From: Thermoanaerobaculia bacterium
Lineage (GTDB): Bacteria; Acidobacteriota; Thermoanaerobaculia; Multivoradales; JAGPDF01
Assembly (NCBI GenBank): GCA_039932315.1
Contig: JBDTQG010000005.1
Span: 21,186-85,185, forward strand
Direction: 5' to 3'
DNA length: 64,000 bases
The stretch's first letter is position 1. Every line of letters starts with the position of its first letter. Positions 1 through 64,000 of the stretch are shown here, one piece after another. The notes under the pieces were generated by a model, which ran no database searches, was not told the DNA's origin, and was given only the letters and a program-made list of their open reading frames with translations. The position numbers were made by a program, and so were the translations under genes.

Positions 1-1
1 C

Positions 2-514
2 ATGGCCGATACCGAATGGTGGCAACGGGGGCCGATCGCCGGCATTCCGGCCGTCCTGCAGCCCGTGGCGCACATCCTGTTGCAGGCGGAGGAAAGCGCC
101 CGGGAGCTCACGGACGGTCTGACGCTCGCGCAGTGGAATGCGCGACCTGCCGGAGTCGCGTCGGTGGCTTTTCACGTGCGGCACGTAGCCGGAGTCATCG
201 ATCGGCTGTTCACCTACGCGCGCGGGAACGCGCTCTCTCCGGAACAGTTCGCCTCGATCAGGCTCGAAGGCGCCGAGATGGATTCTGCTGGAATCGCGGC
301 AGCGCTCGACGCCCTGTCGACGCGCGTCGCGTCGGCGGTAGGCGAATTGCGAACGATCGATCCTGCGATTCTCGGGGATTTCCGCGGCGTCGGGCGGGCG
401 CGGCTGCCATCGACGGTGATCGGTTGCCTCGTCCACGGCGCCGAACACTCGATGCGCCACATCGGTCAACTGTCGGTCACGGTGCGTGTTGTCCGCTCCA
501 CGAGCGCGATCTGA
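2..514 (+). CDS. DinB_2-like superfamily protein
   Basis: 170-aa ORF from the ATG at position 2. His-containing motifs are typical of DinB/YfiT four-helix-bundle proteins (FHVRHVAG early, HGAEHSMRH near the C-terminus). Third positions are G/C-rich. Confidence 0.7.
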   Translation: MADTEWWQRGPIAGIPAVLQPVAHILLQAEESARELTDGLTLAQWNARPAGVASVAFHVRHVAGVIDRLFTYARGNALSPEQFASIRLEGAEMDSAGIAAALDALSTRVASAVGELRTIDPAILGDFRGVGRARLPSTVIGCLVHGAEHSMRHIGQLSVTVRVVRSTSAI

Positions 515-587
515 TGAATTTCAGAGAGGCGCGCCCGCTCCCCCATGGACCCGTTGTTCAACCAGCCGCCGGACTCCAAAGGACCTC

Positions 588-974
588 ATGACGATCGTTC
601 GACACAATCCCGCGGGCGTCTTCCCTCCCTACCGCGCCTACAGTCATGCCATGGAAGTGCGCGGCGACGCGCGGATTCTCTTCGTCAGCGGGCTGAACGG
701 CTACAGGGAAGACGGAACGAGCATGCCGGATTCCTTCGAAGAACAGGCGGAGCTGATCTGGGGACATATCCGCACGATTCTCGCGTCCGCGAACATGGAG
801 ATGACGAATATCGTCTCCCTGCGCACCTATCTCGCAGATCCGAAATATGACGAGCCGAACGCGCTGATGCGGGTCCGGTTCCTCGGTGGCCACAGGCCCG
901 CGTCGACAGTCGTCTGCTGCCAGCTGCTCGAGCTGATGTGGAAGCTCGAGGTCGAAGTCGTCGCTGCCACCTGA
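588..974 (+). CDS. RidA/YjgF/UK114 family protein
   Basis: Internal ATG 588 of ORF 486..974. YSHAMEVRGD-ILFVSGLNG ... IWGHIRTIL ... NIVSLRTYL fits the RidA fold pattern. The 34 upstream codons are Arg/Pro-rich and look non-coding. Confidence 0.75.
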   Translation: MTIVRHNPAGVFPPYRAYSHAMEVRGDARILFVSGLNGYREDGTSMPDSFEEQAELIWGHIRTILASANMEMTNIVSLRTYLADPKYDEPNALMRVRFLGGHRPASTVVCCQLLELMWKLEVEVVAAT

Positions 975-1011
975 TCGCCGCGCGACCCGGCGCGATCGTG
1001 GACAATTGAAA

Positions 1012-1536
1012 ATGGCGAACCTCGAACCTCCCCGCTGCCTGCGGTCCGTGGTCGCGCGCGCCGTCGCCGATCCCGGACTCGAGCTCGACGCCGTCGTCGA
1101 CGAGTGGACCAGCGTCTTCTACGCTCTCGCCTGTTCATGCGGCAGCTCCCGGTTCGCCGTGCGGAGCTTCATTTACCGTGAGGAGTTTCTCGAACAGGAC
1201 CGGGCGTACGGTCCGATGGCGATCGCGTGCGCAGAATGCGATCGGAAGAGCGAGATCTTCGACCCGGAGCGTCACGGTTTCGATGTGGAGATCGACCACT
1301 TCCCCAAGCCCGGACCGTATCGAGGAACCCTGAGAGAGTTCGCTTGCGCGAGCTGCTCCGGAAAAACGTTCGCGCTCGTCGCGCGGTTTCAGTACCCGGA
1401 TGAAGTGCTGAATCCGCTGCGCGGGCCGGCCGGTTTCAATGCCGCGCGCGAGGACCTCTTCAGCTACTTCAGCCTTCTCGGGACCTGCGGCGCGTGTGAG
1501 GCGGGCGTCACGATCGCGTCGATTGAATGCTCGTAG
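1012..1536 (+). CDS. hypothetical Cys-rich protein with two zinc-ribbon-like halves
   Basis: ORF 1006..1536 (TTG) with an ATG at 1012. Four Cys pairs (CSC, CAEC, CASC, CGAC) are arranged as an internal duplication. Confidence 0.5.
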   Translation: MANLEPPRCLRSVVARAVADPGLELDAVVDEWTSVFYALACSCGSSRFAVRSFIYREEFLEQDRAYGPMAIACAECDRKSEIFDPERHGFDVEIDHFPKPGPYRGTLREFACASCSGKTFALVARFQYPDEVLNPLRGPAGFNAAREDLFSYFSLLGTCGACEAGVTIASIECS

Positions 1537-1650
1537 TCTCCGTGGGTGTGGCTGCAGGTGCTGGCGCGCTCACGCTCGGGCGAAGCTGGCGGCCTCATTC
1601 CCGCCACACTCCCGGGTGACAATGCGGGGCATGAAACGTGAGTCCGGTCG

Positions 1651-3084
1651 ATGAAGAGGTCCACGATCGTCGGCGGCAGCCTCTTCGGGATGGTCGCGCT
1701 GATCTCGCTGATCTCGCTGATCTCGCTGATCATCCACAACAACGTCCGCCCTGAGGTCCGCCATGAAGTCCGCGAAGAGAGTCGCGACGGTGTCGCTCCG
1801 GCTCCGCTCGTCGCGACGCCGAAGGCCTCATCGCCGGGAGAGCATCCGGTGGAATCTTCGGGAATCCTCTTCGGCCGCATCACGACCGTCGACGGAGGCC
1901 GCTATGAAGGCCGGTTGCGATGGGCTGGCGATGACGAGGCGTACTGGAGTCACACTTTCAACGGCAAGAAAGCCGAGAACCGTTGGGCCGCGGAGGTCCC
2001 GGCCGGGCGCCTGCCCAGGGTCTCCACGCCGATCCGGATCTTCGGTGTCCAGATCGCCCACCGCGAGCACCTGCTCGATATGGACCGGCTCTTTTTCGTG
2101 CACTTCGGCGACATCGCGCGGATCGATGCGCTCGGAATCCGGGTCCGTCTGACGCTGAAGAGCGGGATGAAGGTCGATCTCGACCGGCTCGAGGCGAGTG
2201 ATTTCGACGATGGCATCCGGGTGTGGGACGGCACGCGCGGCGTCGTCGATCTCGACAGCTCGCGGATCCGCGTCATCGAATTTCTGCCGACACCTGCGCT
2301 CGGAGACGCCGAGGTTCCGGTGCGGCTTTACGGCTCGGTACGCGCCCGGGCGGGCAAGTTCACCGGCTTCGTGCAGTGGAACCGGCAAAACGGCGCCGGC
2401 AGCGACGAGCTCGTGGGGCGTAGCGACGACGGAGAAGTCCGCCCGCGCTTCGACTCGATCCGTTCGATCGTCCGGCGTTCCCCGGCGACCTCTCTCGTGA
2501 CGTTTCGCGACGGGCGCGAGACCGTGCTCTCCGGAACGCGAGCCGTCGGCGAGGGAAATCGCGGCGTCTACGTCGACGACGATCGATACGGACGCGTCAG
2601 TGTCTCGTGGGATGCGTTCGAAAGCATCGACTTCGGAGCGGTTGCACCGTCCGATACCGGTCCGGCTTACGCCGATTTCCCGCCCGGCCGTGCGCTCTCC
2701 GGCAGCGTCACGACCCGCGACGGTCGCCACCTCGCCGGTCGCCTCGTCTACGACCTCGACGAGAGCGAAACCACCGAGACTCTCGATGCCCCCGCACACG
2801 GTGTGGACTTCTCGATCCCTTTCGGCCGCATCGTCAGCATCGCGCTGCCGGATCCCGACGACCACAGCGACCTGCACGCGATGGTGACACTGGACAGTGG
2901 AGAAGCGCTGCAGCTCGAGCTCGGAGGCGACCTCGGGCCGAAAAACGGCGGCCTGCTGATCTTCGCCGACGGCGCGTCGTCGCCGGAGTACCTCGCCTGG
3001 AGCGAAATCCGGAGGATCGACTTCGACCGATCGCCGGACTCTGGCGGCATGCGGGGCGCGCCGTCGCCTTCGATGTCAAAATAG
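1651..3084 (+). CDS. membrane-anchored internal-repeat protein, unknown function
   Basis: 477-aa ORF with an N-terminal hydrophobic anchor (VALISLISLISLII). Repeated beta-rich units follow (FGRITTVDGGRYEGRLRW / YGSVRARAGKFTGFVQW / SGSVTTRDGRHLAGRLVY, each followed by F-x-x-I-x-x-I-like strands). The antisense 349-aa ORF is judged a shadow. Confidence 0.6.
   Translation: MKRSTIVGGSLFGMVALISLISLISLIIHNNVRPEVRHEVREESRDGVAPAPLVATPKASSPGEHPVESSGILFGRITTVDGGRYEGRLRWAGDDEAYWSHTFNGKKAENRWAAEVPAGRLPRVSTPIRIFGVQIAHREHLLDMDRLFFVHFGDIARIDALGIRVRLTLKSGMKVDLDRLEASDFDDGIRVWDGTRGVVDLDSSRIRVIEFLPTPALGDAEVPVRLYGSVRARAGKFTGFVQWNRQNGAGSDELVGRSDDGEVRPRFDSIRSIVRRSPATSLVTFRDGRETVLSGTRAVGEGNRGVYVDDDRYGRVSVSWDAFESIDFGAVAPSDTGPAYADFPPGRALSGSVTTRDGRHLAGRLVYDLDESETTETLDAPAHGVDFSIPFGRIVSIALPDPDDHSDLHAMVTLDSGEALQLELGGDLGPKNGGLLIFADGASSPEYLAWSEIRRIDFDRSPDSGGMRGAPSPSMSK
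1697..1731 (+). repeat. 9-bp in-frame tandem repeat (cgctgatct, about 3.9 copies) encoding LISLISLISLI
   Basis: Read directly: cgctgatct cgctgatct cgctgatct cgctgatc. It lies inside the predicted membrane anchor of the 477-aa protein and is followed by a 12-bp periodic stretch encoding VRPEVRHEVREE. Confidence 0.9.
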
Positions 3085-3089
3085 ACTTC

Positions 3090-3545
3090 ATGGACGCCCA
3101 TCGACTCTCCGGCAGAGATCGCGACTTCCTTCTCGCTTTCGAAACCTGCGCCATCGCGCCGGGCGACTTCAGTCATGAAGCGCATGTGCGGATCGGGTAC
3201 TCGTACCTCGTGGAGAACGACGACGAGGCGGCCGTCGAGAAGATGCGTGCGGCGCTGCTGCACTTTCTCGCTCACCACGGCGTTCCGCGGGAAAAATTTC
3301 ACGAGACGCTCACCCGCGCCTGGGTGCTTGCGGTCCGGCATTTCATGAACCGGGGCGCGACCGCCTCTGCCGACGAGTTCATTGCCGCGAACCCGGAGCT
3401 TCTCGACAGCAGGATCATGCTCACGCACTATTCCGCGAGCGTGCTGTTCTCGCCCGACGCCCGCGCGGGATTCGTCGCTCCCGACATCCAGCCCATCCCA
3501 CCGCCGGACGAGCGGCGGCTTCCGGGTGCTGCGCCGAAATTCTGA
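3090..3545 (+). CDS. hypothetical protein
   Basis: ATG 3090 lies 5 nt after the TAG of the upstream same-strand gene. 151 aa with normal-looking composition; no family recognised by eye. Confidence 0.5.
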   Translation: MDAHRLSGRDRDFLLAFETCAIAPGDFSHEAHVRIGYSYLVENDDEAAVEKMRAALLHFLAHHGVPREKFHETLTRAWVLAVRHFMNRGATASADEFIAANPELLDSRIMLTHYSASVLFSPDARAGFVAPDIQPIPPPDERRLPGAAPKF

Positions 3546-3571
3546 TCCGTTCCGCGGATCGAGGAGGGCCC

Positions 3572-4237
3572 ATGAGCTTCCGTCTGGTCGCGCTCTTGAC
3601 ACTCGTGGCAAGCACCGGCGTCGCGCAGGAGCAGATCCTGGCGGTCGAGGACGAGCCGAATCACCGGCTGATCTTCAGGAACGAGTACCTGCAGGCCTTC
3701 CGGGTCACGCTCTCTCCCGGCGCCTCGAGTCTCATGCACACGCACAGGCACGACGATGTTGCGGTGCGGTTGAGCGATGCCACCATGACAGCCGAGGTCC
3801 CGGGACAGCCCGCCGCGGCGCCGCAGCCTTTCCGGCTCGGCATCGTTTCCGCGCGAGACAACGAGGCGAAGCCCTTCACTCATCGCATGCACAACATCGG
3901 GACGACGCCGTTCGACGTCGTCGATGTCCAGATCATGAGCCGCCCTGTGGGCGCGGAGAGCCCGCCCATCGCGGAGGCCGCGGCCGAGAACCCGAAGATG
4001 CGCGTCTACCGGTACGAGCTCGCACCCGGCGCCAGCAGCCCGCAGCACACGTATTCGCGCCCCTATCTCCTCGTTGCGGCGACGGCGGCGCATCTTCGCA
4101 TCGCTTTGCCCGGCGGGAAGGCGATCGATCAGCCGCTCGACGCGGGGGACCTTCACTGGGTCGCCGATCCGGTGACCCACAGCTACACGAATCAAGGTGC
4201 TGCCCGAGCGATCTTCGTCGAGATCGAGCTCAAGTAG
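3572..4237 (+). CDS. secreted cupin-domain protein
   Basis: Signal-peptide-like N-terminus (LVALLTLVASTGVAQ). His-rich beta-strand motifs (MHTHRHDD, HRMHNIG, QHTY) suggest two cupin-like halves. Confidence 0.6.
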   Translation: MSFRLVALLTLVASTGVAQEQILAVEDEPNHRLIFRNEYLQAFRVTLSPGASSLMHTHRHDDVAVRLSDATMTAEVPGQPAAAPQPFRLGIVSARDNEAKPFTHRMHNIGTTPFDVVDVQIMSRPVGAESPPIAEAAAENPKMRVYRYELAPGASSPQHTYSRPYLLVAATAAHLRIALPGGKAIDQPLDAGDLHWVADPVTHSYTNQGAARAIFVEIELK

Positions 4238-4401
4238 CAGCGGTCCTGGCCGAGAGGTGTACGGAAGCAATCGCAGCGTTCGACCGTAGGGAGCGTATGG
4301 AGGGGCGAGGACATGTTCCGATGCTGCCCTTGAAGAGTGTGTCGGCGGGCGTGGACTTCGATCGCGAGACCTGACTTCACGCGGCGAGATGCCCGGCGGA
4401 A

Positions 4402-5145
4402 CTATGCCGGAGACTCGAGGAGCACTTCGTCGTCGAGCGCGACACGGCCCGGCTCGACCGTCGAACCGTAGACACCGACACAGCCCTGACGTTCCTGGGC
4501 CACGTGACGCAGGATCGCCGGATTGCGTTCCATCGTCACCGGATCGATCGTGATGATGACGCAGCGACCGTCGCGTTTGTCGATGCGAAAGCGCAGCCCG
4601 CCGATGCGCAGAACAGCTCCGACCCAGCCGTCTTCGAGGAACGGAGCGTCGACGCTGGATTCGACGAGGAAGTTCGGGCGGAAGCGCTGGACGTCGAGCG
4701 GGGAACCCCCCAATTCGCGGATCGATCGGCCGATCCGGTCGAGCGTCTGAGTCGTGACGAGAGAGAGCGGAAAGGTGTCGAAAATGCCGCGGTCCTGTCG
4801 GATGACGGCGGCTCCGCCGGGGCTGAGCTCTTCGGCGAGGGCCGGATCGGTGACCTCGAATCGCGCGCCTCGCGGAGTGCAGACGACGGTCGGCGAGGAG
4901 TCGGGTCGCGCCGGATCGGTGAAGACCGCGCGGTAGTGACTCATGTCGGCACGGTCCCGGATCGTGAGCCAGGGGAAGCCACTCTGCGGGACGCCGCGAC
5001 GAACGAACGCCCATCGACGATCGCCGGCGAGGCCGTGCCACGAGACATCCACCTCGGTCAGCGGTTCCGCCGCCATCGATTTGACGGGATATCGCCACAA
5101 ACCTACGACACGTCCGATCCGCTGGGTGTTTCGGGATCCGTCCAT
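4402..5145 (-). CDS. MOSC domain-containing protein
   Basis: VVGLWRYPVKSM at the N-terminus (MOSC_N beta-barrel signature). DGRCVIITIDPVT carries the conserved Cys, and the GCVGVYG tail is typical of MOSC. Confidence 0.8.
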   Translation of the reverse strand: MDGSRNTQRIGRVVGLWRYPVKSMAAEPLTEVDVSWHGLAGDRRWAFVRRGVPQSGFPWLTIRDRADMSHYRAVFTDPARPDSSPTVVCTPRGARFEVTDPALAEELSPGGAAVIRQDRGIFDTFPLSLVTTQTLDRIGRSIRELGGSPLDVQRFRPNFLVESSVDAPFLEDGWVGAVLRIGGLRFRIDKRDGRCVIITIDPVTMERNPAILRHVAQERQGCVGVYGSTVEPGRVALDDEVLLESPA

Positions 5146-5450
5146 GGAGCCACCTCGGGGGAGGCGCCCTTACCCTTCGAACCTGCATCGAGCGTGGCGG
5201 ACCGGGTCCGCTGCAGCGCCTCTCGACGGAGGGTGTGCGCCGCCGGCGGCAGCGCTACGGAGCAAGAAACGGAGCAGAACAGGAATGGCGCTCGTCGTCA
5301 ACGGGCGGCGGCGATGCCGATCGCCCGACAAGGGCATTCGAGACGGTCAGAGCCATGACGAACGGGAGTTGCGTCCGCGGGCAGGGGACCGCATGATCCT
5401 CGCGTCCGCTGCACGGCTTTCGTCGCCGGACTTCCACCCGAGGATTGCGC

Positions 5451-5888
5451 ATGTCCCGAGAAATCGTTTTTACGGAGAAGGCTCCGAGGCCGCCGGCCAC
5501 CTACAGTCAGGCGGTCAAGGCTGCGGGACTCGTCTTCGTTTCCGGCACGGGACCCCACGATCCTGCGACCGGACTCATCGAAGGCGCGACGATCCAGGAG
5601 CAGACCCGGCAATGTCTGACGAACATCTCGGCCATTCTGGCGGCGTCCGGGAGTGGCATGGATGAGATCGTCAGCGCCACGGTCATCCTTGCGGACGAGG
5701 AAGAGTTCGCCGGGATGAACGAGGAGTGGCTGCGGTGGTTTCCGGAGCGTCCGCCGGCCCGCCAGGGCGCGAAGCTGCCGGTGCGCATTCCGGGTTTGAA
5801 GATTTCGATCGCGGTGATCGGAAAGTGGGGAACGAGTGCTTCAGCCGTCGAAGGAAAGCCGGACGCCGCGCGCCCCGCAATCTCCTGA
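5451..5888 (+). CDS. RidA/YjgF family protein (second paralog)
   Basis: ATG 5451 within ORF 5445..5888. TEKAPRPPATYSQAVKAAGLVFVSGTGPHDP...IQEQTRQCLTNISAIL is a classic RidA N-terminal pattern. Confidence 0.8.
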   Translation: MSREIVFTEKAPRPPATYSQAVKAAGLVFVSGTGPHDPATGLIEGATIQEQTRQCLTNISAILAASGSGMDEIVSATVILADEEEFAGMNEEWLRWFPERPPARQGAKLPVRIPGLKISIAVIGKWGTSASAVEGKPDAARPAIS

Positions 5889-5928
5889 GCTCTTCACGAG
5901 AGACGACGAAGGATCTACCGGAGACTTC

Positions 5929-6345
5929 ATGCCCAGAACGTCCGCGGTCCACTCGAGCGTCCATCGCATCCGGTTTTCGGATCTCGATCCCTACAAACAC
6001 ATGCGCACGGCCATGTACGGGGCGTACTACGTCGACCACCGGATGAGCGCGTTGCGCGAGCAGGCCGGGTGGGATCTGAAGACGCTGGAGAGCCTCCCGT
6101 TCATGACCTTCGTGAAACGTCTCGACATCGAGTTCCTCCGGCCGGTTGTCGGCGACCAGGAGATCCGCATCACCTCCTGCGTCGATCGCTTCGACGGCCC
6201 GGATGCCATCATCGAGTGCACGATGGCGGACGAAAAGGGAAGAGCGTCGTCCCGGTGCCACATGGTCGTTTCGTATGTCGACCGCGGAACCGGTCGATCC
6301 GCCGATTGGCCGGCTGCCGTCGCCGACCTCTTCTTCACTAGCTGA
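5929..6345 (+). CDS. hotdog-fold acyl-CoA thioesterase (4HBT-like)
   Basis: Internal ATG 5929. HRIRFSDLDPYKHMRTAMYGAYY resembles the 4HBT/YbgC active-site region. Size is about 138 aa. Confidence 0.65.
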   Translation: MPRTSAVHSSVHRIRFSDLDPYKHMRTAMYGAYYVDHRMSALREQAGWDLKTLESLPFMTFVKRLDIEFLRPVVGDQEIRITSCVDRFDGPDAIIECTMADEKGRASSRCHMVVSYVDRGTGRSADWPAAVADLFFTS

Positions 6346-6357
6346 CAGCGGCGCTTC

Positions 6358-6438
6358 GCGGTCATCGCGGTCATCGCGGTCATCGCGGTAGCCGCGGTCA
6401 TCGCGGTAGTCGCGGTCATCGCCGTCGTCGCCGTCACC
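6358..6438. repeat. intergenic 9-bp tandem repeat, 9 units (gcggtcatc consensus)
   Basis: Units read directly: gcggtcatc x3, gcggtagcc, gcggtcatc, gcggtagtc, gcggtcatc, gccgtcgtc, gccgtcacc. It lies between the thioesterase stop (6345) and the GT2 start candidates (6447/6471). Confidence 0.95.
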
Positions 6439-6470
6439 GCTCGACCGTGTTGGGCTACGATCCGCGACTC

Positions 6471-7196
6471 ATGCACTCATCGCGACCGGAATGCCTCTGG
6501 CTAGTGATGCCGGTCTTCAACGAAGAGGCCTCGATCGAACGGGTCCTCGCCGAATGGTTGCCGGCGCTCCGGGAAGCGGTTGGCGTCGATCTGCGGGTCC
6601 TGGCGATCAACGACGGCAGCCGCGACCGCACGCTCGAAAAGCTGCGTGCGATCGAGCGGGCCAATCCGGAAGTCACGGTGCGCGACCAGGCGAACGCCGG
6701 ACACGGCGCCTCCTGCATCGCGGGATATCGCCTCGCACTCTCGTCGGGCGCCGACTGGGTGCTGCAGATCGACTCCGACGGCCAGTGCGATCCGCGTTAC
6801 TTCGCCGCGTTCTGGGAAGCTCGCCGCAACGCGCCCGTGATCTTCGGCTACCGCGTGCGCCGCGACGACGGCTGGAGTCGCTGGGCGATCTCGCGTGTCG
6901 TGAGTCTGGTGAGCTGGCTCGCAGCGGGGATCTGGGTCGGAGACGCCAACGTGCCGTACCGCCTGATGCGCGCTGCCGAGCTGTCCCGGGCCGTGGAGGC
7001 GATGCCGGCGGACATTCAACTCGCGAACGTTCTCATCGCCTTGCGCTTGCAGCGCGCACCGGGAATCGCTTGGATCCCGATCCGGTTCCGCGAACGCCAC
7101 GGCGGCACGCCGTCGATCCGCGCCGGATCGTTCGCGCACCAGGGCCGGCTCCTCTACCGGCAGCTGCGCGCGGAGCGCCGTCGTGTCCCGACCTGA
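6471..7196 (+). CDS. family 2 glycosyltransferase, short DPM1/GtrB-catalytic-domain-like
   Basis: LWLVMPVFNEE, INDGSRDRT and QIDSDGQ fit the GT-A/GT2 pattern. No clear TM helices. Start is uncertain (GTG 6447, ATG 6471); ATG 6507 would truncate the first beta strand. Confidence 0.8.
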   Translation: MHSSRPECLWLVMPVFNEEASIERVLAEWLPALREAVGVDLRVLAINDGSRDRTLEKLRAIERANPEVTVRDQANAGHGASCIAGYRLALSSGADWVLQIDSDGQCDPRYFAAFWEARRNAPVIFGYRVRRDDGWSRWAISRVVSLVSWLAAGIWVGDANVPYRLMRAAELSRAVEAMPADIQLANVLIALRLQRAPGIAWIPIRFRERHGGTPSIRAGSFAHQGRLLYRQLRAERRRVPT

Positions 7197-8769
7197 GGGC
7201 TCCGGGCCGGAAGCGCAACCGGGATTGGCGCTCACCGCGCTCGCGCTCGGTTACCTCGCCCTGCCGCTCGTGCTCTTCGTCGTCGGCTGGCTTCGTCTTT
7301 CGGTGGCGTTGCCGCTCCTCGCGCTCATGGCCGCGACGGGCTGGAGTCTGCGCGACGAGCTTGCCCGCCGTGTCCCGCTCCGGAAGCGCCAGGCGATCGT
7401 CTTCGGCATCGTGGCCGTGCTGTGGGTGGCGCTTTCCGGAGTGAGCGGTCTCGGGCACCGGAACCCGGACTGGGCCAAGCACGACTCGGTCCTCAAGGGC
7501 ATCGTGGAGCAGAGCTGGCCGGTCGTCTACGACATGACGGCGCCGGGGATCGAAGGTCATCGCCACGGCCTCGTCTTCTACCTCGCCTACTACCTCCCTG
7601 CCGGCGCCATCGGCAAGCTTCTCGGTTGGCAGGCCGCGCTGATGGCTCTCGCGCTGTGGACGGCCGCAGGAATCTGGCTCGTTCTCAGCGCATTCTCGCG
7701 CCTCCTCGGCGGTTCACAGTTCGAAAGAGAACGCGCGGGGGAGGGTCCGGTCGCGGCGCCGGGCCGCACAGCGGCTCTGGCGACGTGCCTGTTCGTTTTC
7801 GCGAGCGGGCTCGACGCGGCCGGTTCATGGATTCGCAATGGTCACGGCTTCGCCATCACGGATCACCTCGAGTGGTGGGCCGGGATGTGGCAGTACTCGT
7901 CGAACACGACGCTGCTCTTCTGGGTGCCGCATCAGGCGCTTGCCGGCTGGCTGGCGACGGCGCTCCTTCTCGACGGACTGGATCGGGAAGGCGGCTCGCG
8001 CGCCGCGCCGGTTGTCGTGGCGGCGACACTTCTCTGGTCGCCGTTCGTTGCCCTGGGTTGTCTGCCGATGGCGAGCCTCGGCGTTCTCCGGTCGCGGCGC
8101 GATGCGCTGCGTTTCTGGCCGAACTGGTCGACGGTGCCGGCCATCGGCCTGCTGCTGGTTTTCTACTACAGCGCGCTGCAGCGGGAGCGACTGCCCGCAG
8201 CGCTCGACGCAAGGTTCATTTTCGGAGCGGGTGCAGGTCTCTTCGCACTCTTCGTCGTTCTCGAGTTCGGCGCGCTCTGGTGGCTTGTGCGCCCCGAGCG
8301 GAGCGGAACGGCTTCGCCGTGGATCTGGGGGGCGGTGGGTGGAGCGCTTCTCGTTCTACCCTTCTTCCGCCTGGGGTATTACAACGACTTCGTGATGAGG
8401 ACGTCGATCCCGGCGCTCTTCGCGCTTTGGGTGTTCACCGGCCGGGCGCTTCTCGACCGCGCTCGCGGAGCCTTTTCGCGTGCGGCGCTCCTGGTTCTCC
8501 TGGCGGGCGGCGCGATCACACCGGTCACCGAGATGGCGCGTGCACTCCACGGCTGGCGGCTCGTGCCGCCGACGCTCGCGGCGACACGCGACCTGCCTCT
8601 CGCCCACGCGAACGCCGAGCTCGCGCGGCAGTATCTCGCTCCGCTCGACGCCTTCTTTTTTCGCTATGCCGCCCGGCGCTCCGGCGATTTTCCGGCGGTC
8701 GACCGACCCGAGGGAACGGAGCTTCGGGGCGCTACCGGCTCGCCTGAACGCGCACCGGGGCCGCGGTGA
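7183..8769 (+). CDS. large polytopic membrane protein (candidate GT-C-type glycosyltransferase or polymerase)
   Basis: 528 aa with at least 10 hydrophobic helices. The GTG start overlaps the GT2 stop by 14 nt. No family recognised with certainty. Confidence 0.6.
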   Translation: MSRPEGSGPEAQPGLALTALALGYLALPLVLFVVGWLRLSVALPLLALMAATGWSLRDELARRVPLRKRQAIVFGIVAVLWVALSGVSGLGHRNPDWAKHDSVLKGIVEQSWPVVYDMTAPGIEGHRHGLVFYLAYYLPAGAIGKLLGWQAALMALALWTAAGIWLVLSAFSRLLGGSQFERERAGEGPVAAPGRTAALATCLFVFASGLDAAGSWIRNGHGFAITDHLEWWAGMWQYSSNTTLLFWVPHQALAGWLATALLLDGLDREGGSRAAPVVVAATLLWSPFVALGCLPMASLGVLRSRRDALRFWPNWSTVPAIGLLLVFYYSALQRERLPAALDARFIFGAGAGLFALFVVLEFGALWWLVRPERSGTASPWIWGAVGGALLVLPFFRLGYYNDFVMRTSIPALFALWVFTGRALLDRARGAFSRAALLVLLAGGAITPVTEMARALHGWRLVPPTLAATRDLPLAHANAELARQYLAPLDAFFFRYAARRSGDFPAVDRPEGTELRGATGSPERAPGPR

Positions 8770-9892
8770 GCACGCCGCGCATGCGATCGAAGGTCGAAAG
8801 CGCCTGCAGCATCGCCTGATCGGTGTTGATGTAGCGATAGCTCGCGAGCCGGCCGGTGAAGTAGACCTGCCGCTCCCGCTCCTCGCGCTCGGCGAGCTCT
8901 CGATAGAGCGCGAAGCGCGCCGCGCTTTCAGGCGCCGGGACGGGATAGAACGGCTCGCCGTCCGCCGCGGGGTACTCGTAGGTGACCACCGTGGTGGGCG
9001 CGCGCTGCGCCGTCACATGCTTGATCTCGACCGTGCGCGTGAAGGGCTCGTCCCCGGGATAGTTGATCTGCACGCAGGGCTGCGCATACTCGACATCGAG
9101 AGCCCGGTGCTCGAACCGCAGTGAGCGCCAGGGGAGCGGTCCGAGGCGGTTTTCGAAGTATTCGTCGAGAGGTCCGCAGTAAGCCGTTGCGAGCCGTGGG
9201 ACGACGGCCTGCCGGAGCTCGCGATAGTCGACCCCGAGTCGGATCTCGATTCGCGGATGGTCGAGCATCGCGCGGAACATCGCGGTATAGCCCGCTGCAG
9301 GCATCTGCTGGATCGGCGCATCGGCGTAGCGGTCGTCGCGATCGAACCGGACCGGGATCCTGCCGCACACGGAGGCATCGAGCTCGCGAGGCGGCCGGCC
9401 CCACTGCTTCTCCGTGTAGCCGAGATAGAAGGCTTCGTAAAGCTCTCTCCCGATTCTCGAGAGGACGAACTCTTCGGAATTTGCCGGATGCGGAATTTTC
9501 TCCGCGAGGCGCTGCAACAGGGCGCGCGCGCTCGTCTCCGTGAGCTCGCGGTGGAAGAATTTCTCGAGCGTCGTCAGGTTGATCGGAAACGGGTAGAGCT
9601 CGCCTCGGACAAGGCATTTCACGCGGTAGTTTCCCGGAATCCAGCCGGTGAAGCGGGAGAGGTAGGCGACGAGCGGCGCGTCGTCCGTCCGGAAGTAGTG
9701 CGGACCGTATTCGTGTCTCAGGAGGCCATTGCCATCGACCCGATCGAAGCAGTTTCCGGCGATGTGCTGCCGACGATCGATGACCAGAACGGAAAGACCG
9801 AGCTCCTCCGCCGCGCGTTCGGCGATGACGCAGCCGCTGGGTCCCGCGCCAACGACGAGTAGATCGTGAGTTGGTCGGATCGGGGAGCTCAT
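8732..9892 (-). CDS. glf: UDP-galactopyranose mutase
   Basis: FAD Rossmann motif DLLVVGAGPSGCV. YLGYTEKQWGRPPRELDASVCGRIPVRF and the C-terminal FTGRLASYRYINTDQA closely match remembered Glf sequences. Confidence 0.9.
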   Translation of the reverse strand: MSSPIRPTHDLLVVGAGPSGCVIAERAAEELGLSVLVIDRRQHIAGNCFDRVDGNGLLRHEYGPHYFRTDDAPLVAYLSRFTGWIPGNYRVKCLVRGELYPFPINLTTLEKFFHRELTETSARALLQRLAEKIPHPANSEEFVLSRIGRELYEAFYLGYTEKQWGRPPRELDASVCGRIPVRFDRDDRYADAPIQQMPAAGYTAMFRAMLDHPRIEIRLGVDYRELRQAVVPRLATAYCGPLDEYFENRLGPLPWRSLRFEHRALDVEYAQPCVQINYPGDEPFTRTVEIKHVTAQRAPTTVVTYEYPAADGEPFYPVPAPESAARFALYRELAEREERERQVYFTGRLASYRYINTDQAMLQALSTFDRMRGVLTAAPVRVQASR

Positions 9893-11714
9893 GCGGACGA
9901 AGAATCATAGACTCGCCGGCATGCCTTCGCTGCAATCGCTTTGGAGGGATTGGGCTCGACCGGCTGGAGGATTCGGCACCAACAGCCTGGCGGACGGCGC
10001 GATGTCGCTCGCTCTCCTGCTCGGGGTCGGGATGGTTCAGGGAGGGTTCCATTTTTCAGGATATTCCGCGCCCGCCGGTTTTCTGCTGCTCGGGTCGCTG
10101 TTCCTTCTGTCTCGCTCCCTGCTGCCGCTTTGGATCGGCACCGCCTTTGCGGCGCTTCTGGCGCGGATCCAGCCAATCGAAGGGTGGTCGGATCAGACAT
10201 TCGTCCAATTCTCGGCACTCGCGTCACTGCTCTCCGGTCACGGAATTTACGACCCTCACAGCGCTCTCGGTGTCTCGTGGAGCATCTATCTTCCGATGGC
10301 GGATCTTCTCGCGGCATTTCCGATCTGGTTTCTCGGAGCGAAGTTCTGGGTCTTCTTTCAGGTGGGTGTGGTTGCGATTCTGTCGCTGCCGTTCTTCGTT
10401 GCCCCCTCGCAGACGACCTTCCGTCTTTTCCTTGGGCTGGTCACGTTCGCTCCGTTTGCGGGCTTGACCGGCAAGGGCAGCGCGCTCGAGGTTTCCGTGG
10501 CGGTGCTGGTCGTCGGCTTCTGGCTCCTGCTGCGCGAACGGCACCTCTCTCTCGCTGCCGGATTGCTCGCTTACGGAGCGCTGCTGCGGCAGCCTTTGCT
10601 TTTCATCGTCCCTTTCGTCGGTCTGGCACTCGCCCGGCTGCGCGCCTGGCGAGCGCTCCTCGTATTTTCTGCGGTTCTGGTTTTCGGCGGTCTGGTCCAC
10701 GTTCTGCGCAATCCGATGGGCTTCTTCGCGGCGGCGTTCGGGATCTGGGCCGACTTCGCCGATCAGTGGTTTCAGATGAGGGGTAGGCAGGGGAACTTTT
10801 CGATCTCGAGCCTGCTCGCCTTCTTCGGTGATTCCGGCGCCGCAGACCGCGCCCGTCAACCCTTCTATCTGGTTGTCCTCGCTCTCGCTCTGTGCGGGCT
10901 GGCGATTGCCGCATGGCGTGGCCGTACGACGGAGAACGCGATTGCCTGCGCGATCGTTGCAACGCTGCTTGTGCACGTGCTGAACCGCGGTTTCGTTTTA
11001 TTTCACTACCTCGCGGCTGCGGCCATGCCTGCTTTCGCATTCGCCGGATGGAGCAAGCCTCTGGCGAGGCGCCCGCTTCCCGGCGAGCCCGCCGCTTCGG
11101 GACTCGAGGGAATGCTGGCTGCGGGGATAGGCAGCGCTCTGCTGATTCTTGTCGTGACGCCTCTCGTGCTTGCAGCGGTGGGCGAGGTCCGATCGTTCCG
11201 CGCTGCACCGGGCCCGCTCGTCGAGATCGTGTCGGTGCGCGAGGGCGATGAGGATCTCACGCCGTCGCTCCGGGCGCAGATGCGCTCCGCGACGGAGCTC
11301 GGAACTCTCGAATTGGTCGGGGCGGTGGAGCTCGACACTCACAAGGCGCTGGAGATCGGTCTCGCCTACCCGGCCCAGCCGGACGAGCTTGTGTTGCGCG
11401 GTGCGCGGATCGACGTCCGGGAGGTCGCAGGCGTCAATCTGGTGTATCCCAGCGAGCGCGAAGTGGTCGGCTTTCTCCGCTCCGGCCGGATCGAGGGATC
11501 CGCCGACGGCCGGGCCTGGCATTCGGTCGGGCGCTTCCGTACCGTCATCCACCCTTCGTTCTTTCCGACGCGGATTGAACTCGACACGCGGGGGGAGCCG
11601 GTCCGTTTTCTCCGCATCGTCGACGGACGGACCTGGTGGGGACAGAAGGAATGGATGTTCGGCGGGATCTCCGTGCACTCCCATCTGCCGGCTGCCCAGA
11701 TCAACCAGGAGTAG
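9891..11714 (+). CDS. polytopic membrane protein with C-terminal discoidin (F5/8 type C)-like domain; GT87/DUF2029-like candidate
   Basis: About 430 aa of TM helices, then a soluble beta-rich tail (GSADGRAWHSVGRF...VRFLRIVDGRTWWGQKEWMFGGISV) resembling a carbohydrate-binding discoidin domain. ATG 9891 overlaps the glf start codon head-to-head, so the true start may be downstream (for example the MPSLQ Met at 9921). Confidence 0.6.
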   Translation: MRTKNHRLAGMPSLQSLWRDWARPAGGFGTNSLADGAMSLALLLGVGMVQGGFHFSGYSAPAGFLLLGSLFLLSRSLLPLWIGTAFAALLARIQPIEGWSDQTFVQFSALASLLSGHGIYDPHSALGVSWSIYLPMADLLAAFPIWFLGAKFWVFFQVGVVAILSLPFFVAPSQTTFRLFLGLVTFAPFAGLTGKGSALEVSVAVLVVGFWLLLRERHLSLAAGLLAYGALLRQPLLFIVPFVGLALARLRAWRALLVFSAVLVFGGLVHVLRNPMGFFAAAFGIWADFADQWFQMRGRQGNFSISSLLAFFGDSGAADRARQPFYLVVLALALCGLAIAAWRGRTTENAIACAIVATLLVHVLNRGFVLFHYLAAAAMPAFAFAGWSKPLARRPLPGEPAASGLEGMLAAGIGSALLILVVTPLVLAAVGEVRSFRAAPGPLVEIVSVREGDEDLTPSLRAQMRSATELGTLELVGAVELDTHKALEIGLAYPAQPDELVLRGARIDVREVAGVNLVYPSEREVVGFLRSGRIEGSADGRAWHSVGRFRTVIHPSFFPTRIELDTRGEPVRFLRIVDGRTWWGQKEWMFGGISVHSHLPAAQINQE

Positions 11715-11740
11715 GCTTTCGTCCAGGATCGACATCGTGC

Positions 11741-13252
11741 TCAGCCGAGGTGTTGTTGCTCTCTCCGCCCCGACCGCGCGCTTGTTGCCGCGGGTGCGAA
11801 CGCGGTGACTGAAGCGAGCGCTGCGAACATCAGTGAGGCGGAGGTGGCAAAAGTGACGCGCATTCCGAACGCGACAGCTGCAGGAGACGCCGACGAAATG
11901 TCTGACGCCGAAGACGCCCAGGCGAAGATCGCACCCAGACCCGCGGATCCGGTGATGAGTCCCAGGTTGCGCGAAAGGCTGAGAAGCGCGGAACGGACTC
12001 CGCGCTCGTCAGGATGTGAGCCGCGCAGGATGCTGGTGTTGTTGGCCGACTGGAAGAGAGCGTAGCTCGCCGCCATGACCGCGATCGGAGCGAGATAGCC
12101 GGCCATGCCGAATCGCGCCGGGAAGATCGCGAGAAGTGAAGCGCCCGCTCCGATGCCCCCGAGCCCGATGACGGTAGGCGTTCGAGTTCCGATGCGATCG
12201 ACGAGGCGACCGGCGGGAAGCCCGGCGATGGCGACGACGATCGGCCCCACCGAGATCGCGATTCCGACCATCGCCGTCCCGAGCCCCAGTGAGCGCGAGA
12301 GGTAAAACGGTCCGACGACCATCGTGGCCATCATCACGCTGGAGACGAGGCCGCTCAAGACGAGGCTGGAGCGCAAGGCGGAATCGCGGACCGTCGCCAG
12401 CCGCAGTAGCGGAGATCTGGATCTCGCTTCTACGATGAAGAAGAGGCGCACCCCCAACGCTGCGGTCGCCAGAAGTGCGGCAGCGGGCCAGCCGAATCGG
12501 GCTCGTCCGTACGTCAGCGCGAGAGCATAGGCGGCGAGCGCCGAAGCCAGCACGAGCGTGCCGCTGACATCGAAGCCCGCCCGGCCGTCGGGAGCTTTCC
12601 GCCTGCTGTCCGGAAGGAATCGCCGCGCGAGAAAGAGGGTGACGAGCCCCAGCGGAACGTTCACGAGGAAGATGCTCCGCCAGCCGAACGCTGCGACGAG
12701 GATGCCGCCGAGCGACGGGCCGAGCGTCGTGCCGATCGCGGACATGGTGCCCAGGAGTCCCACGGCGCTGCCGGTCCTCGCCGCCGGAACCGCTTCCGCA
12801 ACCATGGTCAAGGTGAGGGACATGAGAAGCGCGGCTCCGAGGCCCTGCAGGGCGCGCGCGGCGACGAGCAGCGCCAGCGACGGCGCGAGACCGCAAAGAA
12901 GCGAAGCAGCGGTGAAGAGTCCGATTCCCACGAGGAGAAGTCGGCGCTGGCCGAAGATGTCGCCGAGCCGCGCTGCGCCGACGATCAGGGCGGTGATCGA
13001 GAGGAGATAGGCGATGACGATCCACTGGACGCTCTCGAACGAGGCACCGAAACTCTGTTGCAGCGTCGGTAGACTGGAGTTCGCAATGCTGGTGTCGAGC
13101 GATGGCATCAGTAAGGAAAGCGAGAGGCTGGCGAGAGCCCCGCGGGTCGAAGATGGCGCAGCGCTAGGGGCGATGGTCTCGACATCCGGCGTGAAAGATC
13201 TATCCATGCCGAAACGATAGGCGCGATAGATGACTAGCGGAAGACGCGTCAT
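11741..13252 (-). CDS. MFS transporter, DHA2 (EmrB/QacA-like, 14-TM)
   Basis: 503 aa. LDTSIANSSLPTLQ and GRLGDIFGQRR motifs; about 14 hydrophobic segments. Confidence 0.85.
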   Translation of the reverse strand: MTRLPLVIYRAYRFGMDRSFTPDVETIAPSAAPSSTRGALASLSLSLLMPSLDTSIANSSLPTLQQSFGASFESVQWIVIAYLLSITALIVGAARLGDIFGQRRLLLVGIGLFTAASLLCGLAPSLALLVAARALQGLGAALLMSLTLTMVAEAVPAARTGSAVGLLGTMSAIGTTLGPSLGGILVAAFGWRSIFLVNVPLGLVTLFLARRFLPDSRRKAPDGRAGFDVSGTLVLASALAAYALALTYGRARFGWPAAALLATAALGVRLFFIVEARSRSPLLRLATVRDSALRSSLVLSGLVSSVMMATMVVGPFYLSRSLGLGTAMVGIAISVGPIVVAIAGLPAGRLVDRIGTRTPTVIGLGGIGAGASLLAIFPARFGMAGYLAPIAVMAASYALFQSANNTSILRGSHPDERGVRSALLSLSRNLGLITGSAGLGAIFAWASSASDISSASPAAVAFGMRVTFATSASLMFAALASVTAFAPAATSARSGRREQQHLG

Positions 13253-13300
13253 ATGCAGCCTATGAGTGCATCAAACGCCATAGCGAGATAGGTTCTCGGG

Positions 13301-14197
13301 ATGTCGACTCCCGATCTCAATCTGCTTCGAACCCTGGCTGTCCTGCTGTCCGAGGGCAGTGTTGCGAAGGCAGGCCGGCGCCTGCGGCTCAGTCCTTCGG
13401 CGATGAGCCGGTCGCTGGCACGGCTGCGACTGGCGACCGGCGATCCCTTGCTGGTCAGGGCCGGGCGCGGCCTCGTGCCGACTCCGCGCGCGCTCGCCCT
13501 GCGGCAGCAGGTGGGTGCTCTCGTCGAGCAGAGCGACCAGGTGCTTCGACCGACGGAAAAGTTCGACCTCGGGACGCTTGTACGCACGTTCACCATGCGC
13601 TCCAGCGAGGGCTTCGTCGAGAACTTCGGAGCGGCGCTGCTCGCGCGCGTCGGCGAGCAGGCGCCCGGTGTTCGGCTGCACTTCATGCACAAGCCGGACA
13701 GGGACAGCACCCCGCTGCGCGACGGAACCGTCGATCTCGAGACCGGCGTCGTCGGAAGGTCGACGGGGCCCGAGCTGCGTGCGCAGGCGCTCTTCCGGGA
13801 TCGCTTCGTTGGCGTCGTTCGTGCGCGGCATCCCTTGAGCCGCGGCAAAGTGACACCCGCGCGCTATGGAGGCGGACGACACATATTCATTTCACGGAGA
13901 GATCTCGGTCGCGGGCCGATCGACGACGCCATTCGAGCGTCGGGACTCGAGCGGGAGATCGGCACGATGGTCGAGGGTTTTGCCGTCGCGCTCGCTCTCG
14001 CGCGGGAGACCGATCTGATCGCAACCGTTCCCGAACGGCACACCGGAAATCTGCGTTCCGGGATGCACACGTTTCCGCTTCCGGTCGTCGTGCCCGCGCT
14101 GACGGTTTCGCTGCTCTGGCACCCGCGTCTCGATGCCGATGCGGCCCATCGCTGGTTGCGTGCCTGCGTCCGGGAGGTCTGCATCTCTCAGAGCTGA
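13301..14197 (+). CDS. LysR family transcriptional regulator
   Basis: N-terminal wHTH (LNLLRTLAVLLSEGSVAKAGRRLRLSPSAMSRSLARLR) plus a LysR substrate-binding-length C-terminus. Divergent from the MFS gene with a 48-bp spacer. Confidence 0.9.
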   Translation: MSTPDLNLLRTLAVLLSEGSVAKAGRRLRLSPSAMSRSLARLRLATGDPLLVRAGRGLVPTPRALALRQQVGALVEQSDQVLRPTEKFDLGTLVRTFTMRSSEGFVENFGAALLARVGEQAPGVRLHFMHKPDRDSTPLRDGTVDLETGVVGRSTGPELRAQALFRDRFVGVVRARHPLSRGKVTPARYGGGRHIFISRRDLGRGPIDDAIRASGLEREIGTMVEGFAVALALARETDLIATVPERHTGNLRSGMHTFPLPVVVPALTVSLLWHPRLDADAAHRWLRACVREVCISQS

Positions 14198-14286
14198 AGC
14201 CCGGGAAGCGGTCGCTCGGAGACGAACGTTCGGTCCTTCTCGGATGGGTTGCTTGACATATTCCGTAACGGGAATATGATTCCTCC

Positions 14287-14649
14287 ATGCCGCGCGCCAC
14301 GACGACTTCCGACGCCTTCAACGCCGTCGCCGAACCCCGGCGGCGGGAGATCCTGGAATTCCTCGCGCCGCAGGAGAGGGCGGTCAACGACGTCGTTGCC
14401 GAGCTCCGGCTCGCCCAGCCCTCGGTGTCGAAGCACCTGCGGGTGCTGCTCGATGTCGGTCTCGTCCAGATGCGGCGGGAAGGGCGGCAGGTGCTGTACC
14501 GCACGAACGCCAAGGCGCTGCAGCCGCTTCACGAGTGGGCGAGCCGATTCGAACGCTACTGGCGAGGTCAGCTGGGGCGGGTGAAGGAGCGCGCGGAAGA
14601 GCAGGAGCGGCGCACGAACGAAACCACGAAAAAAGGGAGAAAGAGATGA
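14287..14649 (+). CDS. ArsR/SmtB family transcriptional regulator
   Basis: AEPRRREILEFL ... VVAELRLAQPSVSKHLRVLLDVGLV is the ArsR wHTH signature. Confidence 0.9.
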   Translation: MPRATTTSDAFNAVAEPRRREILEFLAPQERAVNDVVAELRLAQPSVSKHLRVLLDVGLVQMRREGRQVLYRTNAKALQPLHEWASRFERYWRGQLGRVKERAEEQERRTNETTKKGRKR

Positions 14650-15188
14650 CGACAGCCACCGGAGGAAAGACAGCGACTCCAGCGACGGGATCCGGAGGAG
14701 CCAGTGCAGCGCAAGCCCCCAGCTCGGCGAACGCCGGGAGCGGAGTTCCCAGAGAGCTCGAAAGCCTTACGGTCAACATCACCCAGGAGATCCACGTCCG
14801 CGCCTCGGTCGCAACGACTTTCGAGGCGCTGCTCCAGGAGATGGGTCCGGGAAATCGAGGTCAACATGAAGTCTCGATGCCGATGACACTCGAAGCCTGG
14901 CCCGGCGGTCGCTGGTTCCGTGACCTCGGCGACGGCAACGGTCATCTCTGGGGGCACGTCCAGGCGATCAAGCGGCCGACGCTGATCGAAATCGCCGGAC
15001 CGCTCATGATGTCGTTCGCCGTCGCGTCGAACGTGCAGTACCGCCTCAAGGAGTCCGAAGGCGGCACACTCATCACGTTGCGTCACACCGCGCTCGGACT
15101 GTTTCCACCCGATGGCTACCGCGAAGCGCTCGGTCAAGGCTGGACGCTGATCTTCGATCGCCTCCGCCGTCGCTTCGACAACGCCTGA
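14646..15188 (+). CDS. SRPBCC (AHSA1/Aha1-like) domain protein
   Basis: ATG 14646 in an ATGA overlap with the arsR-like stop. The common ArsR+AHSA1 pairing and a beta-rich sequence (WPGGRWFRDLGDGNGHLWGHV) support the call. Confidence 0.7.
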   Translation: MTTATGGKTATPATGSGGASAAQAPSSANAGSGVPRELESLTVNITQEIHVRASVATTFEALLQEMGPGNRGQHEVSMPMTLEAWPGGRWFRDLGDGNGHLWGHVQAIKRPTLIEIAGPLMMSFAVASNVQYRLKESEGGTLITLRHTALGLFPPDGYREALGQGWTLIFDRLRRRFDNA

Positions 15189-15203
15189 TTTCCTCAACCC
15201 GGA

Positions 15204-15722
15204 ATGGAGAATCGATCGATGTCCATGAGTGAAGTGCTGTTGCAGGAACTGGAGACGGAAGCGCAGGCGACCCGCCGGCTGCTCGAACGGGTCCCCGATG
15301 GCAAGCTGGATTGGCGACCGCACGCGAAGTCGCGCACGCTCGGCGCGCTGGCGACGCACGTCGCGACGGTTCCAGGCTTCGTCGCGGAGCTCGTGAGCTC
15401 TCCGTCGCCGGCGCAGGCGCCGGACTTCGGCGATCCGCCGACGCCGCCGAAGGCCGCGGACCTCGTTCTTCTGCTCGAAGACACTCTCGACCGGGCGAAA
15501 AAAGCCCTGGGAAATCTCGACGATGCGGCGATGATGTCGACCTGGCGTCTGATGGCCGGAGAGAAGGAGCTCATCGCGCTTCCCCGTGCTGCATTTCTCC
15601 GCACCGTGATGTTGAACCACTGGTACCACCATCGCGGACAGCTCTCGGTCTACCTCCGCGAGCTCGACGTTCTGATTCCCTCGATCTACGGCCCAAGCGC
15701 CGACGAAAACCCGTTCGCCTGA
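15204..15722 (+). CDS. DinB family protein
   Basis: LETEAQATRRLLERVPDGKLDWRPH...TLGALATHV ... HWYHHRGQLSVYLR is a typical DinB (PF05163-like) pattern. Confidence 0.85.
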   Translation: MENRSMSMSEVLLQELETEAQATRRLLERVPDGKLDWRPHAKSRTLGALATHVATVPGFVAELVSSPSPAQAPDFGDPPTPPKAADLVLLLEDTLDRAKKALGNLDDAAMMSTWRLMAGEKELIALPRAAFLRTVMLNHWYHHRGQLSVYLRELDVLIPSIYGPSADENPFA

Positions 15723-15738
15723 GCCATCCGGCCCGCAG

Positions 15739-15936
15739 TTAGTCGGCGCCGATCTCCATGAGGTCGGTGCCGACGATGATGCGTCCGGAGAAATGCGTCC
15801 GCGCCGCTTCGATCCAGCTGGCCTCCGAGACCAGCGGATCTTCCGCCGGGATCAGGTGGGATAGCACCAGTGTCCGAACACCGGCGGCGAGGCGATCGAC
15901 GGCTGAAGGGAAAAGCGCCTCGTGCACGAGTCGCCG
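15739..15936 (-). pseudogene. C-terminal remnant of an MBL-fold metallo-hydrolase
   Basis: Only the last ~65 codons of ORF 15739..16173 look like an MBL fold (LVHEALF...GVRTLVLSHLIPAED...GRIIVGTDLMEI). The upstream part of the ORF is Arg-rich nonsense and no intact N-terminal HxHxDH region is present. Confidence 0.4.
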
Positions 15937-16192
15937 GCGAGCGCTGCCGCAGCGCCGAGGAACGTTCTCCGATCGATCGTCATTTCCAGGGGTGCCCTTT
16001 CGTCTCACGGCGTACCTTCGTTTCCTCAACAGGGAGAAGGCGCGCGGCCCGAGAGGCGTCAGCTCCTGAAGGCAGCCTGCGACCCGGGCGAGAACGAGAC
16101 TTCGGGCCACATCGTGGATTCTAGAGCGAAGGGCTGAAGTAGGCTGCGAAGGACGCGAAACACAAGCGCGCAACCCCTCAGGGAGACCGAAA

Positions 16193-16621
16193 GTGCCATC
16201 GATTCCGGCGTTACTCGTGGTGTGCAGCGGCCTGATCGTTCTGGTCTTCGCCGTGCTTCACCTCATCTACACCTACTCCGGCAGGAAGTTCCAGCCGCGC
16301 GACGCCGACCTCTTTTCACGCATGCAGGAGGTTTCGCCCTACATCTCGCGCGAGACGACGATGTGGAATTCGGGCCTCGGCTTCCACGCCAGCCACAGCA
16401 TCGGCGTGATGCTGTTCGCACTGGTTTACATCGACCTCGCGGTCGCGAGCCCTCAGCTGCTGTTTCATTCGCCGGTGCTGCTCGGCATCGGCCTCGTCTA
16501 CCTCCTTGCACTCGTCGCCATTGCTTGGCGCCACTGGTTCAGTCTTCCGCGGCGCGGCATCATCGTTTCCGCGTTGCTCTACCTCCTGGCGGTTGCACTG
16601 GCCGTGGTGAACGGACGGTAG
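16193..16621 (+). CDS. small integral membrane protein (4 TM), unknown function
   Basis: 142 aa with a GTG start and four hydrophobic segments. Confidence 0.55.
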   Translation: MPSIPALLVVCSGLIVLVFAVLHLIYTYSGRKFQPRDADLFSRMQEVSPYISRETTMWNSGLGFHASHSIGVMLFALVYIDLAVASPQLLFHSPVLLGIGLVYLLALVAIAWRHWFSLPRRGIIVSALLYLLAVALAVVNGR

Positions 16622-16691
16622 GCGGCCCATTTTTCGGACCAGACCTCCGAAAAGAGGAGAGAATGGTCCGAGTTCAGGAGCGCGATTTACC

Positions 16692-17561
16692 ATGAGGCTG
16701 TCCCCTATGCTGGGTCTTTTGCTTCTCTGCACTCCCCTGAATGCGAGCGCCGCTCCGGCGCAATCCGCAGGGACGGCGGCGGTGTCCGCTGCGCGCCCTG
16801 AGGTGGCGGTGGGCGTGCTGTCGCGAGCGCCGGGAGGCGCGTACGCGGAAGTCCATGGGCTGAGGATGTTCTACGAGGTCCGCGGAAGCGGGCCGCAAGT
16901 GCTGCTGCTTCACGGCGGCGGAGGGATGATCAACGAGGAGTGGATGGACTTTCTCGCGACGAAATTCGAGGTCGTCGCGGTGGAACAGATGGGACACGGG
17001 CGCACGAACGACATCGCCGAGCGGCCGCTCCGCTACCACGACATGGCCGAGGACACGGTCGCCTTCCTGCACGCCGTCGGCATCTCGAAGACGAGCATCG
17101 TCGGTTTCAGCGACGGCGGAATCCTGGCGCTCGATCTAGCGATTCATCATCCGGAAGTGGTCGAGAAACTCGTCGTCACCGGCGCAAATTTCAGTCTTGC
17201 GGGATATTCATCGCAGGGGATCGCGGAGACTCTCCGGATCTCGCCGGAGACCTGGAAAGTGTCCGACGACTATCGACGTTACTCGCCCGACGGCGCGGAT
17301 CACTGGCCGGTCTTTCTCACCCGTCTCGCGAAGATGTGGAACACCGAGCCGAACCTGACGCCCGATGAGGTGAAGAGGATTCATGCGCCCACGCTCATCA
17401 TCGCCGGCGATCACGATGTCGTTACGCCCGAGCACTCGGTCGAGATGTTCCGGCTGATTGCAGGTGCCCAACTCTGCATCGTTCCGAACCAGGGCCACGG
17501 TGCGATGCCGCGCGAGACGGTCCTGGCCTTCCTTGCGGCTCCTGCAAACGGTAAACCGTAG
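16692..17561 (+). CDS. secreted alpha/beta hydrolase
   Basis: Signal peptide (LLLLCTPLNASAAPA), HGGGG oxyanion region, GFSDGG nucleophile elbow and a C-terminal GHGAM His. Confidence 0.85.
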   Translation: MRLSPMLGLLLLCTPLNASAAPAQSAGTAAVSAARPEVAVGVLSRAPGGAYAEVHGLRMFYEVRGSGPQVLLLHGGGGMINEEWMDFLATKFEVVAVEQMGHGRTNDIAERPLRYHDMAEDTVAFLHAVGISKTSIVGFSDGGILALDLAIHHPEVVEKLVVTGANFSLAGYSSQGIAETLRISPETWKVSDDYRRYSPDGADHWPVFLTRLAKMWNTEPNLTPDEVKRIHAPTLIIAGDHDVVTPEHSVEMFRLIAGAQLCIVPNQGHGAMPRETVLAFLAAPANGKP

Positions 17562-17579
17562 GCTCGGCTTCGTTCGCTC

Positions 17580-18164
17580 ATGAAAGCCCTGAGGATGGAC
17601 AGAACGAACTTCGCACGAGCGACCTCGCTTCTGCTGGCGCTGCTGCTGCCGGCCTGCTCGGGTCTTGCGAAACGGCCGGTCGCGGCGGACCTCGGACTCG
17701 ACGGACTCGCCTGCGTCGGAAAGGTGGCACCCGCGTTCACTGGACTGAGCCTCTCGAGCAATCTCGGGCTCGTCCAGAAAACCCGCCTGGCGACGGACAA
17801 GGGCGGAGTCTGTGCCGCCAGGGTTTTCGCCGTGACGGCGCCGGTCGTTCTCTATCGTGTTTTCGACGCGAGCAAGCCGTACACGGAATTCGGCGGCTGG
17901 TGGGCGCTCGCGCGGCCGAGCGGTTCCCGCGACGAGTACCGCGCGGCGAACGCCATCTGCCCGGAGTGGAGCGCGCTCGACCGATTGGCGGCGTGCGAGA
18001 TCCGGCCCGGAACCCAGGTCGTCCTGGGGACGACGCAGAGTGCCGTCTGCGCGGACGGCACGAGCTACCCGAAGAGCGATTCGATCCAGGTCTATGTTCC
18101 GAACGATTCCCGTGCCGGGATCGTGCACGTCGGCAACTGCACCGAAGAGACGATCTGGCCGTGA
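17580..18164 (+). CDS. Cys-rich lipoprotein, unknown function
   Basis: Lipobox LLLPAC and seven further Cys residues. First gene of a three-gene overlapping set. Confidence 0.6.
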   Translation: MKALRMDRTNFARATSLLLALLLPACSGLAKRPVAADLGLDGLACVGKVAPAFTGLSLSSNLGLVQKTRLATDKGGVCAARVFAVTAPVVLYRVFDASKPYTEFGGWWALARPSGSRDEYRAANAICPEWSALDRLAACEIRPGTQVVLGTTQSAVCADGTSYPKSDSIQVYVPNDSRAGIVHVGNCTEETIWP

Positions 18165-18613
18165 TGGAGCTCCCCTTCATCGACGAACACGCGATGCCGT
18201 GCGCGGAGCCCGTCGACGCAACCTGGGAGGCGCTTCTCGGACTTCTGCGCCGCCAGTCGAGCGGCAGCGCCTGGTTCGCCCGGCGGCTCGGCTGCGATCC
18301 TGCAGCGGGGACGGCGGAGTTCGCGGGACGCGTCGGAGAAGCGGTGCCGGGTTTCCGGGTGGCCGAAGCGGAGCGCGGAAAGCGGCTCGCGCTGCGCGGG
18401 CGCCACCGCTTTGCCGACTACGCCCTGATCTTTCTCATCGACGGCGAAAGCCTGCGCGCGCGATCCTACGGTTCGTTCCCCGGACTCCGCGGGCGCCTCT
18501 ACCGCGCGTTGGTCATCGGCAGCGGCGGCCATCGCCTGATCACGCGCCGTATGCTGCGGCAATCCGTTGCCGCCGCGAGGCGCGTTACCCTCGGACGCCT
18601 GGAGGTCCCGTGA
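18164..18613 (+). CDS. hypothetical protein (possibly SRPBCC-like)
   Basis: ATG 18164 overlaps the upstream TGA by 1 nt. 149 aa; the fold assignment is only a guess. Confidence 0.5.
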   Translation: MELPFIDEHAMPCAEPVDATWEALLGLLRRQSSGSAWFARRLGCDPAAGTAEFAGRVGEAVPGFRVAEAERGKRLALRGRHRFADYALIFLIDGESLRARSYGSFPGLRGRLYRALVIGSGGHRLITRRMLRQSVAAARRVTLGRLEVP

Positions 18614-18846
18614 AAGAAGAAAACAGCTCGCTTGCCGGCTCGACGTTCACCAACGTCGATCTCCGCCAGGCGAAATTCGACGACGTCAATCTGCGCGCTG
18701 CCAGTTTCTGGAACGTCTGCCTGGCAGAGGCGAAGCTCATCGACGTCGATCTCTCGAACGTTGCGATCGCCAATGCCAATCTCACCGGGATGACGATCCA
18801 CGGCATTCTCGTCTCGGACCTCCTGCAGGCGTTCGAAAAGAAATAG
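18610..18846 (+). CDS. pentapeptide-repeat protein (short)
   Basis: GTG 18610 in a GTGA overlap. Five-residue periodicity: TNVDLRQAKFDDVNLRAASFWNVCLAEAKLIDVDLSNVAIANANLTG. Confidence 0.7.
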   Translation: MKEENSSLAGSTFTNVDLRQAKFDDVNLRAASFWNVCLAEAKLIDVDLSNVAIANANLTGMTIHGILVSDLLQAFEKK

Positions 18847-18894
18847 CGCGCGATGGCCGGAGGCGACGGCTGAAAGTCGGGTTGCCTCTGTAGA

Positions 18895-19326
18895 ATGAAA
18901 AGCACGATGCAGCAATCGCTCGCCCATGTCGCATTGGTCGTGCGGGACTACGACGAAGCGATCGCGTTCTACACGCAGAAGCTGAAGTTCCGGCTGGTCG
19001 AGGATCGCTTTCAGCCCGAAGAGAACAAGCGCTGGGTGGTCGTCGCGCCACCCGGATCGACGGGCGCGACGCTGGTCCTCGCGCGGGCGTCGGATCCGAA
19101 ACAGCAGCCGTTCGTCGGCAATCAGACGGGCGGAAGGGTCTTTCTCTTTCTGTCGACGGACGACTTCTGGCGCGACTATCATCGGATGGTGAGCGACGGC
19201 ATCCGCTTCGTCCGGCCGCCGAACGAGCAGCCGTACGGCATCGTCGCCGTTTTCGAGGACCTGTATGGCAACCTGTGGGACTTCATTCAGCACTCGCAGC
19301 CGCGCGATGCGAACGTGAACCCGTGA
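18895..19326 (+). CDS. VOC (glyoxalase/bleomycin-resistance) family protein
   Basis: LAHVALVVRDYDEAIAFY ... FEDLYGNLWD is a typical VOC beta-alpha-beta-beta-beta pattern. Confidence 0.85.
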   Translation: MKSTMQQSLAHVALVVRDYDEAIAFYTQKLKFRLVEDRFQPEENKRWVVVAPPGSTGATLVLARASDPKQQPFVGNQTGGRVFLFLSTDDFWRDYHRMVSDGIRFVRPPNEQPYGIVAVFEDLYGNLWDFIQHSQPRDANVNP

Positions 19327-19679
19327 AGATCCTTCGCTCCGTTCTTGCCGTCATTTCCGGGTACGCGATTTTCGCGGCCGGCGCTTTCGCCTTTTTTCGC
19401 ATTTCGGGGCAGGCGCCGCACCAGCCTGCGCCGGTTTCGATCATGATCGCGAGCATCGCCGTCGGCGTGCTTTGCGCGCTTCTCGGCGGCTACGCGGCAG
19501 CCCGTCTCGCTGGCCGACGCCCGCTCGCCCACGGCATCGCTGTCGCCGTGATCCTGGAGCTCGGAGCCCTGGCGTCGCTCGTGAGCACGCTCGGTCACGG
19601 TGCGATCTGGACGCAGGTTTCCGCTCTGGTTCTGATGTCCCCGGCCGCCGCGCTCGGTGGCTGGCTGCGCAGCCGGTAG
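19323..19679 (+). CDS. small membrane protein (4 TM)
   Basis: GTG 19323 in a GTGA overlap with the VOC stop; hydrophobic throughout. Confidence 0.5.
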   Translation: MKILRSVLAVISGYAIFAAGAFAFFRISGQAPHQPAPVSIMIASIAVGVLCALLGGYAAARLAGRRPLAHGIAVAVILELGALASLVSTLGHGAIWTQVSALVLMSPAAALGGWLRSR

Positions 19680-19782
19680 GTTGGGCGCCGATGATCGAGG
19701 AGGGGGGGGCGATGCGTGACCGTCGCGCTCCCCATGCGTCGCTCCGGTGGCCCCCGGGCCGGGCGTCCGGCGCATCTCAGAC

Positions 19783-20214
19783 ATGAGCGACAGTCCCTCC
19801 GTGCTCGTCCTGTCCTCGAGTTACACCGGCATCAGCCGGTGGATTTTCGCTCCGTACCTGCTGTTCGCGTTGCCGTACCTCGTGCTGGGCCTCGCCCAGC
19901 GCTCGGGTCCCATGTTGCTCATCGCCGGTGCCATGGGTTTCGGCGCCGCGCTTCGATACATGAGCAGCCGGCGACTGCTCGACATCTCGATCGCCGGCGA
20001 CGTCGTCACGGCGTCGTCCTATCGCCGCACGACCCGGTTTGCGCTCTCGACGGTTAGCGACATCCAATTGCTGCCGCGGAACCGGGCCTGCATGCATGTG
20101 CGGGAGCTCACCCCGTTCGGCTACGACCTGCTCTTCCAACCCCGCGGTGCGACGCGGAGGGGCGAGAATGCGGGCGTGCAGGAGGCGCGAGCACGGATGC
20201 TCTCGGCGCAGTGA
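19783..20214 (+). CDS. hypothetical membrane protein
   Basis: Internal ATG 19783; two N-terminal TM segments followed by a soluble domain. Confidence 0.45.
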   Translation: MSDSPSVLVLSSSYTGISRWIFAPYLLFALPYLVLGLAQRSGPMLLIAGAMGFGAALRYMSSRRLLDISIAGDVVTASSYRRTTRFALSTVSDIQLLPRNRACMHVRELTPFGYDLLFQPRGATRRGENAGVQEARARMLSAQ

Positions 20215-20368
20215 ACCTGCTGCCGGCGGCTGCGGGCCTGGGCGCGGGCGGAACCGGCGATCTCTTCTTCCCCTTCGTTGTCCCCGATCGGACCCTGCCC
20301 TCGCCGTCGCCGAGCCGTGCGGTTGCACGCGCCCAGGTTCGGCCGATGATTGCCTCGAGAAGATTCCG

Positions 20369-20878
20369 ATGAGCTCCGGCAACGACAAAGGCTTTTCGAT
20401 CGCCTCCAGCCCCGCCGACTACGCGGTCGCGCGCCAGCTTTTCGAGGAGTATGCGGAGCGCCTTGGCGTCGACCTCTGCTTTCAGGGATTCGCGAAGGAG
20501 CTGGAAGATCTGCAGGAGAAGTACGGGCCGCCCGCGGGCTGCATTCTTCTGGCGCGGGATGGAGGCGAGGCGGTCGGGTGCATCGCGCTGCGGCGCGTCT
20601 CGGATGAAACCTGCGAAATGAAACGTCTCTATGTGCGTTCTTCCGCGCGCGGCACCGGCCTGGGGCGGCGACTTGCGATCGCGCTCATCGATTTCGCCGG
20701 GCAGCTTGGCTACCGGCGGATGATTCTGGACACGCTTGCGACCATGACCGAGGCGCATCGGCTTTACGCTTCGCTCGGCTTCACCGATACGGCTGCCTAT
20801 TACCCGAATCCACTTCCCGGCGTGCGCTACATGGCGCTGGATCTGCTGCAATCCGTATTGCCCGAAAGTTCGATCTAG
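20369..20878 (+). CDS. GNAT family N-acetyltransferase
   Basis: Internal ATG 20369. GCIALRRV...EMKRLYVRSSARGTGLGRRL is the acetyl-CoA-binding motif A (R/Q-x-x-G-x-G/A). Confidence 0.85.
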   Translation: MSSGNDKGFSIASSPADYAVARQLFEEYAERLGVDLCFQGFAKELEDLQEKYGPPAGCILLARDGGEAVGCIALRRVSDETCEMKRLYVRSSARGTGLGRRLAIALIDFAGQLGYRRMILDTLATMTEAHRLYASLGFTDTAAYYPNPLPGVRYMALDLLQSVLPESSI

Positions 20879-21076
20879 GACGCGAGGTCGCTTTCCGAGC
20901 GCGAAAGCTCAGCCCGTGCTGGGATGGCAACCGCGCGCTCTCGAAGAGGCGATCGTCGCCCACGGCGAAATGAGCCTGAGAGGGGGCTGCGCTGGACCTC
21001 GCGATGGCGCTCGCCGTCGCTCCCGGGATTCGTTAGGCTCTCCCAGGTCAACGCCGGTTCGCTTCGAGGAGAGAAC

Positions 21077-21445
21077 ATGCAACTCGGTGCTTTTTCGATC
21101 AGCCTGGCGGTGAAGGATCTCGCGGCCTCGCGGGCGTTCTACGAAAAGGTCGGCTTCACGGTCTTCGGCGGTAACGGCAAGAGCTACGCGATGCTCCGCA
21201 ACGGGGACCGCATCATCGGACTTTTTCAGGGAATGTTCGACACGAACACCCTGACGTTCAATCCCGGCTGGGACAGCAATGCACAGCCGCTCGCCGAGTT
21301 CACCGACGTGCGGGAGCTGCAGCGGCAGCTCAAGGCGCAGGGTCTCGAGATGACCGTAGCGGCCGACGAGACGACGACCGGTCCGGCCTACTTCATGGTT
21401 CTCGATCCGGACGGAAATCCGCTGCTCTTCGATCAACACGTCTGA
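21077..21445 (+). CDS. VOC/glyoxalase family protein
   Basis: Internal ATG 21077. AFSISLAVKDLAASRAFYEKVGF ... VLDPDGNPLLFDQ. Confidence 0.8.
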   Translation: MQLGAFSISLAVKDLAASRAFYEKVGFTVFGGNGKSYAMLRNGDRIIGLFQGMFDTNTLTFNPGWDSNAQPLAEFTDVRELQRQLKAQGLEMTVAADETTTGPAYFMVLDPDGNPLLFDQHV

Positions 21446-21477
21446 GTCGCAGCCGAATTCTCGGAAGGCACGCCGGT

Positions 21478-22173
21478 ATGGGAAAAGTCGTCGTCAGAAG
21501 TTTCGGGGTCTCGCTCGACGGCTTCGGCGCGGGTGTAGATCAGAGTCTCGAGAATCCGCTCGGCGTCGGCGGACCTGACATCATGGGCTGGGTCTTCCCG
21601 ACGCGCTTCTTTGCTCAAATGCACGCTGGCTCCGACGGCTCCGATGGCTCCGATGGCTCCACTGGCTCCGATGTCTCCTCTGGTGAAACCGGTACCGACA
21701 ACGAGATGGCGGAGCTCGGCTTCGTCGGCATCGGTGCGTGGATTCTCGGGCGCAACATGTTCGGCCCGGTCCGCGGCCGCTGGCCGGACGACACCTGGAA
21801 AGGCTGGTGGGGCGAAGAGCCGCCCTATCGCACACCGGTGTTCGTGCTCACCCACCACGAGCGTGCGCCGCTCGCGATGGCGGGAGGTACGGTGTTCCAC
21901 TTCGTGACGGATGGAATCGAGTCTGCTCTCGCGCAGGCGAAGGCCGCTGCGAAGGACCAGGACGTCCGTATCGGCGGCGGTGTCGCGACGGTCCGCGAAT
22001 ACCTGAAAGCGCGGCACATCGACGAGCTCCATCTTGCGGTCCGTCCCGTGCTCATCGGCAAGGGTGAACCGCTCCTCGCGGGTCTCGACCTGCCGGCGCT
22101 CGGCTACGAGTGCGAGAAGAGTATTGCCGGCGAGCGTGCGACGCACGTGTTTCTGCGCCGCCGTGGCGCCTGA
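21478..22173 (+). CDS. RibD C-terminal (dihydrofolate-reductase-like) domain protein with a low-complexity insert
   Basis: SLDGF ... WILGRNMF ... PVFVLTH ... VRIGGGVATVREYLKARHIDELHLAVRPVLIGKGEPL fits RibD_C. A GSDGSDGSDGSTGSD insert is present. Confidence 0.8.
   Translation: MGKVVVRSFGVSLDGFGAGVDQSLENPLGVGGPDIMGWVFPTRFFAQMHAGSDGSDGSDGSTGSDVSSGETGTDNEMAELGFVGIGAWILGRNMFGPVRGRWPDDTWKGWWGEEPPYRTPVFVLTHHERAPLAMAGGTVFHFVTDGIESALAQAKAAAKDQDVRIGGGVATVREYLKARHIDELHLAVRPVLIGKGEPLLAGLDLPALGYECEKSIAGERATHVFLRRRGA
21628..21672 (+). repeat. 9-bp in-frame tandem repeat, 5 units (ggctccgat consensus) encoding GSD repeats
   Basis: Units read directly: ggctccgac ggctccgat ggctccgat ggctccact ggctccgat. Confidence 0.9.
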
Positions 22174-22293
22174 AAGACCGGACGACGGAGGGAAGTATCC
22201 CCGATGGCTGCGGAATCGACGCCCTGACCTCCTCTCGCATCGAACCGATCGCCGGCTCATCTCCGACGCCATTTTCACATCTCCGCATTTCCA

Positions 22294-22896
22294 ATGACCG
22301 CGCTCGAGCCCCTGGCGGCGCTCCTGCACGAGGTGCGAACCTGCCGCGCCTGCGCCGGCTCGCTGCCGCTCGGGCCGCGACCGATCGTGCAGGGCGAGTC
22401 GTCGGCCCGGATCCTTCTCGCAAGTCAGGCGCCAGGAGCGCGCGCTCACGCCTCGGGTATCCCCTTCGACGACGCGAGTGGCGAGCGCCTGCGCCGCTGG
22501 CTCGGGCTCGACCGCGAACGCTTTTATGACGCGAGCCGGATTGCGATCCTGCCGATGGGTTTCTGTTTTCCCGGTACCGCACGGGCCGGCGACCTGCCAC
22601 CACGGCCGGAGTGCGCGAAGCTCTGGCGCGAGCGCCTTCTCGCGGCGCTGCCGCGGATCGAGCTGACCGTCGTGATCGGCCGGTACGCGCAGAACTACCA
22701 TCTCCCGGCGGCAGGAGAGACGCTGACCGAGGTCGTGCGGAACTGGCGCAGCTTCGCACCGGCCATCGTTCCGCTCCCGCATCCGAGTCCGCGCAATCAG
22801 GCCTGGTTCAAGCGCCATCCATGGTTCGAGACCGAGGTTGTACCGGCACTGCAGCAGCGCGTCGCGGCGGCATTGCGCGAAGTTCCGCCGCCGTAG
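22294..22896 (+). CDS. uracil-DNA glycosylase superfamily protein
   Basis: CRAC near the N-terminus, a GES..ILLASQAPG motif-A-like region, and LPHPSPRN (motif B). Confidence 0.75.
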   Translation: MTALEPLAALLHEVRTCRACAGSLPLGPRPIVQGESSARILLASQAPGARAHASGIPFDDASGERLRRWLGLDRERFYDASRIAILPMGFCFPGTARAGDLPPRPECAKLWRERLLAALPRIELTVVIGRYAQNYHLPAAGETLTEVVRNWRSFAPAIVPLPHPSPRNQAWFKRHPWFETEVVPALQQRVAAALREVPPP

Positions 22897-22910
22897 CGCT
22901 CGCGAGCCCG

Positions 22911-23366
22911 CTACGGCGCCGCGTCGACGAAGCGGAGCTCTTCAAGATTCTGGAAGGCCAGGTCGCCGAACTTCCAGTCGTGCGGCAGGAGAAAGCTGAT
23001 TCGCGAGCCCAGCAACAGCGGCCGGCCGGCGATCTGCGGGTGGCCGACGACGTGCGCCGCGACCATCTCCGGGAGCGGCTCCGGTGCAACGATCCAGAGC
23101 CAGACGAGATTTTCGACGATGACGCCGCCGCCGGGACCTTCGATCCACTCTTCGTGGGCGCTGAGCTCGAGACGTGCGACGACGGCGACGACGAGGGTTC
23201 CGTCCGCGGGTCCGTCACTCTTCCCGCGGTCGGCGGCGGAGGTTGCTCCTTCCACTGTGGCCGCTGTCCGTGCGGGCGCATTGGAAGTGCAGGCAGTGAA
23301 GAGCAGCGCGGCGAGGGCAACCGCGCATTTGCGGGCGATACGGTTTGAGTGACGAATCCGGAGCAT
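22911..23366 (-). CDS. lipoprotein, unknown function
   Basis: Met at 23366 followed by lipobox LLFTAC. This is the C-terminal 151 codons of a 339-aa ORF whose upstream part looks non-coding. Confidence 0.5.
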   Translation of the reverse strand: MLRIRHSNRIARKCAVALAALLFTACTSNAPARTAATVEGATSAADRGKSDGPADGTLVVAVVARLELSAHEEWIEGPGGGVIVENLVWLWIVAPEPLPEMVAAHVVGHPQIAGRPLLLGSRISFLLPHDWKFGDLAFQNLEELRFVDAAP

Positions 23367-23543
23367 AAAGGGATCCTCGAAGAAGGATACGTCGTTGCGA
23401 ACCGCGCAGGGCCAGCCGTGACCTCCAGGGTCCGGACGGCCACCGAAGCCCGGCAACGCCGGGTGCAGGGACCCGTGAAGCCTGTGTGCGCCATCGCACC
23501 CGCACTCGTGCTCTGATCGGCGACGACGAGAGGAGATGAGAAC

Positions 23544-23918
23544 ATGCCGCAGGTTGTTCGGGCCTATCCGGTGCTGCCGGGATTCGAAGCGAAGACGATG
23601 GCGATCGCGCGGGAAATGAAAGGTGCGCGAGCGCGCGAAGCGCGGGAGTTCTTCCGCCACCATGGCATCGCGCGAGAAAGCTGGCACGCGCAGACGACTC
23701 CGAACGGCATGTGGATCATCGCCGTCACCGACATTCCGGACAAGCCGGTCGTACAGGCGGCCCGCGACTACGCGGCCTCGGTACTGCCGTTCGATCGCTG
23801 GCTCAAGGATCAGGTGAAAATCGTCACCGGCATCGATCCCGACAAGGATCCGCTCGGCCCGCCGACCGATTGCATCTTCGACTCGGTCATCGATACCGAC
23901 GAAACGGCGGGAGACTGA
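23544..23918 (+). CDS. hypothetical protein
   Basis: 124 aa with a GAGGAG Shine-Dalgarno upstream; no family recognised. Confidence 0.5.
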   Translation: MPQVVRAYPVLPGFEAKTMAIAREMKGARAREAREFFRHHGIARESWHAQTTPNGMWIIAVTDIPDKPVVQAARDYAASVLPFDRWLKDQVKIVTGIDPDKDPLGPPTDCIFDSVIDTDETAGD

Positions 23919-24052
23919 AGGTTGAGGCATTTCGCGGCATCTCGCTCCATCACAGGATCCACCATCGCGGCAGATGTTGGTCTGTCTGAGATGGCTCTAC
24001 GTGCCGGTCCCCGGCTTCTACGGTCCGACGGCGGACGAGGCCCAGAGAACCG

Positions 24053-24994
24053 TTGAATGGATCCGCGGCGCTGGTGCATGCGCTCTTGTGCGGAGCCCTG
24101 CTCTCGGCGGGCTCCGGCGGAGCGCCGACTCGCGCGAAAGCGCCGGAGTTGACGGCGGAACCGCTGAGCCTCGACGCGTTTCAGGCGGCGCCCAGTGGTC
24201 GGGCCGACCAGCGCGTCGCCTACGGCAGCGATCCGAGTCAGTTCGCCGATCTGCGCGTGCCGAGAACGCCCGGCCCGCATCCGGTCGTCGTGCTGATCCA
24301 CGGTGGCTGCTGGCGGGCGTCGTTCGCGAACCTGCGCGACCTCGCGCCGATGGCCGAGGCGCTCGTCACCGACGGCATCGCGACGTGGAACGTCGAGTAC
24401 CGGCGTCTGCCGCAACCGGGGAGCGGCTGGCCGGGAACGTTCACCGACGTCGGACTCGCCATCGACCATCTACGGACGATCGCCGCGGAACAAAAACTCG
24501 ATCTCGATCGCGTCGTCGCGGTGGGCCATTCGGCGGGCGGCCAGCTCGCGCTCTGGGCCGCCGCCCGCCATCGTCTGCCGTCGGGCAGCGAGCTCGCCGT
24601 TCGGGACCCCCTGGCGCTCGCGGGAGTCGTCGATCTCGACGGGCCCGGCGATCTCGAGGCCTTCCTGCGCTACGAAGCCGACGGTTGCGGTGCCGGCATC
24701 GTCGGTTCGCTGCTCGGCGGAAGTCCCACGAAGTTTCCCGAGCGCTATGCCCAGAGCTCCGCGGGGCGCATGCTGCCGCTCGGCGTTCCGCAGATCCTCG
24801 TCTGGGGTGCCCTGGATGGAATCGTCTCCCCAGTGCTCGGCGAGGAGTACGCGAAGGCGGCGAAAGCGGCAGGAGATTCCGTGCGCCTCGAGATCCTTCC
24901 CGGGCGAGGCCACTTCGACGCCGCGAGCCCCACGACCCCTTCCTGGCCCGTCGTCCACGCCGCGATCCGTGAGCTGCTGAAGCTCAAGCCCTGA
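24053..24994 (+). CDS. secreted alpha/beta hydrolase (esterase/lipase-like)
   Basis: VVVLIHGGCW (HGG oxyanion motif) and GHSAGG nucleophile elbow. The TTG start at 24053 is uncertain. Confidence 0.8.
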   Translation: MNGSAALVHALLCGALLSAGSGGAPTRAKAPELTAEPLSLDAFQAAPSGRADQRVAYGSDPSQFADLRVPRTPGPHPVVVLIHGGCWRASFANLRDLAPMAEALVTDGIATWNVEYRRLPQPGSGWPGTFTDVGLAIDHLRTIAAEQKLDLDRVVAVGHSAGGQLALWAAARHRLPSGSELAVRDPLALAGVVDLDGPGDLEAFLRYEADGCGAGIVGSLLGGSPTKFPERYAQSSAGRMLPLGVPQILVWGALDGIVSPVLGEEYAKAAKAAGDSVRLEILPGRGHFDAASPTTPSWPVVHAAIRELLKLKP

Positions 24995-25001
24995 GACGAC
25001 G

Positions 25002-25496
25002 ATGTCCGATCGAGCCCGGAATTTTCTGATCGCGCTCATGGCCACGGCTCTCTTCATTCTGTGGAGAAGCCAGAGTCTGCCGGAGCGCGTCGCCTCGCAT
25101 TTCGACTTTCAGGGCGTCGCGGACGGATTCATCGCGCGGAGGGCTTTGGTCGTCCTGCTCCTCGCGCTCGCGATGTTCGGCCCCTCGATCCTGTTCGCGG
25201 TCGGCACTTTCGCGCTGAAACTACCCGACAGCCTCATCAACCTGCCGAACAAGGAGTACTGGCTGGCGCCGGAGCGGCGTGCAGGAAGCCTTGCTTTCTT
25301 CCAGCGCGTCCTGGACCGGATGACCCTTTCCTTGCTGCTGCTTTTGGTCCTCCTGTTCGAGGAGGTCGTGCGCGCGAATCGCCGGGAACCACCGCGACTC
25401 GATGAAGCGTACTTCTACGTCGGCCTGGGTGCTTTTCTCCTCTTTCAAGCGGTGGAAGTCATTCGCCTCCGGCGCCGTTTTCGCAAAGTACGCTGA
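25002..25496 (+). CDS. DUF1648-like membrane protein
   Basis: LPERVASHFDFQGVADGF after the first TM helix resembles the DUF1648/SdpI N-terminal pattern; four TM segments. Confidence 0.55.
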   Translation: MSDRARNFLIALMATALFILWRSQSLPERVASHFDFQGVADGFIARRALVVLLLALAMFGPSILFAVGTFALKLPDSLINLPNKEYWLAPERRAGSLAFFQRVLDRMTLSLLLLLVLLFEEVVRANRREPPRLDEAYFYVGLGAFLLFQAVEVIRLRRRFRKVR

Positions 25497-25629
25497 CCCT
25501 CCGTTGCCGGGCGTTTCGGGGCCGCAGCCAGGAACATCTGGCCGTCGGGCACCCGTCGTGCACAGAATTCACCGGACAGAAAGCCGCGCTGCGCGCGGCG
25601 GTACTCTTTTCCCGGGAGGAATCCAAGAA

Positions 25630-26460
25630 ATGCCGACTTTCGAAAGCCACGCCGCTCCGGCCACGAAGATCTATTACGAAGACACGGGCGGCAGCGGTCA
25701 GCCGGTCGTTCTCATTCACGGCTGGCCGCTTTCGGGCCGCATGTGGGAAGCGCAGATCGAGGCCCTGACGGCGGCGGGTTACCGCTGCATCTCCTACGAC
25801 CGCCGCGGCTTCGGCGATTCCGGCCGGCCGCAGAGCGGCTTCGACTACGACACGATGACCGCCGATCTGCGCGGTCTGATCGAACACCTCGATCTCAAGA
25901 ACGCGGTCCTCGCCGGTTTCTCGATGGGCGGCGGGGAAGTTTGTCGCTATTTCGGCCGTTATGGCGCGGATCGTGTCGCGAAAGCGATGCTGCTCGGCGC
26001 CGTCCCGCCCTTTCTGCTCAAGGGACCGGACAATCCGGACGCGGTGCCACAGGAGGTCCTCGACGGAATTCTCGCCGGCGTGAAGGCGGACCGGATCAAT
26101 TTTCTCGCCGGCTTTCTGCACAAGTTCTTCAACCTCGACCGGAAGAAGGACGGCATCACCGACGAGGTTCTGAGCTTCACGAAATTTCTCGCCTGGCACG
26201 CTTCGCCGATCGCGACCCAGGGCTGCGTGACCGCCTTCTCGAAAACCGATTTTCGTCCGGACCTCGAAAAAATGAAGGTGCCGACGCTCATCGTCCACGG
26301 CGACAGCGATCAGATCGTTCCGTTCGAGGTCTCCGGCAAGCGCAGCGCGGCGATGCTGCCGCAGGCCCGGCTGGTCGTTCTGAAGGACGCGCCGCACGGC
26401 TTCGCGGCGACGCATCCGCAGGAGCTTTCCCGGGCGATGCTCGATTTCCTGGGCAGCTAG
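25630..26460 (+). CDS. alpha/beta hydrolase, non-haem haloperoxidase-like
   Basis: Internal ATG 25630. IYYEDTGGSGQPVVLIHGWPLSGRMWE, GFSMGGGEV and HGDSDQIVP ... APHG are strongly reminiscent of the chloroperoxidase/aryl esterase subfamily. Confidence 0.85.
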   Translation: MPTFESHAAPATKIYYEDTGGSGQPVVLIHGWPLSGRMWEAQIEALTAAGYRCISYDRRGFGDSGRPQSGFDYDTMTADLRGLIEHLDLKNAVLAGFSMGGGEVCRYFGRYGADRVAKAMLLGAVPPFLLKGPDNPDAVPQEVLDGILAGVKADRINFLAGFLHKFFNLDRKKDGITDEVLSFTKFLAWHASPIATQGCVTAFSKTDFRPDLEKMKVPTLIVHGDSDQIVPFEVSGKRSAAMLPQARLVVLKDAPHGFAATHPQELSRAMLDFLGS

Positions 26461-26587
26461 TCGCGCGGGAAGCGAACCTGCGGCGCGGCTTTGCGTATAG
26501 AGCATTGCGCATGGATCGGGGAGTGGCTCTCTTCCGCAGCCAGGTGACGAGTCACGTTCGGGGGCGCGAGGTCAACGAAAATTGGTG

Positions 26588-26627
26588 CCGGAGCCGACCC
26601 GCCGCACACCGGCGCGGTCGGCTCCGG
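26588..26627 (+). terminator. perfect 11-bp inverted repeat hairpin (ccggagccgac / gtcggctccgg, 18-nt loop)
   Basis: Read directly, about 130 nt after the haloperoxidase-like stop and 60 nt before the next start. No U-tract, so terminator function is uncertain. Confidence 0.3.
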
Positions 26628-26686
26628 GAACCCGCGGCACTGGCGCTCGTTTGCCTTCGCTCGGGCAATTCCCTACGCTCACAACG

Positions 26687-27454
26687 ATGACCCGCGAACC
26701 CCGAGCCTCCGCTGCGCCTCCCGATTTTTCACCGCTCGCGGCGAGCTATGCGCGCGGGCGGCCGCGGTATCCGGAGGAGCTCTTCGACTTCCTTTCCGGG
26801 CTCGTCGACCGGCACGATCTCGCCTGGGATGCCGCGACCGGCAACGGGCAGGCGGCGGTCAGCCTGGCCAGGCATTTCACGCGCGTCGTCGCGACCGACA
26901 TCTCCGCCGAGCAGATCCGCCACGCGACACCGCACCGGCAGATCGAGTATCGCGCGGCTCCCTCGGATCGGAGCGGGGTGGCGCCGGCGAGCGTCGACCT
27001 CGTCACGGTCGCGACAGCTCTGCACTGGTTCGATCTCCCGTCCTTCTTCGCGGAGGTTCGCCGCGTCGTCCGGCCGGGCGGTGTGCTCGCGGCCTGGAGC
27101 TATCACGCCGGAACCTGCGATCCACCGTTCGACGGGCTGCTGCATCACTTCTACTGGAACGTCGTGCGCCCGTACTTCGCTCCCGGCGCTGCGCTCGTTG
27201 ACGACCTGTACGAAACGATCGACTTTCCCGGCGAGAAAATCGAGCCCCGGCCGTTCCGCGTGACCGCCGACTGGACGCTCGAGCAGACGCTCGACTACCT
27301 GCGCAGCTGGAGCGCGGTCGCGACCTACCGTGAGCAGCGCGGGGTCGATCCGGTGGAGGAGTTCGCTCCGGAGCTCGCCCGGCTCTGGGACGACCCGCGC
27401 GAGCGCCGGCCGTTCTGCATGCCGATCGCGCTCCACGTCCGGCGCATGCCTTAG
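26687..27454 (+). CDS. class I SAM-dependent methyltransferase
   Basis: Internal ATG 26687. Motif I AWDAATGNGQAA, and VDLVTVATALHWFD is typical of the Methyltransf_11 group. Confidence 0.85.
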   Translation: MTREPRASAAPPDFSPLAASYARGRPRYPEELFDFLSGLVDRHDLAWDAATGNGQAAVSLARHFTRVVATDISAEQIRHATPHRQIEYRAAPSDRSGVAPASVDLVTVATALHWFDLPSFFAEVRRVVRPGGVLAAWSYHAGTCDPPFDGLLHHFYWNVVRPYFAPGAALVDDLYETIDFPGEKIEPRPFRVTADWTLEQTLDYLRSWSAVATYREQRGVDPVEEFAPELARLWDDPRERRPFCMPIALHVRRMP

Positions 27455-27521
27455 GGCGCCCGCGCGATTCGCTGCCGGGAGCCGGTGTCCCGCTCCCGCC
27501 GCGAGTTGCGTACTTCAGAGC

Positions 27522-28028
27522 ATGGAGCCGATCGAAGTCGCCTACGAAATCGCCGCGCCTGTCTACGTGCGGGCGTACCGCAGATACATTCTGCGGAAAG
27601 AGGGCGGCTGGTTCATCGGCGCCGGAGTCACGTTGCTTCTCGCCGCCGCCTTCACCGCGAGCGAGCCCTGGCTCTCGGGCCTTTTCTGCGGCATCTCGAT
27701 CGCGTATCTGCTGCTGCGCTGGAGCGCCGATCGGCGCGTGGTGCGGCAGACCCTGGCCCGGGGACGAGCATCGGTTGCCCTGACCATCGCGGACGCGGGA
27801 TTGCGCGTGCGTTCCGATCGGGGCGACATGACCCTCCCCTGGGGGCGCATTCTCGGAGTCGCTGTCCGGGGCGACGTGATCGAGCTCGACCTCGGCCCGA
27901 GCTCTCCGCCGGTCTGGCTGATGGCGTCCGCGCTCAGCGGAGCGCCGCTTGCAGCGATTCAGCGGCAGCGTCGCGAAGCCGTGTCCGCCCGAGTGCCCGC
28001 GCGCTCGAGTGCGGAAGGCATTTCGTGA
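27522..28028 (+). CDS. YcxB-like membrane protein
   Basis: Internal ATG 27522. Two TM helices, then a beta-rich domain (LTIADAGLRVRSDRGDMTLPWGRILGV). Confidence 0.5.
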   Translation: MEPIEVAYEIAAPVYVRAYRRYILRKEGGWFIGAGVTLLLAAAFTASEPWLSGLFCGISIAYLLLRWSADRRVVRQTLARGRASVALTIADAGLRVRSDRGDMTLPWGRILGVAVRGDVIELDLGPSSPPVWLMASALSGAPLAAIQRQRREAVSARVPARSSAEGIS

Positions 28029-28138
28029 GCCGTTGAGTCAGGGATCTGTCCGCCGATTTCGCGTCCTCGGGGGTTGCGACGGTCTGCCGTCCCCCGGCGT
28101 TGCGCGCGCGCCGGCCGGAGCTATGATGCGAGGTTCCG

Positions 28139-31128
<2,990 letters not shown>

Positions 31129-31132
<4 letters not shown>

Positions 31133-32340
31133 GCCAGGTGAGTCAGGTGAGCGATACCGGTTGGCAGATTTTCGTCGTCGTTGCGGGAAAGGCGCCGATC
31201 GAGCTTCCTGATGGCGAGTCCGTCATCGGACGAAGTCGTGCATGCCTCGTTCAGATCGCCGAGACCACGGTCAGCCGGCAGCACGCGATCTTCGTCGTCG
31301 CCCCCGGGAAGGTCCGCCTTCGCGACCTCGGCTCGAGCAACGGAACGTTCGTCAACGGTCAGAAGGTCGACGGAGAGATTCCGTTGCAGGACGGCGACCG
31401 GATCGTCGTCGGCGAGGCCGAGCTGGTGCTCCGCGTGCTCGCTCCTCTGGGGCCCGCGGAAGCGACCGTGAGAATGGTTCTGCCGCCGCTCACGGCCAGG
31501 GCTGAGGATTCTGCGCCTCCCGCGCATCTCCTCCCGCAATCCGCCGAGCGGATGCCGGCAGCGCAGCCAGCGGGCGCTTCAGCGCCTCCGGCATTCTTCG
31601 AACGCGACACGCCGCCGGCAATGCCGGCCCTTCATCCCGAGCGCGCGGCAGCTCCACCGGCTTCGACGCCTGCATCGCCGCCCAAGCCTTCCTTCGCCTC
31701 ACCGCCGCCGCTCCCGACTTCGCCGCCGTCCCGCCCGGCTCCGCTGGCGCCCGCTCCGGTGCTCTCCGCCTTGCCGCCGTTGCCCGACTTCGGCGACCCG
31801 GCACCGAGGCCCGCCGCCACTGCCGCCGAACCGGCCGCGGGCGCGAAGGCGAGCGAGCTGCTCTCTTCCATTCGGGACATCGATCTCGCACCGGTGCCGG
31901 CGGTCGTCGTCCAGCGCAAGAACACCGTCCTCGAAAAGACCGAGCCGGCAGGTTTCTGGCGGCGGGTCGTGGCGTCACTTCTCGATGCCATTCCGTTCGT
32001 CGTTCTCGCCGGTGCGCAGTTCGGCGTCGCGATGTTCATCTCCCCGAGCATCGGCAATCTGCTGTTGATTCTTCCGCCGCTCTACGGCCTGCTCGTCTAC
32101 CTCGTTCTGCCAGCGCTGGTCGGCTGGACTCCGGGCAAGAAGCTCATGAAGCTCGCCATCGTCTCCGAGACGACGGTTCCGGGGCAGGGCCTGGGCTGGG
32201 GAACGGCGGGATTGCGCCTGGTCGGCTACCTCGTCTGTTCCATCACGTTCGGCCTGGGCTATCTCCTGGTCGCCTTCAGTGCCCGCAAGCAGGGCCTGCA
32301 CGACCTGATCGCCAAGACCAACGTCGTCCGCAAGCGCTGA
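31129..32340 (+). CDS. FHA domain - Pro-rich linker - RDD domain membrane protein
   Basis: FHA signature GRSRAC...VSRQHA...LRDLGSSNGTFVNG. About 170 aa of P/A-rich linker. RDD-type membrane domain (FWRRVVASLLDAIPF, three TM helices). Start is uncertain: TTG 31129 in a TTGA overlap with the uvrA-like stop, or GTG 31138/31147. Confidence 0.8.
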
Positions 32341-32364
32341 AGTGGAGCGCCGCGGGATCGCTGA

Positions 32365-33357
32365 ATGAAGTGGATCGGCTATCTCGGCGGCCTCATGCTC
32401 GCCGGAATTCTGCTCTTCGCCGCGTACGCGAAAGCGATCGACCCCCAGGCCTTCGCCGAACAGATCCGTGCCGAGGGTCTCGGATTCGGACTGCCTCCGT
32501 TCGCGATGGCGGTCGCAGCGATCGCGCTCGAGGCCGGTCTCGGACTGGCGTTGCTGCTGAACCTGCGCCACCGGTCGGTGATGATCATCGCGACCGCGCT
32601 GGTTTTGGGCTTCATCGCGCTCACCGGACGCACCTACTGGCGCTCCAGCCACGGGCTGCTGTCGGCGGAAGAAGAGGCCCGCTGCGGCTGTTTCGGCAAC
32701 CTCGTCGAGCGCACGCCGGGAGAGGCCTTCTGGCAGGACCTTGCGCTGCTGCTGCCGGCGCTCGCTCTCGCCTGGACCGGGCGGCCCCCGGCCGAATCGG
32801 CGCGGAGTCCGCGCCGGCTGCTGGTGGCCGGCCTGGGAACGATCGCTGCGGCAGGATTCGCGGCGGCGGCCCCCGGGTTGCCCTTGGACAATCTCGCGAC
32901 GAACGCCGCTCCCGGAGTGAAAATCGCGGACATCTGCGCGGGCAAGGACAAGGACCGGATCTGCCTCGACTTCCTCGTGCCGGAGCTGCGGACGGGGAGC
33001 CACTGGGTCATCCTGGTCGATGTTCACGCGGCCGACTTCGCGGACACCGTCGGCGCCTTGAATCGCTATGTCGCGAGCGGCCGGAACCCCGGGCTTGCGG
33101 TTCTGGCCGACCTCACGCAGGAAGAGCAGATGGGGATATTCTGGCGCCTGGCACCGGCATTCGAATTGCACGAAACGCCGCTGGTGCTCCTGCGACCGCT
33201 CTATCGGAAACTGCCGCGATCCCTGCTCATCGAGGAGGGACGTGTGATTCGAACCGCCGCTGGACTGCCGGCGGAATTCGCCGACGCCGTTCCGAACGCT
33301 GCCGTGAACGCCTCCGTAAACCCGACCCACTCCACAACGGACGACCCCAAACCATGA
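32365..33357 (+). CDS. MauE/DoxX-type membrane protein fused to a thioredoxin-fold-like domain lacking CxxC
   Basis: Four N-terminal TM helices with YAKAIDPQAFAEQI and the CGCFG motif typical of MauE. The C-terminal ~170 aa is soluble with a Trx-like secondary-structure rhythm but no CxxC. Confidence 0.7.
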   Translation: MKWIGYLGGLMLAGILLFAAYAKAIDPQAFAEQIRAEGLGFGLPPFAMAVAAIALEAGLGLALLLNLRHRSVMIIATALVLGFIALTGRTYWRSSHGLLSAEEEARCGCFGNLVERTPGEAFWQDLALLLPALALAWTGRPPAESARSPRRLLVAGLGTIAAAGFAAAAPGLPLDNLATNAAPGVKIADICAGKDKDRICLDFLVPELRTGSHWVILVDVHAADFADTVGALNRYVASGRNPGLAVLADLTQEEQMGIFWRLAPAFELHETPLVLLRPLYRKLPRSLLIEEGRVIRTAAGLPAEFADAVPNAAVNASVNPTHSTTDDPKP

Positions 33358-34235
33358 CCTCTCCTCTTCGCCGCCTCTCGCCCTCCAGCGTTCTCGACGG
33401 ACTTTCGTCTCATCGCGTTTCGCTGGGCGTCGCGGCCGTTCTCGGAGCGTTGGTTCTCGCGCCTGCGCCCACCGCCGCTCAAGGAGTGCCGTCGGACGCC
33501 GTGCTGCGGAACTTCGAGCTTTCCGGCGACTTTCTCCTGATGCTCGACGGCAAGGAGCAGACGAAGGCCGAGATCTATTTTTCGGATTCAGCGCGCGCGT
33601 ACCTCGTTCTCGATTCGGGCTTCGCCTCGCCGATCCTGATCGCGGCGCCGACGCAGAGCGTGCAGACGGTCGATCTCATGAAGGTGGCGAAGCAGCCCGC
33701 CGGGACGATCGATCTGCTCGCCGACGCCATCCTCAAGGAGGAAGGCAAGTACACGGTGAACGGTGCGAATATCGAGTTCACCTATTCCGGGAAGAAGATC
33801 AGTCTGGTGCAGAAGCCGTGGCTCCTGGGCAAGCACACCGGCGCGGAGCTCCTCGCCTACAACCCCGTCTACACCCGGGGGGCGCGCGACTACAACCCCG
33901 ACGCCAACATCATGAAGCGCCTCAAGGCGCAGAAGCAGACGGTGCGCGTTCTCACCTTCTTCGGCTCGTGGTGCCCGCACTGCAAGAAGCACGTGCCGCT
34001 GCTGCTCAAGGTCGAGCAGGGACTTGCCGGCAGCAAAATCCAGTTCGAGTACTACGGCTTGCCGAAGGGTCTCGCGTTCGGCGGCGACCCGCAGGCGGCG
34101 TTGTACAAGATCGAAGGCGTTCCGACGGCGATCCTCTTCATCGGTGACAAAGAGATCGGCAGGATCCCGAACGCACAGTGGTCGAACCCTGAAGTCGCTC
34201 TCGACCTCCAGCTGAACGGTCCGAAGACCCAGTAA
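33354..34235 (+). CDS. secreted thioredoxin-fold protein (WCPHC active site)
   Basis: ATG 33354 in an ATGA overlap with the upstream stop. Signal peptide present. FFGSWCPHCKKHVP and a cis-Pro-like GVPT support a Trx/TlpA-like C-terminal domain. The N-terminal ~170 aa is of unknown family. Confidence 0.75.
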   Translation: MTSPLRRLSPSSVLDGLSSHRVSLGVAAVLGALVLAPAPTAAQGVPSDAVLRNFELSGDFLLMLDGKEQTKAEIYFSDSARAYLVLDSGFASPILIAAPTQSVQTVDLMKVAKQPAGTIDLLADAILKEEGKYTVNGANIEFTYSGKKISLVQKPWLLGKHTGAELLAYNPVYTRGARDYNPDANIMKRLKAQKQTVRVLTFFGSWCPHCKKHVPLLLKVEQGLAGSKIQFEYYGLPKGLAFGGDPQAALYKIEGVPTAILFIGDKEIGRIPNAQWSNPEVALDLQLNGPKTQ

Positions 34236-34256
34236 ACGCCGTCGACGCGGTAGAAT

Positions 34257-34300
34257 GGCCTCCGCCAGCTGAACGTTTCCCGAACCTGGTCCTGGAGGCC
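34257..34300 (+). promoter_or_regulatory. leader hairpin pairing the Shine-Dalgarno of the downstream OMP-like gene
   Basis: ggcctcc (34257-34263) is complementary to ggaggcc (34294-34300), with an inner ccag/ctgg pair. GGAGG lies 7-8 nt before ATG 34307. A TAGAAT hexamer sits at 34251-34256. Confidence 0.35.
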
Positions 34301-34306
34301 AGCTAC

Positions 34307-35740
34307 ATGACGCCACGACGACTGGGATGGATCTGTGCTCTTGCCGTTTTCGCTTTCGGATGTGCTGATTCCGGATTCGCACAGACGTCCGCGAACGCAT
34401 CCGGATCGACCGCAGAGGACGGCAATGCCGCCGGCGACCCCGCGGATTCGACCCCCGTACCGCTGGAAGACGGCAACGCGCTGAAGGTCAAGTTCGGCAT
34501 CGAAGGCAAGGCGAACTATCGCGACAGCCAACACCTCGCGGTGGTGAGTCCGTTCCCGTTCCCGCCGGACTTCCTGCCGCCGGGCGCAACGCGGTCGTTT
34601 CTCGAGACCGCGAACGAAGGCCAGCATCTCGAGATCTCGACCTTCACTCTGTATGCGACGGCCAGCTGGGGCTCGAGCGTCGAAGCGCATGCCAAGGTCG
34701 ATTTCATCGATCTCTACGACCGCAATCCGACGTCATCGGACAAGAAGGTCGACGTCGACGAGCTGTGGATCCGCTTCGGACAGGATCCGACGACCACTCT
34801 TCCAGAGTCCTTCGGTCTCTACGCGAAAGTCGGGAAGTTTGCCCACTTCGAACGTCAGAACGACCGGCACACGGAGAGCTACGGGCTGATTTCGACGGCG
34901 TTCAACCGTTTCGAAGATCAGGGTCTCGAGGTCGGCGCCGCGTTCGGCAAGCATTTCTATCTCAAGGGATCGCTGACGCAGGGCAATCCGCTTTTCTTCC
35001 GCGATCCGAACGCCCTCGCCGCCGACAACGGCTCACCCGATCGCGATCCGAGTGTTCAGCCGAACCCCGATCCGACGATTCTGTCGGGCTTTCCGATCTT
35101 CTATGACGCCGAAGTCGAGGATCTCGACGTCGACGGCGATCTCGAAGTCGGCGCCGGTCTCGGGTTGCGCTTCGGCGAACCGGGATCCGGGCACGAGATC
35201 AACTTCCTCGCCTGGGGCTACAAGCGGAAACTCGCGACGTCGGTCAAGCTCGAGGGCACGTTCTACGGCGGCGATCTCGACCTGTTGAACGGTCCATTCG
35301 ATTCTTTCAGCCTGCCGATCCACGGCGACAAGAAGCAGGAGGTCGGCGCGAATCTGTGGATCTATGAAGGCTCGCTGACGTTCTTCGGGCAGTACGTCGC
35401 CCAGGAGCTGGCGGGAATGGACCGCACCGGCTACGAGGGCGAGTTCGCCTGGAAGTTCGAGCTCCCCCTGGCGTGGGCAACCGCCGGCCGGCAGCTCTTC
35501 CCCTATGTACAGCCGGTCGTGCGGTACTCGTTTCTCAAGCCTGAATTCCAGGGTGGATCGCCGAGCTATCCAGCGCCTTCCGTGCGTTGGGAATGGACGA
35601 AGATCGACTACGGCGTCCGGCTGGGACTCATCGAAGGTGTCGACCTGACGGTCGAATACGCCGACAACGAAATGACTCTCGCGAACGGACGCAAAGTCTC
35701 GAACGACGAGTTGCTCGGCACCCTGCGCTTCAAGATGTGA
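34307..35740 (+). CDS. outer-membrane beta-barrel (porin-like) protein candidate
   Basis: Signal peptide (ICALAVFAFGCADSGFAQ). Alternating hydrophobic beta-strand pattern with Gly/Asp/Asn turns and aromatic-rich strand ends. C-terminus is LGTLRFKM. Confidence 0.6.
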   Translation: MTPRRLGWICALAVFAFGCADSGFAQTSANASGSTAEDGNAAGDPADSTPVPLEDGNALKVKFGIEGKANYRDSQHLAVVSPFPFPPDFLPPGATRSFLETANEGQHLEISTFTLYATASWGSSVEAHAKVDFIDLYDRNPTSSDKKVDVDELWIRFGQDPTTTLPESFGLYAKVGKFAHFERQNDRHTESYGLISTAFNRFEDQGLEVGAAFGKHFYLKGSLTQGNPLFFRDPNALAADNGSPDRDPSVQPNPDPTILSGFPIFYDAEVEDLDVDGDLEVGAGLGLRFGEPGSGHEINFLAWGYKRKLATSVKLEGTFYGGDLDLLNGPFDSFSLPIHGDKKQEVGANLWIYEGSLTFFGQYVAQELAGMDRTGYEGEFAWKFELPLAWATAGRQLFPYVQPVVRYSFLKPEFQGGSPSYPAPSVRWEWTKIDYGVRLGLIEGVDLTVEYADNEMTLANGRKVSNDELLGTLRFKM

Positions 35741-37058
35741 GGCGGGGCTCCGTGGCGGTGAAGATCGCCAGCGGATCCACTCCGCCGTTGTGCCAACCGG
35801 CCTCGACCGATTGCAGCTCACCCGCGGGAGCGAGGCGCGAAAAGCCCAGCTCCCGCAGGTCTTCCGCGAGCGCGAGCGCCGCGCTCCCGGAAAGGGCCGC
35901 GCCCTGCAGCCGGCCGCTCCACGGCGCGAATGCCGTGAGCGCCTGACGCAGTTCGCGAACCCCGTGCACCCGCACGGTCCGCAGCCCCGGCACCGGCCGG
36001 AAGAAAAGCTCACTCTCGATCAGCACCGTTCCCGCGACGAGATCCAGGACCGGCACACGACGCGCCCCCTGCCGCAGCGCCGCTTCCGCCCGCAGCTGCT
36101 GGACCGCAGCCGCGAGAGCACGGTCGATCGGCCCCGCGGGAAGGCGCGCGCTCTCGAGCTCGAGAGCCCAGGCGAGTGCGTCGGCGAGCTCGCCCGGGTC
36201 GCCGTCCGTGAAAACCGCCTGCACCGAGAGACAGCCCCGCTGATCGAAGAGGGCGATGTCCCGGGCCAGCGCGCGCGCGGTGCCGACGAGGTCGACATCG
36301 GTGCCCACCAGAGCGACGCTCGCTTTCGGCCCCTGAGCCAGAAGCCGCGCGCCGAATCTTTCACGCTGGCTTTCGACTGCGGGACCGGAGCCGTAGGCAA
36401 GCAGTCGCTCGACGCCTCCGAAGGCCGCGCTGAAAGAGGCTTCGTCGTCGCCCGGAAAGGTGACCGCGGCGAATCCGAGCGCCAGTGCGGGCTCCCGCGC
36501 CGCGAGCGCATCGATGAGTGCCGGAGTGAACCAGGGCTCGGCGGAGGCGTTTTTGAAGAGGACCGGCCGGCCGAGAAGAAGGGCCGGCAGCAGACTCTGC
36601 ACGGCGATCGCCGGAATGTTTCCCGGCAGGACGACGCCGCAACAGCCGCTGTGTTCTGCTGCCGCAGCGGGCATGGCGCGATCCGCAAGCGCGCGGGCGG
36701 GGCCCGCAGCGGCGCCACCGAGGACAACGAAGAGCGCTTCGGTGATTCCTTCCGCGGACAGGCCCGAGCTCTGCTGCAGCGGCATCAGAACGCGCTCGCG
36801 TTCACGGGTGCGGGGCTCCAGGAAGGTATCGATGACCTCACTCCAAACGTCGATGCGGCGCGCGCGTGGCACGCTCGCGATCGCGCGGCTCCCGTGAAGC
36901 GACAGGCGTTCGGCGATCGCCGCGAGCTCCCGGGGCTCGAATCGGCCGCGCGATGTGATCCCACCGAGCCGGTTGTCGCGCACTTCGTCACGTGGCTCGA
37001 ACCCTCCGGGAACGGAGTAGTCGCGGATCGCGCTTGGCGCAGCGGGCACGGTGGACAT
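35730..37058 (-). CDS. LuxC-like acyl-CoA reductase (aldehyde dehydrogenase superfamily)
   Basis: VVLPGNIPAIAVQSLLPALLLGRPVLFKNASAEP and DQRGCLSVQAVF (catalytic Cys context) match the remembered LuxC family pattern. Confidence 0.75.
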   Translation of the reverse strand: MSTVPAAPSAIRDYSVPGGFEPRDEVRDNRLGGITSRGRFEPRELAAIAERLSLHGSRAIASVPRARRIDVWSEVIDTFLEPRTRERERVLMPLQQSSGLSAEGITEALFVVLGGAAAGPARALADRAMPAAAAEHSGCCGVVLPGNIPAIAVQSLLPALLLGRPVLFKNASAEPWFTPALIDALAAREPALALGFAAVTFPGDDEASFSAAFGGVERLLAYGSGPAVESQRERFGARLLAQGPKASVALVGTDVDLVGTARALARDIALFDQRGCLSVQAVFTDGDPGELADALAWALELESARLPAGPIDRALAAAVQQLRAEAALRQGARRVPVLDLVAGTVLIESELFFRPVPGLRTVRVHGVRELRQALTAFAPWSGRLQGAALSGSAALALAEDLRELGFSRLAPAGELQSVEAGWHNGGVDPLAIFTATEPRLTS

Positions 37059-37102
37059 CGTCGCTGCTATGTTACGGCCCTCCGGACCGAGCGAGGAACT
37101 CT

Positions 37103-37504
37103 ATGCGGCGCGCGACGTTGAGCTTCTGCGAAATTCCAGCGGCGGATCCCCCCGCGCTGGCCGGCTTCTTCCTGCAGGTCTTCGGCTGGGCCTCGCTGCC
37201 GATTCCCTGGGACGGTCCGCCTTACGTGCGCCTGCTGCCGCCCGAAAGCAACGCGGCCTCCGGTGCCGGTATCCTGCAGCCCGACGCGAGCGGCCTCATC
37301 GACCGCCTGACGATGATGATCCGCATCGAGGGCGAAGCGCTCGAGACGGTCCTGGCGCGCATCGCCGCCGCCGGCGGCACCCTCGCCCTGGAACCCGTCA
37401 CGATCGGCGCTGCCGGACGCTTCGCCCGCTTCTTCGATCCCGCCGGCAACAGCTTCGGCCTCTGGCAGGGAATCGACGACGCGGAGGCACTCCGAGTGGG
37501 ATGA
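37103..37504 (+). CDS. VOC/glyoxalase family protein
   Basis: Internal ATG 37103. FCEIPAADPPALAGFFLQVFGW ... FFDPAGNSFGLWQ. Lies on the opposite strand between the LuxE-like and LuxC-like genes. Confidence 0.75.
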   Translation: MRRATLSFCEIPAADPPALAGFFLQVFGWASLPIPWDGPPYVRLLPPESNAASGAGILQPDASGLIDRLTMMIRIEGEALETVLARIAAAGGTLALEPVTIGAAGRFARFFDPAGNSFGLWQGIDDAEALRVG

Positions 37505-37542
37505 GGACGATCGTCGAAGGGAGCGTTCCAGCGGTGGCGCTC

Positions 37543-38607
37543 TCACTCGCTGGCGCGACCGAGCTCTTCGGCGAGGAGGGAGCAGCCACGGAGGTCGGCC
37601 TGGGGCGCGCGACCGGCGAGGCGGAAGCCGTCGCCTTCGCCCCCGCCGTCGACGCTTCCGAGATCTTCGGTCAGGAGGTGGAGAGCTGAACCGACGTTGG
37701 CAAGGTCGAAGAAGGCGAGGAGTCCGACCTCTCCCGCCGGCAGCTCAGCGAGAGAGACGGGGTCGAGCGCCCGCACCCTCATCCAGTGGGGGAGAAGGAA
37801 AAGACCGGGATCGCCGCCAGCAGACGAGGCGTAGGCTTGGCTGGTCAGCTCGGTCATCCCGTATTCCGTGACGATCGCTTCGCCGGCGAGGCCGAGCTGG
37901 GTGGCGAGTCGCGCATGCAGATCCTCCGGCGAGAGCTCGCGCTCCCGGCCCTTCAGCCCTCCGGTTTCGAACAGCACGGAGCCCGCGGGCAGGCGGAACT
38001 TGAGGTCGATCCGCGCCAGGAAGTCGAGCAGGTCGGCGAGGGCGATCGAGGTGGCGAGCACCATTACCGGTCGCCCCTCGCGCTGGCGCGCGCCGAACCA
38101 TGAGCGCGCCTTCGCCCCTTCGACACCGCGCGCCGCGAATGCGTAGTCGCTGCCCGGGCCGCCGTAGCGCGAGACGAGGTGCTCCACCATGAATCCCAGG
38201 CTCGAATCGGGAGCGATCGCCCGCGGCGGAACGAGCGCGAGCATCGGCGGCCGGGCACCGGAGTCGCCGCCCAGAGCGAAGCGCGGGAATGACGCGTCGA
38301 TCGCCGCGCGGTAGAGGTCGGGAAAGGGATGATGATGAACGCTGCGCGAACTGCTCAGTGTGCCGCTCGAACGGAAGATCTCGAGCGGAGCGCCGGTCGC
38401 AAGCTCCATCGAAGCGAACGCGGTGGCCGGAATGAGCGGTATCTCGCGCCACGAAGTGACGGCCGAGGGCACCCGGCCCGAGCGCTCGCAGACAGCCCGG
38501 TAAGGTTTCAGATTTTCGACCTGAAAAGCGAAAGCGGCGAGCGCGAGCGCTTCGAAAGGCTCTGCCGCGGGGTCGCTCAGAAAACGTGAAATCCGATCGA
38601 CGATCAC
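37543..38607 (-). CDS. LuxE-like acyl-protein synthetase / acyl-adenylate-forming enzyme
   Basis: FEALALAAFAFQVENLKPYRAVCE...VTSWREIPLIPATAF and FRSSGT match the remembered LuxE (PF04443-like) N-terminal pattern. GTG start. Confidence 0.75.
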   Translation of the reverse strand: MIVDRISRFLSDPAAEPFEALALAAFAFQVENLKPYRAVCERSGRVPSAVTSWREIPLIPATAFASMELATGAPLEIFRSSGTLSSSRSVHHHPFPDLYRAAIDASFPRFALGGDSGARPPMLALVPPRAIAPDSSLGFMVEHLVSRYGGPGSDYAFAARGVEGAKARSWFGARQREGRPVMVLATSIALADLLDFLARIDLKFRLPAGSVLFETGGLKGRERELSPEDLHARLATQLGLAGEAIVTEYGMTELTSQAYASSAGGDPGLFLLPHWMRVRALDPVSLAELPAGEVGLLAFFDLANVGSALHLLTEDLGSVDGGGEGDGFRLAGRAPQADLRGCSLLAEELGRASE

Positions 38608-38680
38608 CGGCGAATTCTGTCACGGCGAATGCCGGAGCTACAGTGTCGAACGGCAGGCGCGAGGGCAAAAACGCTCTGCT

Positions 38681-39382
38681 ATGCTGATTTCAAGCCCCAT
38701 GTGTCCGCAGTCCCGACCTCTCCTGGCGATCGCCGCCGCAGTCCTCCTCGGTGCACTTCCGGCCGCTGGCGCGGATTTCAACGGCCGCGTGCAACTGCTC
38801 GAAAAAGGCAAGCCGTCCGTGGACAAAACGCTGGCGGTCGATGCGACGGTCGTGGTTTTCGAGACCGGGCGGACGATGCCTGCGATGAAGCCTGTGAACG
38901 TCGAAATGGCGACGTTCAAGAAGGAGTTCGCGCCCCGGATTCTCGTCATTCCGGTCGGTTCCACGGTGCGATTCCCGAATCAGGACCCGATCCTGCACAA
39001 CGTCTTTTCGGTCTCCGGACGCAACTCCTTCGATCTCGGGCTGCTGGGCAAGGGGCCGGGAAAAGTCGCGACCTTCCGCGAGCCCGGAATCGTGCGCGTC
39101 TTCTGCAACGTCCATCACGGAATGTTCGGCTACATCTTCGTCGTGGCCTCCCCTTTCTGGGCCCACGTCGATGCGACCGGCGCTTTTCATATCCCGGGAG
39201 TACCGGCCGGCGCCGGCAAGCTGACCGTGTGGAACGAACGCAGCTCTCCCACGACGCGCGATCTGACGCTGCCGCTTCCGACTGGAACTCCGCTCACGAT
39301 CGGGATCGACATCACGATGCCGCGAATCCCGCCGCACAAGAACAAGCTCGGGCAGTCGTACACAGGAGGTAGTTATGGCTGA
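38681..39382 (+). CDS. periplasmic cupredoxin (type-1 copper site-like) protein with flanking Ig/CarboxypepD_reg-like strands
   Basis: Signal peptide present. Candidate ligand set is His106 in DPILHNVFS plus Cys142-x2-His145-x2-Met148 in VFCNVHHGMFG, which is amicyanin/plastocyanin-like spacing. Start is ATG 38681 or 38699. Confidence 0.75.
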   Translation: MLISSPMCPQSRPLLAIAAAVLLGALPAAGADFNGRVQLLEKGKPSVDKTLAVDATVVVFETGRTMPAMKPVNVEMATFKKEFAPRILVIPVGSTVRFPNQDPILHNVFSVSGRNSFDLGLLGKGPGKVATFREPGIVRVFCNVHHGMFGYIFVVASPFWAHVDATGAFHIPGVPAGAGKLTVWNERSSPTTRDLTLPLPTGTPLTIGIDITMPRIPPHKNKLGQSYTGGSYG

Positions 39383-42008
39383 GCGGCGCCGCGGACTGTC
39401 GCTCGGCACGCGAATTTTTCTCGGCACCGGGCTGCTGCTCGTGCTGGCTCTGGGACTCGCGATCGCGATCACATCCCTTCTCGGCAATCGCATCGGGCTC
39501 GCGAGCGCGACCGAGCGCATTCGCGCCAGCAACTCGGTCCAGGCCGTTTCGCAGGCGCAGCGCTACGAGGAGCTTCAGCTCCAGACCCAGATTCTGACCG
39601 CCGATCCCGAGCTCAAGGCCTACCTGCTGCGGGCCATCGACGAAAAAGATCAGCTCTCGCTTCTCGACCAGCTCGACGAACGGCAGAAGGACCTGGGCTA
39701 CGACTTCGCGCTGATGATCGATCCCCAGGGCCGGCTGCTGGTGCGCACGGACCAGCCGGACGCGCCGCCGGTGGACCTCTCGGCGCGACCGATGGTCAAG
39801 AAGGTGCTGGTCGATTTCGAAGCCAGCGGCGTCTGGCAGGAAGGCAACAAGATCTACGAAGCGGTCGCCGTTCCGCTGACGCTGTCGCAGAACGTGTTCG
39901 CCTATCTCGTGGTCGGATTCGCGATCAACGACGTGCGGGCGCTCGACGTCAAGCGGATCACCGGCACCGAAGTCGCCTATCTCACCGGCACGTCGGCCGG
40001 AGTCGCCGTCGTCGCTTCGACTCTCGGCCCGGCGCAGCAGGACAGTCTCATCGCCGACCTGCGGAATCGTGGCGACCTGCTTTCCCGGGTGACCGAGAAG
40101 GGGCAGGCGGTCGACCAGGTCGAAGTGTCGCTCGACAACTCCCGCTGGCTGGCGCTCCTCGCTCCGCTCAAGGATGCTGCCGGGGCGTCGGCCGGAGCGT
40201 CGGTATCTCTGACGTCGCTCGACAAGGAGCTTGCCGGTTACACCCGGATCCGCAACCTGCTTCTGATTCTCGGCGTGGTCACGATCGCCGCCGCGCTGGT
40301 CGTCTCCTATCTGCTGTCGCAGCTCGCATTCCGGCCGGTGCGTCAGCTCGTGGCCGCAGCGACCGCGGCACGATCGGGCAACTACGACGTGCCGATGCCG
40401 ACCGGTGGACCGGGTGAAGTGGCCGACCTCGCGAGCGCGTTCACAACCCTGCTGATCGATCTGCGCGAGCGTCGCGACATGGCGGCTTACGTGGCTTCGC
40501 TGTCGCGGAACCTGCCGGAGCCGGTGGCCCGCGGCGATGCGCCCTCGCGGCCGGAGCGTGCGCGCCTGACTCTTCTCGGCGTCGATCTGCGGCGCTTCGC
40601 GAATCCGCGTCAGAACGCCGATCCCGACGAAGTTTTCCAGATGCTGTCGCGCGATCTCAAGCGCACGCTGAATGCGGTGCAGACGAACAACGGCCACCTC
40701 GAAGCCGTGTTCGGCCATCGCGCCATCGCGAGTTTTCACGGACCCATGCAGGCCGACCGGGCCCTCGCTGCGGCTTCCGAGATCCTCGCCACCGTCGCGC
40801 AGCACGATGCCGATTTCGATCCCGCATCGGCTCCGGCCATGGCGATCGCATCGGGCGAAGCCCTGACCGGCGCAGTGAACTTCAGCGATCAGGCCGAGCG
40901 CACGGTGGTCGGGCTTCCCCTGCAGCAGGTCGAAGGACTGCTGCGCGAGGCCGGCGCCGGCGATGTGCTGCTCGCGCCGGCGGTGCACGCGGAGGTCGCG
41001 GACAGCCTCTCGAAGTCCGGCATCGAGCTCGAGGCGCAACGCGGACTGCTTTCGACACAGGCGCTCTTCGTCTTGACCCGGGAAGAGGCGACGCGGATGG
41101 CCGGGCGCTCGCCCTCCCGCTCCGTCACCGCAGTCACGGCGATGCCGGCCGCCGCGCGCGGCAACTTCGACACGCTGTCGGATGTCGGGCCGGGAACTTT
41201 GCTGGGCTCGCGATTCGAAATTCTCTCGACACTCGGTGCCGGCGGAATGGGTGTGGTCTTCAAGGCGCGCGACCGCGAGCTGGACGATCTCGTCGCGCTC
41301 AAGATGCTCAAGCGCGAAGTCGCCGGCGACCGCAACCTCGTCGAACGACTGAAGAGCGAACTCAAGCTCGCGCGGAAGATCACGCACCCGAACATTCTCC
41401 GCACCTTCGATTTCGGCGAAATCGACGGCATTCCCTTCATCTCGATGGAGTACGTCCGCGGGCTCACCCTTCGCGCCATGCTGGAGCGCTCCGGGCGTCT
41501 GCCCTATTCGGCAGGCCTGCGCCTCGCACGGCAGCTGACTTCGGGGCTCGCCGCAGCGCATTCTCAGGCGATCATCCATCGCGACATCAAGCCGGAAAAC
41601 ATCATTCTCGACTCGCTCGGCAACGCGAAGCTGATGGACTTCGGTCTCGCGCGTCCGGTCACCCGGCTCACGCCGGGTCAGACCCAGGCCGGTTTCATCG
41701 TCGGCACACCGCACTACCTCGCCCCGGAACAGCTCGAAGGCAAGGAGCCCGATCAGCGCGCCGACGTTTACGCCTGCGGCGTCGTGATGTTCGAGATGTT
41801 CACCGGCCGTCTGCCGTTTGGCGGCGAAAATGCGATGGAGATCATCCTCAAGCACCTGAAGGAGCCGCCAGCGGCACCGCACGAATTCTGGCCGGAGATC
41901 CCGCCAGAGCTGGACCGCCTGCTCCTTCGTTGTCTCGAAAAGGGGCCCGACGCCCGCTACGCCGACGCCGGCGCGCTCGAAGCCGAGCTCGACAAGCTGA
42001 CGGCCTGA
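39375..42008 (+). CDS. transmembrane sensor Ser/Thr protein kinase (periplasmic Cache-like domain, HAMP, degenerate class III cyclase-homology domain, kinase)
   Basis: TM1 at aa 13-35, a ~255-aa periplasmic domain, TM2 at aa 293-316. HAMP (FRPVRQLVAAATAARSGNYDVP...LASAFTTLLIDL). Cyclase-like region aa ~396-568. Kinase motifs GAGGMGVVFKA, ALKML, HRDIKPENIIL, DFGLAR, APEQ. Confidence 0.85.
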   Translation: MAERRRGLSLGTRIFLGTGLLLVLALGLAIAITSLLGNRIGLASATERIRASNSVQAVSQAQRYEELQLQTQILTADPELKAYLLRAIDEKDQLSLLDQLDERQKDLGYDFALMIDPQGRLLVRTDQPDAPPVDLSARPMVKKVLVDFEASGVWQEGNKIYEAVAVPLTLSQNVFAYLVVGFAINDVRALDVKRITGTEVAYLTGTSAGVAVVASTLGPAQQDSLIADLRNRGDLLSRVTEKGQAVDQVEVSLDNSRWLALLAPLKDAAGASAGASVSLTSLDKELAGYTRIRNLLLILGVVTIAAALVVSYLLSQLAFRPVRQLVAAATAARSGNYDVPMPTGGPGEVADLASAFTTLLIDLRERRDMAAYVASLSRNLPEPVARGDAPSRPERARLTLLGVDLRRFANPRQNADPDEVFQMLSRDLKRTLNAVQTNNGHLEAVFGHRAIASFHGPMQADRALAAASEILATVAQHDADFDPASAPAMAIASGEALTGAVNFSDQAERTVVGLPLQQVEGLLREAGAGDVLLAPAVHAEVADSLSKSGIELEAQRGLLSTQALFVLTREEATRMAGRSPSRSVTAVTAMPAAARGNFDTLSDVGPGTLLGSRFEILSTLGAGGMGVVFKARDRELDDLVALKMLKREVAGDRNLVERLKSELKLARKITHPNILRTFDFGEIDGIPFISMEYVRGLTLRAMLERSGRLPYSAGLRLARQLTSGLAAAHSQAIIHRDIKPENIILDSLGNAKLMDFGLARPVTRLTPGQTQAGFIVGTPHYLAPEQLEGKEPDQRADVYACGVVMFEMFTGRLPFGGENAMEIILKHLKEPPAAPHEFWPEIPPELDRLLLRCLEKGPDARYADAGALEAELDKLTA

Positions 42009-42058
42009 TCCCTCTCGGGTCCGCAGGAATCGACGGGCCCGCGGGTTTCTGAGGAGGC

Positions 42059-42763
42059 GTGGCAGCGAGCGATCCCCGGCCGGACGAGACCCTACCCGAG
42101 CTCGATGCGGATTGGGAGCTTCTTGCGCGTGCCGCGCTGGGGCGGGACTCTGTCGCGGGAGGGGCGGGGGCCGACGACGCCTTCGCCGCGCTGGTCGAGC
42201 GGCACCAGGAGCGCGTCGTCCGGTTGTGTACGCACTGGCTCGGCGATCGCGAGGCGGGACAGGACGCTGCACAGGAGGTCTTTCTCAAGGCCTTTCGTCA
42301 TGCCGGTTCCGTCGAGCCCCGGGGCCGCTTCTACACCTGGCTGTACCGGGTTGCCGTCAATCATTGCCTGAACCAGCTGCGTCGTCGCCGGATCGCGAGA
42401 TTCTTCTCGCTGCAGGGGATGCGCACTGCCGGAGATCGCGCCGCGGGTGATGCGGACCTCGAGTTCGATCCCGCGGACGGAGCTCCCGGAGCCGAGCGCA
42501 TTGTCCTGGCGCGCGAGCGCTGGCGAACGACGCGTGAGCGGCTCGACGCACTGCCGGAAAGCCAGCGCGTCGTGCTGCTCCTGGCGAAGTTCGAAGGGCT
42601 TTCCGGTCGGGAGATTGCCGAAACGCTGGGCATCACGGAAGGCGCCGTCGAGAGCCGGCTGGTTCGCGCGATGCGGCGCCTGACGGCGCAGGAAGAGCCG
42701 GAAGAGCGGGTTTCATCACCCGGGGAGAGATCGAATGAGTCGGCGAGCGATGCAGGAGGCTGA
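42059..42763 (+). CDS. ECF-type RNA polymerase sigma factor
   Basis: GTG 42059 preceded by GAGGAGG. Region 2 (QDAAQEVFLKAFRH..FYTWLYRVAVNHCLN) and region 4 (LPESQRVVLLLAKFEGLSGREIAETLGITEGAVESRLVRA). Confidence 0.9.
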   Translation: MAASDPRPDETLPELDADWELLARAALGRDSVAGGAGADDAFAALVERHQERVVRLCTHWLGDREAGQDAAQEVFLKAFRHAGSVEPRGRFYTWLYRVAVNHCLNQLRRRRIARFFSLQGMRTAGDRAAGDADLEFDPADGAPGAERIVLARERWRTTRERLDALPESQRVVLLLAKFEGLSGREIAETLGITEGAVESRLVRAMRRLTAQEEPEERVSSPGERSNESASDAGG

Positions 42764-43184
42764 GGCGCAGTGGGCAAAGGCGCAGCTGGCGGTCGGTGCC
42801 GGCAGGGCTCCGGGCGCTGTGGACGATCCCCTTTTGCGGCGCACAACTGAGGCGGCGGTGGGGGATCTCCGCCGGACCTGGATCGACCTCGAGCTGCCGC
42901 CGGTTGCGATTCCGCCGGACTTCGCCCGACGGATTTCCCGTGCCTGGAATCTGGAGCGGAGTCGGGGGTCGGGCGCGATGTTGTCGCTCGGCTGGATGCG
43001 CGCCGCCGCCGCGGCAGCGCTCTTCGCGGGAGTCGCGCTCGGAACGGCGCTGGCGGTGAACGATGAGTCATCCCGGATCGCTGCATCCGACGACGACGCC
43101 TGGCAGTCGTCCTCGCTTTCCGAGGAATACCTGAGCGCCCTCGCCCTGCCGGAAGCGCCGGTCTCGTCCGTGGAGCAGCCGTGA
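42735..43184 (+). CDS. single-pass membrane protein, anti-sigma factor candidate by position only
   Basis: Starts 29 nt inside the sigma gene. One TM helix (AAAAALFAGVALGTALAV) and a short acidic extracytoplasmic tail. No zf-HC2 motif. Confidence 0.5.
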   Translation: MSRRAMQEAEAQWAKAQLAVGAGRAPGAVDDPLLRRTTEAAVGDLRRTWIDLELPPVAIPPDFARRISRAWNLERSRGSGAMLSLGWMRAAAAAALFAGVALGTALAVNDESSRIAASDDDAWQSSSLSEEYLSALALPEAPVSSVEQP

Positions 43185-43732
43185 AGCGCAGTTGGTTGAT
43201 CCTGGCTCTGCTTCTTTCGGTCGGCGTGAACTGCGGCCTGCTCGGCATCTCGATCCTCCGCCACCGCTGGTGGAACGGGATGGAACGCGGCGACCGTTTC
43301 CCGGGGCACGAAGGTGCGTTCCTCGCGGAGCGCCTCCACCTCAACGGCGAGACGCGCAAGAGTTTCCTCGAGCTGCAACGCGCGCTCGGCGAGCGTGTGC
43401 GCGCCGGGCGGAAAGCGATCGACGAGGGGCGGCGGACGCTTCGTCAGGAGCTCGTCCAGCCGGCGCCCGACCGCGCGCGGGTCGATGCGCTGCTGAACGA
43501 AATCGGGCAGCAGCAGAGCGCGCTCGAGCGCGCTCTGGTGGACAATGTCCTGGCGGCTCGTGAGCTGCTCGACGAGCCGGCCGAGGGACAGTACCTGCAC
43601 TTCATCGAACGCTTCGGCAGCGGGATCGGCGGCGCGCGCGGTCACCCCGGAGAGCCGCCGCCGCGATCGGATCGTGCACCCGGCGAGAGCCGGCGCCGGC
43701 AGGGCTTTCGTCGTCCGGGCGGAGCTCCATAG
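43181..43732 (+). CDS. periplasmic CpxP/Spy/ZraP-like (heavy-metal-resistance family-like) protein
   Basis: GTG 43181 in a GTGA overlap. N-terminal signal/anchor (LILALLLSVGVNCGLLG). Helical region with L-x-x-x-Q type repeats (FLELQRAL, LLNEIGQQQSALERAL). Confidence 0.6.
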   Translation: MKRSWLILALLLSVGVNCGLLGISILRHRWWNGMERGDRFPGHEGAFLAERLHLNGETRKSFLELQRALGERVRAGRKAIDEGRRTLRQELVQPAPDRARVDALLNEIGQQQSALERALVDNVLAARELLDEPAEGQYLHFIERFGSGIGGARGHPGEPPPRSDRAPGESRRRQGFRRPGGAP

Positions 43733-43791
43733 CCGCCGTCTTCGCGGGTCAGCCTGCTTCGGCGCCCGGCGCGCATGATAATTTTCCCGCG

Positions 43792-44757
43792 ATGATCCGC
43801 GTCATGATTTTTCAGGAAGACGACACGGTGCGCTGCGGCGGCGCCGAGCTGCTGCCGACCGCGCTGGACCCCGCGATTGCCGGCTGGATCGACATCGACG
43901 GCGAGAACGAAGCGGCTGAACAGCTTCTTCGGGATCAGAATTTTCATCCTCTGGCGATCGAAGATACGTTCACATTGCAGCATCAGCCGCGCGCCGAGGA
44001 GTATGCCGACCATCTCTTCGTGATCGTGCGCGGAATCGACTTCAATACGGATCAAGCCGTCGAAGAGCTGCAGACGCTGAAGCTCGCCGCATTTCTGCGT
44101 CGCAATCTGCTCATCACCGTGCATCGCAGGCCCCTGCGCAGCGTTCAGGCCGTGCGCGCGCGCATCGAGGAGAACCGGCGCGCGCTCCCCGGTGGAGTCG
44201 TGCAGATCCTGTGGAGCATCTGTGACGAGCTGATCGATCTCTACTTTCCGATCATCGACGATATCGGCGGGCGCATCGAAGCCCTCGAACAGGAAGTGCT
44301 CAACGACGCGCAGCGCGAGCATCTGCAGGCGATTCTGGATCTGCGGCGCAAGCTCGGCGTGATGCGGCGGACCATGTTGCCGCATCGGTCGGTGTTCGGC
44401 CATCTGGCGAATTCGCGGGATGCCCTGTTCGACGCCACGGCGTCGCTCAATTTCCGCGACACGCTGGAGAACGTCCTGCGGCTCACCGACGCCATCGATC
44501 AGCAGCGGGATCAGCTGTCGAACGTGAAAGACACCTATCTTTCGGTGGTTTCGCAGCGCACCAACGAGATCATGAAGGTGCTGACCCTGTTCTCGGCGAT
44601 CATGCTTCCCTTGACGTTCATCGCCGGTGTCTACGGTATGAATTTCGAGCACATGCCGGAGCTCTCCAGTCAGGACGGCTACTTCATCGTGCTGGGCGTC
44701 ATGGCGGCGGTGGCGATCGGCATGACGATCTGGTTCCGTCGCCGCCGCTGGTTGTAG
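43792..44757 (+). CDS. corA: CorA family magnesium/cobalt/nickel transporter
   Basis: HPLAIEDT in the N-terminal domain, two C-terminal TM helices, and the YGMNF signature (GVYGMNFEHMPEL). Confidence 0.9.
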   Translation: MIRVMIFQEDDTVRCGGAELLPTALDPAIAGWIDIDGENEAAEQLLRDQNFHPLAIEDTFTLQHQPRAEEYADHLFVIVRGIDFNTDQAVEELQTLKLAAFLRRNLLITVHRRPLRSVQAVRARIEENRRALPGGVVQILWSICDELIDLYFPIIDDIGGRIEALEQEVLNDAQREHLQAILDLRRKLGVMRRTMLPHRSVFGHLANSRDALFDATASLNFRDTLENVLRLTDAIDQQRDQLSNVKDTYLSVVSQRTNEIMKVLTLFSAIMLPLTFIAGVYGMNFEHMPELSSQDGYFIVLGVMAAVAIGMTIWFRRRRWL

Positions 44758-44812
44758 GCGAAGGTTATCTTTCGACCCCGCTCCCGCGGATCTTCATCTC
44801 CAGGTCGCGGCT

Positions 44813-44847
44813 CGCCTCGCTTCTTTCGATCAGCGGCAGGCGAGGCG
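44813..44847. other. 8-bp perfect inverted repeat (cgcctcgc / gcgaggcg) spanning the stop codon of the TPR kinase gene
   Basis: Read directly between the convergent corA and kinase genes. No U-tract on either strand. Confidence 0.25.
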
Positions 44848-47490
44848 CTTCCGCGCGGCTTCCAGGGCGGCGACGGTGTCGATCAGCAGACGATCCGAAG
44901 TCGCTTCGGGGAGCGTGTGTCCGCTCGCGGCGGCTGCGGTGAGCGCGCTGCAGCGCTCGGGATCGAGTGCCGGCGCGAGCAGCGCGACCTCGGCCGCGGC
45001 GCGGAAGCGGTCGCGTCCGAGCGTCCGGGCGCCGCCGTCCTTCTCGAGGCTCGCGGCCGCTCGGAGTGCCGCGCGTGCCCGTTGCCGCGCTTTCGTGGTG
45101 TCTCCGGACAGATGATAGGCGGACGCCTCCGAAGCCAGCCGGCCGAGGGCGATGGTGCGGTTGTCGAGGCTGTCGGGGTCGCGCGCCAGGAGACCGGAAA
45201 GCAGACTCTCTCCCCGCGCTAGACAGAGAAGCGCGCCCTCCGGCTGATGTTCGAGCAGATGCAGCTCGGCTCTTTCGTTGAGCTCCTCGGCGAGGTCGCG
45301 CACCGACTGGGCGTCCGCGGGCTCTGCGGCCAGCCGCTGCTCGAGCGCCGCGAGAAGAGCGTCGAGCGCGGGTCTCGCTTCGGCAAATCGTCCGAGCTGG
45401 CGAAATGCGTGCGCTTGCAGACTGAGCACGAAATTCCGGTCCCGCTTCAGTTGCGGATCGTCGGGCCACGTCGCGACGAGCTTCTCGGCCCGAGCGAGAG
45501 CAGGCCCCGTTTCCGCAAGCGCGGCGTCGAGCTCGCCCAGTTGAACGTGGTCGTAGAGCGATGTCAGGAGGATGATGGAGAAGTCGCGGTTCGCCTCCTT
45601 CTCGTTCGGAAAGCGGGCGACGAGCTCGCGCGCGATCTCCTTGGCGCGGGCGTGCGCCTGGAGCGCTTCCGCCGGCTTCGCTTTCACCAGCAGGTTGGCG
45701 AAGTCCACCGCAATGACGAGCCTCTGCCGCTCGCTCTTCAGGCTGCCGGCACCCAGCCGGGCGCCCTCTTCGGCGAGCGGGAGCGCCAGCCGGTAGTGGG
45801 CCTCGGCGTCGGCGGCGCGGCCCTGAGCCGTGGCGACCCGCGCGCGGGAGAGCGCCAGCCCGGCGCGCAGCTGCAGAACTTCGGCGTCGACGGCGCCGGG
45901 CGCAGCGGTCGCTTCGGCGATCACGCGGTCCGCCCGTGCATAGCTCCGGTCGGCTCCGTCGAGATCGCCCAGATTCGCGACGTGCGGGCCGCCTTGCAGG
46001 TCGCCGACGCGCGCCCAGCTCCTGGCGAGCTCCATCGCCAGCGCGCGATCCGCCGCGACGTCCTTCGACAGGGTCTCGAGATAGTGGGTCGCGTGCTCGA
46101 GAATCGCCTTGCGGACCGAAAGCGAGCCGGGCAGCGCGGCGACCTGATCGTGCACGTCGTGCAGCAAAGCCTCCGAGAGACCGCGAACGTCATCGAAGCG
46201 ACGCTGGGTGCGGGCGCGTTCCCGCTCGGCGACGCGCGCCTGCCAGAGAACCGCGACCAGCGCGACGGTGAGCGCCGCCGCAGCGAGCGCCGCGGCGGCG
46301 ACGGCGAGACGATGCCGGTGCAGGAATCGAGACAGGCGATAACGCACAGTGTCGGGGCGAGCCGCGACGGGTCGGCCATCGAGATGACGGCGAATGTCGT
46401 CGGCGAAAGCCTCGGCTGTCGGATAGCGGCGTTCGGGCAGGTCGGCAAGCGCCCGCGTGACGATGGCATCCAGATCGCCTTCGAGCCGTTCCGCGAGGCG
46501 CAGCGATTGGCTGTCGGCTGCGGAGCGCTCGCGTACCTTGCGGCTCGGGCGCGTCGGAAACGTTGGAGTGGTGGGAGCGAACGGCGCCGATGCGACGGAG
46601 CTCCGGGGCTCCCGCGGCGCTTCGCCGACCAGCAGCGCATAGGCGAGTGCTCCGAGGCCCCAGACGTCGGTCGCTGTCGTCGTCGGCGCTCCGCTCAGCT
46701 GCTCCGGGGCGGCGTAGGACGGCGTCATGATCTGAACGCCGCGCTCGGTCGCGAGTCCTCCGCCGCCGGGCTCGAGCAGTTTCGCGATGCCGAAGTCGAG
46801 AAGCTTGACCTCGCCGTCCGGCGTCACGAGCACGTTCGAAGGTTTGAGGTCGCGGTGGACGACGAGATTGCGATGGGCGTAGCTCACGGCGTCGCAGATC
46901 GAGAGCAGGATGGCGAGACGCTGCTCCACGCTCAGCGCGTGCTGGACGGCGAACTGATGCAGGGGCAGGCCGTCGACGCGCTCCATCACGAGGTAGGGGC
47001 GGCCGTCGGCGAGCGCGCCGCCATCCAGCAGTCGTGCGATCGCCGGATGCTCGAGGCGGGCGAGAATCTGACGCTCGCGCACGAAACGAGCCACGAGATC
47101 GTCGGTGTCCAGGCCGCGCCGCAGGATCTTCACGGCCACGCGCTGCGCGAAAGTACCGTCATCGCGCTCGCCGGCGAAAACGTCGGCCATTCCGCCGCGG
47201 CCGAGGAGATCCAGCACACGATAGGCACCGGCGTGCGCCGGCGGCGGCTCCGCCGGAAGCGGCTCGGCCTCGTCGTTCTGCGGCGCGAGCGCGAGCGGCC
47301 GGTCCAGAAGATCACGGCCGGTGCGATCGGCCGCGAGCAGGCGGGCGAGAGCGTCGGCAAAAGCGGGATCGGCGTGCCGGATCTCCCGCAGACGCGCGCC
47401 GCATTCGTCGGCGGCGAGCTCCACGAGCTCGCCGAAGCTTTCCGTCAGAAGACGCCAGCGCGCAGCGTCGGGTGTCTCGCCGCCGCTCAA
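44830..47490 (-). CDS. Ser/Thr protein kinase with one TM helix and periplasmic TPR repeats
   Basis: GRGGMADVFAG, VAVKILR, HRDLKPSNVLV, DFGIAK and APEQ, then TM (LAVAAAALAAAALTVALVAVLW) and a ~480-aa helical repeat region. Confidence 0.9.
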   Translation of the reverse strand: MSGGETPDAARWRLLTESFGELVELAADECGARLREIRHADPAFADALARLLAADRTGRDLLDRPLALAPQNDEAEPLPAEPPPAHAGAYRVLDLLGRGGMADVFAGERDDGTFAQRVAVKILRRGLDTDDLVARFVRERQILARLEHPAIARLLDGGALADGRPYLVMERVDGLPLHQFAVQHALSVEQRLAILLSICDAVSYAHRNLVVHRDLKPSNVLVTPDGEVKLLDFGIAKLLEPGGGGLATERGVQIMTPSYAAPEQLSGAPTTTATDVWGLGALAYALLVGEAPREPRSSVASAPFAPTTPTFPTRPSRKVRERSAADSQSLRLAERLEGDLDAIVTRALADLPERRYPTAEAFADDIRRHLDGRPVAARPDTVRYRLSRFLHRHRLAVAAAALAAAALTVALVAVLWQARVAERERARTQRRFDDVRGLSEALLHDVHDQVAALPGSLSVRKAILEHATHYLETLSKDVAADRALAMELARSWARVGDLQGGPHVANLGDLDGADRSYARADRVIAEATAAPGAVDAEVLQLRAGLALSRARVATAQGRAADAEAHYRLALPLAEEGARLGAGSLKSERQRLVIAVDFANLLVKAKPAEALQAHARAKEIARELVARFPNEKEANRDFSIILLTSLYDHVQLGELDAALAETGPALARAEKLVATWPDDPQLKRDRNFVLSLQAHAFRQLGRFAEARPALDALLAALEQRLAAEPADAQSVRDLAEELNERAELHLLEHQPEGALLCLARGESLLSGLLARDPDSLDNRTIALGRLASEASAYHLSGDTTKARQRARAALRAAASLEKDGGARTLGRDRFRAAAEVALLAPALDPERCSALTAAAASGHTLPEATSDRLLIDTVAALEAARKRLACR

Positions 47491-48083
47491 TCGTCGCTCC
47501 GCAGACAGTCGTAGAGGAAGGCGCGGGCGCGGCGCCAGTCGCGGCGCAGCGTGCGCTCCGACTTCAGCGAGGTCTCGGCGAGAGTCTCGAAGGAGAGGCC
47601 GGCGAAGAAATGAAGCTCGACGAGGGTTGCGAGCTCGGGTTCGACGAGGGCCAGACGCCCCAGCGCCTCATCGAGCTCGAGGAGCTCAGCGGGTCGCTCG
47701 GGAGAGATGAAGTCCTGCCCGGTATGCAGATGCTCGACCGCCGCACCGGAACCGCGTTTCCCGGCCAGCCGGCGCCGCGCGCCGTCGATCAGGATCTGCC
47801 GCATGATCCGCGCAGCGAGCGAAAGGAAATGGTGACGGTCGGCGACTTCGAGCGCCCCCGAGCCGGTGAGGCGAAGGTAGAGCTCGTTCACAAGAACGGT
47901 CGTCGTCATCGTGTCGCGCGCGCCCAGCCGGCGGCGCTGCGCGTGGCCGAGCCGGCGAAGCTCGTCGTAGACCGCGCGATACAACCGGTCGGCAGCGCTC
48001 GCGTCGCCACGGCGCGCTGCCGCGACCCAGGAAGTGATCGGTTCCGCGGCGAGCGGCGCGCCGTCGCCGGAGTCGTCTGCCAT
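47487..48083 (-). CDS. ECF sigma factor of the kinase-associated type (Sigma70_ECF / TIGR02999-like)
   Basis: ITSWVAAARRGDASAADRLYRAVYDELRRLG and the region-4-like ELHFFAGLSFETLAE...SERTLRRDWRRARAFL. The stop overlaps the kinase start by 4 nt. ATG 48083 is preferred over TTG 48107. Confidence 0.85.
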   Translation of the reverse strand: MADDSGDGAPLAAEPITSWVAAARRGDASAADRLYRAVYDELRRLGHAQRRRLGARDTMTTTVLVNELYLRLTGSGALEVADRHHFLSLAARIMRQILIDGARRRLAGKRGSGAAVEHLHTGQDFISPERPAELLELDEALGRLALVEPELATLVELHFFAGLSFETLAETSLKSERTLRRDWRRARAFLYDCLRSDD

Positions 48084-48105
48084 CGCTTTTCGAGTGTAAC
48101 TCAAC

Positions 48106-48145
48106 AAAAAAATGGACCCCGGAACGCACGATGCGCCAAGGGTCC
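48106..48145 (-). terminator. intrinsic (rho-independent) terminator
   Basis: Minus-strand RNA is GGACCCUUGGCGCAUCGUGCGUUCCGGGGUCC followed by A and U7. The GC-rich stem has about 13 bp with small bulges. It lies 77 nt after the helicase stop and 22 nt before the sigma ATG. Confidence 0.7.
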
Positions 48146-48221
48146 GAAGGAGGGTTGAAGAGTCGGGACTCGTCGTGCTCCCTGCTCTCAGGACTGCTTA
48201 CGGCGTGGCGCCGCCGCCCGT

Positions 48222-50624
48222 CTACTGGAAGAAGCGGCGCGCGACGTCGACCAGATCTCCGCCCAGCCCTGCGGGCTCGGCTCCGCTCACCCAGTCGGCG
48301 GGAAGCCGGTCGACGTAGGGCCGGTCGAGGAAACGGCGATCGAGCAGCGCGATGACTCCGATGTCCTCGGCGGACCGGATGAGCCGTCCTGCGGCCTGGA
48401 CGACGCGGGTCATTCCAGGCACCACGAACGCGAATTCGAACCCGCGCTCGAAACGCTCCTCGTAGTAACTCTGGAGAAGGCGGGTTTCGATCGTCGGGAC
48501 GGGGAGGCAGGGGCCGACGATGGCCACCGCGCGAAGCATCTCTCCCGGATAGTCGACCCCTTCGGCGAAAACGCCGCCGGCCACGGCGAGGAGCATGACG
48601 TCGCCGAGGAGGGCGTTGCGCAAGGTCTCGAGCAGCGCTTCGCGATCGCGCTCGCTGTCGGTGCGTTGCTGCACGAAAATCCGCTTCTTCTTCGCGTGCA
48701 TCCGGCTGGCGACGTCCGAGAGAAACTGAAAGCTGGGGAAGAGAGCGAGGCAGTTTCCGGGAACTGCGTCACCGAACGCGCTCAAACGGTCGGCGATCGG
48801 CTGGCAGTTCGCAGCGCGCTCCTTCCAGAGCGTCGTCACCGATCGATCGACGACGATCCGTCGATTGGCGCTGGGGAAGGGGCTGGGAAGGGACAGGGTG
48901 ACGGTGCGACTGCGATCGAAACCCAGCAGGTCGCGATAGAACTCCGGCGGACTGAGCGTCGCCGAGAGTCCGATGACCGAATGCGCGCGCCCGATCACCC
49001 GGCCGAGATAGGCGCCCGGGTCCTTGCAGAAGATTCGCAGCTTCCGCTCGTCCCCGCTGCGCTCACACAGATGGCTCGAAACGCCGCTTTCGATCGCGAG
49101 TCCGTTGAGGAAGCGGAGGAGCTCGAAGTAGAGCGCGACGAAGGCGTCGTCGGCCTGAAAACTCCGGGTTTCGCGTCGATGTTCCAGATAGTCGACGAAA
49201 GCGGCGTCGAACTCCGGGCGCAGGCGCCAGAGGGCCTCCTCCGGAAGCGCAGCTTCGATCGCTCCGTTTCCGGACGGGAACTCTTCGAGCACCGAATCGC
49301 AGGCCCGTTCGACGAGGCCGGCAAGCTCGAGTGAAATCCGTTCGAGCTCGCGATGGACCGGCGAACCGCCGTGAGCTGAGGCTTCGGCGGCACGTCTCGC
49401 GGAGAGCGATGAGAGCTCGGGCGAAAGATAGCCCCGCCCGCGCTCGACCAGATTGTGAATCTCATCGATCACCAGAACGACGTTCGAGAGGTCGTTCTCG
49501 GCCGCGAAATCGCTGAGCGCCACATAGGGATCGAAGGCGTAGTTGTAGTCGCACACCACGACCTGGGCCTTCCCGGCGAGGTCGAGACTCACCTCGAATG
49601 GACAGACTTCGGCCTGCGTGGCGGCGGAGAAGACGAGGTCGGGGTCGAGGATCGGTTGCTCGCGCAGGAGCCGGGGAACGACGCCGGAGGAAGCGAGCTT
49701 GGCGTAGTAGTCCTTGGCGAAAGGGCAGTAGTCCTCGTGGCAGATGACCTCGCCGTTGGCACACATCCGGGCTTTCGCGCGCAGGCGCAACGCGTGCAGC
49801 GCCGGACCGGCGTCGACCTGACGGATGACCCGCAAAGCCATTTCCTGCTGCAGGTTCTTGGCCGTGAGGACGAACAGCCGCTTGTCGTTGGCGAGGCAGT
49901 AGCGAATGGCGGGAAAGAGAGCCGCCGCGGTCTTGCCGAGCCCGGTGGGAGCCTCGAGCAGCAGATGTTCGCGCGACTCGAGCGCGTGCTCGACCGCTGC
50001 AACGATCTGTTCCTGGCCGGGACGCAGCGCAGCGTGGGGGAACTTGATCTCGACGGCTGCGGTTCGCCGGTCGCCCGCGGCTTCACGCTCTCGACGGAAT
50101 TCTCGCAGCAGCGCATTCAGACGCTGCCGGATCGCGAGCTCGAGTGCGTCGAAGTCGGTCTTCAGCGTTTCGCGCTCGACCGCCTCGCTGCCGATGGCGA
50201 TGAGCACGAGCTCGGCGCGCGCCGGCCGTGCCTCGATGCGCGAGAGCATCCACGCATAGAGCAGCGCCTGACGTTCGTAAATCTGCCGCGTCGCCGGCGA
50301 AAGCTGACCCTCCCGGCGAACCGACTTGATCTCTTCGACGATCCAGCCGCCGTCACCTTCCTTGCGGATGCCGTCGGCGCGACCGGAAAGATTCACCGTC
50401 CAGCCGCGGTGCTCGAATTCGTGCCGCAAAACGACTTCACGGCGATAGGTAGGATCGGAGGCGAGGGCGTCTTCCTGATAGCGGCCGTGAATCGCCTGGC
50501 CGAGCCACATCCGTTCGAATCCGCCGCGATTGGCGAAGCCGATCGAGCGCAGCAGCTGAGGCTCGAGAAGATCCGCGACCGCAAGGTCGATGCGCAGGAC
50601 GGCTTCGTCGAAGCGCGGAGCCAT
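48222..50624 (-). CDS. PD-(D/E)XK nuclease domain fused to an XPD/DinG-type (Rad3-like) Fe-S helicase
   Basis: N-terminal GRADGI...WIVEEIKS...QALLY is RecB/Cas4-like (D, ExK, QxxxY). Helicase motifs: APTGLGKT, four Cys (CANGEVICHEDYCPF...CPFEV), DEIH box, and a C-terminal Helicase_C_2-like region (VAGGVFAEGVDYPG, QAAGRLIR). Confidence 0.85.
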   Translation of the reverse strand: MAPRFDEAVLRIDLAVADLLEPQLLRSIGFANRGGFERMWLGQAIHGRYQEDALASDPTYRREVVLRHEFEHRGWTVNLSGRADGIRKEGDGGWIVEEIKSVRREGQLSPATRQIYERQALLYAWMLSRIEARPARAELVLIAIGSEAVERETLKTDFDALELAIRQRLNALLREFRREREAAGDRRTAAVEIKFPHAALRPGQEQIVAAVEHALESREHLLLEAPTGLGKTAAALFPAIRYCLANDKRLFVLTAKNLQQEMALRVIRQVDAGPALHALRLRAKARMCANGEVICHEDYCPFAKDYYAKLASSGVVPRLLREQPILDPDLVFSAATQAEVCPFEVSLDLAGKAQVVVCDYNYAFDPYVALSDFAAENDLSNVVLVIDEIHNLVERGRGYLSPELSSLSARRAAEASAHGGSPVHRELERISLELAGLVERACDSVLEEFPSGNGAIEAALPEEALWRLRPEFDAAFVDYLEHRRETRSFQADDAFVALYFELLRFLNGLAIESGVSSHLCERSGDERKLRIFCKDPGAYLGRVIGRAHSVIGLSATLSPPEFYRDLLGFDRSRTVTLSLPSPFPSANRRIVVDRSVTTLWKERAANCQPIADRLSAFGDAVPGNCLALFPSFQFLSDVASRMHAKKKRIFVQQRTDSERDREALLETLRNALLGDVMLLAVAGGVFAEGVDYPGEMLRAVAIVGPCLPVPTIETRLLQSYYEERFERGFEFAFVVPGMTRVVQAAGRLIRSAEDIGVIALLDRRFLDRPYVDRLPADWVSGAEPAGLGGDLVDVARRFFQ

Positions 50625-50841
50625 CTCCCGAGTCTAGAGGAAACGGAGTGCGCCGAAGGCGGTCTACTTCCCGATGCGAAGCCTTTCCGGCGGTGGCCCG
50701 TGACCTCAAAAGGCGCCGTTGGCGAAAGGAGAAGAAGGAGCAGCACATTTCCAGAGGACCGGAGCCGGGGAGCGGATGGTGCCGGACGCCCGTCGTTCCG
50801 CGGGCGGTATAGAGTCCGCTGAAATCTGAGCGGAGGCCGGC

Positions 50842-52539
50842 GTGGGCAACCTTGTATCGTTCTGCGGCATTTTCATCCTGGTCTTCGTCGCCTGGCTCTT
50901 CTCGGAGGACCGCAAGCGCTTTCCCTGGCGCGTGGTCACCTGGGGCATCGGGCTCCAGCTGATTTTCGGCTTCCTGGTGCTCTACTGGCCGCCCGGCTCG
51001 CGCTTCTTTCTCAGGCTGAACGACGTTTTCAATGCACTGCTCGCCTTCTCCCGCGAAGGCGCCGTGTTCATCTTCAATTCGGTGGGCTCGGGCGAGAGCA
51101 CCGGCCAGATTCCACTCACGCTCAAGGAGTACCTGACGCGTCTCGGAGCCGGATCGTCCGATCCGCTGATCCAGCGGGCAATCGCGACCGGCACCGTTCC
51201 GGGCTTCTTCTTCGCCTTCCAGGCGCTGACGACGATCATCTTCTTCAGCGCGCTGCTTTCAGTTCTCTACTATCTGGGAATCATGCAGAAGGTCGTTCAG
51301 CTGTTCGCCAAGATCATGTCGAAGACGATGCGCGTTTCCGGGGCCGAGGCGCTTTCGAACTCGGCCAACATCTTCGTCGGTCAGACGGAGGCGCCGCTCG
51401 TCGTGCGGCCGTACATCGAGAAGATGACGCGATCCGAGCTGATGGCGATCATGGTGGGCGGCTTTGCCAACACCGCGGGCGGCGTGCTCGGCGCCTACAT
51501 CATGATGCTCTCGGGCTACTTCCCGAACATCGCGTCGCATCTGATTTCCGCGTCGCTTCTTTCTGCGCCGGCGGCATTCATTTTCGCCAAAGTGCTGGTG
51601 CCCGAGCGCGAGCAACCGATGACGAGCGGTGACGTGAAGTTCGACGTGCCGATCGAGGACGCGAATCTCGTCGACGCGGCCGCCAACGGCACCAGCATCG
51701 GCTGGCAGCTCGCCATCAACGTCGGCGCGATGCTGGTTTCCTTCGTTGCGCTCATCGCACTGGCGAATGTGATCGTCGCGTGGATCGGCAATCTGTTTCA
51801 TTCCGACGCCGGCCTCGTGCGTTTCGATCTGATCGCGATCGGCGGCCTCGCGGCGCTCTTCCTTCTGCGACGGCGGACGAATCCGACGGAAGGCCAGTCG
51901 TGGATCCAGCTGCTCGGGGTCTTCGCGCTTTACGGCGCCGCCAAGTTCGTCATCCCGGCGTATGCCGGAACGATCGGTCTCGCCGCGTTCGCCGCCTGGT
52001 TGCCACTTTTCTTCTACTCGGGCAGCGCAAAAAAACCGCCGACGGCGGTCTGGGGGACGGTTCTCGGCGTCGCGGTGATCGGAAATCTCGCCTATCTGAT
52101 CTTCGGCCCTCTCGGCGCCGACACCAAGATGTCGCTCCAGTTGCTCCTCGGCTGGATGCACTGGCCGATCGCGCTCATCATGGGCGTCCCGCCCTCGGAA
52201 TGCCTCACGGTGGCGAAGTTTCTGGGTGAGAAGCTCATTCTCACCGAGTTCGTGGCCTACCTCGATCTCGCGAACTACCTCGGTCAGGCGGCGCGCGGTG
52301 AAGTGCAGGAGCTTTCGGCGCGTTCGCTGGTGCTTCTGACCTACGCGCTATGCGGTTTCTCGAACTTCGCTTCGATCGGAATTCAGATCGGCGGCATCGC
52401 TCCCCTGGCTCCGGGGCGACGCCAGGAGCTCGCGCGGCTCGGTCTCAAGGCGATGATCGGTGGCGCGCTGGCGACTTTCATGATCGCTTGCATCGCCGGC
52501 ACGTTCTTCACCGGACATTCGATGCTGGGTCTGAAATAG
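50842..52539 (+). CDS. concentrative nucleoside transporter (NupC/CNT family) with a large internal insertion
   Basis: GTG start. The N-terminal part (LQLIFGFLVL...) and C-terminal part (MSLQLLLGWMHWPIALIMGVP...TEFVAYLDL...ALCGFSNFASIGIQIGG) match remembered NupC sequence. 565 aa versus about 400 aa typical. Confidence 0.85.
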   Translation: MGNLVSFCGIFILVFVAWLFSEDRKRFPWRVVTWGIGLQLIFGFLVLYWPPGSRFFLRLNDVFNALLAFSREGAVFIFNSVGSGESTGQIPLTLKEYLTRLGAGSSDPLIQRAIATGTVPGFFFAFQALTTIIFFSALLSVLYYLGIMQKVVQLFAKIMSKTMRVSGAEALSNSANIFVGQTEAPLVVRPYIEKMTRSELMAIMVGGFANTAGGVLGAYIMMLSGYFPNIASHLISASLLSAPAAFIFAKVLVPEREQPMTSGDVKFDVPIEDANLVDAAANGTSIGWQLAINVGAMLVSFVALIALANVIVAWIGNLFHSDAGLVRFDLIAIGGLAALFLLRRRTNPTEGQSWIQLLGVFALYGAAKFVIPAYAGTIGLAAFAAWLPLFFYSGSAKKPPTAVWGTVLGVAVIGNLAYLIFGPLGADTKMSLQLLLGWMHWPIALIMGVPPSECLTVAKFLGEKLILTEFVAYLDLANYLGQAARGEVQELSARSLVLLTYALCGFSNFASIGIQIGGIAPLAPGRRQELARLGLKAMIGGALATFMIACIAGTFFTGHSMLGLK

Positions 52540-53467
52540 ACGCAGCGTCGGCACTCTCGAGAAACGGCAGAACCGCGGCGAGAAACGGTGTCGGGCACTC
52601 TTCCATGGGGCTGTGCCCGCAGGCTGGTAGCTCGACGAATCGCGCTCGCGGCAGAAGATGGCTTCGTTCGCGCGCGCCAGCGATGGGAATGAGCGTGTCT
52701 TCGATGCCCCAGACCACCAGAGTCGGAGTCTCGAGCGCTGCGAGATCCAGCGTGTACGGCGGTTCGTCGGACGGGCCGACGAGGCCGAAGAGCGCGTCGC
52801 TCGCGCCCTGAATCCGCAGGCGCTCGCCGTACTCCCGCACCCGCTGCGGGGTCACCAGCGAATCGTCGAAGTAGGCGGCCTTGAGTCCCGACTTCACCCG
52901 CATGTCGGAGAGCGCCACAGTGCGTGCCGCCAGACTCGCTACCCAGCGCCAGCGGAAGAGCGCGCTGCGCCGGGCGCTCGCGTAGAGCGGCAAGGCATTG
53001 TCGATGAGCAGGAGCCGGTCCACGCGCTCCGGGTGTCGCGCCGCGATGTAGAGCGAGATGGCGCCGCCGTAGGAGTGTCCCGCGAGGCGCACGCGATCGA
53101 GATGGAGCGCGTCGAGAACGCCGAGCACCAGTCGCTCCTGCCCCGCGAGGGTGTAGCTCGAGCTTTCGCGCGGCCGCTGCGTGAAGCCGAAGCCGTTGAG
53201 ATCGATCGCGATCACATCGAAATGGCGCGAAAGCTCCGGCAGGACGGCCGAGAATGAAAGCGTCGATTCGCCGAAACCGTGGAGCAGGACGAGCGGCGCG
53301 CCCTCGCCCGAACGCTCGATCGAGACCTTCTGGCCCTGGACCTCGATGAGGCGGCCGGAGGGAAGCGTTCTCTCGACATCGGCGAAAGGCCGGAAGGAGA
53401 CGCATCCGGTGGCGAGCGTGGCGGCGGCAAGAGCGAGCGCGATGGGCGCGAGGCGGCGACTGAACAT
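52508..53467 (-). CDS. alpha/beta hydrolase lipoprotein
   Basis: Met at 53467 with lipobox LATGC. LLHGFGES and the GHSYGG nucleophile elbow. This is the C-terminal 319 codons of an 899-aa ORF; the rest is antisense shadow of the PBP4 gene. Confidence 0.85.
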   Translation of the reverse strand: MFSRRLAPIALALAAATLATGCVSFRPFADVERTLPSGRLIEVQGQKVSIERSGEGAPLVLLHGFGESTLSFSAVLPELSRHFDVIAIDLNGFGFTQRPRESSSYTLAGQERLVLGVLDALHLDRVRLAGHSYGGAISLYIAARHPERVDRLLLIDNALPLYASARRSALFRWRWVASLAARTVALSDMRVKSGLKAAYFDDSLVTPQRVREYGERLRIQGASDALFGLVGPSDEPPYTLDLAALETPTLVVWGIEDTLIPIAGARERSHLLPRARFVELPACGHSPMEECPTPFLAAVLPFLESADAASISDPASNVR

Positions 53468-53785
53468 CCGCGGATTGTACGCGGCGACGACGTGACCCCG
53501 ATGTTCATCGACCGCCGGACCTCTGCGGGCTGCTGCCGGTCCCATGTCCGGCCCGTCTCCGGCAGATCTCCAGCGGATCTGCCAGCTGCCTTGGGCCAGT
53601 ATCCAGCACGCGCGCAACACGCGCCCAGCGCGCGCCCAGCAACACCCCAGCGCGCCGGAGCGGCGCAGGTAACTGCTTCGCTTCGGAGGGAGCCGGTATG
53701 ATGCAAGGGTGAGCGCCAAGGTGCTGTCCTGAGAATCCTTCCCACCGGGCGAACGCGCGCTCGGGCAGGAGCTCTCGCCCGCCGG

Positions 53786-55252
53786 GTGGCGATCGCCGGC
53801 GCCCTGGTGGCGGTTTGTTCTGCCGTTCCGGTGTCGGCAGCAGCCAACACCCGCGTTCCGCCGCCCACGCCGGCCGCCGAGCTCACGCTGCAGCAGGCGC
53901 TGGCCAAAGAGGTCGTCGCGGCGCGCAAGTCCTCCGCCGCACTCGGCGTCCACATCGTCGACCTGTCCTCGCGCCTCACGGCGTTCTCCTTCGACGCCGA
54001 CGAACCCCGGATCCTGGCTTCGAACACGAAACTGCTCACGACCGCGGCGGCGCTCGGGACGCTCGGTGCCGACTACGTCTTCGAGACCCGGGTGATGGTG
54101 CGCGGCGCGACGAAGGGCGGCGTGCTCGACGGCGACCTGGCGATTTTCGGCAGCGGCGATCCGAACCTTTCCGGCCGATTTCACGAAGGAGACTCCTACG
54201 CCGTCTTCCGGGAGTGGGCTGCCGCCCTGAAGGCGCAGGGCATCACGCACGTGACCGGAAGCCTCGTCCTCGTGAACGGCCTCTTCTCGCCGCCGAACAT
54301 TCATCCCGACTGGCCGCGCGATCAGCTGACCAGCTGGTACGAAGCGCCGATCGAAGCGCTGTCGTTCAACGACAACTGCGTGCTGGTACGTGTCTGGCCG
54401 GCATCCCGGCCGGGACTTCCCGCGCGCGTCGAGACGGTACCGAAACTCGACTACTTCGAGATCCGCAACACCGCGACGACCGGAACCAGTGGGCGCAGCC
54501 GGCTGATGGTCGGCCGAATGGGCGACAGCGACACGATCGTCGTTTCGGGTGTCATCGGTGCGCGCACGGGGCCGGGCGAAGAGTGGGTCGCCGTGCACGA
54601 TCCGACGGCCTACTTCGGTGCGGCCCTGAAAGACGCGCTCGCCGAGGAAGGGGTGGAAATCGAGGGCACGGTCGTTTCTGCGCACGGAACCCCTGAGGGG
54701 GTCTGGGAGCCGGTGACGTCCTTCCACAGCGATCTCGCCCGCACGATCGAAGTGACCAACAAGCGCAGCCAGAACTTCTACGCCGAATCGCTGTCGAAGC
54801 TGCTCGGCTGGAAGGCGCGCGGAGAAGGCAGCTGGGAGGCAGGCGTCGGAGTCGTCGGTGACTTCCTGGCCGGATTGGGCATTGCGCCGGCTTCCTTTCA
54901 CCTCGTCGACGGCTCCGGACTTTCGCGCGGGAACCGGATGAGTCCGCGGGCGATGGCGGATCTTCTGGAGCAGATGTATTTCCACGCGCTCGGGCGCGAT
55001 TTCCTCCGCTCCCTGCCGTTCAGCGGTGAGCACGGGTTGAGCTGGCAGCGACGCCTCGCCCGTCCGCCCTACGCCGGCAACGTTTTCGCAAAAACCGGCA
55101 CGATCAACGGTGTCTCGACGCTCTCGGGTTATGCCAAGGCCGTTTCGGGCCGGATCTACGCTTTTTCCATTCTGTGCAATCAGGTGCGCAGCAACTCCGG
55201 TGCGCATGCCGCGCAGGACCGCATCGTCGCGGCGCTGATCGATCGCGGGTAG
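53786..55252 (+). CDS. dacB: D-alanyl-D-alanine carboxypeptidase/endopeptidase (PBP4, peptidase S13)
   Basis: Signal peptide, SNTK (SxxK), DGSGLSRGN and KTGT motifs. Size is typical for PBP4. Confidence 0.85.
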   Translation: MAIAGALVAVCSAVPVSAAANTRVPPPTPAAELTLQQALAKEVVAARKSSAALGVHIVDLSSRLTAFSFDADEPRILASNTKLLTTAAALGTLGADYVFETRVMVRGATKGGVLDGDLAIFGSGDPNLSGRFHEGDSYAVFREWAAALKAQGITHVTGSLVLVNGLFSPPNIHPDWPRDQLTSWYEAPIEALSFNDNCVLVRVWPASRPGLPARVETVPKLDYFEIRNTATTGTSGRSRLMVGRMGDSDTIVVSGVIGARTGPGEEWVAVHDPTAYFGAALKDALAEEGVEIEGTVVSAHGTPEGVWEPVTSFHSDLARTIEVTNKRSQNFYAESLSKLLGWKARGEGSWEAGVGVVGDFLAGLGIAPASFHLVDGSGLSRGNRMSPRAMADLLEQMYFHALGRDFLRSLPFSGEHGLSWQRRLARPPYAGNVFAKTGTINGVSTLSGYAKAVSGRIYAFSILCNQVRSNSGAHAAQDRIVAALIDRG

Positions 55253-55295
55253 CGTCCGTTCCGGCCGCGAGCAGGGCTTTCAGAAAGAGTCGAAC

Positions 55296-56522
55296 ATGAC
55301 CGAGTCACGACAGGCCGACGTTCGCCAGCTCATGAAGCGGGTCGAGCAACTGGTGCGCGAAATTCAAGCGTCCGACGAGAAGGGGATCACCATCCACCAT
55401 CTCGCCGATGCCATCATCTCGCGGTTTCGCGATGCTCTCGGTTTCTATGGTGGCAGGCTCTATCAATGGGACGGCGTCGCCTACGAGCTCAAGGCGACTT
55501 TCCCGGACGCCCGACCTGCGGCAAAGGAGATCCGCGTCCCGGCCACCTACGCGCCGCTCGAGACGGCTCTGACCGAAGGTGTCGTCTACATGAGCTCGGA
55601 CGATCCGAAGTTCGATCGCCAGCTCGAAGACCAGCTCGGCGTCGATCGCTTCGCGGCGATCGAAGTGGGGGACGAAGAGTTCATCCTCTCCTTCGACCTG
55701 GCGCCGGGAAGCCATCGCGACGAGGTGCTGTTTTCGCTCGGAGTGCTGCGGCACGCGATCAATCAGAAGCTCCGTCAGGAACGCATGCAGGAGGTGTTCG
55801 ATCAGGCGCGGAAGATCCAGGCCTCGATCCTGCCGCGGCGCGTTCCGGTCTACGGTGGATTCGAGCTCTTCGGCCTGATCAAGCCGATGGAGTCCGTCGG
55901 TGGCGACTTCTACGACTACATTCCCATCACCGACAAGATTCTGGGACTCGCGATCGCCGATGTTTCGGGTCACGGGCTTCCGGCAGCGCTTCAGGTGCGC
56001 GACATCTTCATGGGCCTGCGCATGGGCATGGCGCGCGATTTCAAGATCGTGCGCACCGTCGAGCGGCTGAATCAGATCATCCACAAGTCGACGCTCACCA
56101 GCCGGTTCGTGTCGATGTTCTACGGCGAGCTCGAGCCGAACGGCGTTTTCATCTATGTGAACGCGGGCCATCCGCCGCCGTTCCATCTCACCGCAACGGG
56201 TGACGTCCGCTATCTCGACGAAGGTGGCGCCGTTCTGGGGCCGGTCGCCGACGCGACGTACGAACGCGGCTTCGTCCGCCTGCTGCCGGGAGACATGGTC
56301 GTCCTGTATACCGACGGGATGATCGAAGCTACACCCCCGGACAGCGAAGGTGGCGCCGAATTCGGCATCGAGCGTCTGGTCGAGATCGCCCGGCGGATGA
56401 AAGGCAAGAGCTCGAAGGAGGTCGCCGACACGATGATGCGCGAGGTGGAGGCCTATCGAGGCAGCGGCGAAGCCCAGGACGACCGCACTGTGGTCGTGGT
56501 GACGTACCCGCCGAAGCCCTGA
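55296..56522 (+). CDS. GAF-domain PP2C/SpoIIE-type Ser/Thr phosphatase
   Basis: ARKIQASILP...GGDFYDYIP...ADVSGHGLPAAL...YTDG...DDRTVVV are the SpoIIE/PP2C motifs. A ~170-aa N-terminal GAF-like region precedes them. Confidence 0.85.
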   Translation: MTESRQADVRQLMKRVEQLVREIQASDEKGITIHHLADAIISRFRDALGFYGGRLYQWDGVAYELKATFPDARPAAKEIRVPATYAPLETALTEGVVYMSSDDPKFDRQLEDQLGVDRFAAIEVGDEEFILSFDLAPGSHRDEVLFSLGVLRHAINQKLRQERMQEVFDQARKIQASILPRRVPVYGGFELFGLIKPMESVGGDFYDYIPITDKILGLAIADVSGHGLPAALQVRDIFMGLRMGMARDFKIVRTVERLNQIIHKSTLTSRFVSMFYGELEPNGVFIYVNAGHPPPFHLTATGDVRYLDEGGAVLGPVADATYERGFVRLLPGDMVVLYTDGMIEATPPDSEGGAEFGIERLVEIARRMKGKSSKEVADTMMREVEAYRGSGEAQDDRTVVVVTYPPKP

Positions 56523-56553
56523 AAAGGCCCCAAGCCTCCAGGCGGCCACGAAG

Positions 56554-56583
56554 ACGGCTGTAACAGTTTTGTAACACAGCCGT
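56554..56583. other. 8-bp inverted repeat (acggctgt / acagccgt) around an A/T-rich loop with two TGTAACA direct repeats
   Basis: Read directly in the 156-bp gap between convergent genes. TGTAACA occurs at 56559-56565 and 56570-56576 (11-bp period). Confidence 0.35.
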
Positions 56584-56678
56584 AGGGTAGAAAATCCGAA
56601 GTTGGCCGTGGCAACTCGGCGACCTGGTCGACGACCGCTCCCTGACAGACGCTCCCGGCTCCGTCTCGATTCCGGGCG

Positions 56679-57368
56679 TCAGCCGCGACCGACGATCGAA
56701 AGCTCCTGCCGCAACTTGATTACCGAATCGCTCGCGTAGATTCCGCTCCGCAGCTGCACGCCGGTATAAATGTGGGTCCCCGCGCCAACGATGGTGCCGG
56801 GATTGACCACGGCGTTGCAGCCCAGGGCAACGCCGTCGCCCAGGATGGCTCCGAGCTTTCGTCTTCCGGTCTGGAGCCTTTCGCCGGGCCCGGGGGCGGA
56901 GGGGATCGCGATCTCCTGACCGTCGTGGCGGAAATTCGACAGGATTGAGCCCGCCCCCATATTGACGTTCGCGCCCAGGATCGAATCGCCGAGGTAGTTG
57001 AGATGGGCAGCATGAGCTCCAGGGAAAAGAATGCCGCGCTTCATCTCGACGTTCGCACCGACCACGCAGCCGTCCCCGATCCAGCAGCCGCCGCGCAGAT
57101 AGGCGCCGACGCGGACATCGACGTCCTCGCCGATCCAGATCGGGCCTTCGAGCACCGCTCCCGGCGCGACCCGCGAACCTTTGCCGAGAAAGATGCCGTC
57201 TCCGAGAAGGTGCGCCGCCGGATGCACCCGGCCGAGAATTTCCGCGGACTCGAGTCCGGCGAGAAAGGATTCGATCGGCGCGTCGAGCAGCGTCCACGGG
57301 CGCTCCGGATCGTACCCGGAGGTGAAGACCGCCGGCAGGTTTGCGAACAGCCGGGGGAGCGGGCTCAC
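56679..57368 (-). CDS. left-handed beta-helix (hexapeptide-repeat) transferase, GlmU C-terminal-like
   Basis: Repeated [LIV]-G-x-x-x-x hexads (IGEDVDVRVGAYLRGGCWIGDGCVVGANVEM ... LGDSILGANVNMGAGSIL). The start overlaps the epimerase stop by 4 nt. Confidence 0.75.
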   Translation of the reverse strand: MSPLPRLFANLPAVFTSGYDPERPWTLLDAPIESFLAGLESAEILGRVHPAAHLLGDGIFLGKGSRVAPGAVLEGPIWIGEDVDVRVGAYLRGGCWIGDGCVVGANVEMKRGILFPGAHAAHLNYLGDSILGANVNMGAGSILSNFRHDGQEIAIPSAPGPGERLQTGRRKLGAILGDGVALGCNAVVNPGTIVGAGTHIYTGVQLRSGIYASDSVIKLRQELSIVGRG

Positions 57369-58309
57369 GGCGTCGTCACGGGCTTCGCGCGGTGGCGATA
57401 GTAGGGCAGCGTGCGGTCGAGACCGGCCGCAAGCCGGGTTTTCGGCGCTGCCCCGAGAGCCCGCTCGAGCCGGGACGCGTCGAGGGAGTTCCGCCGCAGC
57501 TCAGCGGCGAGCGGCGCTTCGTGGCGCGGTCGAATCGTCGAGCCCAGCTGCTCGGAAACGATGGAGTAGAGAACGTTGACCGAGGTTTCGATGCCGGTGC
57601 CGACGTTGTATACACCCGGTGTCCAGCGATCGAGCGCTGCGCGGTGCGCGACGACGAGATCGCCGACGAAGACGTAGTCGCGCGTCTGCTCGCCGTCGTC
57701 GAAGATCCGCGGCGTCTCGCCGGCGAGGAGCTTCTCGGCGAGGATGGCGACGATTCCCGCTTCCCCTTTCGGCTCCTGCCGCGGGCCATAGATATTGGCG
57801 TAGCGAAAGACGATCGGATCGAGGTCGCCCATCACGCGGAAAGCATCGAGATAGAGCTCGACCGCGAGCTTCGCGCAGCCATAGGGACTGGTGGGATGGG
57901 TCGAGTGCTTTTCATCGCAGGGGAAAACCTGCTGATCGCCGTAGACGGTTCCACCGCTCGAGGCGAAGAGAACGCGACGGACGCCGGCCTTCTTGCAGGC
58001 GTTGATCAGCTCGAGCGTCGCGAGAATGTTGATGCGCGCGTCGCGCGACGGATCGGCGATCGAAACGCGGACGTTGACCTGCGCCGCGTGGTGACTGACG
58101 ACGTCGATGCCTTCCCTGCGAACGATCTCGTCGAGACCGGGGGCTCCGAGATCGCGTTCGTAGAATTTCGCGCCGGGAGGGATGTTCTCGCGCTTGCCGG
58201 TGGAAAGATCGTCCACGATGACCACGCGGTCGCCATGGGACAACGCTTCTTCCGCAAGGTGGCTGCCGATGAAGCCGGCGCCGCCGGTGATGAGCAGGGT
58301 ATTCGCCAT
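57365..58309 (-). CDS. NAD-dependent sugar-nucleotide epimerase/dehydratase (GalE-like SDR)
   Basis: Met at 58309. ITGGAGFIGSHL Rossmann motif and the SPYGCAKLA (YxxxK) catalytic motif. The 71 upstream codons of the ORF are Arg/Pro-rich and rejected. Confidence 0.85.
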   Translation of the reverse strand: MANTLLITGGAGFIGSHLAEEALSHGDRVVIVDDLSTGKRENIPPGAKFYERDLGAPGLDEIVRREGIDVVSHHAAQVNVRVSIADPSRDARINILATLELINACKKAGVRRVLFASSGGTVYGDQQVFPCDEKHSTHPTSPYGCAKLAVELYLDAFRVMGDLDPIVFRYANIYGPRQEPKGEAGIVAILAEKLLAGETPRIFDDGEQTRDYVFVGDLVVAHRAALDRWTPGVYNVGTGIETSVNVLYSIVSEQLGSTIRPRHEAPLAAELRRNSLDASRLERALGAAPKTRLAAGLDRTLPYYRHRAKPVTTP

Positions 58310-58329
58310 GCACGGATTATAGTGAGGCG

Positions 58330-59034
58330 GTGATCGCGGAGCGGAGGCTGAAGAGTGCGTTCTTCGCTCGCGCTGCCGAAGAGGTGGCGCGCGACCTTCT
58401 CGGCCGTCATCTCGTGCGCGAACTGCCGGCGGGCCGGATCGTGGCGCGGCTGGTCGAGACCGAGGCGTATTGCGGACCGCACGATCGCGCGAGTCACACG
58501 TTCGGCGGCCGACGGACGCCACGCAACGAGTCGATGTACCTTGGCGGCGGCCACGCCTACGTCTACCGGATCTACGGCATTCATTTCTGCCTGAACGTGG
58601 TCACCGGCGCTGCCGGTGAAGGGATCGCGGTGCTCCTGCGGGCGGCGGAGATCGTCGAGGGAGAGACTCTCGTGCGGCTCCGGAGACCGGGTCCGCTGCC
58701 ATCGCCGCGCCTTCTCGCCGGGCCGGGAAATCTGACCCGCGGTCTCGACGTCGATCTCTCTCTCGATGGCGTGCGCCTCGACCGCGGTGCGCTGCGTCTC
58801 GAGGCGGGTGAAGTCTATTCCGGGGAGATTCTCTGCGGACCGCGAGTGGGCTGCGAATCGGCCGGAGAAGCGGCCGACTGGCCGTTGCGCTTCACGGTCG
58901 CTGGGAGCGCTGCCGTTTCACGCCCATGGCCGAAAACCGTGGATCGGGCTAAGGCTTCTTCTCCAGGCGGATATGTCCCGCCTTCAGGAGCTTCCAGACC
59001 GCGAGCTGGACGTCGAGCGCGTTCATCGAGCTGA
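58330..59034 (+). CDS. DNA-3-methyladenine glycosylase (Mpg/AAG family)
   Basis: LVETEAYCGPHDRASH...GHAYVYRIYGIHFCLNVV...GPGNLTRGL is the Pur_DNA_glyco pattern. The last ~30 codons run into the convergent gene and may be a run-on tail. Confidence 0.85.
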   Translation: MIAERRLKSAFFARAAEEVARDLLGRHLVRELPAGRIVARLVETEAYCGPHDRASHTFGGRRTPRNESMYLGGGHAYVYRIYGIHFCLNVVTGAAGEGIAVLLRAAEIVEGETLVRLRRPGPLPSPRLLAGPGNLTRGLDVDLSLDGVRLDRGALRLEAGEVYSGEILCGPRVGCESAGEAADWPLRFTVAGSAAVSRPWPKTVDRAKASSPGGYVPPSGASRPRAGRRARSSS

Positions 59035-60082
59035 TCTTCACGATCGACTGCAGATCGTAGGTGCCGTTGAGTCGCGTCAAGAGGAAGCCTTCCTGCGGCG
59101 AGATCTTGAGCTGAGTGAGCTCTTCCATCGTCCGCGCCAGAACCGGTATCGCGGTCGGAGAAACGCCCGATTTTTCCACCGCGACGCGGATCTGATCCTC
59201 GATCTTGTCGGTTTCACCGGCCAGCTTGCGGTTGTCGGGGTCGAGTGCGCGCGCTGCACGCATGTAGCGCAGCGCGAGCTCGAACTCGCTCTTCTGCATC
59301 GTCTGCTGGGCGACGAGAAGCAGCGCATCGGAGGTGACCGGTGCGCCGGAGCTCGCCGCCGCCGGTTCGGCAGCGGCGTTGCCGCGCGGGCGGACGATCT
59401 TCAGCCGCCGCGACTGCACCTGGCGGAAGAGGATGCGACAGACATGAAATTCGCTCGAGTGGGTCAGCTTGCAGATGTCGGAGACGGTGCGGTCGTCGTC
59501 GATCAACGACAGGATCTGCGGCGCGCCCTCGGTCAGCACCTTGTCGTCATAGGTGGAGACCGAGACGGGGACGCACTGCGCCGAGGGGATGATGTCGCGG
59601 ATCCGCTTCCACTCGTCGAAGCGCTGCATGCCCTCGAGCACCAGACCGGCGACGTCGATCGCGATCGGCACCATGTTGGCGCTCGGGAGCTGCTGATCGA
59701 GAAATCGAAAATCACCTTCGGACCAGCTGAAAACGTCGTAGATCGACTCCTCGGCCTTGAGCCGGAGCATGCGATGCAGATCCTTCTCCGAGATCGCCCC
59801 GATCGTCGAGAGAATCTTGCCGAGGAGCATTTTGTTGCTTTCCTGCATCCGCATCGCCTGGCCGAGCTCGGTGTCGGTGATGAAGCCGTGGCTGACGAGA
59901 AAGGCTCCCAGATGTTCCTTCGGATCCGTGGACGCGGACGAGACGATCATGCCGTCGCGGAAGAAGATCTGTTTCGTGACTTTCCCGTTCTCGACCACGA
60001 GCGTGCCGGTCTTCATGGATCCGGAGAGCCATTGAAGGAGCTCGGCGAGCTCCATGGTCTTGAGATTGCCCGTAATACTCAT
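58949..60082 (-). CDS. DUF4388 (PatA-N-like) domain protein
   Basis: GNLKTMELAELLQWLSGSMKTGTLVVENGKVTKQIFFRDGMIVSA-like N-terminus typical of DUF4388. A helical middle region and a second related C-terminal module follow. Confidence 0.65.
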   Translation of the reverse strand: MSITGNLKTMELAELLQWLSGSMKTGTLVVENGKVTKQIFFRDGMIVSSASTDPKEHLGAFLVSHGFITDTELGQAMRMQESNKMLLGKILSTIGAISEKDLHRMLRLKAEESIYDVFSWSEGDFRFLDQQLPSANMVPIAIDVAGLVLEGMQRFDEWKRIRDIIPSAQCVPVSVSTYDDKVLTEGAPQILSLIDDDRTVSDICKLTHSSEFHVCRILFRQVQSRRLKIVRPRGNAAAEPAAASSGAPVTSDALLLVAQQTMQKSEFELALRYMRAARALDPDNRKLAGETDKIEDQIRVAVEKSGVSPTAIPVLARTMEELTQLKISPQEGFLLTRLNGTYDLQSIVKISSMNALDVQLAVWKLLKAGHIRLEKKP

Positions 60083-60196
60083 CGCGGAGGTCGAAGGAAG
60101 TCATTATAGCCGCGCGAGTTGCGGCCGCTGTTCGGGATTCGGCGAGACCCGGCGGTGTCGACCATCTCGGGAGGCGATCGCGGCGCTGGCCGGCCG

Positions 60197-60685
60197 CTAC
60201 TTGCGCGCGATCGTGGTGCCGCGCTGGCCCTGATAGTGCGACGACGAGCCGGGCTCGCCGTACGCGACTTCAGGTTCCGATTCCATGGCGATGAAGATCA
60301 GCTGCGCGATACGCCGGTCGGCTTCGAGCACGAACGGCGTCGGCCCCAGGTTCTGCAGCTCGAGCGTGATGTTGCCCTGGAACCCGGGGTCGCACCAGCC
60401 CGCCAGCGAGTGGTTGATCCACAGGCGGCCGAGTGTCGACTTGAGCTTCAGGTCGCAGGCCGCCGTGCGCGGAATGCGGACGTATTCGAGAGTCGAAGCC
60501 AGCACGACCTCGCCCGGGAAGAGCTTGATGTGGGGCGCGCGGAACTCCTCCGGATCGCGGGTCGGGCAGATCCAGTGGTCCGAGAGCCGCAGGTCGTAGG
60601 AGGCGGAGTTCACCTGCGCCGGCGCGTAGGGTTCGACGCCGCCGGCCTCCGCCCAGGCGCGAATCCAGTGATCGGGTTTGATCAT
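60197..60685 (-). CDS. dcd: dCTP deaminase / dUTPase-superfamily protein
   Basis: SYDLRL, LFPGEVVLASTLE, GWCDPGFQGNITLELQNLG and IAQLIF fit the Dcd trimeric dUTPase-fold pattern. It is shorter (162 aa) than E. coli Dcd. Confidence 0.7.
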   Translation of the reverse strand: MIKPDHWIRAWAEAGGVEPYAPAQVNSASYDLRLSDHWICPTRDPEEFRAPHIKLFPGEVVLASTLEYVRIPRTAACDLKLKSTLGRLWINHSLAGWCDPGFQGNITLELQNLGPTPFVLEADRRIAQLIFIAMESEPEVAYGEPGSSSHYQGQRGTTIARK

Positions 60686-60690
60686 CGCGA

Positions 60691-61674
60691 TCAGTTGAAG
60701 AAGGCGGGAGTGGAAAGCTCTTCGCGGTGAATCGTATCGACGAAGCGGATCATCTTCCGGCCGAGCGACATGAAGAGGGTCTGCGTCCGGGAACCGCCAC
60801 CGAAAAACCGAACGCCGTGGAGGAGCTCTCCGTCCGTGACGCCACTGCAGGAGAACAGGATCTGCTCTCCCGGCGCCAGATCTTCCGTCTGATAGATCTT
60901 CGACAGGTCGTGGTACCCGAGGGCCGTGAGGCGTTCGCGCTGCGCGTCGTTGGTCGCGACCAGCCGGGCCTGGATCTCGCCGCCGAGGCAGCGCATGGCG
61001 GCCGCGGTGATGACGCCCTCCGGCGCGCCACCGGTGCCGAAGACCGCGTGAACACCTGTGCCACGGACGGCGGCGGCGATACCGGCGGAGAGGTCGCCGT
61101 CGCCGATCAGCCGGATCCGCGCGCCGGCGGTCCGGATGTCCGAGATCAACTGCTCATGTCGCGGACGATCGAGCACGACGACCGTCAGATCCTCGATGTC
61201 GCGGTTGAAGGCCTTGGCGAGCGCCCGCAGATTCTCGGAAACCGGCGCGTCGAGGTGGACCTTGCCCTTTGCGGTCGGCCCGACGATGAGCTTTTCCATA
61301 TAGCTGTCGGGAGCGTGGAGGAGCCCGCCGCGCTCGGCTGCAGCGAGGACCGCGGTTGCATCGGGCGCGCCGGTCGCGCAGAGGTTCGTTCCCTCGAGCG
61401 GATCGACTGCGATGTCGACGCCGACGCCGTCCGAGCGGCCCTTGAGCGCGCCGACCTCTTCGCCGATGTAGAGCATCGGCGCTTCGTCACGTTCGCCCTC
61501 GCCGATGACGATCCGCCCGGCGATCGCCAGGGCGTCGAGCTCGAGACGCATCGCTTCGACCGCCACGCGATCCGATTTGTGGCGATCGCCGAGCCCCATG
61601 GTGTGGGCGGCGGCGATGGCCGCCTGTTCGGTGACGCGGATGAAATCGTGCTCGAGAATCCGGTCGAGAGTCAT
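60691..61674 (-). CDS. glpX: class II fructose-1,6-bisphosphatase
   Basis: Met at 61674. [33 protein letters not shown] and [20 protein letters not shown] are GlpX hallmarks. Confidence 0.9.
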
Positions 61675-62915
61675 CGGCGCGCCGCTCCTGCGGCGTCCGC
61701 CGCGGCCTTCGCCGCCGGCTTCGGCTTCTTCTCGCTGATCCGCGGCGGATTGTAGGCGGCGATACCGGTCACGGCCTCGCCGATCACCAGCCCGTGAATG
61801 TCGTGAGTGCCTTCGTAGGTGTAGACCGACTCGATGTTCAGCATGTGTCGAATGACCGGGTAGTCGTCGACGATGCCGTTCGCGCCGAGGATCTCCCGCG
61901 ACAGCTTCGCGCACTCACGGGCGACCCAGATGTTGTTGCGCTTGCCCATCGAGACGTGATGCGGCTTGAGCTTGCCCGCTTCCTTGAGCTTGCCCATCTG
62001 CAGCGCGAGGAGCTGCCCCTTGGTGATCTCGGTGATCATCCAGGCGAGCTTCTCCTGCACCAGCTGATGGCTGGCGATCGGCTGCCCCATGAACTGGATC
62101 CGTTGCTTGGCGTACTCGAGCGCGGTGTAGTAACACTCCATCGCCGCGCCGAGACCGCCCCAGGCGATTCCGTAGCGCGCCTGCGTGAGGCAGGAGAGCG
62201 GACCGCGGAGGCCGGAGACACCGGGAAGAACCGCGTCGGCCGGGATCCGGCAGTCGTGAAGCCCGAGCTCCGAAGTCGTCGACGCCCGCAGCGAGAACTT
62301 GCCGTGCTGATCGGAGGAGGTGAACCCGGGCGTGCCTTTTTCGACCAGAAAGCCGCGGATTCCATCGTCGGTCTGCGCCCAGACGATCGCGACGTCGGCG
62401 AGAGTGCCGTTGGTGATCCACTGTTTGGCGCCGTTCAGCACCCAGCCGTCGGCGGTCTTCTTCGCGTGGGTGCGCATGTCTCCGGGGTTCGACCCGAAGT
62501 CCGGCTCCGTCAGGCCGAAGCAGCCGATCGCTTCGCCCGAACCGAGGCGCGGGATCCAGCGATCTTTCTGCTCCTTCGAGCCGAAGGCGTAGATCGGGTA
62601 CATGACGAGCGAGGACTGCACGGAAACGAAGCTGCGGAGTCCGGAGTCGCCGCGCTCGAGCTCCTGCATGATGAGACCGTAGGCGATGTTGTCGAGCCCG
62701 GGCAGCCCGTACTCGTCGATCGTCGATCCGAACAGGTTCAGGCGCCCCATTTCGGGCACCAGCTCGAGGGGCGTGCGGCCATCGCGATGGCACTCCTCGA
62801 TGATCGGCTTCACCTTCTCGTCGACGAAGGCGCGTACCGAGTCGCGCACCAGCCGCTGCTCCTCGGTGAGGAGCCCGTCGAAATCCATGTAATCGACACC
62901 GGGGAAGCGGTTCAC
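61671..62915 (-). CDS. gcdH: glutaryl-CoA dehydrogenase-like acyl-CoA dehydrogenase
   Basis: GTG 62915 preceded by AGGAGG with a 5-nt spacer. [32 protein letters not shown] and [13 protein letters not shown] align with remembered GcdH. It has a ~22-aa K/A/P-rich C-terminal tail, and its stop overlaps the glpX start by 4 nt. Confidence 0.8.
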
Positions 62916-63026
62916 GATGGCCTCCTGAAGCTTCAGCTGGGCAGTTGAAAACGACGTGAAAAGCCGGCCGGACAAGCCCCCGCCGCAGCCAGCAAGTCTA
63001 GCACGCGGCTCCGCTATGATCGGCCC

Positions 63027-63317
63027 GTGGCGAGCTTTCCCGGAGGCAGCGCATACGCGATGGCGAAGGACATCGCGGAGGGTTATCTACTGGTCACCGA
63101 GCGGACCTTCCTCAAGCTCGAAACGGCTCAGCTCGATCAGCTGGCTTTCGAGATGGAGCGCGGTCTGCGCGACATCCGCAGCGACCTTTCCGCCCAGGAC
63201 GACATGCCCACTATCCAGCAGCGCAATCGCCGTCTGCAGCGTCTCACCGGAGCGATCTCGATGCTGCGCAGTGTTCAGGCCCGGTTCCGTTCCCGTCTCG
63301 ATCGCCGGAAGATCTGA
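63027..63317 (+). CDS. small hypothetical protein
   Basis: 96-aa ORF (GTG 63027; ATG alternative at 63060), predicted helical; no family recognised. Confidence 0.4.
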   Translation: MASFPGGSAYAMAKDIAEGYLLVTERTFLKLETAQLDQLAFEMERGLRDIRSDLSAQDDMPTIQQRNRRLQRLTGAISMLRSVQARFRSRLDRRKI

Positions 63318-63325
63318 CGCCACCG

Positions 63326-64000
63326 ATGGAGATTCTGCGGACGGCCGGACCGGCGACAGCGGCGCTCGCCGCGGCGCTGCTCTTCGACCACATGACGCGG
63401 CGGCGCGGACTCGATCCGCCGGGCTTCCGCGAACCGACGCGGCGCTTCGCGGCGATGTCGCTGGTCGCGTTCTGTTTCTACGTCGGCATCTTCGCCGCCC
63501 TCGCGACGATCGGCCGCCAGGCGGAAGTCGATCTCACGCAGCTCCGGACCTGGCAGCTCTTCACGCTGCACGGACTGTTCGTGCTGACGATCCTCGGCTG
63601 GTGGGCGACCGGATTCGCGCTCGCGACACGACCGCGACCGCCACTTCCGGCAAGCGGCCTCGAGGGGGAGTTGTCGGCCGCGACCGAGCCGCCTCCACGG
63701 CCGCCCGGAAAGCTGCGGAGCTTCGCCGAGCAACTCGGATTCCGCACGCCTCACCTCGGTCGCGAGATCGGCGTCGGACTCATCGCCGGCGTCGGCGCAT
63801 GGCTGGCGGTTCTGTGCGGCGTTCTGGTCTTCGCCCTGATCCTGCAGGCGGTGTCCGGGGAGGAGCTGTTGCCGCAGACACCGCCGGCGGTCATTCCCTG
63901 GCTCGCTGCGCAACCGATCCTGCTGCGCCTGGCGATCGCGGCATCGGCGGGGCTGGTCGAAGAGACGTTCTTTCGCGGCCTGCTCCAGCCGCGGATCGGC
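63326..64000 (+). CDS. CPBP family intramembrane glutamic endopeptidase (CAAX protease-like), 3' partial
   Basis: My own translation from ATG 63326 is open to the window end (225 codons). It has multiple TM helices and the EExxxR motif (GLVEETFFRGLLQPR) at the very end. It is not listed in the supplied ORF track. Confidence 0.65.
   Translation, partial: MEILRTAGPATAALAAALLFDHMTRRRGLDPPGFREPTRRFAAMSLVAFCFYVGIFAALATIGRQAEVDLTQLRTWQLFTLHGLFVLTILGWWATGFALATRPRPPLPASGLEGELSAATEPPPRPPGKLRSFAEQLGFRTPHLGREIGVGLIAGVGAWLAVLCGVLVFALILQAVSGEELLPQTPPAVIPWLAAQPILLRLAIAASAGLVEETFFRGLLQPRIG

Follow-up and report, generated by a model that had tools for sequence, protein, structure and literature searches.

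The genes analyzed here point to a Gtr-like extracytoplasmic glycosylation system in which the transferred sugar would be galactofuranose (Galf), handed on by way of polyprenyl-P-Galf, a reading to which we assign a probability of about 0.6. The donor itself is suggested by comparison with related loci and proteins. When the earlier note's Gtr-like Galf interpretation was followed up, the class of the GT2, its pairing with glf and the GtrA-containing gene sets of its relatives spoke in favor of it, whereas the host genome, which lacks GtrA, spoke against it. No description of a polyprenyl-P-hexofuranose was found in the literature searched, so the proposed donor would be without precedent, and a lipid-linked extracytoplasmic route for galactofuranose was likewise not found described there. 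To our knowledge, UDP-Galf itself is the donor of all characterized Galf transferases, including the known bacterial ones, which act in the cytoplasm or the Golgi. The four open reading frames of the candidate system were recovered in the window (the whole 64,000-nucleotide stretch of DNA analyzed) exactly where they had been placed before, together with a repeat preceding them:

6356..6440, no strand: 9-bp tandem repeat TCGCGGTCA, 9.4 copies (TRF score 107-121)
6447..7196, + strand: GT2, TM-less, 249 aa; predicted UDP-Galf:polyprenyl-phosphate galactofuranosyltransferase of the DPM1/GtrB/ArnC/PpgS type
7183..8769, + strand: 528-aa polytopic membrane protein of an unannotated family; predicted GT-C-type transferase using a lipid-linked donor
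8732..9892, - strand: glf, UDP-galactopyranose mutase, 386 aa; predicted UDP-Galf supply
9891..11714, + strand: ~600-aa polytopic membrane protein, distantly GT87-like; predicted second GT-C-type transferase
11208..11714, + strand: discoidin/CBM32-fold C-terminal domain of the ~600-aa protein (residues ~440-607); predicted periplasmic glycan-binding module

A whole-genome search recovered one copy each of glf, the 528-aa gene and the ~600-aa gene. The 14-nt overlap by which the GT2 had been proposed to be translationally coupled to the 528-aa gene holds if the latter starts at GTG 7183, but it gives way to a 28-nt gap if TTG 7225 is the start; homologues of the 528-aa protein begin at about residue 15-17 of the window protein, and the corresponding junction in relatives consists of a 15-nt gap or of a 1- or 4-nt overlap. 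The GT2 also has an alternative start at ATG 6471, which yields 241 aa. As described previously, glf is convergent with the 528-aa gene, overlapping the 3' end of the latter by 38 nt, and lies head-to-head with the gene of the 607-aa polytopic protein, which probably starts at ATG 9921 rather than 9891; this start leaves a 28-nt gap to glf, equal to that in the closest relative locus, L084. Neither an initiating phosphoglycosyltransferase nor further repeat-unit GTs were found in the islands of the window and its relatives.

The sequence comparisons identify Glf as a bona fide UDP-galactopyranose mutase, as it had been called on first reading. It matched the GLF domain (PF03275, E 5.2e-64) and the FAD Rossmann fold (NAD_binding_8, E 4e-17) in Pfam and the Deinococcus radiodurans UGM (3hdq) at E 7e-106, and the substrate-binding stretches GYTxKQWG, R-I/V-P-x-R, RSL, YPV and GRLAxYRYxNxDQ were conserved in an alignment with 3hdq read by eye. 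The score against the TIGR00031 equivalog model was 293.2 bits, narrowly below the cut-off of 303.75.

The GT2 exhibits a GT-A/GT2 catalytic domain (PF00535, E 1.9e-14, 54 bits against a cut-off of 23.3) and, in agreement with the ~240-aa enzyme devoid of TM helices noted earlier, only a single weakly hydrophobic stretch at residues 146-165, whose character fits an amphipathic interface helix rather than a TM helix. Its top NCBIfam matches were PgfS, ArnC and PpgS, and the seven PDB sequences found at E <= 4.6e-6 were all ArnC, GtrB or DPMS, consistent with the DPM1/GtrB type originally proposed. This kinship includes the acceptor half of the enzyme: the PDB alignments end at residues 174-179, that with DPMS covering residues 19-239. 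The similarity to characterized polyprenyl-P GTs is modest (E ~1e-8). The IDSDGQ segment (D109-S-D111-G-Q113) aligns with DADLQ of ArnC and GtrB, thereby keeping DxDxQ, a proposed hallmark motif of the polyprenyl-phosphate GT group (PMC10821137). This motif, as well as R..R.D..R and D.N.P.RL, was invariant in 13 orthologues sharing 34-77% identity. Together, these features support placing the GT2 with the polyprenyl-phosphate GTs, with lipid-loading activity as the predicted function.

The gene neighborhoods of GT2 relatives were inspected over 3 kb in a sample of 80 metagenomic loci picked by the GT2 family alone. In 28 of these loci glf was present, a pairing far above chance; prokaryote-type glf was absent from the other 52. 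About 60% of the sampled loci showed no glf; many of these are truncated contigs, but specificity for Galf may not extend to the whole family. Closer to the window GT2, among nine metagenome loci whose GT2 segment matched it over the full length with at least 43% identity (L098-L103, L105, L118 and L157), seven carried glf within 419 nt. The combination of GT2, glf and a 528-aa-like gene was found in MAGs labelled Thermoanaerobaculia, delta proteobacterium, Smithella and Obscuribacterales as well as in two further metagenome contigs, and a three-gene layout recurs across phyla, its membrane partner being of three different kinds. More generally, the polytopic partners of the GT2 family are variable (DUF2298, PMT_2 and orphan families), as are Gtr-type GT-C partners. 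Small membrane ORFs adjoining these GT2s proved to be GtrA in all ten cases tested (E 1e-19 to 1e-26); seven of these ten loci also hold glf, and some relatives carry full sets of GtrA, GT2, Glf and a polytopic protein. The closest relative locus, L084, shares 75% identity in the GT2, 83% in glf and 65% in the ~600-aa protein, and is without the 528-aa gene, while the clusters of L082, L095 and L096 contain GT2, a 528-aa-like gene and glf and lack any further polytopic protein. L094, with a GT2 of 48% identity, has NTP-transferase, HAD, GT4 and Wzx genes in place of glf.

The 528-aa protein matched no Pfam or NCBIfam family and retrieved nothing in PDB profile searches. Its AF2 model (pLDDT 90.2, pTM 0.91) contains about 13 helices, in accordance with the at least 10 TM helices counted before, and Foldseek returned only GT-C enzymes with high probability, namely ALG12 (0.99), AftB (0.97), EmbC (0.82) and PimE (0.77). 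The fold classification called for earlier thus yielded GT-C enzymes as the sole meaningful matches, although these were weak (E 0.04-0.3, TM 0.33-0.42). The outcome that would have spoken against the proposal, a transporter or Wzy/WaaL-type protein, did not materialize: Foldseek gave no meaningful match of the model to a WaaL, SEDS or transporter fold, transporter folds remaining at probability <0.2 and TM ~0.1. Asp96, invariant in 35 sequences, is located in the first large loop, which follows helix three; an extracytoplasmic position of this loop is suggested by the positive-inside rule only, with a +5 loop at residues 56-69 preceding that helix. An NDFVMR motif occupies residues 401-406. 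Relatives extend to at least 559 species/loci, and some are fused to a window-type GT2 (P0045 and the Smithella loci L030 and L065). Within 3 kb of members of this family, a GT2 was detected in 22 of 80 loci and GtrA in 7 of 80, so that a polyprenyl-P sugar synthase or a flippase does lie close to some of them; GtrA co-occurs with the family in L048, where it lies 3 nt downstream, in L014, where an operon of a GtrB-like GT2 and GtrA lies 1.3 kb away, and in L031. Taking model and context together, we predict that the 528-aa protein is a GT-C-type transferase using a lipid-linked donor.

The ~600-aa protein is predicted, from distant sequence similarity, to be a second GT-C-type transferase. 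Its match to GT87 (PF09594) covers profile positions 3-234 of 237, and among 16 members of the family four matched GT87 (E 1.3e-4 at best); the resemblance suspected earlier therefore persists as a distant one, but the window protein scores 16.1 bits (E 0.0095) against a gathering threshold of 25, and the other matches also fall below Pfam thresholds. PimE gave no match in the PDB profile search. An invariant Asp101 lies inside a W-x-D-Q...LLSGHGIY loop, ~30 residues upstream of the GT87-matching region, a position which we take to be the site of the PimE catalytic Asp. The TM part of the model is of low confidence (pLDDT 64). The C-terminal ~160 aa resemble discoidin/CBM32 folds in a part of the model that is moderate (Foldseek probability 1.00, best E 3.7e-4, target TM-score 0.5-0.68), with weak profile matches to 3hnm and 8ayr. 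The previously suggested discoidin domain is thus supported mainly by fold and weakly by sequence, F5_F8_type_C having been matched by 7 of 16 family members below the Pfam threshold (best E 0.0022). The modelled tail is a predicted periplasmic glycan-binding module. The family is very rare, with 18 representatives among 1.84 billion proteins, and in L087-L089 its gene follows a different DxDxQ GT2 plus an epimerase.

These observations can be arranged into a route in which Glf, firmly assigned to its family, would turn UDP-Galp into UDP-Galf, which the TM-less GT2 would load onto polyprenyl (undecaprenyl) phosphate at the cytoplasmic face, a step suggested by the enzyme class and the tight glf linkage. 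The resulting polyprenyl-P-Galf would move to the periplasmic face, where the two unrelated GT-C-type proteins would pass Galf to a periplasmic acceptor held by the CBM32-fold domain of the GT87-like protein; gene context, fold and the aspartates conserved in loops suggest this transfer. A surface glycan, for instance LPS or EPS, is the probable acceptor. As for translocation, the search for a GtrA-like flippase elsewhere in the genome came back empty, both with PF04138 in a Pfam profile search of the 94%-complete genome that detected control families and with a custom GtrA HMM, and no other flippase was conserved in the cluster. The same genome encodes LpxC and four Wzy_C-type genes, and the host is described as an LPS-making soil bacterium.

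The absence of a flippase from the genome would also suit an arrangement in which the GT2 works as a conventional galactofuranosyltransferase of the cytoplasm (GlfT1/GlfT2-like) and adds Galf from UDP-Galf to an Und-PP-linked or glycolipid acceptor, the membrane proteins being polymerase, ligase, flippase or export partners that make no use of a lipid-P-sugar. The direct use of UDP-Galf by the known bacterial enzymes, the weak GT-C fold evidence for the 528-aa protein and a faint NCBIfam match of the GT2 to GlfT1 (E 0.008) favor this explanation. We nevertheless regard it as unlikely, given that DxDxQ and the motifs on the acceptor side are invariant and line up with those of ArnC, GtrB and DPMS, that GtrA flippases adjoin members of the GT2 family, that WaaL, SEDS and transporter folds have no meaningful match probability, and that the islands contain no initiating phosphoglycosyltransferase or other repeat-unit GTs. 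In the sequence comparisons the enzyme grouped with the polyprenyl-phosphate GTs and not with processive or cytoplasmic-acceptor GT2s, the GlfT1 match going no further than E 0.008.

Alternatively, the GT2 could make a polyprenyl-P-sugar other than Galf (Galp, Glc or an aminosugar), with Glf feeding a different, unlinked transferase or acting on another nucleotide sugar, as the 52 loci without nearby glf, the gene content of L094 and the TIGR00031 score might suggest. We consider this quite improbable in view of the close glf linkage in seven of the nine nearest full-length loci, the single-copy glf with no other Galf-transferase candidate adjoining, and the persistence of the three-gene arrangement across phyla with different membrane partners. 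The 528-aa protein might instead serve to flip the lipid-linked sugar, which would leave the GT87-like protein as the only transferase. Some DPM synthases carry fused GtrA-like TM domains, which the tight coupling and occasional fusion of the 528-aa protein to the GT2 recall; moreover, no other flippase was found, and L084 works without the 528-aa gene. Such a role appears very unlikely, however, when L082, L095 and L096 have no other polytopic protein in their clusters, real GtrA accompanies the family in three loci, and transporter folds score far below the 0.77-0.99 of GT-C enzymes.

Resuming the Gtr-like reading with a Galf donor, the closest known counterpart is the three-component O-antigen glucosylation of Shigella, Salmonella and phages, comprising the GtrA flippase, the GtrB Und-P-Glc synthase and a serotype-specific GT-C Gtr*. 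In both, a polyprenyl-phosphate-class GT2 adjoins a variable polytopic GT-C-type protein, and GT2 relatives also have GtrA. Here, in contrast, the sugar would be Galf from the adjacent Glf, the GT2 is devoid of the two C-terminal TM helices of GtrB, the host genome lacks a GtrA-family flippase, and two unrelated GT-C-like proteins occur, both below every Pfam/NCBIfam family threshold. PpgS/Rv3779 (mycobacterial polyprenyl-P-GalNAc synthase and GT-C) and ArnC/ArnT likewise involve a GT2 that loads polyprenyl-P for a dedicated GT-C, the PpgS and ArnC models rank among the best NCBIfam/PDB matches of the window GT2, and PpgS, too, is a short enzyme (~230-240 aa) devoid of TM helices; the sugar differs, identity is low (E 1e-8 to 1e-9) and the GT-C partners are unrelated. 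Compared with GT87 PimE, a polyprenol-P-mannose-dependent mannosyltransferase, the ~600-aa protein spans nearly the whole profile but has extra N-terminal helices and the CBM32-fold tail. Three-component pentofuranose systems are represented by Citrobacter youngae O1/O2, with GT136 (PMC11127046). These and mycobacterial decaprenyl-P-arabinofuranose (Emb/Aft) share with the present proposal a lipid-monophosphate furanose donor used extracytoplasmically by GT-C enzymes, some of which bear a C-terminal carbohydrate-binding module. Their sugars, however, are pentoses, the flippase is of MATE or SMR/GtrA type, and the donors arise from PRPP through UbiA-type phosphoribosyltransferases and a phosphatase or epimerase, not from a nucleotide sugar and a GT2.

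A farther-reaching combination, in which an undescribed polyprenyl-P-Galf donor would be made by phylum-spanning TM-less GT2s and the 528-aa protein would represent a new GT-C family in at least 559 species using such donors, is speculative and, as a whole, rather doubtful. Within it, because the GT2 is fused or translationally linked to the 528-aa protein and GtrA is missing from the genome, the two proteins may join synthesis, translocation and transfer with no need of a dedicated flippase; acting alongside the GT87-like/CBM32 enzyme, they might build or decorate a periplasmic galactofuranan, and its linkages could, by analogy with inverting GT-C enzymes, be of the rare alpha-Galf type. Already on the main reading, a lipid-monophosphate Galf donor would be a new intermediate in bacterial glycobiology, three-component glycosylation logic would come to include a hexofuranose besides hexopyranoses and pentofuranoses, and two membrane-protein families without annotation, of which one is widespread, would gain a function. 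Mammals lack Galf, which is antigenic, so the way in which it gets onto surface glycans is relevant to predicting serotypes and to glycoengineering. Lastly, the tandem repeat TCGCGGTCA occupies the interval from the thioesterase stop to the GT2 start and may be a regulatory or phase-variable element of uncertain membership in the system.

Frame-specific GC3 was used to tell real genes apart around the four genes of interest in the window, whose G+C content is 64-70%, and the region reads as follows.

Genes in and around the four-gene island (window coordinates, strand, product)
4402-5145, minus strand, MOSC protein
5445-5888, plus strand, RidA
5836-6345, plus strand, thioesterase
6447-7196, plus strand, GT2 (249 aa)
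7183-8769, plus strand, 528-aa membrane protein
8732-9892, minus strand, glf
9891-11714, plus strand, ~600-aa membrane protein
11741-13252, minus strand, DHA2-type MFS transporter
13301-14197, plus strand, LysR regulator

The flanking genes are of another, housekeeping type, and the four genes therefore form a separate small island amid unrelated neighbors, outside any large polysaccharide locus. This confirms the four-gene arrangement described in the earlier note, which had read it as a candidate Gtr-like system for periplasmic transfer of galactofuranose (Galf). A 586-aa ORF on the minus strand (3428-5188) was rejected as a gene, being an Arg-rich antisense artifact. No site was found by a sigma-70 promoter scan, and terminator-like matches were no more frequent than background. 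From the end of the thioesterase gene to the first codon of the GT2, the intergenic DNA is occupied by a 9-bp tandem repeat, TCGCGGTCA (6356-6440; 9.4 copies, 81% matches), which might vary in copy number and alter expression of the glycosylation operon.

The Glf sequence matched PF03275 (E 5e-64) and found its best structural counterpart in the D. radiodurans UDP-galactopyranose mutase (UGM; E 7e-106), with the conserved substrate-binding stretches aligned, which bears out the mutase proposed earlier as lying convergent to the 528-aa gene. It is the sole glf in the host genome. The convergent 3' ends of the two genes overlap by 38 nt in the window (8732-8769) and by 35 nt in a related Thermoanaerobaculia MAG (L082, 9406-9440); the tail of the 528-aa protein within this overlap was modeled with low confidence (pLDDT ~50) and is probably disordered.

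As the earlier note had stated, the GT2 carries no TM helix, the single weakly hydrophobic stretch spanning residues 146-165. PpgS and eukaryotic DPM1 are also devoid of TM helices. The protein matched PF00535 (E 1.9e-14), and its top NCBIfam models were PgfS, ArnC, and PpgS, with GlfT1 reaching merely E 0.008. All solved structures matching it to E 4.6e-6 were polyprenyl-phosphate glycosyltransferases, namely three ArnC sequences, three of the GtrB homolog sll0501, and the Pyrococcus DPMS, the last aligning over residues 19-239. In these alignments, the IDSDGQCDP segment of the GT2 was paired with LDADLQNPP and IDADLQDPP of ArnC and GtrB, and YRVRRDDGWSRWAIS with VRQNRQDSWFRKTAS of ArnC. The DxDxQ motif has been put forward as the hallmark of polyisoprenyl-phosphate glycosyltransferases within GT2 (PMC10821137). 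Across 13 orthologs sharing 34-77% identity, the invariant residues were Q107, D109, D111, Q113, R136, R139, D141, and R145, followed by S149, D166, N168, P170, R172, L173, and R217.

Gene context is the main evidence for the system. Among 80 metagenome loci selected by the GT2 alone, many of them on short contigs, a prokaryote-type glf was located within 3 kb in 28, mostly within a few hundred bases. A single-copy gene would be expected this close by chance in an estimated ~0.15% of cases (6 kb in a 4-Mb genome), and the linkage between the GT2 and glf is therefore real. By a crude count, an ORF of at least 300 aa with at least seven hydrophobic segments lay within 1.5 kb in 40 of the 80, and 19 loci had both glf and a long polytopic ORF. 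Small co-directional membrane ORFs accompanied the GT2 in 13 cases; all ten that were tested proved to be GtrA (PF04138, E 1e-19 to 1e-26), seven of them in loci that also harbor glf. The long polytopic partners were more diverse, the ten tested comprising four DUF2298 proteins, one PMT_2 protein, and five with no Pfam match. A variable, interchangeable membrane partner beside a conserved synthase is a pattern that this GT2 family has in common with Gtr systems.

The window order of GT2, 528-aa-like gene, and convergent glf recurred in three further places, a Thermoanaerobaculia MAG (L082/L083; protein identities of 65%, 52%, and 71%, in that order) and two metagenome contigs (L095 and L096). 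The same three genes were also found together in a MAG labeled delta proteobacterium (L019), in Smithella (L030 and L065), and in a MAG labeled Obscuribacterales (L064). A single polypeptide comprises both the GT2 and the membrane protein in Smithella and in P0045, the P0045 fusion retaining QIDSDGQCDP. The closest relative locus (L084) has the GT2 (75%), glf (83%), and the ~600-aa protein (65%), the latter two head-to-head as in the window, and is devoid of the 528-aa gene. Immediately upstream of its GT2, this locus also encodes a secreted 445-aa protein (L084, 1374-2711) with no Pfam match, which from its sequence looks like a right-handed, pectate-lyase-like beta-helix and might be a glycan-processing partner.

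In G041, a genome from the same phylum, glf is followed by the GT2 and by a polytopic protein of 526 aa that belongs to an unrelated third family, with a PMT_2/STT3-type GT-C adjoining. This third partner type (P0093) showed no significant relation to the 528-aa or ~600-aa families, the alignments merely joining Asp-loop regions. In loci L087-L089, a member of the ~600-aa family lies behind a different 239-aa GT2, which has IDGDGQ and aligns over its full length to the GT2 profile (E 4e-14), and an NAD-dependent epimerase. This second conserved module (for example L087, 6394-9761), composed of a TM-less DxDxQ GT2, an epimerase/dehydratase-like protein of 286-301 aa, and a GT87-like/CBM32 protein, suggests another lipid-linked sugar pathway; L087 and the glf module of L082 belong to the same assembly (GCA_964481735.1).

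The 528-aa protein had no match in Pfam or NCBIfam, a Pfam scan of 35 family members produced one PMT_2 match (E 0.0017) and nothing recurrent, and a PDB profile search with the family alignment found nothing. Relatives are encoded at 559 or more loci across species-representative genomes whose records are labeled as many phyla, the closest homolog in a named genome record being from a MAG labeled Thermoanaerobaculia (L002). An AlphaFold2 model built on the 35-sequence alignment (pLDDT 90.2, pTM 0.91) was compared with the PDB by Foldseek, which returned ALG12, AftB, EmbC, and PimE with probabilities of 0.99, 0.97, 0.82, and 0.77, at TM-scores of 0.33-0.42 and with every E-value above 0.01. 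All high-probability matches were GT-C enzymes using polyprenyl-phosphate sugars; transporters in the same list had probabilities below 0.2 and TM-scores of ~0.1. D96, D402, and R406 are invariant in the family, the latter two inside an NDFVMR motif. D96 lies in the first large loop, behind a strongly positive loop (56-69), and under the predicted sidedness this position would suit a catalytic Asp on the periplasmic side, of the kind that GT-C enzymes have.

Neighbor clustering of 80 loci of this family revealed no universally conserved partner, the contexts varying among NeuB, DegT, kinases, and SecA. A GT2 profile match lay within 3 kb in 22 of the 80 and GtrA was present in 7; in Tropicimonas (L048) GtrA starts 3 nt past the family gene, and in Ruegeria (L014) the distance to a GT2-GtrA operon is 1.3 kb. 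In MAGs labeled Gammaproteobacteria or proteobacterium (L043, L049, and similar loci), the gene is near NeuB, a DegT-type aminotransferase, and a NUDIX protein. Since these are nonulosonic-acid or aminosugar genes, donors other than Galf may be used by the family.

The ~600-aa family is extremely rare: 5.8 billion proteins searched through a word index gave 8 matches, and 1.84 billion representatives searched in full with an HMM gave 18 (13 at E <= 1e-30). GT87 was the sole Pfam family matching the membrane part, with nearly the whole profile covered below threshold (E 0.0095 for the window protein; 4 of 16 members matching, best 1.3e-4). D101 is invariant, in a W-x-D-Q...LLSGHGIY loop ~30 residues ahead of the GT87-like region. 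The model was mediocre (pLDDT 64), and its Foldseek search was dominated by the C-terminal domain and uninformative on the low-confidence TM core. This beta domain matched discoidin/CBM32 modules with a probability of 1.00, several of them solved with galactose, in agreement with the discoidin-like C-terminus that the earlier note had seen in a polytopic protein head-to-head with glf; a PDB profile search with the family matched the CBM region and nothing else. Such a tail has its parallel in EmbC, AftD, and GT136, which also carry carbohydrate-binding modules (PMC11127046). In a profile-profile comparison, the 528-aa and ~600-aa families were not homologous (probability 0.2).

Sequence upstream of the database-called start of the ~600-aa protein is conserved in homologs, and a start at ATG 9921 would give the same 28-nt gap as in L084. 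In both loci (window 9890-9923; L084 4736-4769), the glf start (CAT) shares bases with an ATG of the ~600-aa ORF, giving CATG, and the 28 nt that separate this ATG from the following one hold a 14-nt block, ATCATAGACTCGCC, identical in the two. Conservation is lower in the coding DNA on either side (mean column identity of 81% over the whole alignment), and the block may serve both loci as a regulatory element or be the -10-like TAGACT of a leaderless transcript.

The simplest account is the one already advanced, in which Glf would make UDP-Galf, the GT2 would load Galf onto polyprenyl phosphate, and GT-C-type proteins would use the lipid-linked sugar outside the cytoplasm; comparative genomics lends support to this Gtr-like interpretation. 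We infer both donor and acceptor. Because each membrane protein is found in other loci as the only polytopic protein accompanying such a GT2, we read both as transferases, perhaps differing in acceptors or linkages, and neither as a flippase. Weak fold or sequence similarity (GT-C best fold matches for the 528-aa protein, a subthreshold GT87 likeness for the ~600-aa protein) and gene context point tentatively to GT-C membership of both. A GtrA-like flippase elsewhere in the host genome, contemplated earlier, was not found by Pfam model or custom HMM (4.05 Mb, 202 contigs, 94% complete), and the cluster has no conserved flippase of another kind. The DHA2-type MFS transporter (11741-13252) was rejected for this role, being drug-efflux-like, beside a LysR-family gene, and not kept in related loci. 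The special features of the system are two unannotated GT-C-like partners and no recognizable flippase. Full-text literature searches turned up no account of a Galf donor carried on a lipid monophosphate, Und-P-Galf or any other; among published systems, those that come nearest are Gtr glucosylation, the three-component systems for PRPP-derived pentofuranoses (PMC11127046), mycobacterial DPA, PpgS/Rv3779, and ArnC/ArnT.

The host genome encodes LpxC and four Wzy_C-type proteins, and the host is therefore an LPS-making diderm. A GT2 ortholog at E <= 1e-40 was present in just 3 of 301 genomes of the phylum and in none of the same family or order, and this patchiness suggests horizontal spread of the island. 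Elsewhere in the window, a 477-aa protein (1651-3084) with no Pfam match has an N-terminal anchor with LIS repeats and a repetitive, beta-rich ectodomain.

Follow-up and report, generated by a model that had tools for sequence, protein, structure and literature searches.

A cupredoxin and receptor Ser/Thr kinase gene pair beside an ECF sigma factor cassette in a Thermoanaerobaculia genome: a conserved neighbourhood with a plausible common signalling route

Genes of the locus

In the 64,000-nucleotide stretch analysed here (referred to as the window), which derives from an uncultured soil acidobacterium (a Thermoanaerobaculia MAG), six open reading frames occupy positions 38681-44757, all on the + strand as originally predicted. 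The first (38681..39382, +; NCBI start at Met7, position 38699) encodes a 233-aa periplasmic type-1-copper cupredoxin-like protein with a signal peptide, a cupredoxin domain (approximately aa 73-155), an Ig-like/CarboxypepD_reg-like domain (approximately aa 159-210), and a conserved C-terminal tail, PxIPPHxNKxGxxY. The Copper-bind match of this protein (17.7 bits) lies under its cutoff, but the prospective ligands H106/C142/H145/M148 (C-x2-H-x2-M) are invariant among 85 homologues, and the AF2 model (pLDDT 87) retrieved pseudoazurin, plastocyanin, and amicyanin in Foldseek (E ~2e-6, probability 1.0). A cupredoxin fold with a His/Cys/His/Met copper site is therefore supported by model and alignment, in agreement with the earlier blue-copper assignment.

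The second gene (39375..42008, +) encodes a receptor Ser/Thr kinase of 877 aa, assigned by Pfam, a family profile, and a structure model. From the N-terminus, it comprises TM1, a periplasmic dCache domain (aa 38-296; 39486-40262), TM2, HAMP (aa 316-364), a degenerate class III cyclase homology domain (approximately aa 395-560), and a Hanks kinase domain (aa 614-863). This is the Cache/HAMP/cyclase-like/kinase layout of the original prediction, although its parts were reached by different routes. HAMP and Pkinase were matched directly in Pfam/NCBIfam searches (E 1.7e-8 and 3.5e-53, respectively). The dCache domain gave no match by profile search in the window kinase, but is recorded for its homologues, and the model of the periplasmic domain (pLDDT 93.5) matches the dCache sensors vpHK1S-Z8, DctB, Tlp3, PctA, and LuxQ. 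The cyclase-like domain was seen only with the family profile (PDB 2w01, E 1.8e-8), and throughout the family its second metal-binding Asp is lost, G-H-R standing in place of GD. The G-loop, VAxK, HRD, DFG, and APE motifs of the kinase domain are intact.

The third gene (42059..42763, +) encodes an ECF sigma factor of 234 aa, as predicted, with Sigma70_r2 and Sigma70_r4_2 matches at approximately 1e-16 and a TIGR02937 match at E 1.4e-28. It is followed by a gene (asf; 42735..43184, +; alternative ATG at 42750) for a 149-aa single-pass anti-sigma factor, whose cytoplasmic N-terminal part carries W49, LELPP, and PPGF(A)xRV, and whose single TM helix precedes a periplasmic tail, short and acidic, in which W..SL(S/A)EEYL is conserved. 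No zinc motif is present in the protein, and the family alignment contains no conserved Ser/Thr in the cytoplasmic part. The earlier call for this protein was positional only; it can now be based on homology, as NCBIfam NF052375 'anti-sigma factor' is matched by eight of the 15 members of the family (best E 1.3e-10) and PRK13920 by four, and the homologues at loci L087 and L089 give matches at E 4e-7 and 1.6e-6, with the window copy giving no match of its own in profile searches. Judged by these sequence matches, the 149-aa product is a member of a real anti-sigma family.

The fifth gene (43181..43732, +) encodes a membrane-anchored periplasmic protein of 183 aa with a Metal_resist domain (PF13801, E 3.2e-15, 56.8 bits against a cutoff of 29.2; the family name covers CpxP/Spy/CnrX-type proteins) and an N-terminal TM helix bearing an Asn that is invariant across homologues. 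No PDB sequence match was found. The domain part of the predicted CpxP-like metal reporter stands, but "metal" is a family name only, and the homologues share no conserved His, Cys, or Met. An antisense ORF (42716-43645) is told apart from asf and the Metal_resist gene by homology, but not by composition alone. The last gene, corA (43792..44757, +), encodes a 321-aa CorA Mg2+/Co2+ channel with a YGMNF motif, recognised as predicted by Pfam CorA (E 1.5e-77) and TIGR00383 (263 bits against a cutoff of 200.75). Beyond it, at 44830-48107 of the same window, lies a separate PF07638-type sigma gene with an overlapping kinase gene. This pair, 3 kb away, looks like the classical kind: the overlapping gene encodes an N-terminal-kinase protein, and the pair differs markedly from the ECF sigma described here. 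Altogether, the predicted domain calls stand after correction, some by direct profile searches and some by way of homologues, family profiles, or structure models.

Junctions and promoter-like elements

The predicted distances between the genes were borne out. The kinase ATG (39375) overlaps the cupredoxin stop (39380-39382), asf begins (ATG, 42735) 29 nt before the sigma gene ends, and the asf and Metal_resist genes meet in a GTGA overlap (43181-43184); these three junctions are translationally coupled. The kinase stop is separated from the sigma GTG (42059) by 50 nt containing neither a terminator nor an unusual fold, and corA is preceded by a 59-nt gap. The GAGGAGG proposed as the Shine-Dalgarno sequence of the sigma gene is present, but it ends only 1 nt upstream of the GTG and is not conserved among homologues, so the kinase-to-sigma junction is not one of translational coupling and the "translationally coupled module" originally described holds for the other three junctions only.

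The 50-nt gap contains a bipartite promoter-like motif, P1 (42024..42047, +; CAGGAATCGACGGGCCCGCGGGTT, CAGGA-N14-GGGTT), which begins 16 nt past the kinase stop and ends 11 nt short of the sigma GTG. P1 is seen at this position in 23 of 24 sigma-linked loci, its spacing fixed and its spacer sequence variable, and is found also in L090 and in L087, which has no kinase. The window contains two matches to CAGGA-N14-GGGTT against 0.28 expected. The second, P2 (42689..42712, +; CAGGAAGAGCCGGAAGAGCGGGTT), lies at the 3' end of the sigma gene, overlapping the region coding for the C-terminal tail, 22 nt 5' of the asf ATG and separated from it by a Shine-Dalgarno-like stretch, GGGGAGAG. It recurs in 21 of the 24 loci with constant half-sites but a variable spacer and variable encoded residues. 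Only their position and form mark P1 and P2 as promoter-like. A conserved box, CATGATAATTT (43774..43784, +; -10-like TGATAAT), is situated 7 nt 5' of the corA ATG, and nearly all sigma-linked loci, together with L022, which retains corA only, have a conserved CGTGATAAT(T/C)TT 7-10 nt ahead of their corA start. This suggests a separate corA promoter giving a leaderless or near-leaderless mRNA. With a separate conserved promoter-like element for each of the sigma, anti-sigma, and corA genes, the picture of one translationally coupled operon headed by the copper protein is not supported. That the locus instead comprises three or four neighbouring units, not one integrated operon, is a reading we hold with about even confidence.

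Conservation of the neighbourhood and the place of the kinase

The order kinase, sigma, anti-sigma, Metal_resist recurs in approximately 28 loci, and kinase-sigma adjacency is kept where kinase identity has fallen to 42% (L089) and 31% (L090), so that the synteny extends well past close relatives; the sigma-linked lineages form the base of the kinase tree. In the genome scan, the cupredoxin gene is directly 5' of the kinase gene in 81 of 81 loci. The parts can separate, however. At about 50 kinase loci, GAF-HD and FHA-GAF-cyclase genes take the place of sigma, five kinase loci keep corA only, L087 has the sigma/anti-sigma/Metal_resist trio without a kinase, and L089 and L090 have kinase and sigma without a cupredoxin. 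On sequence comparison, the neighbourhood is old and conserved, yet each half occurs without the other.

This pattern leaves a lesser but real probability for juxtaposition by shared descent, with two independent systems and kinase targets elsewhere, e.g., FHA-domain or cNMP proteins. The sensor pair and the cassette are each found alone, conserved promoter-like sites belong to the cassette itself, and its sigma comes with an anti-sigma and with a region 2.2 that is acidic as normal. The majority kinase context, FHA-GAF-cyclase and GAF-HD, offers natural phospho-Thr and cNMP partners, and in these loci, as in the five corA-only loci and L092, all catalytic motifs of the kinase are kept after sigma loss. 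Synteny with the upstream LuxE gene is conserved too, and vertical inheritance alone thus explains part of the adjacency. What descent accommodates less well is that kinase and sigma stay together through the divergence to 31% identity and through gene changes on both outer flanks, 14-130 nt apart, in the same orientation and without an intervening terminator, and that the kinase is directly 5', in the same order, in seven of eight sampled sigma homologues (52-65% identity).

It is unlikely that the local target of the kinase is CorA or metal-ion homeostasis and that the sigma trio was inserted between linked genes. The five corA-only loci do consist of cupredoxin, kinase, and corA with nothing between, and corA has its own conserved promoter-like box, but these loci are nested in the sigma-linked clade and so look like secondary trio deletions, and corA is missing from the sigma-linked loci L019, L077, and L089 and from all GAF-HD-type loci. 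Very improbable is an EcfP/ECF43-type system, in which the adjacent kinase phosphorylates region 2.2 of an inactive sigma and the 149-aa protein is no anti-sigma: the kinase gene is immediately 5', as in kinase-linked ECF groups (PMC7826278, PMC8999054), but the DAED-equivalent position is acidic (E-A-R/L-D in the family with Asp 99% conserved, AGQD in the window) with no Ser/Thr in either, which also removes the sigma from the kinase-dependent class once suggested for it, the downstream family matches anti-sigma models, and the true PF07638 sigma with its overlapping kinase gene looks quite different.

Our preferred reading, to which we give an even chance, divides the locus into a cupredoxin-kinase sensor, a canonical ECF20-type cassette, and corA, with the kinase as a second modulatory input. 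The secreted cupredoxin, translationally coupled to the receptor kinase, would form a two-gene periplasmic sensor, in which the dCache domain may contact the cupredoxin and thereby sense its copper loading or redox state, the way LuxQ reads LuxP, and relay the signal via HAMP and a cyclase-homology dimer without catalytic activity to the intact Hanks kinase. The sigma would be held by the zinc-less single-pass anti-sigma factor. The Metal_resist protein, membrane-anchored and Spy/CpxP/CnrX-like, may in turn contact the short periplasmic SLSEEYL tail of the anti-sigma factor, much as in CnrYXH. Autoregulation of the cassette is likely, as in ECF20-derived groups, with the sigma driving its own gene from P1 and the asf and Metal_resist genes from P2; corA, with its own -10-like box, would be a third unit. 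Mycobacterial PknB, which senses peptidoglycan via PASTA domains, acts on the anti-sigma factors RseA (SigE) and RshA (SigH); its gene does not accompany those of the two sigmas. The age of the kinase-sigma adjacency argues for the kinase most likely acting on the sigma/anti-sigma complex in the way of PknB on RseA and RshA, and such an input would not be EcfP-type activation of region 2.2. Catalytic motifs are intact in all cupredoxin-linked kinases; the kinase domain of the deepest sigma-linked loci, L089 and L090, lacks the catalytic Asp, and any link there cannot be phosphorylation. The cupredoxin-assisted receptor kinase thus probably provides a canonical ECF cassette with a second input, and a signalling route common to sensor pair and cassette is plausible.

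Comparison with known systems

The action of a Ser/Thr kinase on a sigma/anti-sigma pair, the most likely mechanism here in our view, has its counterpart in the PknB inputs. The cassette itself matches the layout of the ECF20-derived groups ECF281 and ECF290 (Casas-Pastor et al. 2021, PMC7826278), whose sigma genes have an anti-sigma gene at +1 and a gene for a heavy-metal-resistance protein at +2. The anti-sigma of ECF281 has a zinc finger and that of ECF290 an RskA domain; the family described here has neither. With the studied relative CnrYXH (ECF291), the cassette shares a small single-pass anti-sigma with a short periplasmic tail and a membrane-anchored periplasmic partner, but the gene order is not cnrY-X-H and no CnrX-like His/Glu/Met ligand set is conserved. 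An Agrobacterium plasmid is annotated with the trio layout without a kinase, and a CnrYXH-order version on a Sphingomonas plasmid adjoins copper genes. Distinct from ECF281, ECF290, and CnrYXH, a receptor Ser/Thr kinase is additionally conserved here at -1.

A Ser/Thr kinase together with a co-encoded anti-sigma is an exception in the ECF classification, where ECF267 is the only group named (PMC7826278). ECF267, with a kinase and a FecR-like anti-sigma, shares the co-encoded anti-sigma with the present locus, and the ECF43 pairs EcfP/PknT and EcfK/PknS (PMC8999054, PMC13147305) share a Hanks kinase adjoining an ECF sigma in a conserved neighbourhood. Unlike the ECF43 kinase-linked sigmas, the window sigma keeps its acidic region 2.2 residues, and compared with kinase-linked ECF systems the kinase gene is 5' of sigma and its product has a histidine-kinase-like topology, with an N-terminal dCache and a C-terminal kinase domain. 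On the sensory side, docking of a separate periplasmic protein on a dCache sensor, as in LuxP-LuxQ, is the arrangement proposed here. A Cache_heme-HAMP receptor with an associated Ser/Thr kinase (bioRxiv 10.64898/2026.05.25.727664) likewise conveys a periplasmic redox-cofactor signal via Cache and HAMP to a kinase, as proposed for the present system; there, the cofactor is a heme c insertion, whereas here it would be a separate type-1-copper cupredoxin, and Cache, HAMP, and kinase form one polypeptide with a dead cyclase domain between.

Gene arrangement and the cupredoxin-kinase pair

The most fitting description of the locus is two separable systems that stay associated across genomes, with corA beside them, the first being a cupredoxin-assisted receptor Ser/Thr kinase and the second a canonical, apparently self-regulated ECF20-type cassette. 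The original prediction had instead read it as a single translationally coupled operon running from a copper protein through a kinase to an ECF sigma factor. The cupredoxin, kinase and sigma products are 100% identical to NCBI proteins from metagenome-assembled genomes. Its six plus-strand genes are all present at the positions proposed, and so are the junctions it described: the cupredoxin (38681-39382) and kinase (39375-42008) genes overlap by 8 nt (ATGGCTGA), the sigma gene opens with a GTG at 42059 after a gap of 50 nt, the following reading frame begins 29 nt within the sigma gene, the anti-sigma and Metal_resist genes share a GTGA overlap at 43181-43184, and 59 nt precede corA (43792-44757). 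The GAGGAGG stretch taken for the Shine-Dalgarno sequence of the sigma gene ends 1 nt from the GTG and is not conserved, so that the kinase-sigma junction is not read as translationally coupled. Profile searches recovered Pkinase, HAMP, Sigma70_r2/r4_2, Metal_resist and CorA directly; the cupredoxin, dCache and cyclase-like calls needed other support.

The cupredoxin scores 17.7 bits against Pfam Copper-bind, under the cutoff. Its AlphaFold model (pLDDT 87) matches pseudoazurin, plastocyanin and amicyanin in Foldseek with probability 1.0, and His106, Cys142, His145 and Met148 are invariant among 85 homologues (Met at 99%), with the amicyanin-like spacing C-x2-H-x2-M. By modelled fold and predicted His/Cys/His/Met site, the protein is of the type-1 (blue) copper kind. 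Beyond the cupredoxin domain come a second beta-sandwich domain and a conserved C-terminal tail.

The sensor and middle segments of the window kinase gave no direct Pfam match in scans at E up to 10, and dCache PF14827 is recorded for most of its homologues. The AF2 model of residues 38-296 (pLDDT 93.5) has as its top Foldseek matches the dCache sensors of histidine kinases and chemoreceptors (E 7e-10), among them LuxQ, the docking partner of the periplasmic protein LuxP. In this model the sensor is a dCache domain, with a long N-terminal helix and two PAS-like modules placed between two transmembrane helices. The middle domain is a class III cyclase homologue, as revealed by comparison of the family profile with the PDB (2w01, E 1.8e-8; 6fht, 7.9e-8; 3r5g, 1e-5). 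Catalysis in this class was judged by two metal-binding Asp residues, of which the first is Asp or Glu here, and every member has G-H-R or G-A-R where GD(G/E) would stand; because the second Asp is replaced across relatives, the domain is predicted to be catalytically inactive. The Hanks motifs of the window kinase are all intact (LGAGGMGVV, VALKML, IHRDIKPEN, MDFGLA and LAPEQ; Pkinase E 3.5e-53). Three divergent members of the receptor-kinase family, at L089:3398-5986, L090:1648-4149 and L091:6001-8571, carry no upstream cupredoxin gene and are regarded as pseudokinases, since the catalytic Asp is lost (HRD reads HLG, HLR or HGA). The sigma cassette still lies 3′ of the kinase in two of these (L089 and L090), and at L091 (kinase P0090) the gene 5′ of the kinase encodes a 4Fe-4S ferredoxin.

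Alternative gene sets downstream of the kinase

Scanning of species-representative genomes with the kinase sensor region returned 79 loci, all from Thermoanaerobaculia, Holophagales or unclassified Acidobacteriota metagenome-assembled genomes. A cupredoxin gene lies immediately 5′ of the kinase in 81/81 loci, and the genes on the 3′ side differ. The gene linkage on which the operon reading depended held in part: the sigma, anti-sigma and Metal_resist genes follow the kinase in that order in about 24 loci, usually with corA next, and either half is also found alone. Five loci have corA alone 3′ of the kinase. In about 50 loci a GAF-HD gene and an FHA-GAF-adenylate cyclase gene stand 3′ of the kinase, with a porin-like lipoprotein gene upstream. 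This majority five-gene array (L001:6012-14395 and about 50 other loci) comprises the lipoprotein (446 aa), cupredoxin, kinase, GAF-HD (396 aa) and cyclase (558 aa) genes, the GAF-HD gene overlapping the kinase stop, and its composition suggests a phospho-Thr/cNMP output for the cupredoxin-kinase pair in sister lineages. This pair, together with its alternative outputs, is the most original element of the locus.

Seen from the sigma factor, a kinase gene lies directly upstream in 7/8 sampled homologues (52-65% identity). The exception, L087, has the order LuxE, promoter-like motif, sigma, anti-sigma and Metal_resist, and lacks kinase, cupredoxin and corA. L089 and L090, with kinases at 42% and 31% identity, pair kinase and sigma with no cupredoxin. 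In a neighbor-joining tree of the kinases, the divergent sigma-linked members are basal, loci with corA only are nested within the sigma-linked clade, and the GAF-HD type forms a single derived clade. From this topology, the kinase and sigma genes were probably linked in the ancestor and parted on several occasions, a reading that is provisional because the tree is distance-based and midpoint-rooted. Late capture of the sigma cassette, as suggested by a first tree, was given up once the divergent L089 and L090 had been added.

Upstream in the window, a plus-strand gene at 34307-35740 encodes a protein of 477 aa that has no Pfam match, contains a lipobox-like AFGC and is beta-barrel-like in sequence; it is 57% identical to the product of the gene immediately 5′ of the cupredoxin in GAF-HD-type loci. 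Minus-strand LuxC-like (35730-37058) and LuxE-like (37543-38607) genes part it from the cupredoxin gene here.

The sigma cassette and its putative promoters

The sigma factor (42059-42763) consists of regions 2 and 4 only, as in ECF (group 4) sigmas (Sigma70_r2, E 1.4e-16; Sigma70_r4_2, E 1.6e-16), and scores 99.6 bits against TIGR02937 (cutoff 42.9). Its conserved neighbour, a Hanks kinase gene, would fit the phosphorylation-dependent ECF43 type (EcfP/EcfK), in which EcfP and its kin are without acidic DAED and take up phosphate at that site (PMC8999054). By the criterion of that study, region 2.2 should lack acidic DAED and carry a phospho-acceptor Thr. Alignment to E. coli RpoE revealed that the family retains acidic residues, reading E(72%)-A-R/L-D(99%), with AGQD preceded by Glu65 in the window, and has no Ser/Thr at the DAED-equivalent positions. 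This acidic region 2.2, and a downstream overlapping gene whose family matches anti-sigma factors, led to rejection of the ECF43 assignment. An anti-sigma factor is typically missing from ECF groups linked to kinases, the only exception listed being the unresolved ECF267 (PMC7826278).

A second sigma/kinase pair lies 3 kb downstream on the minus strand (44830-48107), comprising a PF07638 Sigma70_ECF sigma factor (47487-48107, E 5e-40) and a Ser/Thr kinase of 886 aa whose kinase domain is N-terminal (44830-47490); the two genes overlap by 4 nt. A Thr-rich stretch, TMTTTVLVNE, stands in place of the DAED motif, and from its sequence the pair resembles classical phospho-dependent (ECF43-like) systems. 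On its far side from corA is a DinG-like helicase gene, which is directly 3′ of corA in related loci.

The 149-aa product of the gene following sigma (42735-43184) had been called anti-sigma-like on position only. Its family, characterized by W49, LELPP, PPGF, one transmembrane helix and a periplasmic W..SLSEEYL motif, now has NCBIfam 'anti-sigma factor' matches in 8/15 members (best E 1.3e-10), which strengthens the call for the family; the window copy, with its degenerate N-terminus, is unmatched. NCBIfam alone gave matches, Pfam and PDB sequence searches yielding nothing meaningful, and there is no HxxxCxxC motif, nor a zf-HC2 or RskA Pfam match in any of the 15 members. By eye, some members retain a zinc-less remnant, ARLRREPEL. 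The next protein (43181-43732) matches Metal_resist (PF13801) above cutoff; no clear LTxxQ motifs are seen by eye. Among 22 homologues in its family, His, Cys and Met are nowhere conserved, and an Asn in the membrane anchor is invariant. A PDB sequence search found no match to CpxP, Spy, ZraP or CnrX, nor did tblastn against plasmids give any match. Two minus-strand reading frames, 42716-43645 (309 aa) and 42361-43359 (332 aa), cover the anti-sigma and Metal_resist genes. The former resembles genuine genes in codon-position GC and was preferred by a crude GC3-based gene caller; it was rejected on homology, and both are treated as shadow ORFs, since homologues and a Pfam match back the plus-strand products.

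Two copies of a bipartite motif, gCGCAGGA-N14-GGGTTyCA, suggest that the cassette may regulate itself. The first copy lies 4-64 nt past the kinase stop in 23/24 sigma-linked loci (P1, 42024-42047 in the window), and the second inside the sigma coding sequence at its 3′ end, some 22 nt before the anti-sigma ATG, in 21/24 (P2, 42689-42712), with a Shine-Dalgarno-like stretch between it and the ATG. These are exactly the two matches in the window, where 0.28 are expected. Half-sites and spacing are constant, while the spacer varies, as do the residues encoded at the second copy. In three loci a hairpin-like insert stands between the first copy and the start of the sigma gene, and in others inserts separate it from the kinase stop; such inserts on either side are easier to reconcile with a promoter than with a translational signal. 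By position and form, we infer that P1 and P2 are putative ECF-type autoregulatory promoters. A sigma-70 promoter and terminator scan found neither element at any junction, an Rfam scan of 37-48.5 kb of the window gave no match, and the RNA fold of the kinase-sigma gap is not unusual (z = 0.18); read-through from the kinase gene is therefore possible. An AT-rich box (CGTGATAATTT / CATGATAATTT) at 43774-43784, in a genome of 67% GC, recurs among loci at 7-10 nt from the corA start codon, on its 5′ side, which suggests a -10 element giving a separate promoter and a leaderless mRNA. The corA product belongs with the Mg2+/Co2+ channels of that name, having the CorA fold (TIGR00383 above cutoff) and the GMN signature (YGMNF).

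Possible coupling and comparison with known systems

Deep synteny is the one argument for a functional link between kinase and cassette, most plausibly through action of the kinase on the sigma/anti-sigma complex, and we give this roughly even chances. Against the link, each partner has been lost independently more than once, and the oldest linked loci hold pseudokinases. A fuller scheme, in which one ECF sigma factor has two periplasmic inputs and the cupredoxin-kinase sensor is rewired elsewhere, is tentative and considered rather unlikely as a whole. In it, the redox or copper state of the blue-copper protein would be read by the dCache-HAMP receptor Ser/Thr kinase, acting on the sigma/anti-sigma complex; envelope or metal stress would be read by the membrane-anchored Spy/CnrX-like protein, acting on the periplasmic tail of the anti-sigma factor; and in sister lineages the sensor would be wired instead to a cNMP module of FHA-GAF-cyclase and GAF-HD proteins. 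If true, this would represent a new class of receptor kinase whose outputs have been exchanged in nature. A complete anti-sigma cassette that stays together with a receptor kinase offers a deep, well-sampled case against the usual kinase-linked ECF pattern, and could reveal how a single sigma factor combines two inputs. The blue-copper protein and its invariable partner, the dCache-HAMP-pseudocyclase-Hanks kinase, make up a candidate periplasmic redox/copper sensor, and its alternative outputs across related species, all of them uncultured, would be useful for studies of signalling evolution.

Among known systems, CnrYXH is defined here by the CnrX-type metal ligand set, which the Metal_resist protein of the locus lacks, along with any PDB sequence match. 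A kinase-free locus of CnrYXH order on a Sphingomonas plasmid (NZ_CP061036.1) adjoins copper oxidase, CopCD and P-type ATPase genes. An Agrobacterium plasmid (NZ_CP124965.1) carries a kinase-free locus annotated as sigma, hypothetical protein and 'periplasmic heavy metal sensor', the nearest annotated trio of this kind; its sigma factor is only 36% identical, and hhalign of the anti-sigma family against its +1 protein was not significant. In gene layout the trio agrees with ECF281 and ECF290 (formerly ECF20, of the CnrH lineage), which encode an anti-sigma factor at +1 and a heavy-metal-resistance protein, here of PF13801, at +2 (PMC7826278); the anti-sigma factor of the locus is neither of the zinc-finger type of ECF281 nor of the RskA-like type of ECF290. 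For the pairing of a cupredoxin with a dCache-HAMP-type receptor kinase, a limited literature search found no description. The nearest precedent found for a Cache/HAMP-to-Hanks-kinase route is the heme-Cache-HAMP receptor of a 2026 preprint, which signals via a separate Ser/Thr kinase (bioRxiv 10.64898/2026.05.25.727664).
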